From: Candidatus Saccharimonadota bacterium
GTDB lineage: Bacteria; Bacteroidota; Bacteroidia; Flavobacteriales; Blattabacteriaceae
Length of the DNA: 32,000 bases
Reading direction: 5' to 3'
NCBI RefSeq assembly: GCF_024818015.1
Contig: NZ_CP093908.1
Location: 30,001 to 62,000 of the forward strand
The notes under the pieces were generated by a model, which saw nothing but the letters and a program-made list of their open reading frames with translations, made no database searches and was not told the DNA's origin. The first letter of the stretch is position 1; each line of letters begins with the position of its first letter. The translations under genes were made by a program, and so were the position numbers. Shown here one piece after another: positions 1 through 32,000 of the stretch.

Positions 1-1358
1 ATTTTTCTTTTACTTGATAAACCAGTTTTAGATAAACTGTTTTTATCATAAGAACAATATATACTTTTAATGCTACCATCTAGATTACGAGATATATTAT
101 TAGCTTTTAAAATATAAGCATTTTTTAAACGTACTTCTTTTCCTAAAGATAATCTGAAAAAATTTTTTGTATTTTTTTCCATGAAATCTTCACTCTCTAT
201 ATAGAGAAATTTTGAAAAAGGGATTTTTCTATAAGTTTTTTTTATGTCTTCAGGATTATTTTCCGCTTTTAACCATTCTACTTTAAAAGTAGGATAATTT
301 TCAATTATTATTAATAATGGATTTATTACAACCATTACTCTAGATGAAATTTGATTTAAATGTTTTCGAATACTAAATTCTAGAATAGATATATCTATCT
401 GATTATATCGTTTTGATATTCCAATTTTTTTAATAAAATATTTAATTGATTCTGGAGTATAACCTCTTCTTCTAAGTCCTGATAGAGTGGGCATTCTTGG
501 ATCGTCCCATCCATTTACAAGATTTTTTTTTACTAAAATTTGTAACTTTCTTTTACTTAAAACATTATAATTTAGATTTAATCTAGAAAATTCATATTGT
601 CTAGGTGTTAGACTCTTTTTTTTATTTATATTATAAATATACCAATTATATAATTGTTTATGATTTTCAAACTCAAAAGAACATAAAGAATGTGATATTT
701 TTTCTATATAATCTGATTGCCCATGTGTCCAATCATAAGTCGGATATATACACCATTTATTTTTTGTTCTATAATGTAATTTTTTTTTTATAATACGATA
801 CATGATAGGATCTCTAAGATTCATGTTTGGTGATTTCATATCTATTTTGGCACGTAAAACACAATCACCGTCATTAAAATATCCATTTTTCATTTTTTTA
901 AATAAAAAAATATTTTCTTTTATCAATCTATTCCTATAGGGACTCTCTATACCATCCTCAAAAGGATTTTTTCTTTGTTCTTGTATTTTATCTTGTTTTT
1001 GATCATCTACATAAGCTTTTCCTTTTTCTATAATGACTTTAGCTAAGTCATAAAGTTTAGAAAAATAATTAGAAGCATAAGTTACTTTATTCCATTTAAA
1101 ACCTAACCAAAAAATATCTTTTTTTATATAATTAATAAATTTTTTTTCTTCTTCTATTGGATTAGTATCATCAAATCTTAATATTACTGAAGCTTTATAT
1201 TTTTCTGCTAATTTAAAATTTAAATAAATAGATTTAGCATGACCAATATGTAAATAACCATTAGGTTCAGGTGGAAATCTAAAAAGTAATTTTTTTTTAG
1301 GAAATCCTGACTCTAAATCTTTTTCTATAATTTTATCGAATATATTTATTATTTTCAT
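1..1358 (-). CDS. glnS: glutaminyl-tRNA synthetase, N-terminal ~452 codons (3' end lies beyond the window start)
   Basis: Absent from the ORF track because no stop codon falls inside the window. Manual translation of the minus strand from the ATG at 1358..1356 stays open to position 1: MKIINIFDKIIEKDLESGFPKKKLLFRFPPEPNGYLHIGHAKSIYLNFKLAEKYKASVILRFDDTNP...CIYPTYDWTHG...RQYEFSRLNLNYNVLSKRKL...GWDDPRMPTLSGLRRRGYTPESI. It has the class I HIGH motif and a VLSKR (KMSKS-type) motif and is collinear with E. coli GlnRS as I recall it. Confidence 0.92.
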   Translation of the reverse strand, partial: MKIINIFDKIIEKDLESGFPKKKLLFRFPPEPNGYLHIGHAKSIYLNFKLAEKYKASVILRFDDTNPIEEEKKFINYIKKDIFWLGFKWNKVTYASNYFSKLYDLAKVIIEKGKAYVDDQKQDKIQEQRKNPFEDGIESPYRNRLIKENIFLFKKMKNGYFNDGDCVLRAKIDMKSPNMNLRDPIMYRIIKKKLHYRTKNKWCIYPTYDWTHGQSDYIEKISHSLCSFEFENHKQLYNWYIYNINKKKSLTPRQYEFSRLNLNYNVLSKRKLQILVKKNLVNGWDDPRMPTLSGLRRRGYTPESIKYFIKKIGISKRYNQIDISILEFSIRKHLNQISSRVMVVINPLLIIIENYPTFKVEWLKAENNPEDIKKTYRKIPFSKFLYIESEDFMEKNTKNFFRLSLGKEVRLKNAYILKANNISRNLDGSIKSIYCSYDKNSLSKTGLSSKRK

Positions 1359-1363
1359 AATAT

Positions 1364-3190
1364 TTATTTTTTTATTAAAAAAATAATTAAAATCCTTATA
1401 TCTGAAGGAGAGACTCCACTTATTCTAGATGCTTCTCCTATAGAATTTGGTTTATAATTTAATAATTTTTCCCTAGCTTCTATTGATATTGATTTTACTT
1501 GATTATAATCAAAATTATTTGGTATACGTATGGATTCTAATTTATACATTTTTTTGACATTTTCTTCTTCTTTTAGAATATAGCCTTTATATTTAATATA
1601 AAGAGATATTTGTTCTAAAATTTTTTCATCTATATTATTTTTTTTTCTAAAATGTTTTATTAAATATAATTTAATTATATCATATATAGATATTTCTGGC
1701 CTAGATAATAAATCACAGATTTTAAGATTTTCTTTTAAATTGGCTTGATTTCTTTGAAAAAAGAAAAAACAATGTCTTTTCTTTTTATTTTTATTTTTTA
1801 GTTTTTTGATTCTATCATTACTAACTAATCCTAGATTAATCCCCATAGGGGTTAATCTTTCATCAGCATTATCTTGTCTTAATAATATTCTATATTCAGC
1901 TCTTGAAGTAAACATTCTATATGGTTCTTCTGTCCCTTTATAAATTAAATCATCAATAAGTACACCTATATATGCTTCATTACGTTTAAGAATAAATGGA
2001 TCTTTTTCATTAATTTTTAAATTAGCATTTATTCCTGCTATTAATCCTTGTGCTGCTGCTTCTTCATATCCTGTAGTTCCATTTATTTGACCAGCAAAAA
2101 AAAGATTTTCAATTAATTTTGTTTCTAAATTATTTTTTAATTGTGTAGGAGGAAAATAATCATATTCTATAGCATATCCTGGCCTAACCATTTTTGCGTT
2201 TTCAAAACCAGGAATCGTTAATAATGCTTTATATTGAACTTCTTCTGGCATAGAAGTAGAAAATCCATTAATATAAACTTCTATAGTGTTAACACCTTCT
2301 GGTTCTACAAATATTTGATGATTTTCTTTATTAGAAAATCTATATACCTTTTCTTCAATCGAAGGACAATATCTAGGACCTACACATTTAATTTTTCCAT
2401 TAAAAATAGGAGAGCTATTAAATTCTTTACTTAATAATTTGTGAGTTTCTAAATTTGTATGCGTAATATAACATTTTTTTTGTTTTAAAATATTTAAATT
2501 ACTTAAATCAGAAAAAGGTTCTATAGGAAAATCTCCTAATTGTTCAATCATTTTAGAAAAATCTAAAGAACGGCCATCTAATCTAGGAGAGGTTCCCGTT
2601 TTCATTCTTCCTGAGAAAAATCCAATTTTTTTTAATTTTTCTGTTAATCCTTTTACTGAATTTTCTGAAATTCTTCCGCCACTATTTTTTTTATCTCCTA
2701 TATGAATAATACCATTTAAAAATGTTCCATTTGTAAGAATTACTGATTTACTTTTAATAGAAATCCCAAGAATTGTTTTAACTCCAATGACTTTATAATT
2801 TTTTATAATTAAATCGACAACTGTAGATTGAAAAAAATCTAATTTTTTTTGTTTTTCTAAAGTTAAACGCCATTCTTTAGAAAATTTTAGTCTATCACAT
2901 TGTGCTCTTGGACTCCACATTGCAGGACCTTTAGATTTATTTAACATTCTAAATTGAATCATACTTTTATCGGTTATTATTCCTGAATAACCTCCTAATG
3001 CATCAATTTCTTTAATAATTTGCCCTTTTGCAATTCCTCCAATTGCTGGATTACATGACATTTGTCCTATATTATATAAATTTGTTGTAATTAATAAAGT
3101 ATTTGATCCTAGATTAGAAGCAGCTAAAGCTGCTTCTGATCCAGAATGTCCACCACCTACTACAATTACATCATATTGTTTAACAAACAT
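1364..3190 (-). CDS. mnmG: tRNA uridine 5-carboxymethylaminomethyl modification enzyme MnmG (GidA)
   Basis: 608-aa ORF. FAD-binding N-terminus YDVIVVGGGHSGSEAALAAS, then SCNPAIGGIAKGQIIKEIDALGG and FFAGQINGTTGYEEAAAQGLIAG, all typical GidA motifs. Confidence 0.96.
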   Translation of the reverse strand: MFVKQYDVIVVGGGHSGSEAALAASNLGSNTLLITTNLYNIGQMSCNPAIGGIAKGQIIKEIDALGGYSGIITDKSMIQFRMLNKSKGPAMWSPRAQCDRLKFSKEWRLTLEKQKKLDFFQSTVVDLIIKNYKVIGVKTILGISIKSKSVILTNGTFLNGIIHIGDKKNSGGRISENSVKGLTEKLKKIGFFSGRMKTGTSPRLDGRSLDFSKMIEQLGDFPIEPFSDLSNLNILKQKKCYITHTNLETHKLLSKEFNSSPIFNGKIKCVGPRYCPSIEEKVYRFSNKENHQIFVEPEGVNTIEVYINGFSTSMPEEVQYKALLTIPGFENAKMVRPGYAIEYDYFPPTQLKNNLETKLIENLFFAGQINGTTGYEEAAAQGLIAGINANLKINEKDPFILKRNEAYIGVLIDDLIYKGTEEPYRMFTSRAEYRILLRQDNADERLTPMGINLGLVSNDRIKKLKNKNKKKRHCFFFFQRNQANLKENLKICDLLSRPEISIYDIIKLYLIKHFRKKNNIDEKILEQISLYIKYKGYILKEEENVKKMYKLESIRIPNNFDYNQVKSISIEAREKLLNYKPNSIGEASRISGVSPSDIRILIIFLIKK

Positions 3191-3605
3191 ATTTTTTTTT
3201 AAAAAAAAATAAATAAATCTCTTCTTTTTTAGACATTATATATTTTTCAGTTTCTTTTTTATCTTTATATCCTAGTAAATGCAATACAGCATGTATAATA
3301 ACACGTTTTAATTCATCATAAAATGATTTTTTAAAATTTAAAGAATTATATTTAATTCTTTTTATGCTAATAAATATATCTCCATCTATATTTTTCTCTT
3401 CAGAATTATCAAAAGTTATAACATCTGTATAATAATTTTTCTTAAGATATTTCTTATTAATATTAATCAAATATTGATCATTACAAAAAATAAAATTTAG
3501 TTCTTTTATAAATTCCTTTTCCTTACTTACAACAAAAAAAATCCATTTTGAAAAATAAAATTCATTATATAAATTAAATTTTGTTTCATAATAATAATTT
3601 ATCAT
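3180..3605 (-). CDS. ybeY: endoribonuclease YbeY (rRNA maturation factor)
   Basis: The C-terminal 141 codons of track ORF 3180..3908 carry the metal-binding motif HAVLHLLGYKD and DVITFD. The most plausible start is the ATG at 3605 (MINYYYETKF...). The part upstream of this is antisense to rsmI. The 3' end overlaps the mnmG start by 11 nt. Confidence 0.88.
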   Translation of the reverse strand: MINYYYETKFNLYNEFYFSKWIFFVVSKEKEFIKELNFIFCNDQYLININKKYLKKNYYTDVITFDNSEEKNIDGDIFISIKRIKYNSLNFKKSFYDELKRVIIHAVLHLLGYKDKKETEKYIMSKKEEIYLFFFKKKYVC

Positions 3606-3615
3606 TAATCCATAT

Positions 3616-4296
3616 ATGTTATATATTGTTCCTACACCTATAGGTAATTTAGAAGATATCACTTTTAGAGCAATTCGTATTCTAAAAGAAGTAGATTTTA
3701 TTTTAGCAGAAAATCTTTTAAATTCTAAAAAATTATTAAATTTTTTTAAAATAAAAAATAAGATATTATCATATAATATATATAATGAACAGAAAATTAT
3801 ATTGAATATAATACTTTTTTTAAAAAAATGTAATAATATAGCTTTAATTACTGATGCTGGTACACCTATTATATCTGATCCAGGTTTTTTATTAGTAAGA
3901 CATTGCATAAAAAATAATATAAAAGTTTCTTGTCTTCCAGGAGCTACTGCTTTTATACCAGCATTAATAAATTCAGGTTTTTCGATAAATGAATTTACAT
4001 TTCTTGGATTTTTACCGCATAAAAAAAGTAAAGAAAAAAAAATAAAAACTCTCTGTAAAGAGAGTAGAACAATAATTATTTATGAAAGTACTTATAGAAT
4101 TTTAAAGACTTTATATATAATAAAAAATTATATAGGAAATAAACAAATTTCTATTTGTAGAGAAATTTCTAAAAAATTTGAACAAACTATTATAGGGAAT
4201 ATAAATGATATAATTTTTTTTTTTGAAAACAAAAAACCAAAAGGAGAATTTGTTATAATCTTACAAGGTAAGACTAGAGGCACTGAGCGGATTTGA
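3616..4296 (+). CDS. rsmI: 16S rRNA (cytidine1402-2'-O)-methyltransferase RsmI
   Basis: 226-aa ORF. N-terminus MLYIVPTPIGNLEDITFRAIRILKEVDFILAE and DAGTPIISDPGF are typical of the tetrapyrrole-methylase-fold RsmI family. The last 19 nt, including the TGA stop, overlap tRNA-Cys on the opposite strand. Confidence 0.9.
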   Translation: MLYIVPTPIGNLEDITFRAIRILKEVDFILAENLLNSKKLLNFFKIKNKILSYNIYNEQKIILNIILFLKKCNNIALITDAGTPIISDPGFLLVRHCIKNNIKVSCLPGATAFIPALINSGFSINEFTFLGFLPHKKSKEKKIKTLCKESRTIIIYESTYRILKTLYIIKNYIGNKQISICREISKKFEQTIIGNINDIIFFFENKKPKGEFVIILQGKTRGTERI

Positions 4297-4348
4297 ACCG
4301 CTGTAAAAGGTTTTGCAGACCTCTGCCTTGCCACTCGGCCACGGTGCC
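4278..4348 (-). tRNA. tRNA-Cys (anticodon GCA)
   Basis: Minus strand GGCACCGTGGCCGAGTGGCAAGGCAGAGGTCTGCAAAACCTTTTACAGCGGTTCAAATCCGCTCAGTGCCT folds as a cloverleaf. Acceptor GGCACCG/CAGTGCC has one mismatch. Anticodon stem is GAGGT/ACCTT with loop CTGCAAA. T arm is AGCGG-TTCAAAT-CCGCT. Discriminator is U. No CCA is encoded. Confidence 0.9.
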
Positions 4349-4410
4349 AATTAATCTAATTATAAAAATTAAATTAATATATTTAATTATATATAATTAA
4401 TTTTTTTTAT
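4349..4410. promoter_or_regulatory. 62-bp spacer between divergent tRNA-Cys and prs; presumed bidirectional promoter region
   Basis: One of only two non-coding stretches over 50 bp in the window, and it is flanked by divergently oriented genes. No motif could be called confidently in this near-pure AT sequence. Confidence 0.3.
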
Positions 4411-5322
4411 ATGAATAAAAAAGCTATTTTATTTTCTACCAGAAAAAGTTTACACCTTTCAAGAGAAATAGCTCATTATTATGGTGATATTTTAGGTAAA
4501 ATAAATTTTTTGGAGTTTAGTGATGGAGAATATGAACCATCTTTTGAACAATCTGTTAGAGGGGCTAATGTATTTTTAATTGGATCTACTATGCCTCCGG
4601 CTGATAATCTTATGGAACTATTACTTATGTGTGATGCAGCAAAACGTGCTTCTGCAAGAAATATTACATTAGTTATACCATATTTTGGGTGGGGAAGACA
4701 AGATAGAAAAGAAAAAAAGAGAGCTCCTATTGGAGCAAAATTAGTATCTAATCTAATTACAGCTTCTGGAGCTACAAGAGTAATTACAATGGATTTACAT
4801 GCCGATCAAATCCAAGGATTTTTTGAAATACCTTTAGAAAATTTAGATGCTTATACTTTATTTATAGAGTATATCAAACAATTGAAATTAGATTGTTTAA
4901 CAATTGCTTCTCCAGATATGGGAGGAGTAAAACGTGCAAGAAGCTATGCTGGATCTTTAAATGCTGATGTAGTAATATGTTATAAAGAAAGAAAAAAAGC
5001 TAATAATATAGATTTAATGAATATTATTGGAGATGTAAAAAATAAAAATGTAATTATTGTAGATGATTTAGTAGATACAGCAGACACAATTTTAATAGCA
5101 TCAAATCTTATGAAAGAACAAGGTGCTAAAAGTATACGTGCAATTGCTACGCATCCAATATTGTCAGGATATGCATATGAAAAAATAGAAAATTCATCTT
5201 TACAAGAACTTGTAGTTACTAATACAATTAAATTAAATTCTAAAAAAATTTCAAAAAAAATCACAATTTTAAATTGTGCGAAAATTTTTGCACAAGTTAT
5301 GCATAAAAACTCCAAAATATGA
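4411..5322 (+). CDS. prs: ribose-phosphate pyrophosphokinase (PRPP synthetase)
   Basis: 303-aa ORF with GWGRQDRK, VITMDLHADQIQGFF, SPDMGGVKRA and the PRPP-binding loop VIIVDDLVDTADT. Confidence 0.95.
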   Translation: MNKKAILFSTRKSLHLSREIAHYYGDILGKINFLEFSDGEYEPSFEQSVRGANVFLIGSTMPPADNLMELLLMCDAAKRASARNITLVIPYFGWGRQDRKEKKRAPIGAKLVSNLITASGATRVITMDLHADQIQGFFEIPLENLDAYTLFIEYIKQLKLDCLTIASPDMGGVKRARSYAGSLNADVVICYKERKKANNIDLMNIIGDVKNKNVIIVDDLVDTADTILIASNLMKEQGAKSIRAIATHPILSGYAYEKIENSSLQELVVTNTIKLNSKKISKKITILNCAKIFAQVMHKNSKI

Positions 5323-5903
5323 ATTGTGTAAACCTTAAAGGGAAAAAAAACAAATTTTTAAAAAAGATAAATAATCGTGAATTAAGAAATTCTGGTTATA
5401 TTCCTTGCATAGTATATGGTATAAATAAAAATATAAAATTTTATATTTTATTATCAATACTAAAAAAAGTGATTTATACTTTGAAAGTATATAAAGTGAT
5501 TATAGAAATCAAAAATGAATATAAAATTGAAGCTCTTTTAAAAGAGATACAATTTAACCCAATAAATGATGATGTCATACATGTTGATTTTTATGAATTA
5601 AAAAAAAAGAAATATATTATTATTTCAGTACCAATAATATCTGTAGGTCATTCTTTAGGAGTCTCTAAAGGAGGTGAATATAAAATTTTTCTAAAAACAA
5701 TCAACTTAAAAGTAATTCCTGAATTTCTAATAGATCATATGGATCTAGATACTAGTAATTTAGATATAGGAGAGAATTTATCTATAAAAGATATATATAA
5801 TCCTAAGTATATTATACTTCATAATTGTAATGATGTAATTGCATCAGTCAAAGTCAAAGTCAAAGTCAAAGTCAAGGGAAAAGGAAAATTGTCTAAAACT
5901 TGA
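5319..5903 (+). CDS. rplY: 50S ribosomal protein L25 (Ctc form) with a repetitive VK/GK C-terminal tail
   Basis: 194-aa ORF. RNSGYIPCIVYG...ALLKEIQFNPINDDVIHVDFYEL matches the L25/Ctc N-domain. Its start overlaps the prs stop in an ATGA junction. Confidence 0.85.
   Translation: MNCVNLKGKKNKFLKKINNRELRNSGYIPCIVYGINKNIKFYILLSILKKVIYTLKVYKVIIEIKNEYKIEALLKEIQFNPINDDVIHVDFYELKKKKYIIISVPIISVGHSLGVSKGGEYKIFLKTINLKVIPEFLIDHMDLDTSNLDIGENLSIKDIYNPKYIILHNCNDVIASVKVKVKVKVKGKGKLSKT
5847..5888 (+). repeat. in-frame hexanucleotide tandem repeat (GTCAAA)x4, then GTCAAG and (GGAAAA)x2, encoding VKVKVKVKVKGKGK
   Basis: Read directly from the sequence: gtcaaagtcaaagtcaaagtcaaagtcaagggaaaaggaaaa, at the 3' end of rplY. 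Confidence 0.95.
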
Positions 5904-5916
5904 TCAGATCTAGTTT

Positions 5917-6711
5917 TTATATACCTCCAACTATTTCAAGTATTTCTTTTGTAATATTTTCTTTTCTTAATTTATTATAAATAAATAATAATTCATGATT
6001 TATTTTAATCCCATTATCTTTTGCTTTATGCATAGCTATCATTCTTGATAAATGTTCTGAAGTTATTGATTCTAATATATATTTATATATCTTAATTTTT
6101 ATTATTTCCGGAAATAAATATTTGAATATTTCTTCTTCAGATGGTTCAAATAAATAATTCGGATTTTTAATCTTTTTCATTTTAAAAGGTAATATTTGTT
6201 TAATTGAAATTAATTTTTTACAACTATTATAGATAATTTTTATATTACTAAAATACCCATTTAAAAATTTTTGATAAATATCATCTACTATATTAGATAA
6301 ATTAATCTCATTTAGATTTTCAATTAAATCTCTATTATAGAAATATATAGGATATTTTTTATCTAAAAAATCCTTACCTATTTTTCCAATAGATAATATA
6401 TATATTTTTTTTTGACAAGATTCAATTAATTTTTCTGTTTTTTTTAATAATAAATTATTAAAATTTCCACAAAGTCCACGATTTGATGTAATTACTATTA
6501 ATAATATAGGTTTTTTCTTATTATAAGTATAAGGATAATGATATAATAATCTAAAGATTTCTTCTATTTTTTTTTTATAAATTTTACATTTATATAATTT
6601 CTCTTGATATTTTTTTAATTTTACAGATGAAACCATTTTCATTGCATTTGTAATTTTTACAATAGAACTTACGGTCTTAACTCTACCTATTATTTCTTTT
6701 AAATTATACAT
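5917..6711 (-). CDS. atpG: F0F1 ATP synthase subunit gamma
   Basis: 264-aa ORF. N-terminal [22 protein letters not shown] and C-terminal [18 protein letters not shown] are gamma-subunit hallmarks. It is the last gene of the atp operon. Confidence 0.9.
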
Positions 6712-8302
6712 TATCTTTAGATTTAATCAAATAATAATTCATTATTTTTAATGCAATATTGTTTAATATTGAAAATATCTTTTCATTTATTTCACCTTCT
6801 TCTAATAAATCTATAATTGATGAATATTTCTCATTTAAATAATTTAAATATTTTTTTTCAAAAAATTTAATTTTATTAATAGGTATTTCTTTAAGAAGAT
6901 TATTTGTCCCAGCATATATTATTGCTATTTGATAGCCTAATCTATAAGGAGAATTAATTGATTGTTTTAATATTTCTATATTTCTTTTTCCTTTTTCAAT
7001 AATCTTTTTGGTTGTAGAATCTAAATCAGAACCAAATTGAGAAAAAGATTCTAATTCTCTAAATTGTGCTTGATCTAATTTAAAAGTACCTGATATTTTT
7101 TTCATTGATTTAATTTGTGCAGAAGCACCTACTCTTGAAACCGATATTCCTTCATTTATAGCAGGACGGATTCCTGAATTAAAAAGATTTGTTTCTAAAA
7201 AAATTTGTCCATCTGTTATAGATATAACATTTGTAGGAATATATGAAGATACATCACCAAATTGGGTTTCTATTATTGGTAAGGAAGTTAAAGAACCTCC
7301 CCCTAAAATTTTTTTTTCTATACTTTTTGGTACATCATTCATTTTATAAGCTATTTTATTATCACTTATTATTTTAGATGAACGTTCTAATAAACGTGAA
7401 TGTAAGTAAAAAATATCACCTGGATATGCTTCTCTACCGGGTGGTCTACGTAATAATAAAGATATTTCTCTATATGCTACTGCTTGTTTAGATAAATCAT
7501 CATATATAATTAAAGCTGATCGTCCAGTATCACGAAAAAATTCACCTATTGCCGTACCAGAAAAAGGAGCAAACACTTGCATAGCTGCAGAATCTGAAGC
7601 ATTTGCAGTTAATATAACTGTATACGATAGAGCATCATTATCTTCTAATAATTTCACTATACTAGCTATAGTAGATGCTTTTTTACCAATTGATACATAA
7701 ATACAATAAACGGGATTTCCCATATCATAAAATTTTTTTTGATTAATTATAGTATCTATTGCTAGAGTTGTTTTTCCAGTTTGTCGATCTCCTATTATTA
7801 ATTCTCTTTGTCCTCTACCTATAGGTATCATAGAATCTATACATTTTATACCAGTTTGGAGAGGTTCTATTACTGGTTCTCTATAAATTACCCCAGGAGC
7901 TTTTCTTTCTAATGGCATTAGAAATAAATTTCCAGATATAGGACCTTTTCCATCAATAGGAACACCTAAACTGTTTATAACACGACCTAACATACCTTCT
8001 CCGACATTTATAGACGATATCATCCCTGTTCTTATAACTTTATCACCTTCTTTTATTCCTTTCGAAGACCCAATTAATATAATTCCGACATTTTCTTCTT
8101 CTAAATTAAGAACAATTCCTTTTAATCCATTTTCAAATTCTACTATTTCTCCATATATTGCATTAAATAATCCATAGACATTAGCTACTCCATCTCCTAT
8201 ATTAATTATTATCCCTGATTCAATTATTTCATTTTTATAATGAAAGTCTGAAATTTTTTTTTTTATTAAGGCTGATATATCAGCATATTTTATATCCAAC
8301 AT
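6704..8302 (-). CDS. atpA: F0F1 ATP synthase subunit alpha
   Basis: 532-aa ORF with Walker A GDRQTGKT, then [45 protein letters not shown]. Confidence 0.97.
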
Positions 8303-8810
8303 AAGTTTTTATTTTTTTTAAAAAATTATTAATTGTAAAATTACAATATTGATCTTCTCCTTTTAAGAGGAAACCACCAATAATATTATCTATATTATTA
8401 TTAATAATAAAAGTTTTCTCTCTTTTATTTAAAATAAAAATTATATTATATTTAATAATAGGTTTTTTAGATAAAAAAAATAAATCTATTATCGATAATT
8501 TTTTTTTCAAATATTTTATATATTCTAAACAAATAGATATAAACAATAATTCTTTATTATCATCAATTAACAATTGAATTAATTTTAATAAAATCTTATC
8601 TATCATTAATTTATTAAAAACAATTATCTTTTCTTTTTTTTTAAAAAAATGTGTATTGAAAATTATTTGTTTTATATAATTCTTTCTGAGAAGAAAGAAA
8701 ATTTTTTCTATTTCATTTTTTAGAAAAATTTCTTTTTTAGAATTAAAAACTAAAAAAAAAAATCCTTTTGCATATCTTTTAATCAAAAGTTTTTTATATG
8801 AAAAATTCAT
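8280..8810 (-). CDS. atpH: F0F1 ATP synthase subunit delta (OSCP)
   Basis: 176-aa ORF between atpF and atpA. Has IKRYAKGFF near the N-terminus and [12 protein letters not shown] near the C-terminus. The sequence is highly diverged, so the call leans on operon position. It overlaps atpA by 23 nt. Confidence 0.75.
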
Positions 8811-9241
8811 AATTCTTTATTTAAGATTTTTTCTGAAATTATAATAGATATATTGAATATGTCATTTTTTCTCTTTTCTATTGCTATTTTTTTTTTATTT
8901 TCAATTAATAATTGAATTTTATTTATGATTAAATCACTTTCTAATTTTGCTTTTTTTTTTGCTTCTTTTTCTATTTCTTCTTTTTTTTTTAAAGCTTCAT
9001 TTATAATTAAATTTTTCATTTTTTCTATATTTTTTAAAATCTTTCTTTTTTTTACTTTTATCTTTTTTAGAGATTCTTTTGCTTTTTCTGCATTATTGAT
9101 TGAATCAATAATATATTTTTCACGTTTTTCTAACAATTTATTTATAGGATTCCATGCGAATTTACTAAGAATAATAAATGAGATTAAAAAGATTACTGAT
9201 TGCCAAAATATTAAACCTAAAGAAGGCGTCATTAAATCCAT
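8807..9241 (-). CDS. atpF: F0F1 ATP synthase subunit b
   Basis: 144-aa ORF with a single N-terminal transmembrane helix (GLIFWQSVIFLISFIIL) followed by a long charged helix. Operon position also supports the call. Confidence 0.8.
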   Translation of the reverse strand: MDLMTPSLGLIFWQSVIFLISFIILSKFAWNPINKLLEKREKYIIDSINNAEKAKESLKKIKVKKRKILKNIEKMKNLIINEALKKKEEIEKEAKKKAKLESDLIINKIQLLIENKKKIAIEKRKNDIFNISIIISEKILNKEL

Positions 9242-9247
9242 AAATTG

Positions 9248-9466
9248 TTATTTTAAGACTGCTAACAAAACAGTTACTATTCCAAATAAAGATGCTCCTT
9301 CTAGAAGAGCGGCAGATATAATCATAGCAGTTTGTATTTGATTTGAAACTGATGGTTGTCTAGCTATTGCCTCCAGAGCAGAACTACCAATTTTTCCAAT
9401 TCCTAACCCAGCTCCCAATACGGCTATACCTGCCCCTATAGCTGATAATCCTACATATAAACCCAT
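9248..9466 (-). CDS. atpE: F0F1 ATP synthase subunit c
   Basis: 72-aa hairpin proteolipid with GAGIAVLGAGLGIG, the ARQP loop, and the ion-binding Glu in AALLEGASLFG. Confidence 0.93.
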   Translation of the reverse strand: MGLYVGLSAIGAGIAVLGAGLGIGKIGSSALEAIARQPSVSNQIQTAMIISAALLEGASLFGIVTVLLAVLK

Positions 9467-9471
9467 TTAAT

Positions 9472-10596
9472 TTAATCTTTTATTGCTATACCTAAAAATA
9501 AGGCAGATAAAGATGTAAATATAAATGCTTGTAAAAAACCTACCATTATTTCTAATAAGAAAATAAAAATAGAAAAAGGTATAGATATAATTATTGAATA
9601 AATGTTTTTGAATATAAAAATTAAAGAAAGAAAACTGATTAAAATGATATGTCCAGCTGTAATATTTGCAAATAAACGTATACAAAGAGTCAAAGGACGA
9701 AGAAATATTCCAAATATTTCTATTGGAATTAATAATAATTTTATTATTAATGGAACCTTTGGCATCCAAAAAATATGTTTCCAGTATTTTTTTTTAGCAC
9801 TAAAAATAATGATAAAAAAGATTATCATTGATAATGATAAAGTAACGCTAATATTACCTGTAATATTAGGCCCTATAGGTAAGAGACCTATCAAATTATT
9901 GATTAATATAAAAAAAAATAGTGTTAAAAAAAAAGGAAAATACAGTTTAGAATTTTTTATTCCCAAATTAGGAATAGCTATTTCATTTTTAATATAAAAA
10001 AAAATAGATTCTAATAAGAGACCGGTTTTATAATTAGGTTTTTTCTCTTTATAAGAAAGAGATAATTTAATAAAAATTAAACATAAAATAAAGATAGATA
10101 TAATCAATGTTAATACATTTTTTGTAATAGAAAAATCTAAAGGCAGATTATTAAGAATCTTCCCATTAGAATCTAGTTTTAAGAAACCAAATTTATTGGT
10201 TTTATATATTTGATTATTTATTAATCTATAATAATTATTATTTATATTTACTAAATTATTTCCATGATCAAATTTTGATGACATAAATAATTTAAATCCT
10301 TTATCAAAAAGGATTATAGGTAATGAAATATAAACATTTTTTTTAAAATGCCATTCATGAGAATCATTAATATGACTTTTTATAAAAAAAGCTGGATTAA
10401 ACGTTTTATTAGAATTTAATTTTTGAGAATGTAAACAAGTTAAATTACTAACCCAAAAACAAAAGATAAATAAAAAACAAATTTTTTTTTTATATTTAAA
10501 TAACATAATGATTATGGAATTAGCCAATCGCATAAAAAAAAAGATTACTTCTTGAATAAAGATCCTTTTAGAAGAAAAAGTTATTTTATAATCCAT
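9472..10596 (-). CDS. atpB: F0F1 ATP synthase subunit a
   Basis: C-terminal half has RPLTLCIRLFANITAGHIIL and LEIMVGFLQAFIFTSLS. The long N-terminal domain (LDFSITKNV...) is as in Flavobacteria. The start is uncertain: ATG at 10596 overlaps lysC by 16 nt, and the alternative ATG at 10533 (MRLANS...) looks like the signal-like N-terminus. Confidence 0.88.
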   Translation of the reverse strand: MDYKITFSSKRIFIQEVIFFFMRLANSIIIMLFKYKKKICFLFIFCFWVSNLTCLHSQKLNSNKTFNPAFFIKSHINDSHEWHFKKNVYISLPIILFDKGFKLFMSSKFDHGNNLVNINNNYYRLINNQIYKTNKFGFLKLDSNGKILNNLPLDFSITKNVLTLIISIFILCLIFIKLSLSYKEKKPNYKTGLLLESIFFYIKNEIAIPNLGIKNSKLYFPFFLTLFFFILINNLIGLLPIGPNITGNISVTLSLSMIIFFIIIFSAKKKYWKHIFWMPKVPLIIKLLLIPIEIFGIFLRPLTLCIRLFANITAGHIILISFLSLIFIFKNIYSIIISIPFSIFIFLLEIMVGFLQAFIFTSLSALFLGIAIKD

Positions 10597-11822
10597 TGAG
10601 CTGTATCAGAATTAATTTGTCTTAAAATTATTTTAATTTTTTGAAAAAAAAAATTAAAATAATAATTATTATAATGTAAGATTGTATATAAATACACATT
10701 ATTTAATAATTTTATTATAAAATCACTTTTTAAGTTATTAATTAAAATATTTAAATTATTAAATTGATCTTCTACACAAATTGAAAGACTAATTGAGGAA
10801 CTTTGAATTAAAAAAACTTTTATTTGATATTTTGATATAATAGTAAATATATCCCTAATATTAGTTTCTAGAAAAAAAGAGAAATTCTTCATATAAAAAG
10901 ATATTAATTTCTGATTTTTTTTTACTATAAAACAAGGTTTTATAATTTCTTTATTTCTTTTTTTACTCACTAAGGTTCCTTTTTTTTTAGGGTAAATAAA
11001 AGAACGAACATATAATGGAATTTGTTTTTTTTTTAAAGGATGTAAGGTTTTAGTATGTATAACTGATGCACCATAATAAGATAATTCAAGAGCTTCGTCA
11101 TAAGAAAGACTATTTAATAAATTGTTTTTTAAAAAAAATCTAGGATCTGCATTTAATATTCCAGAAACATCTTTCCAAGTAGTTTGACTTTCCGCCTTTA
11201 AACAATATGAAAAAATTGATGCAGTATAATCAGATCCTTCTCTTCCTAAAGTTGTAGTAAAATAATTATAATCAGCTCCTATAAAACCTTGAGTTATATA
11301 TAAATAGTTTTTTTTTAATTGTTTTATTTTTTTATTTGTTTTTGTCCAATTAACATGTGCTTCACCATATGAATTATCAGTTTTTATATAATTTCTACAA
11401 TCTAACCAAATATTTTTCATTCCTATGAAATTGAAATATTCGCTAATTAATTTAGTTGAAATTAATTCACCAGATCCAACTACTTGATCATATAGAAAAT
11501 TATATTTCCTATATTTATTTTTTTTAAAAAAATATTTGATTCCATTAAAAATATTTTTTATATAGATATTTATCTTATGATTGTAAGGGAATAAATCATT
11601 AATCATTTTTAAATGATTACCTTCTATTTCAGATATTTGAATCTCTGTATTTTGTTTTAAAAAATATTTATTTACTACTTTTTCAAGCTTATTAGTAGTA
11701 TTACCAATAGCTGAAATTACAATTAAAGTCTTTTTATGACCTACTTCTTTTAGAAGATTATATAATTTTTTTACTCTTTTAGAGTTCTTTACAGAAGAGC
11801 CTCCAAATTTATAGATTTTCAT
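10581..11822 (-). CDS. lysC: aspartate kinase
   Basis: 413-aa ORF. MKIYKFGGSSV plus LGREGSDYTAS are aspartokinase signatures. The C-terminal third is ACT-like but very diverged. Confidence 0.85.
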   Translation of the reverse strand: MKIYKFGGSSVKNSKRVKKLYNLLKEVGHKKTLIVISAIGNTTNKLEKVVNKYFLKQNTEIQISEIEGNHLKMINDLFPYNHKINIYIKNIFNGIKYFFKKNKYRKYNFLYDQVVGSGELISTKLISEYFNFIGMKNIWLDCRNYIKTDNSYGEAHVNWTKTNKKIKQLKKNYLYITQGFIGADYNYFTTTLGREGSDYTASIFSYCLKAESQTTWKDVSGILNADPRFFLKNNLLNSLSYDEALELSYYGASVIHTKTLHPLKKKQIPLYVRSFIYPKKKGTLVSKKRNKEIIKPCFIVKKNQKLISFYMKNFSFFLETNIRDIFTIISKYQIKVFLIQSSSISLSICVEDQFNNLNILINNLKSDFIIKLLNNVYLYTILHYNNYYFNFFFQKIKIILRQINSDTAQWIIK

Positions 11823-11840
11823 TTTCTTTAAATCAACATA

Positions 11841-12449
11841 TTAAACAATTGTTATTACACTTTCAGTATTAAATATATTACATATATTACGTCCAAATAA
11901 TTTGATCGAATAAGATAATAATATTATTCCAAATACTTTTTTTATAATATTTAAATTCTCATTACTAATATGATTTTCTATCTCCGAAATTTTTTTTATT
12001 ACAAAATAGACAATTATTATATTTAATATTAATGAGATTAATATTGTTTGCAAATCATAATTTTTTTTTAAAGACACTAAAGTTGTTACAGAACCTGGTC
12101 CTGCTATTAATGGAAATGATATAGGAATAATTGATACTTGAGCACTAGTACTTTTATCTCTTTTATAGAATTCTATTCCTAGAATCATTTCTAATGAAAT
12201 AAAGAATAAGATTATTGAGCCCGCTAATGAAAAAGTATATAGATCAATACCAAAAGTATTTAAAATAAAATTTCCTAAAAAAATAAAAAATAAAAAGATT
12301 ACCAATGAGAATAAAGTAACTTTAGTAGGATTTATTATATCTCCTTTCTTTTTATATCCTATAATAATGGGAGCATTACCGATTACATCTATAATACTAA
12401 ATAATACCATAAAACATGTACATAATACTCTTATGTCTTGCATATTCAA
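11841..12449 (-). CDS. MarC-family (UPF0056) integral membrane protein
   Basis: 202-aa polytopic membrane ORF. The N-terminal FSIIDVIGNAPII and central ISFPLIAGPG resemble MarC/NAAT family motifs. The assignment is from memory of the family. Confidence 0.55.
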   Translation of the reverse strand: MNMQDIRVLCTCFMVLFSIIDVIGNAPIIIGYKKKGDIINPTKVTLFSLVIFLFFIFLGNFILNTFGIDLYTFSLAGSIILFFISLEMILGIEFYKRDKSTSAQVSIIPISFPLIAGPGSVTTLVSLKKNYDLQTILISLILNIIIVYFVIKKISEIENHISNENLNIIKKVFGIILLSYSIKLFGRNICNIFNTESVITIV

Positions 12450-13510
12450 AATTTATTTATTACCTTTATAGAATTAATTAAAAAATCTCCTACTTCTTTA
12501 GTGGAAGAAGGATTCTTATAATTTATGTCTTTAGTATAAATTCCATTTTTTAATGAATTTTTTACAAGTTTATTGATCAATAAACTTTCTTTTTTCATCC
12601 CAAAATCTTTTAACATCATAGATACAGATAATATAGCCCCCAATGGATTGGCAATATTTTTACCCGCAGCTTTTGGATATGATCCATGTATCGGTTCATA
12701 CATGGGAGTTTTTTCACCAATAGAAGAAGAAGGGATTAATCCTAATGATCCAACTATAGCACTAGCTTCATCTGAAAGAATATCTCCAAACATATTTTCA
12801 GTTAATAATATATCAAATTGTTTAGGATTAATAATCACTTGCATAGAAGCATTATCTATAAATAGATAATCTATTTGTACTTCTTTATATTTTCTATTTA
12901 TTTCTTTTAAAGTTTCACGCCATAATTTAGAAGTTGCTAAAACATTTGCCTTATCCACTAATGTTATTTTTTTTTTACGTTTTAAAGCTGCTTTAAAGGC
13001 ATAAATCGCTATACGTGATATATCTTTTTTATTATAAGAACATATATCATATGCTCTTTTTCCACTTTTAGAAATTCTTTTTTTCCCAAAATATATACCA
13101 TTAGTAAGTTCTCTATAGATAAGAAAATCTACATCTTTTATATAAGATTTTCTTATTGGAGATTTATCTAATAAAGATTTATAAACTTTAATAGGTCTTA
13201 TATTACAATATAATCCCAATTTTTTTCTAAGTTTTAATAGACCTTGTTCCGGTCTATTTTTTAAATTATTATCATATTTAGGATCTCCTATAGCACCCAA
13301 CAAAATAGAATCACATCCTAAACAAGTATCTAAAGTTTCTTTTGTTAAAGGAATACCAGTTTTTTCTATAGAAATTCCTCCTATTAAACACTTATGATAG
13401 ATAAATCTATGATCATATTTTTCCCCTATAGCATCTAATACTCTTAAAGATTGATTAATTACTTCTGGCCCTATTCCATCTCCTGATAAAACTGCTATAT
13501 TTTTTTCCAT
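12446..13510 (-). CDS. leuB: 3-isopropylmalate dehydrogenase
   Basis: 354-aa ORF with IAVLSGDGIGPEV, LLGAIGDPKYD and NMFGDILSDEASAIVGSLGL. Confidence 0.95.
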   Translation of the reverse strand: MEKNIAVLSGDGIGPEVINQSLRVLDAIGEKYDHRFIYHKCLIGGISIEKTGIPLTKETLDTCLGCDSILLGAIGDPKYDNNLKNRPEQGLLKLRKKLGLYCNIRPIKVYKSLLDKSPIRKSYIKDVDFLIYRELTNGIYFGKKRISKSGKRAYDICSYNKKDISRIAIYAFKAALKRKKKITLVDKANVLATSKLWRETLKEINRKYKEVQIDYLFIDNASMQVIINPKQFDILLTENMFGDILSDEASAIVGSLGLIPSSSIGEKTPMYEPIHGSYPKAAGKNIANPLGAILSVSMMLKDFGMKKESLLINKLVKNSLKNGIYTKDINYKNPSSTKEVGDFLINSIKVINKF

Positions 13511-13512
13511 AT

Positions 13513-14100
13513 TTAATTATAAATATTATTTTTTTCAAAAATTTCTATTTTTTTTTTTATACTAAAAAGTAATTCAATATCATCATATCCATTTATAAAA
13601 CATTTTTTTTTAAAATCGTCTATTTTAAAGTATTCTTTATTGTTTTCAAATTGAACATATTGATGTTCCAAATTGATTTCAAATAAAAGATTTGTATTTA
13701 AAAAAATTTTTTTATAAATTAAATTGATAAAATCTTTTTTAAGTTCTATAGTTAATAATCCATTATTTAAAGCATTTTGTTTAAAAATATCAGCAAAAAT
13801 ATTGGAGATTACAACTTTAAATCCATAATCTCTAATTGCCCACGCTGCATGTTCTCTACTAGAACCACATCCAAAATTTTTTCCAGTTATTAATATCTTT
13901 CCAGAATATTTTTTTTGATTTAAAATAAAATTTTTTTTGATTTTGCCATTTGAATCATACCGCCAATCTCTAAATAAATTTTTTCCTAAATCTGATTTAG
14001 TTGTTAATTTTAAAAATCGAGCTGGTATAATTTGATCAGTATCTATATTATCTATAAATAGAGGAACTGCTGTACTAAATAAAGTAATAAATTTTTCCAT
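13513..14100 (-). CDS. leuD: 3-isopropylmalate dehydratase small subunit
   Basis: 195-aa ORF with DNIDTDQIIPARFLK and GKNFGCGSSREHAAWAI. Confidence 0.94.
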   Translation of the reverse strand: MEKFITLFSTAVPLFIDNIDTDQIIPARFLKLTTKSDLGKNLFRDWRYDSNGKIKKNFILNQKKYSGKILITGKNFGCGSSREHAAWAIRDYGFKVVISNIFADIFKQNALNNGLLTIELKKDFINLIYKKIFLNTNLLFEINLEHQYVQFENNKEYFKIDDFKKKCFINGYDDIELLFSIKKKIEIFEKNNIYN

Positions 14101-14102
14101 AA

Positions 14103-15476
14103 TTACATATAATTGGTTTGAAGATATTCTGTAATATTAACAATTTTTCCTTCAATAGCTGTAATTGCGGCAACTAAAGGACTAGCTAACAAAGTGCGTG
14201 CCCCTTTTCCTTGACGTCCTTCAAAATTTCTATTTGATGTAGATAAACAATATTCTCCATAAGGGATTTTATCTTCATTCATTCCTAGACATGCTGAGCA
14301 TCCAGGTTTACGTAACTCAAATCCTGCTTTTAATAAAATTAAATCTATTCCAGAATTTAGAATTTCTTTATATACTTGTTTTGATCCAGGTACTACCATA
14401 ACAGAGACATTATCTGCTTTTTTTTTATTTTTTATTAGTTTAGATACTAACCTAATATCTTCTATTCTAGAATTAGTACAACTTCCAATAAAAACATAAT
14501 TTATTTTTAATCCTAATAAATACTCTCCTTCTTTTAATCCCATGTATTTCAAAGATTGAATATTTTTATCTCCTATTGGATCAGATATGTTTATACACAT
14601 ACTTGGATTAGTTCCATATGTTATCATCGGATAAATCTTATTTGAATTAAATTTATATTCTTTCTCAAAAAGAGCTTTTTTATCTGTTTTCAGATTTTTA
14701 CATATTTTTTTTAATTCTTTTTCTTTTGGGGAAAAAATTTTGGGGTTTAAATATTTTAAAGTAGTTGAGTCGGGCTCTATCATACCTCCTCTAGCTCCCA
14801 TTTCTATACTCATGTTGCACACTGTCATCCGTTCTTCCATATTCATTCTTTTAAAGACAGATCCACTATACTCTATAAAATAACCTGTTCCTCCATCTGG
14901 ACCTAATTTTGATAAAATATATAAGATTATATCTTTTGCAGTAACTCCTAAATTTAATTTACCTTCTAATTTGAGACGCATTTGTTTAGGTTTTGTTTGT
15001 AGTAAACATTGAGTTGCCATTACCATAGCGACCTGACTAGTTCCTATACCAAATGCTATACATCCAAAGGCACCATGAGTAGAAGTATGACTATCTCCAC
15101 AAACTATTGTCATTCCAGGAAGTGTAATTCCAAGTTCAGGACCAATAACGTGTACTATTCCTTGAAAATCATGTTTTAATCCAAAAAATAATATTCCATT
15201 ATCATAACAATTTTTTTCTAATGTTTCTATTTGAAATTTAGAAAGTACATCTTTTATTGGTAAATGTTGATTTTTTGTAGGAACATTATGATCTGTAGTA
15301 GCTATAATTTTATTATTTCTTAATATTGAAATTTTTCTTTTTTTTAGTTCTTCAAATGCTTGTGAACTAGTTACTTCATGTATATAATGTCTATCAATAT
15401 ATAAAACATCTATTTTTTTATTTAAACTAAAAACTACATGTGATTCCCAAACTTTCTCAAAAAGAGTTTTCTTCAT
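14103..15476 (-). CDS. leuC: 3-isopropylmalate dehydratase large subunit
   Basis: 457-aa aconitase-family ORF with [22 protein letters not shown] and the Fe-S ligand region GCSACLGMN. Confidence 0.96.
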
Positions 15477-16621
15477 ATTTTCTTTAATATTTTTTTTAAA
15501 TCTTCATCATCAATTTCTTTTTTTTTATCTGCATACTTTAAAAAAAGACTATATATTACATTTAATTTTGATTTATTAAATGAATAACCTAATTTTTTAT
15601 AACGATAAGCTAAAGCTGAACGTCCACTTCTAGCTGTTAATATAATAGATGATTTATTAACTCCTACATCTTTTGGATCAATTATTTCATAAGTTTCTCT
15701 TTTTTTTATTAATCCATCTTGATGTATTCCTGAAGAATGTGAAAAAGCATTAGCTCCTACTATTGCTTTATTAGACTGTACAAACATACTTGTACATTCA
15801 GATACCAATTTACTTGTTTTATACAATAGTTTTGTATTTATTTTTGTATAAAAATTTAAATCTTTATGTTGTTTAATTATCATTACTACTTCTTCTAAAG
15901 AAGTATTACCTGCTCGTTCTCCAATTCCATTAATAGTACATTCTATTTGTTGAGCTCCATTAATTATTCCAGCTATTGAGTTTGCAGTAGATAATCCCAT
16001 ATCATTATGACAATGAGTTGATATTGTTACTTTATCTATTGAATAAACATTTTCTTTTAAAAATTTTATTTTTTCAGCATACTCTTCAGGTAAACAATAA
16101 CCTGTAGTATCTGGAATATTAATTACTGTTGCCCCTGCTTTTATGACAGCTTCACAAATTTGTGCTAAAAATATATTTTCTGTACGTCCAGCATCTTCTG
16201 CATAAAATTCTACATCTTCTACAAATTTTTTTGCATACTTTACAGCTTCTATTGCTATGTCTATTATTTTTTTAGGATTACTATTAAATTTATATTTAAT
16301 ATGATATGGAGATGTTCCTATTCCTGTATGAATTCTAGGATTTTTAGCATATTTTAATGCTAATGCTGCAATTTCTATATCTTTTTTTACAGCTCTTGAA
16401 AGACTACATATTATTGGTTCATATATAGATTTGCATATTTCTTCTACTGAATGAAAATCTCCTGGACTAGAAATAGGAAAACCTGCTTCTATGATATCTA
16501 CTCCCATTATTTCTAATTGACGAGCTATTTTTATTTTTTCTGATGTGTTTAATTTACAGCCTGGAACTTGTTCTCCATCACGTAATGTAGTATCAAAGAT
16601 TTGAATCCTTTTTTTTTTCAT
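15473..16621 (-). CDS. leuA: 2-isopropylmalate synthase, short form (catalytic barrel plus linker only)
   Basis: 382-aa ORF with [24 protein letters not shown] and HSSGIHQDG. It ends at ...[22 protein letters not shown], directly overlapping the leuC start (ATGA). Confidence 0.9.
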
Positions 16622-16700
16622 GTTGCTTTTTATTATATTTTAACTATAGTATACGAATAATAAATTAATAAAATTGATCAGATAATTTGTTTTATAAAAA
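16622..16700. promoter_or_regulatory. 79-bp divergent spacer between leuA and tyrS; presumed promoters for both long gene trains
   Basis: This is the largest non-coding stretch in the window and separates the two oppositely oriented gene runs. ATAATTTG at 16682..16689 is a one-mismatch match to the Bacteroidetes -7 box TAnnTTTG, 12 nt before the tyrS ATG. This evidence is weak. Confidence 0.3.
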
Positions 16701-17948
16701 ATGAATAATTTAATACAAGAATTATTGTGGAGAGGATTAATACATGATACTACTTATAGTGAAAGTGAACAAATAAAAAATGAAATAATTACTTTATATA
16801 CAGGATTTGATCCTACTTATAAATCTTTACATATAGGCAATTTAGTAGCTATAATTATGTTAATACATTTTAAAAAATCAGGTGATAATATCATATCAGT
16901 TATTGGAGGTGGAACAGGAATGATCGGAGATCCATCTGGAAAAGATGGTGAAAGAATTTTGAAAAAAAACGAATTATTATATATATTTTGTTTAAAAAAA
17001 CAATTATCTTTATATCTAGATTTTAAAAATCATGAAATATTCAATAATTATGAATGGTTAAAAAACAAATTATTTATTGAATTTACTAGAGATATCGGAA
17101 AATATTTTACAATTAATTATCTTTTAACAAAAGATTCAATCAAAAGAAGGATATCGAATAATAATAGTATATCATTTACAGAATTTACATATCAATTATT
17201 ACAAGCATATGATTTTCTTTATTTATATAAAGAAAAAAATTGTTCATTACAAATAGGAGGTTCTGATCAGTGGGGAAATATTACAAGTGGAATAGAACTT
17301 ATAAGAAAAAAAAGAGGTGTTAAAGTAAATGGATTAACATTTCCATTAATTACTAAACTTGATGGATCAAAATTTGGAAAGTCTGAAAATGGAGAAAATA
17401 TATGGATAGATAAAAATTTAACTTCTCCATATAAATTTTATCAATTTTGGATAAATATTGCCGATGAACAAGCAAAAAAATATATTAAAATCTATACTTT
17501 TCTTAAAAAAGAAGAAATAAAGGAAATTATTTTTTATCATGAAAATGATCCAAAATTAAAATTAATTCAAAAAAAATTAGCTGATGCAGTTACTATTTTT
17601 ATACATGGAAAAAAAACTTTTGAAAAAATAAAATTTATATCAAATATTATTTTTAATAAAAAAAAAAGAATAAACGAAATAAATAAAAATGATATTATTT
17701 TTATTTATAAAAATATTCCCCATAAAAAGATATATATTTCTAAGAAGATTCCAATAATAGATTTATTAGTAAATAAAAGTGAATTTTTCAAATCTAAAAA
17801 AGAAGCTATTAAACAATTAAAATTAAATTCAATTTCTATAAATAAAAAAAAGATAGATGAAAAATTTATTTTAAAAAAAAAGAATTTTATATCATATATT
17901 CTTTTGCAAAGAGGAAAAAAACAATTTTTTATGATAAAAATTGTATAA
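16701..17948 (+). CDS. tyrS: tyrosyl-tRNA synthetase
   Basis: 415-aa ORF with the HIGH-type motif SLHIGNL, GGSDQWGNI, the KMSKS-type motif KFGKS, and a C-terminal S4-like domain. Confidence 0.94.
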   Translation: MNNLIQELLWRGLIHDTTYSESEQIKNEIITLYTGFDPTYKSLHIGNLVAIIMLIHFKKSGDNIISVIGGGTGMIGDPSGKDGERILKKNELLYIFCLKKQLSLYLDFKNHEIFNNYEWLKNKLFIEFTRDIGKYFTINYLLTKDSIKRRISNNNSISFTEFTYQLLQAYDFLYLYKEKNCSLQIGGSDQWGNITSGIELIRKKRGVKVNGLTFPLITKLDGSKFGKSENGENIWIDKNLTSPYKFYQFWINIADEQAKKYIKIYTFLKKEEIKEIIFYHENDPKLKLIQKKLADAVTIFIHGKKTFEKIKFISNIIFNKKKRINEINKNDIIFIYKNIPHKKIYISKKIPIIDLLVNKSEFFKSKKEAIKQLKLNSISINKKKIDEKFILKKKNFISYILLQRGKKQFFMIKIV

Positions 17949-17955
17949 TTTTTAA

Positions 17956-20727
17956 ATGAATATGGATTATAATTTTAAAAAATTAGAAAACAAATGGCAA
18001 AAATATTGGAAAGATAAAAATATTTTAAATAAAAAATTTGGTTATAAAAACAAAAAATATTATATATTAAATATGTTTCCTTATCCATCTGGAGATGGAT
18101 TACATGTTGGCCATTCTATCGGATATATTGCATCTGATATATATGCACGTTATAAAAAATCTAAAGGATATAATGTAATTAATCCTATAGGATTTGACTC
18201 ATTTGGATTACCCACAGAACAATATTCAATACAAACAGGAATTTCTCCTAACATTACTACAAGAATTAATCTTAAAAGATATAAATTACAATTATTAAAA
18301 TTAGGTATATTTTTTAATTGGGAAAGAAAACTAACTACTAGTGATAGTTCATATTTTAAATGGACTCAATGGATGTTTATTAAAATGTTTAATTCTTGGT
18401 ATGATAATACATTAAAAAAAGCTAGATCTATTAAGATCTTAATTTCTGAATTTAATAGAAATGGAAATTTTAATATTAATGCTTGTTCTACAAGTAAAAT
18501 AAATTTCAATGCATATACATGGAAAAAATTTAATTCTTTTGAAAAAGAAAATATATTACAAAACTATCGTTTAGCTTTTTTATCAAAAAGATCAGTAAAT
18601 TGGTGTCCTGAATTAGGGACAGTATTAGCAAATGATGAGATCAAAAATAATTTAAGTAAAAGAGGAGGATATCCTGTTTATAAAATACAAATGCTACAAT
18701 GGAGTCTTAGAATTAGTGCATATTCTGAAAGACTTTTAAATGGTTTAAAAAAAGTTAATTTTACTGAAAAGCTAAAAAAATCTCAAATCTATTGGATAGG
18801 TAAAAAATATGGGATAAACATTCTTTTTACATTAAAAAATAATAACAATATAAAAGTTAAAATATTTACGAATAAACCTTATAGTCTTTTTGGGGTAACA
18901 TTTATTCTAATTCCATTAGAAAGTTATTTTTTAAAAAAAAAAAATATAAAAAATTTTGTTGATAAACAATATATTAATAAAGTTAAAAAATATCTCTTAG
19001 ATTTTACTTTGAAAAAAAAATCTGTTAGGATATCTGGAATTTTTACAGGAAACTACGTGATACATCCATTCACTAAAAATGAAATTCCACTTTATATAAG
19101 TTCTTTTATAAAAGATGATTATAATTTAAATTCTATTATGTGTATTCCAGCTCATGAGATAAATAGTTATAAATTTGCTAAAAAATTTGGAATAAAAATA
19201 TTTGAAGTTTTTTATAAAAATCAAATATGTATCAATTCTTCAATTTTAAATGGATTAAATAGAAAAAATGCTTTTAATTATATTAATAAAATTATACTAA
19301 ATAATAATTTAGGAAAAATTAGTTTTAATTTTAAATTAAAAGATGCTATCTTTGCAAGACAAAGATATTGGGGTGAACCTATTCCAATTTTTTTTAAAAA
19401 GAAAATTCCGAAAACAATAAAGAAGTTACCTTTATTATTACCAAATATTGAGACATATTTACCTAATGGTAATTCTCCATTAACTAGAGCTAAATTTTGG
19501 GCTTGGGATAAAAATCTCAATAAGATTGTATATACAGATTTAATAAATAATAAAACTCTTTTTTCTTTAGAAACTAATACTATGCCTAGTTGGGCAGGTT
19601 CTAGTTGGTATTATATCCGATATATGGATCCTAAGAATCCAGATTTTTTTGTAAAAAAAAAAAAAGAAAAATATTGGAAAAATGTTGATCTTTATGTAGG
19701 AGGTATAGAACATGCAACAGGTCATTTAATTTATGCAAGATTTTGGCATAAATTCCTAAAAGATTATGGATTTGTAAGTTCAGAAGAACCTTTTCAAAAA
19801 ATTATGAATCAAGGAATGATTTTAGGAAACTCTGCTATTATTTATTGTAATAAAAAAGAATATATTTCATCTAGTCTTTTAGACTTAAAAGAAAAAAAAA
19901 GGCTACAAGAAATTAATATAGATATTAAATTTCTTAAAAAGAATAATGAGGTAGATCTAAAAAAAATAAATAATTTGTGTTATGAATTTAATAATTCTAA
20001 ATTTAGATTAGACAATGGAAGATTTATATGTGATCGTAAAACTGAAAAAATGTCTAAATCTAAGTATAATGTAGTTAATCCAGATTTGATTTATGATCAA
20101 TATGGTGCTGATGCATTACGCCTGTATGAAATGTCTTTAGGACCATTAGAAAAATATAAAATTTGGGATATAAAAATGATTAATGGAATTTTGAATTTCT
20201 TAAAAAGATTTTGGCATTTTTTTCATTTAAAAGGTACATTTTCTGTAGATGAAAATTCTCCTTCTATAGCAGAATTAAAACTTTTAGATAAAACTATAAA
20301 AAAAATAAGATCTAATATAAAAGATTTTTCTTTTAATACACCTATAAGTGAATTTATGATAATTTTAAATAAATTAATAAAAATTAAATGTTATAAAAGA
20401 CTGATATTAGAACCAATAACTATTTTACTTAGTTTTTATGCCCCCCATCTTTCTGAAGAGATTTGGTATAAATTAGGAAAAACAAAATCTATATTTTTTG
20501 CTAAATTTCCATTTTTTTCTATAAATTCTCTTTTAGAAGATGAATTTAATTATCCTGTTACAGTTAATGGTAAATTACGTTTTAAAATAAAATTTAAAAA
20601 ATGTGAAAATTTAAAGAATCTTGAAAAGATTTTATTAAATAATAAAAAGATTATTTATTATTTAAATAATAATAAACCTAAAAAAATATTTATATTACGT
20701 AATAAAATTATAAATATTGTTATTTAA
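17956..20727 (+). CDS. leuS: leucyl-tRNA synthetase
   Basis: 923-aa ORF with FPYPSGDGLHVGH, WCPELGTVLANDE, RQRYWGEPIP, GGIEHATGHLIYARFW and KMSKSKYN. Confidence 0.96.
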   Translation: MNMDYNFKKLENKWQKYWKDKNILNKKFGYKNKKYYILNMFPYPSGDGLHVGHSIGYIASDIYARYKKSKGYNVINPIGFDSFGLPTEQYSIQTGISPNITTRINLKRYKLQLLKLGIFFNWERKLTTSDSSYFKWTQWMFIKMFNSWYDNTLKKARSIKILISEFNRNGNFNINACSTSKINFNAYTWKKFNSFEKENILQNYRLAFLSKRSVNWCPELGTVLANDEIKNNLSKRGGYPVYKIQMLQWSLRISAYSERLLNGLKKVNFTEKLKKSQIYWIGKKYGINILFTLKNNNNIKVKIFTNKPYSLFGVTFILIPLESYFLKKKNIKNFVDKQYINKVKKYLLDFTLKKKSVRISGIFTGNYVIHPFTKNEIPLYISSFIKDDYNLNSIMCIPAHEINSYKFAKKFGIKIFEVFYKNQICINSSILNGLNRKNAFNYINKIILNNNLGKISFNFKLKDAIFARQRYWGEPIPIFFKKKIPKTIKKLPLLLPNIETYLPNGNSPLTRAKFWAWDKNLNKIVYTDLINNKTLFSLETNTMPSWAGSSWYYIRYMDPKNPDFFVKKKKEKYWKNVDLYVGGIEHATGHLIYARFWHKFLKDYGFVSSEEPFQKIMNQGMILGNSAIIYCNKKEYISSSLLDLKEKKRLQEINIDIKFLKKNNEVDLKKINNLCYEFNNSKFRLDNGRFICDRKTEKMSKSKYNVVNPDLIYDQYGADALRLYEMSLGPLEKYKIWDIKMINGILNFLKRFWHFFHLKGTFSVDENSPSIAELKLLDKTIKKIRSNIKDFSFNTPISEFMIILNKLIKIKCYKRLILEPITILLSFYAPHLSEEIWYKLGKTKSIFFAKFPFFSINSLLEDEFNYPVTVNGKLRFKIKFKKCENLKNLEKILLNNKKIIYYLNNNKPKKIFILRNKIINIVI

Positions 20728-20729
20728 CT

Positions 20730-20801
<72 letters not shown>

Positions 20802-20818
20802 CATTAATCAGATATAAA

Positions 20819-21691
20819 ATGAATAAAGTCAACTGGTGTCCAGGATGTGGAAATTTTTCTATTTTAAAACAAATCCAATCGATTTTACCAGAAATAGGTG
20901 TTAATAAACAGAAAATAGTTTTTGTATCAGGGATTGGATGTTCTTCTAGATTACCATATTATTTAGATACATATGGTATACATGGAATACATGGAAGAGC
21001 TACTTCTATTGCTACAGGAATAAAATTATCAAAACAAAATTTTAGTGTATGGATTATTACAGGAGATGGAGATGGGTTATCTATCGGAGTGAATCATCTT
21101 ATTCATTTATTTAGAAGAAATATAAATGTTAATATATTACTATTTAATAATAAAATTTATGGATTAACAAAAGGACAATATTCTCCAACATCTTCTTTGG
21201 GAGTAAAAACAAAATCTTCTCCTTTAGGAACTATTGAAAGACCTTTTAATACTTTGTCATTAGCGTTAGGAGCTGGAGCTACTTTTATAGCACGTAGTAT
21301 AGATATAAATATAAAACATTTAAAAAAAATGCTTCTAGCAAGTAATAATCATATAGGTACTTCATTTTTAGAAATATATCAAAATTGTACCATTTTTAAT
21401 AATGGTGTCTTTGACTCTTTCGTAAAAAAAAAAGAGTCATTATATCTTGAGCAAAGAAAACCATTATTTTTTGGAAAAAAATGTATATCATTATATAATA
21501 ATAAGATAAAGATTATTCTTAAGAAGAATTTTTTAAAAAAAAATATATGGATACATGATATTTACGATATCAATAAAGCATTTTTTTTATCAAAATTATT
21601 TTATGAAAAAAAAAGATCTCCATGTCCTTTTGGGGTTCTTTATAAAAGAAAAATAGACACTTATGAGAAATTTTTTAATAAAAAAACTTAA
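20819..21691 (+). CDS. korB: 2-oxoglutarate:ferredoxin oxidoreductase, beta (TPP-binding) subunit
   Basis: The start is taken at the ATG at 20819 (MNKVNWCPGCGNF...), because the track ORF start at 20771 lies inside tRNA-Phe. Has the NWCPGCG motif and the TPP-binding ITGDGDGLSIGVNHLIHLFRRNINVNILLFNNKIYGLTKGQ. Confidence 0.85.
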   Translation: MNKVNWCPGCGNFSILKQIQSILPEIGVNKQKIVFVSGIGCSSRLPYYLDTYGIHGIHGRATSIATGIKLSKQNFSVWIITGDGDGLSIGVNHLIHLFRRNINVNILLFNNKIYGLTKGQYSPTSSLGVKTKSSPLGTIERPFNTLSLALGAGATFIARSIDINIKHLKKMLLASNNHIGTSFLEIYQNCTIFNNGVFDSFVKKKESLYLEQRKPLFFGKKCISLYNNKIKIILKKNFLKKNIWIHDIYDINKAFFLSKLFYEKKRSPCPFGVLYKRKIDTYEKFFNKKT

Positions 21692-22918
21692 ATGCTAAAA
21701 GTTTCTTTTATAGAAAGGAATAAAAAAATAATTATGATTGGTTTAATAAAAAGAAACTTTTATAAAGTATATTTAATAAATTATATTCTTTTTCTTTATA
21801 AGAAGAAAAACAAAATAAAATCTAAATTAGATAATTTAATTTATTATATTAAATATTTTTCTAAAAACAGAAAACTAAATGAAGTACGTAATTACTCTTC
21901 TTTTTTAAAAGAAAAATTAAAAATTAATCTTTTTCTTATAAAGAAAATTAAAAATAAAATTTTTGAAATAATTATTAAAATTCCTAATTTGACATTTGAA
22001 GAAGTAAAAAAAAATTATAAAGAAAAAGAAATTCTTTATAAGAGAGAAATTCTTAATAATTTTAAAAAAAAAATAGATCATTGGGAATTAGGAGAAAAAT
22101 TTAAACTTTTTAGTACAAAGAAAGGTGCCATTATTTCTGGAAATGGATTTAATGTTTTCATTAATAAAGGAGCCTTACTACAACGTAGTTTAATACAATT
22201 TTTTTTAGAAAAAAATATATCATCAGGATACATAGAATATGTTCTTCCATATATTGTAAATATAAATTCTGTTTATGGAACAGGTCAAATTCCAGATAAA
22301 AAATCTCAAATGTATAATATTGACAATTTATATCTTATTCCAACAGGAGAAGTTCCGTTAATAAATATTTTTAAAAATAATATTTTTAAAGAATCAGAAT
22401 TACCTATAAAAGCAACAACTTATACTTCTTGTTTTAGAAGAGAATCAGGATCATATGGATCTAAAGTTCGTGGATTAAATAGACTGCATCAGTTTGATAA
22501 AGTTGAAATTGTACAAATAAGTACATGTAAAGATTCATATTTATCATTTAATGATATGGTTAATCATATTAAATCTTTATTGAGATCATTAAATTTACCA
22601 TTTAGAATAATTAGGTTATGTGGAAAAGATTTAGGATTTACTTCAGCTTTAACTTATGATTTTGAAGTTTATTCTCCTGGACAAAAAAAATGGTTAGAAG
22701 TTAGTTCAGTATCAAATTGTAGAAATTTTCAATCAAATAGGCTTAAATTAAGATATCGTACATTTGATGGAAAAATTAAATTATGTCATACATTGAATGG
22801 TAGTTCTTTAGCTATTCCCAGAATGATTTCAGCTATATTAGAAAATAATCAATATAAAAATTATATAATACTTCCTAAAGTTTTGATTAAATATATGAAA
22901 ATTGAAAAAATTTATTAA
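21692..22918 (+). CDS. serS: seryl-tRNA synthetase
   Basis: 408-aa ORF. Has the MLKVSFIERNK N-terminus, class II motifs FRRESGSYGSKVRGLNRLHQFDKVE, and GSSLAIPRMISAILENNQ. Confidence 0.94.
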   Translation: MLKVSFIERNKKIIMIGLIKRNFYKVYLINYILFLYKKKNKIKSKLDNLIYYIKYFSKNRKLNEVRNYSSFLKEKLKINLFLIKKIKNKIFEIIIKIPNLTFEEVKKNYKEKEILYKREILNNFKKKIDHWELGEKFKLFSTKKGAIISGNGFNVFINKGALLQRSLIQFFLEKNISSGYIEYVLPYIVNINSVYGTGQIPDKKSQMYNIDNLYLIPTGEVPLINIFKNNIFKESELPIKATTYTSCFRRESGSYGSKVRGLNRLHQFDKVEIVQISTCKDSYLSFNDMVNHIKSLLRSLNLPFRIIRLCGKDLGFTSALTYDFEVYSPGQKKWLEVSSVSNCRNFQSNRLKLRYRTFDGKIKLCHTLNGSSLAIPRMISAILENNQYKNYIILPKVLIKYMKIEKIY

Positions 22919-22921
22919 TTT

Positions 22922-23146
22922 ATGTCAAAATTATGTCAAATAACAGGTAAAAAGCCAATGATGGGAAATAAAGTATCACATGCAAATAATAAAACTAAAC
23001 GTACTTTTAATTTAAATTTAAGTAAAAAACGATTTTTTATTAAAAAAAAATGGATACTTTTAAAAGTATCTTCAGCAGGAATAAAAACAATTAATAAATT
23101 AGGACTTGAAAAAACTTTAAAATGTCATGTCAAAAAAAGATATTAG
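22922..23146 (+). CDS. rpmB: 50S ribosomal protein L28
   Basis: 74-aa [36 protein letters not shown]... Its 3' end overlaps rpmG by 20 nt. Confidence 0.92.
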
Positions 23147-23312
23147 AATTCAAGTAATAATAGAATGTACAGAGCATAAAAATAGTGGATTATCTGGTAC
23201 ATCTAGATATGTTACTACAAAAAATAAAAAAAATAATCCAGAAAGATTAAAATTAAAAAAATTTAATTCTATTTTAAATAGAAATACAATTCATCAAGAA
23301 ATAAAATCATAA
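23127..23312 (+). CDS. rpmG: 50S ribosomal protein L33
   Basis: 61-aa [43 protein letters not shown]. Confidence 0.93.
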
Positions 23313-23313
23313 T

Positions 23314-23448
23314 ATGAAAAAAGAAAAATATAAAAGAATGACTAAAATTATATTTCTGTTTAAAAGACACAAGAATTATTCTTTTAAAGAAAAAATAGTT
23401 AATTCTAATGATGTAAATAAGTTTTTAGGGGTGGACGACCGGAATTGA
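23314..23448 (+). CDS. small DUF4295-like protein (44 aa), the usual Bacteroidota partner of rpmB-rpmG
   Basis: Below the ORF-track size cutoff, so translated manually: MKKEKYKRMTKIIFLFKRHKNYSFKEKIVNSNDVNKFLGVDDRN, stop TGA at 23446..23448. Its position directly after rpmG and the pattern KR.TK.I...K....YSF.E.IV..(D/E)V..FL match my recollection of flavobacterial DUF4295 proteins. Confidence 0.55.
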   Translation: MKKEKYKRMTKIIFLFKRHKNYSFKEKIVNSNDVNKFLGVDDRN

Positions 23449-23504
23449 ACCGGCAACCCTTAGAACCACAATCTAATGCTCTAACCAATTGAGCTACGTT
23501 CACC
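23430..23504 (-). tRNA. tRNA-His (anticodon GUG) with encoded G-1
   Basis: Minus strand G-GTGAACG-TA-GCTC-AATTGGTTA-GAGC-A-TTAGA-TTGTGGT-TCTAA-GGGTT-GCCGG-TTCAATT-CCGGT-CGTCCAC-C. Anticodon is GTG. The extra 5' G is opposite discriminator C73, which is the His identity feature. No CCA is encoded. Confidence 0.9.
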
Positions 23505-24418
23505 AATATTTCGCAAATCTTTTATTAGAAATTTTATTCTCTCAGGAATAGGACATATAAAATAATTTTTTTTTCTATATATCGGATGTATATATTCTAT
23601 ATAATAAGCATGTAAAGCTATTTTTTTTTCAATACTTTTTATATATTTTTTTTCAATATATCCATAATCTTTATCATTAATAATTGGATGCCCTATATAT
23701 TTTAAATGTACTCTAATTTGATGAGTTCGTCCAGTTTCTAAAGTACACTTTAAAAGTGTAACATATTTAAATCTTTCTATTACTTTATAATGTGTAATAG
23801 AAAATTTTCCAGAAATCCCATTAGGGAAAACATTCATATATATTCTGTTTTTTAAACTTCTACCTATATTACATATAATAGTTCCTTTCTTCTTTTTAAG
23901 ATATCCCCATACTAAAGTAATATATTTTCTTTTTAGATGATTAATATAAAACTGTTTCGAAATTTTTGCTAAAATATTTTTATCTTTTGCTACTAAAATT
24001 AATCCACTTGTTCCTTTATCTATTCTATGTACTAGAATTGGAATTTGCTTATAAAAATTCTTTTTTAAGAAATAAAAATGTAAACCATTAATTAGAGTCA
24101 TAGATTCATTTCCCTTACCTGGATGGACAACTAAACCAGATTGTTTATTAATAATAATAACGTATTCATCTTCATAAAAGATATTTATTTTGAAATTTTC
24201 AGGTATAATATTTTGTTTTTCAGGAAGAAAAATTTCTATCACATCATTTATTTTAACTATATAATTTTTTTTGATTAAAATATTATTTACATAAACCAAT
24301 CCTTTTTCTAGAATTTTTTGTAGAAAATTTCTATTATTTTTATGTAAAATATATTTGATATATGTATCAATTCTTATTAAGTTTTCTTTTTTTTTAACTA
24401 AAATTTTTTTTTTATCAT
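23481..24418 (-). CDS. rluD: 23S rRNA pseudouridine synthase, RluD/RluA family, with a frame problem at the 5' end
   Basis: Track ORF 23481..24299 begins at a TTG and carries the catalytic HRIDKGTSGL and GRTHQIRVH motifs. The same frame stays open upstream to 24431 and encodes the S4-like domain (ENLIRIDTYIKYILHKNNRNFLQKILEKGLVYVNN). The only ATG (24418..24416) is out of frame across an A10 run. Confidence 0.8.
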
Positions 24419-24419
24419 A

Positions 24420-25178
24420 ATGAAATTTTTTTTAGAAATAACTTATCATGGTGCCTCATTTTATGGATGGCAAATCCAAAAAAACAATATTTCTGTACAA
24501 GAAACAATAGAAAACTGTTTAAGTTTTTTATTAAAAAAAAGTATAAAGATTATAGGCGCAGGAAGGACTGATACTGGTGTACATGCTATACAAATGTTTG
24601 CTCATTTTGATTTTTCTGAAAAAGAAATTCTATTATCTCGAAATTTTCTATTTAAATTAAATTCTTTTTTACCTTTAAATATTAAAATTCTAAATATTTT
24701 TCCTGTTAAAAAAACAATTCATGCTCGTTTTACGGCTATAAGTAGAGTATATGTATATAGGATATCTTTAGGGAAAAATACTTTTTATCTTGATAGAAGT
24801 TGGCAATGGTTATCAAAAAACAAAATAAAATTAAATACCTTAAATCAAGGTGCTAAAATTCTTAAAATATATAAAAACTATATTAGTTTTTGTAAAAAAA
24901 ACTGTAATTATAAAACATATATATGTAATATATATAATGCTAAATGGTATATAAAAAAGAATATATTATCTTTTAATATTGAAGCCAATAGATATTTAAG
25001 AAATATGATAAGATCTATAGTAGGTACTATAATTGAGTTAGGAGTAGGAAAAATAACAATAAAAGATTTTATTAACATTTTCTATGCTAAAGATAGAAAT
25101 CTTGCAGGAATTTCTGCACCAGCAAAAGGTCTGTTTTTAACAAAAATTAATTATCCATTAAATATTAATTTATTTTAA
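24420..25178 (+). CDS. truA: tRNA pseudouridine(38-40) synthase TruA
   Basis: 252-aa ORF with [12 protein letters not shown], the catalytic [11 protein letters not shown], and [10 protein letters not shown]. Confidence 0.93.
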
Positions 25179-28100
25179 AATTTTTTATGAATTTCATTTC
25201 TGAATCTTTTTTTTTAAGTTTTTGATTGCCATCACCAATTAGAATTTCTTCATAAGAATATTTTTTTAATCCAGTTCCTGCAGGAATTTTATTGCCTAAT
25301 ATAACATTTTCTTTTAATCCATTTAAATCATCTTTTTTATTACTTATAGCTGCCTCGTATAAAACTTTTGTAGTTTCTTGAAAGGATGCAGCAGAAAGAA
25401 AAGATTTAGTTTGTAAGGCAGCTTTAGTTATACCTTGAATTATGGGTTTAGATATAGCGGTGATTACATCTCTAAATAATATTTTATTTTTTAATAAACA
25501 ATTTTCTTTTTTTAATTCATTAAAATTAACTAACTGACCTTTAAAAACTTTTTTAGAATCACCTGATTCTTCAATAAATTTCATGTTCAAAATTCTTTGA
25601 TTTTCTTCTAAAAAGACATCTGTAAATTCAATATTACCTTCTAAAAAAGAAGTATCTCCTGATTTTATAATTTCTACTTTTTGTGTCATTTGTCTTACAA
25701 TAACTTCAAAATGTTTATCATTAATTTTTACACCTTGTAAACGATATACTTCCTGGATTTCATTAATCAATTTTTTTTGAGCAGCTCTTAATCCTTTTCT
25801 GTCTAAAATATCATTTAGAACATTATAAGGATTATTAGGATTATCATTATCATTATCATTATCATGATCATTATCATTATCATTATCATGATCATTATCA
25901 TGATCATTATCATTATCATTATCATTATCATTATCATGATCATTATCATTATCATTATCATTATCATGATCATTATCATTATCATTATCATTATCATTAT
26001 CATGATCATTATCATTATCATTATCATTATCATTATCATCATCATCATTTCTTGCTTCAAATAATTCTGATAAACGGGGTAATCCTCCTGTTATATCTCC
26101 TGATTTGAAATCCTTTATAGGGATTTTACTTAAAATACTTCCTTCATTTATAATGTCTCCATTATTTACTACTAAATGTGCACCAACAGGTAGATTGTAA
26201 CTTTTTAAGATTTCATTTTTTTGATTTACTATTTTTAAAGTAGGTGTTTTAGTTTTACCTTTCAATATTACTTTTTCTTTCTGTTCGGATTTTTCAATAT
26301 TTGAATATAATATTTTTCCTGGAAATTCTGCAATAATAACAGCATTATATGGATCCCAACTACAGATAGTATCATTTTTTTTAACTAATTGTTTATTAGA
26401 AACATACAATTTAGCACCATATGGAATTTTTTTTTTCATGAAAATAACTTGATCTTTATTTAATAATAATATTTCAGATGACCTAGAAATAACTATGTTT
26501 TTAACTACTTTAATATTTTCATATTCTATGATTCCATCATATTTAGCTTTTAATTTTGAATATTCATATATATTACCAGCTGTACCTCCAACATGAAAAG
26601 TACGAAGTGTAAGTTGTGTACCTGGTTCACCAATTGATTGTGCAGCTATTACTCCTATTGCTTCTCCTTTTTGAATCATTAAACCTGTTGCAAGATTTCT
26701 TCCATAACATTTTATACAAATACCTGTTTTAGATTTACATGTAAGAGGAGATCTTACTTCAATAGATACTATTGAAGCCTTTTCTATAAGATTAATATTT
26801 TTTTCATCTATCATTTGAGATGATTTTATTAAAATCTTATTATTAGTAGGATCATAAATATTATTTATAGCAATACGACCTAAAACCCTGGATGATAATG
26901 TTTCTATTATTTTTTCTTTTTTTTTTATTGCTGAGATTTTAATTCCTACTAAAGTTTTACAATCATCTTCTTGTATAATGACATCTTGTGCTGAATCTAC
27001 TAAACGTCTTGTTAAATATCCAGCATCTGCTGTTTTTAAAGCAGTATCAGCTAATCCTTTTCTTGCCCCATGAGTAGATATAAAATATTCCAATATAGAT
27101 AATCCTTCTAAAAAATTAGATAAAATTGGATTTTCTATAATTTCTGAACCTAATGAACTAGTTTTTTGAGGTTTAGCCATAAGTCCTCTCATTCCAGATA
27201 ATTGACGGATTTGCTCTTTTGAACTTCTAGCACCAGAATCAAGCATCATATATACTGAATTAAATCCTTGTTTACTTTTTCGCATATAATTAATCACTTT
27301 TTCTGTTAAACTAACATTAGTATTAGTCCATATATCTATAATTTTATTATAACGTTCATTATTAGTAATTAATCCCAAATTATAATCGTCTTTTACCAAA
27401 GAAACTTTTTCAATAGCTCTTTTGACAAGAGATTTTTTTTCTTTTGGAATACTTATATCATTTAAATTAAATGATAAACCGCCTTTAAAGGCATGATAAT
27501 ATCCTAAATCTTTTATTTTATCTAAAAATCTTGCGGTAGTAGGGATATTAGTTTGATATAAAATAGAAGAGATTATTTCTCTTAAAGATTGATTTGTTAA
27601 TAATTTATTTATATAACCCACTTTTGGTGGAACCACTCTATTAAATAATACTCTACCGACTGTTGTTTTAATAATTTTTGATATTAATCCGATATTTATT
27701 TGAACTTTTATTATTGCATGAATATCTACAACCTTATTATTATAAGCTATTTCAACTTCTTCAAGAGAAGAAAAACACATTCCTTCTCCTTGAATTTGAC
27801 TTTCAGAAGTAGATTTTAATTCTTTAGTCATATAATATAAACCTAATACCATATCTTGTGATGGAACTGTAATAGGATATCCATTGGCAGGATTTAAAAT
27901 ATTTTGTGATGCTAACATTAATAATTTAGCTTCTAAAATGGCTTCATTTGATAATGGTAAATGTACTGCCATCTGATCTCCATCAAAATCAGCATTAAAT
28001 GCCGAACAAACTAATGGATGTAATAAGATAGCCTTTCCTTCAATAAGTTTAGGTTGAAATGATTGAATTCCTAATCTATGAAGTGTGGGAGCTCTATTTA

Positions 28101-29448
28101 ATAATACAGGATGACCTTTTAAAAGATATTTTAAGATATTCCATATCATGGGATCTTTTTTAGAGATAAGTTTTTTAGCTGATTTAACTGTTCTTACAAT
28201 CTTTCTTTCAAGAAGTTTTCTAATAAGAAAAGGTTTATAAATTTCAGCCGCTATTTCTTTAGGTAATCCACATTCATGTAATTTTAATTTTGGACCTACG
28301 ACTATTACCGATCTTGCTGAATAATCTACTCTTTTCCCTAAAAGGTTTTGTCTAAAACGACCTTGTTTTCCTTTTAAAGAATCAGATAAAGATTTTAATG
28401 GTCTATTAGATTCTGATCTAACTACTAAAGTTTTTTTAGAATTATCTAAAAGGGAATCGACCGCTTCTTGTAGCATTCTTTTTTCATTACGTAATATTAT
28501 TTCAGGAGCTGAAATATGTATTAATCTTTTTAATCTATTATTACGAATTAATATTCTTCTATAAAAATCATTTAAATCAGAACTAGCATACCCACCTCCA
28601 TCTAAAGCAACTAAAGGACGTAATTCTGGAGGAATAACAGGAAGAACTTTTAAAATAATAGATTCAATTTTGTTTCCTTTTTTTTTACCTTCTAGAAAAC
28701 ATTCTACTACATTTAATCTTTTAAATAATTCAATCTTTCTTTGTTTTGATTCTTCATTTTTAATTTCTTTTTTTAAATCAGATAATAAAACTTCTAAATC
28801 AACACGTATTAATAATTCTTCTAAACATTCAGCCCCCATTTTAGCAATAAATTTGTTGGGGTCATTATCATTTAAATATTTATTCCCTATTGGAATCTTA
28901 TTTAAGATATATGTATACTCTTCTTCAGTTAAGAAATCTAATTTTTGAAAATTATTAGCAATTCCTGGTTGAATTACTACATAACGTTCATAATAAATTA
29001 TCATATCAAGTTGTTGAGATGATAATCCTAAAATCGAACCTATTTTATTTGGAGTAGAAGTAGATCTAAATCCCCATATATGAACTATAGGTACTACTAA
29101 ATTGATATGCCCCATTCTGGTTCTACGAACTGTGTTTTTTGTTATTTCTACGCCACATCTATTGCATAATAATCCTTCTTTAAATTTTTGGTTTAATTGT
29201 CTTAAACGGATTAATTCTTTATAAATTGTTTTTTTATATTTGCCACAAGAACATTCATAATCTCTTATAGGTCCAAAAATTTTTTCACAAAACAAACCAT
29301 TTTTTTCCGGTTTCTTAGTACGATAATTGATTGTATCAGGTTTCCTTATTTCGCCATATGAATCTTTTAAAATATCTTCAGGTGAAGAAATCCTAAGACT
29401 AATTTTAGTAGTCATAAAATGACTAATTTTAGATTTTTTTTTATTCAT
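25165..29448 (-). CDS. rpoC: DNA-directed RNA polymerase subunit beta-prime, carrying an internal D/N/H repeat
   Basis: Has [19 protein letters not shown], the catalytic [28 protein letters not shown] and [21 protein letters not shown]. The start is placed at the ATG at 29448 ([18 protein letters not shown]...) by analogy with flavobacterial N-termini. The longest ORF starts at 29535, in an ATGA overlap with the rpoB stop. Confidence 0.95.
25840..26049 (-). repeat. in-frame hexanucleotide microsatellite of about 35 units: GATAAT (Asp-Asn) with six GATCAT (Asp-His) variants and a GAT x4 cap
   Basis: Read directly: the plus strand is (ATTATC)n with ATGATC variants from about 25840 to 26038, then atcatcatcatc. 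It translates on the minus strand as NDDDD(ND)5HD(ND)5HD(ND)4HD(ND)5HD-ND-HD(ND)3HD(ND)3N inside rpoC. Confidence 0.97.
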
Positions 29449-29531
29449 TTTATGAAGAAAATGAATAACTTTCAAGATTTGAATTTGATTCCTCAGCTTA
29501 ATTGGGTTTTTTATTTTAATTTGTTTAGTTT

Positions 29532-32000
29532 TCATTTCTTTAGCAGTTCTTTAAGTTTTTTTAGTTTTATTTCTTTAACTTTGTTTTTATATTTTATTAT
29601 ATCTTTATCCTTAATCTCTATTCTTACTTTTATTTTTTGATTTATTTTTTCTTTTTTTTTTATTACTTCTAAATTAAGACTTAAACCTAATCCTTTTAAT
29701 TCCTTCAACAATACATGAAATGATTCTGGTATCCCTGGATTGGGCATTGTTTCCCTTTTAACAATAGCTTCATAAGTTTTTGTACGGCCTTTTACATCAT
29801 CAGATTTTACAGTAAGTATTTCACGTAAAATATTTGCTGCTCCAAAGGCTTCTAAAGCCCAAACTTCCATTTCACCCAATCTTTGTCCTCCAAATTTAGA
29901 TTTTCCTCCTAATGGTTGTTGAGTAATTAATGAATATGGACCAATTGATCTAGCATGCATTTTATCATCAACCATATGATTTAATTTTAACATATAAATT
30001 ACCCCTACTGTAACAGGTTGATCAAATTTTTCTCCTGTTTCTCCATCAAATAAATAAGTATTTCCAAAAAGAGGGATATTAGCTATATCAGTATATTTTG
30101 ATATTTCTTCTATAGAAGCTCCATCAAATATTGGAGTTATAAAATTTATTCCCAGTTTTTCACCTGCCCAACCTAAAATTGTTTCATAGATTTGACCTAG
30201 ATTCATACGTGAAGGTACACCTAATGGATTTAAAACTAAATCTACCGAAGTCCCATCTTCTAAATATGGCATATCCTCTTCTTTAACAATACGTGCCACA
30301 ATTCCTTTATTTCCATGTCTTCCAGACATTTTATCACCTACTTTTAAGTTCCTTTTTTTAGCAATCAAAACTTTAGCGATTTTAATAATACCTGATGTTG
30401 ATGTAATTTCATCTCCAATTAATAATCTATTTTTTTGACGTTGAAACTTCATTTTTAATTCATTTTTTTTAAAAAAATAAAGTTTTATAATTTTAAAAAA
30501 TTTATTATTTAAATATTTATTATTTAAATATTTATGATTTTCCCAAATTTTAGAGATTCTATCTCTCTCTTTAGAAGAGAATATTTTATTTAAAAAATTC
30601 AAAATTTTCACTTTTGGGATTCTAAAAGAAGAACTATATCCTGAGCATTCTAATACAAGAATTAGTTTATTAAATAATAATTTTTTTAAAAGAATTAAAT
30701 TCTTAATATATTTATAATATAAATTTCTTATCATCAATTTTTGAATTTCTTCATATTCTTTTGAATAAATTTTTGTATCAATTACTACTCCAAATAAAGA
30801 GGAATCAGCTTTTAAAGATGTATTTTTTATAGTTCCTACTTTCTTTCCAAAAATTGCTTTTAAAAAGTTTTCTTCTGAAGTTGGATATCCTTCTTTTTTA
30901 GGAGTTATTCTTCCTATAAGGACATCGCCAGGTTTAACTTCAGACCCGATCTTTATAATTCCATCTTTATCTAATTTTTTTTTTTTTTCCTCATTAATAT
31001 TTGGTAGATCAAATGTGAATTCTTCCATTCCTAACTTAGTTTCACGTACTTCTAATGAATATTCATCTAGATGAATTGATGTAAACCAATCCTCACGGAC
31101 TACTTTTTCAGAAATTGCTATAGCATCTTCAAAATTATATCCTTTGAAAGGCATAAAAGCAACTTTTATATTTCTACCTAATGCTAATTTTCCATTTTTA
31201 GTTGCAAATCCTTCACATAAAACTTGACCTTTAGTAACATACATTCCTTGTTTTACAATTGGGATTATATTAATACAAGTATTTTGATTAGTTTTTCTAA
31301 ATTTAATAAAATTATAATTTTGAATTCTCTTTTCAAAAGAAAGTAATTTTTCTTTTTCAGAAATAAAATATTTCACCTTAATATGATTAGCATCTACTGA
31401 TTCAACTACACCATATCCTTCTGCATATATTAATGCATTGACATATGGTGCTAAATGTTTTTCTAATCCAGTTCCTACTATCGGTGCTTTAGGATTTAAT
31501 AAAGGTACAGCTTGCCGCATCATGTTTGATCCCATTAAAGCCCTATTAGCATCATCATGTTCAAGAAATGGAATTAAAGATGCTGAAATAGATGCTATTT
31601 GATTAGTAGAAACATCTATATAATTAATTTTTTTATAATTAACCATAGGAAAATCAGCATTTACACGAACTATAATGTTATGTTTTAATAAACCGGTTTT
31701 ATAATTTAAAATAGCATTAGCTTGTGTTATTAATTTGTCAGATTCTTGATCACTACTAAGATAGATTGGTAGCTCATTTAGAACTACCTTTCCTTTTTGA
31801 ACTTTGAAATAAGGAGTCTCTATAAACCCCATAGGATTAATTCTTGCAAAAACACATAAAGAAGATATTAATCCAATATTCGGACCTTCTGGTGTTTCTA
31901 TAGGGCATAATCTTCCATAATGAGAATAATTAACATCGCGGATTTCAAATCCAGCTCTTTCTCTTGACAAGCCCCCAGTACCTAAAGAAGATATTCTTCT
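29532..32000 (-). CDS. rpoB: DNA-directed RNA polymerase subunit beta, C-terminal ~822 codons (5' end beyond the window)
   Basis: The frame is open from position 32000 ([23 protein letters not shown]...). Has [43 protein letters not shown] and [19 protein letters not shown]. Confidence 0.96.
30501..30535 (-). repeat. 15-nt in-frame tandem duplication (2.3 copies) inside rpoB, encoding [10 protein letters not shown]
   Basis: The plus strand reads tttattatttaaata twice, then tttat. It lies in the variable, lineage-specific region of RpoB. Confidence 0.85.

What the first reader, a model, noticed from the sequence alone, without database searches (positions are those of the whole stretch)
25840..26049. 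The beta-prime jaw of RNA polymerase appears replaced by a 70-residue (Asn-Asp)n / His-Asp microsatellite
Seen in the sequence: 210 nt of tandem GATAAT hexamers, six of them GATCAT, sit in frame inside rpoC with no stop codon. The flanks are ...[17 protein letters not shown] | repeat | [43 protein letters not shown]... Established knowledge, from my memory of E. coli and flavobacterial RpoC: about 65-80 residues lie between the C-terminal trigger helix (GGLPRV..LFEAR) and the ..DIL..G.....[17 protein letters not shown] block. In E. coli this stretch is [30 protein letters not shown]...GDVISDGP. It forms the jaw that contacts downstream DNA, and the classical jaw deletion is roughly residues 1149-1190. 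Inference: here only PNNPYNV remains of that segment, with PNNP aligning to the PSNP/PKEP that follows FEAR. So the jaw fold seems deleted, and an acidic, probably disordered tract of similar length occupies its place at the downstream DNA channel. A long perfect microsatellite in the most conserved enzyme of a genome otherwise almost free of repeats is very unusual. It could alter open-complex stability and pausing, and the regularly spaced His-Asp pairs could bind metal ions.
Basis: partly seen in the sequence, partly recalled or inferred. Interest (0 to 1): 0.82.

Follow-up and report, generated by a model that had tools for sequence, protein, structure and literature searches.

The report
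Jaw-less RNA polymerase with expanding acidic repeat
In this insect symbiont (Sulcia) the largest RNA polymerase subunit has really lost the small "jaw" domain that grips downstream DNA, and the leftover acidic linker has ballooned in this strain into a 70-residue Asp/Asn/His repeat, most likely by replication slippage rather than for any new function.

Summary
Window 25840-26049 (minus strand, rpoC codons 1163-1232) holds 70 codons of only GAT (36), AAT (28) and CAT (6), in frame in an intact 1456-aa rpoC.

The jaw loss is also real. All 239 jaw-bearing Bacteroidetes RpoC in hand have exactly 90 residues from LFEAR to VYRLQGV. The segment matching E. coli beta' 1149-1213 has no counterpart here or anywhere else in the protein.

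"Replaced by a microsatellite" merges two events.
- The jaw is missing in a whole Sulcia clade, deltocephaline leafhoppers plus treehoppers (>=90% identical RpoC). It is present in spittlebug and cicada Sulcia and in Blattabacterium.
- What remains is a hypervariable acidic linker of 10 to 80 aa with no Lys or Arg. Sibling Nesophrosyne strains (about 95% identical) carry 57- and 69-nt tracts. Two others carry 200-245-nt tracts with frameshifts that look like mis-assemblies.

The similar length to the lost jaw is a coincidence, and the His residues are private to this strain. The best reading is a tolerated, probably disordered polyanionic loop that grew by GATAAT slippage. The exact copy number still needs read support. 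I found no paper describing the jaw loss. It is a new variant of a known enzyme, of moderate to high interest.

The parts
25165..29535 (-). rpoC (RNA polymerase beta'), 1456-aa ORF. RefSeq uses a start 29 codons downstream (1427 aa, WP_259288664.1).
   Evidence: Pfam RNA_pol_Rpb1 domains 1-5 all match, E 4.5e-73 to 3.4e-18. Bacteroidetes RNAP beta' chains 9N9P_D and 8DKC_D score 1811 and 1675 bits. The exact protein is in the public collection as P0241/P0243 on a 190,867-bp NCBI contig.
25840..26049 (-). In-frame GATAAT/GATCAT hexamer array, codons 1163-1232 (N D4 then ND/HD units). Net charge is about -36.
   Evidence: The unit string is AAAAAB AAAAAB AAAAB AAAAAB AB AAAB AAAA (A = GATAAT, B = GATCAT). 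The best self-match is at offset 36, and there are no duplicated k-mers at k>=99.
26050..26088 (-). C-terminal trigger-helix motif [13 protein letters not shown] (aa 1150-1162). This is the last conserved element before the missing jaw.
   Evidence: It aligns with E. coli 1136-1148 and with F. taeanensis ..1152.
25804..25839 (-). [12 protein letters not shown] (aa 1233-1244). It is the distal edge of the linker plus a remnant of the last jaw residues (..ISL(Y/N)DIL in jaw-bearing and treehopper-type Sulcia), followed by the conserved helix [31 protein letters not shown].
   Evidence: Comparison of the linkers. The alignment to 9N9P resumes at query 1241.
26098..26598 (-). Trigger-loop insertion domain (FHVGG..DITGG, 167 aa). 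It is retained but trimmed compared with relatives.
   Evidence: Spacing is 189-190 aa in Flavobacteria and Blattabacterium, 182 in spittlebug and cicada Sulcia, 165-170 in jaw-less Sulcia and 151 in P0131. It is a beta-rich fold with pLDDT 66-85 over most of the AF2 model.
29532..32000 (-). 3' part of rpoB directly upstream. Its stop overlaps the rpoC start by 4 nt, and the gene runs off the window.
   Evidence: An ORF fragment is listed. The neighbouring gene in sibling genomes carries RNA_pol_Rpb2 domains.

Best explanation
This is the beta' subunit gene of a Karelsulcia (Sulcia) muelleri strain from a Hawaiian Nesophrosyne leafhopper.

Shown:
- In the common ancestor of the leafhopper and treehopper Sulcia sampled here, the beta' jaw domain was deleted. 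This is the part matching E. coli 1149 to about 1213, the part that contacts downstream duplex DNA.
- The end of the trigger helix (..LFEAR) is now joined to the next helix (..DIL.RKG..) by a short surface linker.
- That linker has no fixed length or sequence. It does keep an acidic, polar composition.
- It is built from AT-rich GAT/AAT/TAT/TCT/CAT codons that form short tandem repeats.

Inferred:
- Such repeats expand and contract by replication slippage. Only changes in multiples of 3 nt survive in an essential gene.
- In this strain a (GAT AAT) seed of 3-4 units, as kept in sibling strains, grew to about 33 units.
- One A-to-C change created GATCAT (His), and it was spread by slippage of a 36-nt higher-order unit.
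- The product is most likely a disordered, strongly anionic 70-residue loop hanging where the jaw used to be. It is tolerated rather than needed.
- The functional change that matters is the older jaw loss. By analogy with the engineered E. coli jaw deletion, that should give shorter-lived open complexes, less pausing, faster elongation and weaker intrinsic termination.
For: Jaw absent:
- The alignment to two solved Bacteroidetes RNAPs skips the 66-aa jaw.
- The LFEAR to VYRLQGV spacing is exactly 90 aa in 239 jaw-bearing Bacteroidetes RpoC. It is 29-81 aa in the jaw-less Sulcia and 100 aa here.
- The other landmarks are colinear.

Clade-wide and old:
- Jaw-less proteins include Sulcia-ALF, strains with contigs of 190,405 and 190,657 bp, ENCA (treehopper, 218,034 bp) and several MAGs. 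All are >=90% identical to one another.
- Spittlebug Sulcia (CARI, PSPU) and cicada Sulcia (SMDSEM and others), at 69-78% identity, keep the full 70-aa LFEAR-to-IL segment.

Slippage:
- Between the same anchors, tract lengths are 57, 69, 200, 237 and 245 nt in five Nesophrosyne Sulcia genomes.
- Other lineages carry other repeat motifs at the same site: DY, SS, NAH(Y) and NP.
- Karelsulcia is documented to expand a 6-bp coding repeat in atpB, from 6 to 7 or 9 units, within laboratory lines (PMC13345377).

Assembly plausibility:
- The tract has no duplicated k-mers at k>=99, while the genomes were built with k=127 from 2x300 reads.

Disorder and charge:
- Composition is 36 Asp, 28 Asn, 6 His.
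- AF2 pLDDT is 24-30 with no secondary structure over the tract.

Composition constraint:
- There are 0 Lys/Arg in 681 residues of 20 distinct linkers, against 16.4% in the rest of RpoC.

Consequences of jaw loss in E. coli:
- PMC3778932.
Against: - No reads were available, so the exact copy number, and even the in-frame state, rest on one short-read assembly of pooled insects.
- Two sibling assemblies have frameshifted long tracts. Assemblies are therefore unreliable at this locus.
- The AF2 models of the isolated fragment are poor overall (mean pLDDT 50, with the flanking helices also below 50). They barely separate 'disordered' from 'out of context'.
- The total lack of basic and hydrophobic residues in every linker means the tract is not free of selection. 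'Merely tolerated' may understate its role.
- Sharpshooter and planthopper Sulcia were not recovered, so the node of the deletion is only bracketed.
- The transcription phenotypes are extrapolated from E. coli.
Confidence: 0.75

Rival explanations
1. The long tract is an assembly artefact. The real locus would carry a short D/N linker like its siblings, or a tract of some other length, and SPAdes or manual finishing inflated or stitched the repeat.
For: The genomes come from Illumina reads of pools of ten insects, assembled with SPAdes k=127 and finished by hand. Two sibling records have tracts with suspicious junctions that break the frame. One is 17 units + 'AT' + 17 units. The other has a duplicated GAGAATCCTA block. 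The look-up of encoding contigs has no gene on record with exactly this product, and I found no independent assembly of this strain.
Against: The six GATCAT units are irregularly spaced, so every k-mer of 99 nt or more across the tract is unique. 300-nt reads can span 210 nt. The tract is in frame. Long GATAAT tracts appear in three separate assemblies of related strains, so some large expansion exists in this group. The authors report read-mapping checks of even coverage.
Confidence: 0.1
2. The acidic tract is a functional module. It would be a tethered polyanion at the mouth of the downstream-DNA channel that acts like sigma70 region 1.1 or the negatively charged strip of T7 Gp2, gating or mimicking DNA. 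Alternatively it would be an Asp/His metal-binding tract. Its strength would be tuned by repeat length.
For: Every jaw-less linker starts N-D/E-rich and contains no Lys or Arg in 681 residues. The site is where the DNA-binding jaw sat. In E. coli, a negative patch placed on the jaw by Gp2 blocks open-complex formation, and R1.1 is a negatively charged placeholder for DNA (PMC3778932). From memory and untested here: Bacteroidetes primary sigma factors lack region 1.1.
Against: Length varies 8-fold (10-80 aa) among proteins >=90% identical, and 4-fold among strains about 95% identical. The sequence motif differs between lineages. His is absent from the four sibling tracts. No folded structure is predicted. 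The acidic bias could simply come from GAT-rich seeds, plus purifying selection against sticky basic residues.
Confidence: 0.12
3. rpoC is decaying or becoming a split gene at this site. The repeat would mark a locus on its way to a frameshift, as in the two siblings where a 1227- or 1244-aa product and a 201-aa product are called.
For: CP093909 and CP093902 have +2 frameshifts inside the tract and a separately called 201-aa C-terminal ORF.
Against: In this window the ORF is intact through the stop, with all five Rpb1 domains and NADFDGD. No second copy is known, and RNAP core genes are kept even in the smallest symbiont genomes (PMC2175510). The frameshift junctions look like mis-joins.
Confidence: 0.03

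Closest known systems
Engineered E. coli RNAP beta'-delta(1149-1190), the 'jaw deletion' (Ederth et al. 2002, as summarised in PMC3778932)
   Same: The gap begins at the same residue, directly after LFEAR (E. coli R1148). It removes the surface that binds downstream duplex DNA.
   Different: The Sulcia deletion is natural and fixed in a whole symbiont clade. It is larger, covering the whole 1149 to about 1213 equivalent. A variable acidic low-complexity linker fills the gap instead of a clean junction. The phenotypes are not measured here.
Coding hexanucleotide repeats that expand by slippage in Karelsulcia, e.g. the atpB ATTACT repeat (PMC13345377)
   Same: Same organism group. A 6-bp unit expands in frame inside a housekeeping gene.
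   Different: That repeat goes from 6 to 9 units, against about 33 here. Here the repeat sits in the scar of a deleted domain of the polymerase.
Sigma70 region 1.1 and the negatively charged strip of T7 Gp2 (acidic elements in the downstream-DNA channel)
   Same: A strong negative charge placed at or next to the jaw side of the channel.
   Different: Those are folded, conserved elements with demonstrated effects. This one is low-complexity, variable in length and untested.
Lineage-specific insertions of bacterial beta' around the trigger loop (E. coli SI3 / beta' insertion 6, and the Bacteroidetes trigger-loop insert)
   Same: It lies in the same variable neighbourhood of beta'. The Bacteroidetes insert is present here, 167 aa.
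   Different: Those are folded beta-sandwich domains gained by a lineage. This is the loss of a domain present in every solved bacterial RNAP that matched, plus a repeat.
Domain erosion of essential proteins in tiny symbiont genomes (Carsonella; PMC2175510)
   Same: A shortened essential gene has lost a specific domain.
   Different: That paper reports sigma-factor decay and does not discuss domain loss in the core subunits. In my searches no paper describes loss of the beta' jaw.

Membership tests
Bacterial RNA polymerase beta' subunit (RpoC) | Rpb1 domains 1-5 in order | tested here: met
   Pfam PF04997, PF00623, PF04983, PF05000 and PF04998 are all above their cut-offs.
Bacterial RNA polymerase beta' subunit (RpoC) | Catalytic NADFDGD motif and trigger-helix GGLPR..FEAR motif | tested here: met
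   Both are present in the translation.
Bacterial RNA polymerase beta' subunit (RpoC) | Jaw domain between the trigger helix and the ..[13 protein letters not shown] helix (E. coli 1149-1213) | tested here: not met
   The 66-aa segment of 9N9P has no aligned partner. The spacing departs from the fixed 90 aa seen in 239 relatives.
Bacterial RNA polymerase beta' subunit (RpoC) | Encoded directly downstream of rpoB | tested here: met
   An upstream ORF overlaps the rpoC start. The neighbour in sibling genomes has Rpb2 domains.
Jaw-deletion RNAP (works like E. coli beta'-delta 1149-1190) | Deletion starts after FEAR and removes the DNA-contacting jaw residues (E. coli T1169, R1174, M1180 region) | tested here: met
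   Numbering was verified against E. coli chains. The contact residues come from PMC3778932.
Jaw-deletion RNAP (works like E. coli beta'-delta 1149-1190) | Short-lived open complexes, reduced pausing, faster elongation | not testable with these tools
   This needs a reconstituted enzyme.
Coding microsatellite evolving by replication slippage | Head-to-tail copies of a short unit | tested here: met
   TRF gives period 6, 34.3 copies, score 363.
Coding microsatellite evolving by replication slippage | Copy-number differences between close relatives at the same site | tested here: met
   Tracts of 57, 69, 200, 237 and 245 nt lie between identical anchors in five related genomes.
Coding microsatellite evolving by replication slippage | Length heterogeneity within a host or population | not testable with these tools
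   No reads were available.
Phase-variable contingency locus | Repeat unit not a multiple of 3, so copy-number changes switch the gene on and off | tested here: not met
   The unit is 6 nt and the gene is essential.
Acidic DNA mimic in the downstream channel (sigma70 R1.1 / Gp2-like) | Strong negative charge | tested here: met
   36 Asp and no basic residue in the tract. There are 0 Lys/Arg in all 20 linkers.
Acidic DNA mimic in the downstream channel (sigma70 R1.1 / Gp2-like) | Conserved element that competes with DNA | tested here: inconclusive
   The composition is conserved, but the length and sequence are not. Competition with DNA cannot be tested here.
His/Asp metal-binding tract | His positions conserved among relatives | tested here: not met
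   There is no CAT codon in the four sibling Nesophrosyne tracts.

The most novel reading that the evidence does not exclude
The polyanionic tether could have a function. After losing the DNA-binding jaw, these Sulcia polymerases would carry a built-in, length-tunable acidic arm at the downstream-DNA channel. It would act in cis like sigma70 region 1.1 or phage Gp2, keeping non-promoter DNA out or speeding promoter escape. Repeat slippage would then give the symbiont population a heritable dial on global transcription.
Probability: 0.1. Interest if true: 0.8.

Novelty: new variant of a known kind. Interest (0 to 1): 0.6.

Why it matters
The jaw segment is present in every solved bacterial RNA polymerase matched here. 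It is also kept at an invariant spacing in 239 Bacteroidetes relatives.

A natural, clade-wide jaw deletion would show that an obligate symbiont can run its whole transcription programme with a polymerase that, in E. coli, forms unstable open complexes and pauses poorly. That gives RNAP biochemists a natural experiment on what the jaw is for.

For symbiosis researchers it is a clear case of erosion at the level of a single domain inside the most conserved enzyme. The scar has become one of the most length-variable coding sites in a genome known for its stasis. It could also serve as a strain marker.

There is a practical warning too. At this locus two public genomes have rpoC called as two pieces, probably by mis-assembly.

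Tried and rejected
- A protein search with the 466-aa C-terminal fragment returned only partial proteins. The full-length query was needed to see the Sulcia panel.
Sharpshooter and planthopper Sulcia were therefore never examined.
- AF2 on the isolated C-terminal fragment of the window protein, and on the short-linker relative P0001, gave mean pLDDT 50. That is too poor for distance or fold arguments, so I ran no fold search and make no claim about how the chain closes over the gap.
- The weak HMMER hit (2.4 bits, E about 500) between the trigger-loop insert and the jaw of 9N9P was rejected as evidence of a relocated jaw.
- I could not identify the host species from the genome size. The number is not in the main text and no supplements are held.
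- The exact 1456-aa product is not on record in the look-up of encoding contigs.
- Literature searches for an earlier description found nothing on this feature: Sulcia + rpoC, jaw + endosymbiont, and the Nesophrosyne genome paper.
- A phase-variation reading was rejected because the unit is 6 nt.
- A chance origin was rejected.
Full report
**What is in the sequence**

The + strand at 25840-26049 is a run of ATTATC. The coding strand is the minus strand. There an uninterrupted 1456-codon ORF (25165..29535) encodes RNA polymerase beta'. All five Rpb1 Pfam domains match. The ORF scores 1811 and 1675 bits against the solved beta' chains of two Bacteroidetes polymerases. These are 9N9P from Flagellimonas taeanensis and 8DKC from Porphyromonas gingivalis, identified.

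The 210 nt are 70 codons made of only GAT (36), AAT (28) and CAT (6). Tandem Repeats Finder scores the array 363, with period 6 and 34.3 copies. That is far above anything else in the window. A (GATAAT)4 probe hits 29 times against 0.00 expected by shuffling.

**Where it comes from**

The window has about 22% G+C. Its gene content is leuABCD-like genes, an ATP synthase operon, mnmG and tRNA synthetases.

- The exact protein is in the public collection as Candidatus Karelsulcia muelleri beta' (WP_259288664.1), on a 190,867-bp NCBI contig.
- Its closest relatives are on records CP093893, CP093900, CP093902 and CP093909.
- These belong to the 20 Sulcia genomes of Hawaiian Nesophrosyne leafhoppers, sized 190.3-190.9 kb.
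- They were sequenced as pools of ten insects with MiSeq 2x300 reads and assembled with SPAdes at k=127 (PMC9379567). That paper does not mention rpoC.

**Is the jaw really gone?**

Yes. Against 9N9P the alignment runs to LFEARN (query 1165 to residue 1154). It resumes at NDILDRKG (query 1241 to residue 1220). The 66 residues NPSNPAVV...SDGSITPE are left unmatched. 8DKC behaves the same way.

This fixes FEAR at 1145-1148. It also shows that the jaw fragment solved with T7 Gp2 (2LMC_B, residues 1153-1213 according to PMC3778932) covers just the missing stretch. So the natural gap starts at the same residue as the classical 1149-1190 deletion, and it is larger.

The spacing from LFEAR to VYRLQGV across the RpoC sequences in hand is as follows:

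| Group | LFEAR to VYRLQGV |
|---|---|
| 239 jaw-bearing sequences (Flavobacteria, Blattabacterium, other Flavobacteriales symbionts, spittlebug and cicada Sulcia) | exactly 90 aa |
| One cicada-type sequence | 94 aa |
| Jaw-less Sulcia group | 29-81 aa |
| This window | 100 aa |

All other landmarks are colinear. NADFDGD to FHVGG is 461-471 aa, except in cicada Sulcia (490-494 aa), whose acidic insert is described below. No jaw-like segment is hidden elsewhere. The only internal echo is a 2.4-bit hit to the trigger-loop insert, which is noise.

**Two events, not one**

The jaw-less state is shared by several lineages:

- Sulcia-ALF;
- strains on 190,405- and 190,657-bp contigs;
- the treehopper strain ENCA (218,034 bp);
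- several MAGs of 137-215 kb;
- all five Nesophrosyne genomes examined.

These proteins are at least 90% identical to one another. Spittlebug Sulcia (CARI, PSPU) and cicada Sulcia (SMDSEM and others) are 69-78% identical to them and keep the full 70-aa LFEAR-to-IL segment. The deletion is therefore old and fixed in a clade. From general knowledge, leafhoppers and treehoppers separated on the order of 100 million years ago. Sharpshooter and planthopper Sulcia did not surface in my searches, so the node is only bracketed.

**The scar is hypervariable**

The segment between LFEAR and IL..KG differs widely among jaw-less proteins:

- NDSNDNYDGY, 10 aa, in P0131.
- 15-26 aa of D/S/N/P in deltocephaline strains. 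These include an (NP)n micro-repeat.
- 50-61 aa of D, Y, S and NAH(Y) repeats in treehopper-type strains, and a (DY)n version in a MAG fragment.
- 80 aa here.

At the DNA level, the tract between the same anchors in five Nesophrosyne genomes is 57, 69, 200, 237 (this window) and 245 nt. The short siblings hold three or four GATAAT units, which is the obvious seed. In the window the units read AAAAAB AAAAAB AAAAB AAAAAB AB AAAB AAAA (B = GATCAT), with the best self-match at offset 36. My inference is one A-to-C change, then slippage of a six-unit block, then small contractions.

Replication slippage of a 6-bp coding repeat has been documented in Karelsulcia laboratory lines, in atpB, from 6 to 7 or 9 units (PMC13345377). 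The near match between the 70 lost residues and the 70 repeat residues is a coincidence. No other relative shows it.

**Is the long tract real?**

It cannot be proven without reads.

In favour:
- The irregular GATCAT units make every k-mer of 99 nt or more unique. A k=127 graph and 300-nt reads can therefore resolve the tract.
- It is in frame.
- Long GATAAT tracts occur in three separate assemblies.

Against:
- Two siblings have a +2 frameshift inside the tract. One is 17 units + AT + 17 units. The other has a duplicated ...GAGAATCCTA block.
- As a result rpoC is called there as 1244 or 1227 aa plus a 201-aa 'hypothetical protein'.
- Those junctions look like mis-joins of perfect repeats longer than k. 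They show that assemblies are fragile at this locus.

I put about 0.1 on the window's length being an artefact.

**What the tract is like**

It has 36 Asp, no Lys or Arg, and 6 His. It is a strong polyanion that should be an expanded coil; this is an inference from composition. AF2 gives pLDDT 24-30 and no secondary structure over it. However, the isolated fragment is poorly modelled overall (mean pLDDT 50, with flanking helices below 50), so this is weak support.

One pattern is not neutral. Twenty distinct jaw-less linkers, 681 residues in all, contain no Lys or Arg and almost no hydrophobic residues. The rest of RpoC is 16.4% Lys+Arg. The linkers are related by descent, so this is not a formal test. 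Even so, motifs as different as DN, DY, SS and NAH all obey it. Either basic residues are selected against beside the DNA channel, or the acidity itself is useful.

**Most likely mechanism**

- Shown: the jaw is deleted in a clade, the linker varies in length, and it has a repeat structure.
- Inferred: the linker grows and shrinks by slippage, filtered for frame and for non-basic composition. The 70-residue version is a tolerated disordered loop.
- Inferred: the enzyme-level consequences come from the jaw loss. In E. coli the jaw binds duplex DNA non-specifically. Its deletion destabilises the open complex, suppresses pausing, raises elongation rate and lowers intrinsic termination (PMC3778932).
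- The His-Asp metal-site idea is weakened, because none of the four sibling tracts has a His codon.
- The more adventurous reading is a tethered DNA mimic akin to sigma70 region 1.1 or the acidic strip of Gp2. It fits the charge and the location, but not the 8-fold length variation among near-identical proteins. I give it about 0.1.

**Novelty**

The protein is deposited and annotated as an ordinary beta'. I found no paper that mentions the jaw loss or the repeat. Domain loss in shortened symbiont genes is a known theme (PMC2175510). Minimal proteomes are reported to hold very little disorder (PMC5016991). The jaw segment aligned in all solved bacterial RNAPs that matched. I therefore class this as a new variant of a known kind: a naturally jaw-less bacterial RNA polymerase whose scar is a slippage-prone acidic linker. 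The microsatellite alone is a strain-level curiosity. The clade-wide jaw loss is the more interesting result.

Noticed in passing
L002 4700-5000 (CP093909.1) and L003 4750-5000 (CP093902.1): Two sibling Nesophrosyne Sulcia genomes carry 245- and 200-nt versions of the same tract with a +2 frameshift. rpoC is therefore called as 1244 or 1227 aa plus a 201-aa 'hypothetical protein' (WP_338137889.1). The junctions (17 units + AT + 17 units; a duplicated GAGAATCCTA block) look like mis-assemblies.
   Followed up: partly
window 5846-5875: A perfect AGTCAA x5 hexamer repeat encodes a (VK)n C-terminal tail (..ASVKVKVKVKVKGKGKLSKT) of ORF 5319..5903. This is a second in-frame hexamer repeat in a housekeeping-size gene. 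I guessed ribosomal protein L25 but did not test it.
   Followed up: partly
P0138 / P0136 / P0139 (cicada-type Sulcia RpoC), between MAKPK and SEIIENP: Cicada Sulcia beta' carries a different acidic low-complexity insert (e.g. LEGEGEGECESESESESESEAEG) at another site. It lengthens the NADFDGD-to-FHVGG spacing from 470 to 490-494 aa. Acidic repeats in Sulcia RpoC are therefore recurrent.
   Followed up: no
window 26098-26598 (minus strand) and relatives: The trigger-loop insertion domain shrinks stepwise. It is 189-190 aa in Flavobacteria and Blattabacterium, 182 in spittlebug and cicada Sulcia, 165-170 in jaw-less Sulcia and 151 in P0131. The elements around the downstream DNA channel appear to erode together.
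   Followed up: partly
P0122, P0251, P0123 (deltocephaline Sulcia RpoC linkers): An (Asn-Pro)n micro-repeat (NSNSNPNPNPNNP) varies in copy number just before PYNVLNEIL.
   Followed up: partly
window 29449-29535 (minus strand): The start is ambiguous. The longest ORF adds 29 N-terminal codons ([11 protein letters not shown]...) upstream of the RefSeq start [11 protein letters not shown], and it overlaps the rpoB stop by 4 nt. Both forms exist as database proteins (P0241 and P0243).
   Followed up: no
window 25165-25178: The 3' end of rpoC overlaps by 14 nt the 3' end of the convergent 252-aa pseudouridine synthase (truA-like) ORF 24420..25178. The same arrangement occurs in the sibling genomes.
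   Followed up: no
P0135 + P0002 (same 62,435-bp MAG contig): Another Sulcia MAG has rpoC reported as two partial proteins, one of 980 aa and one of 275 aa. The C-terminal piece starts inside a (DY)n tract. This is another assembly or annotation break at this locus.
   Followed up: no
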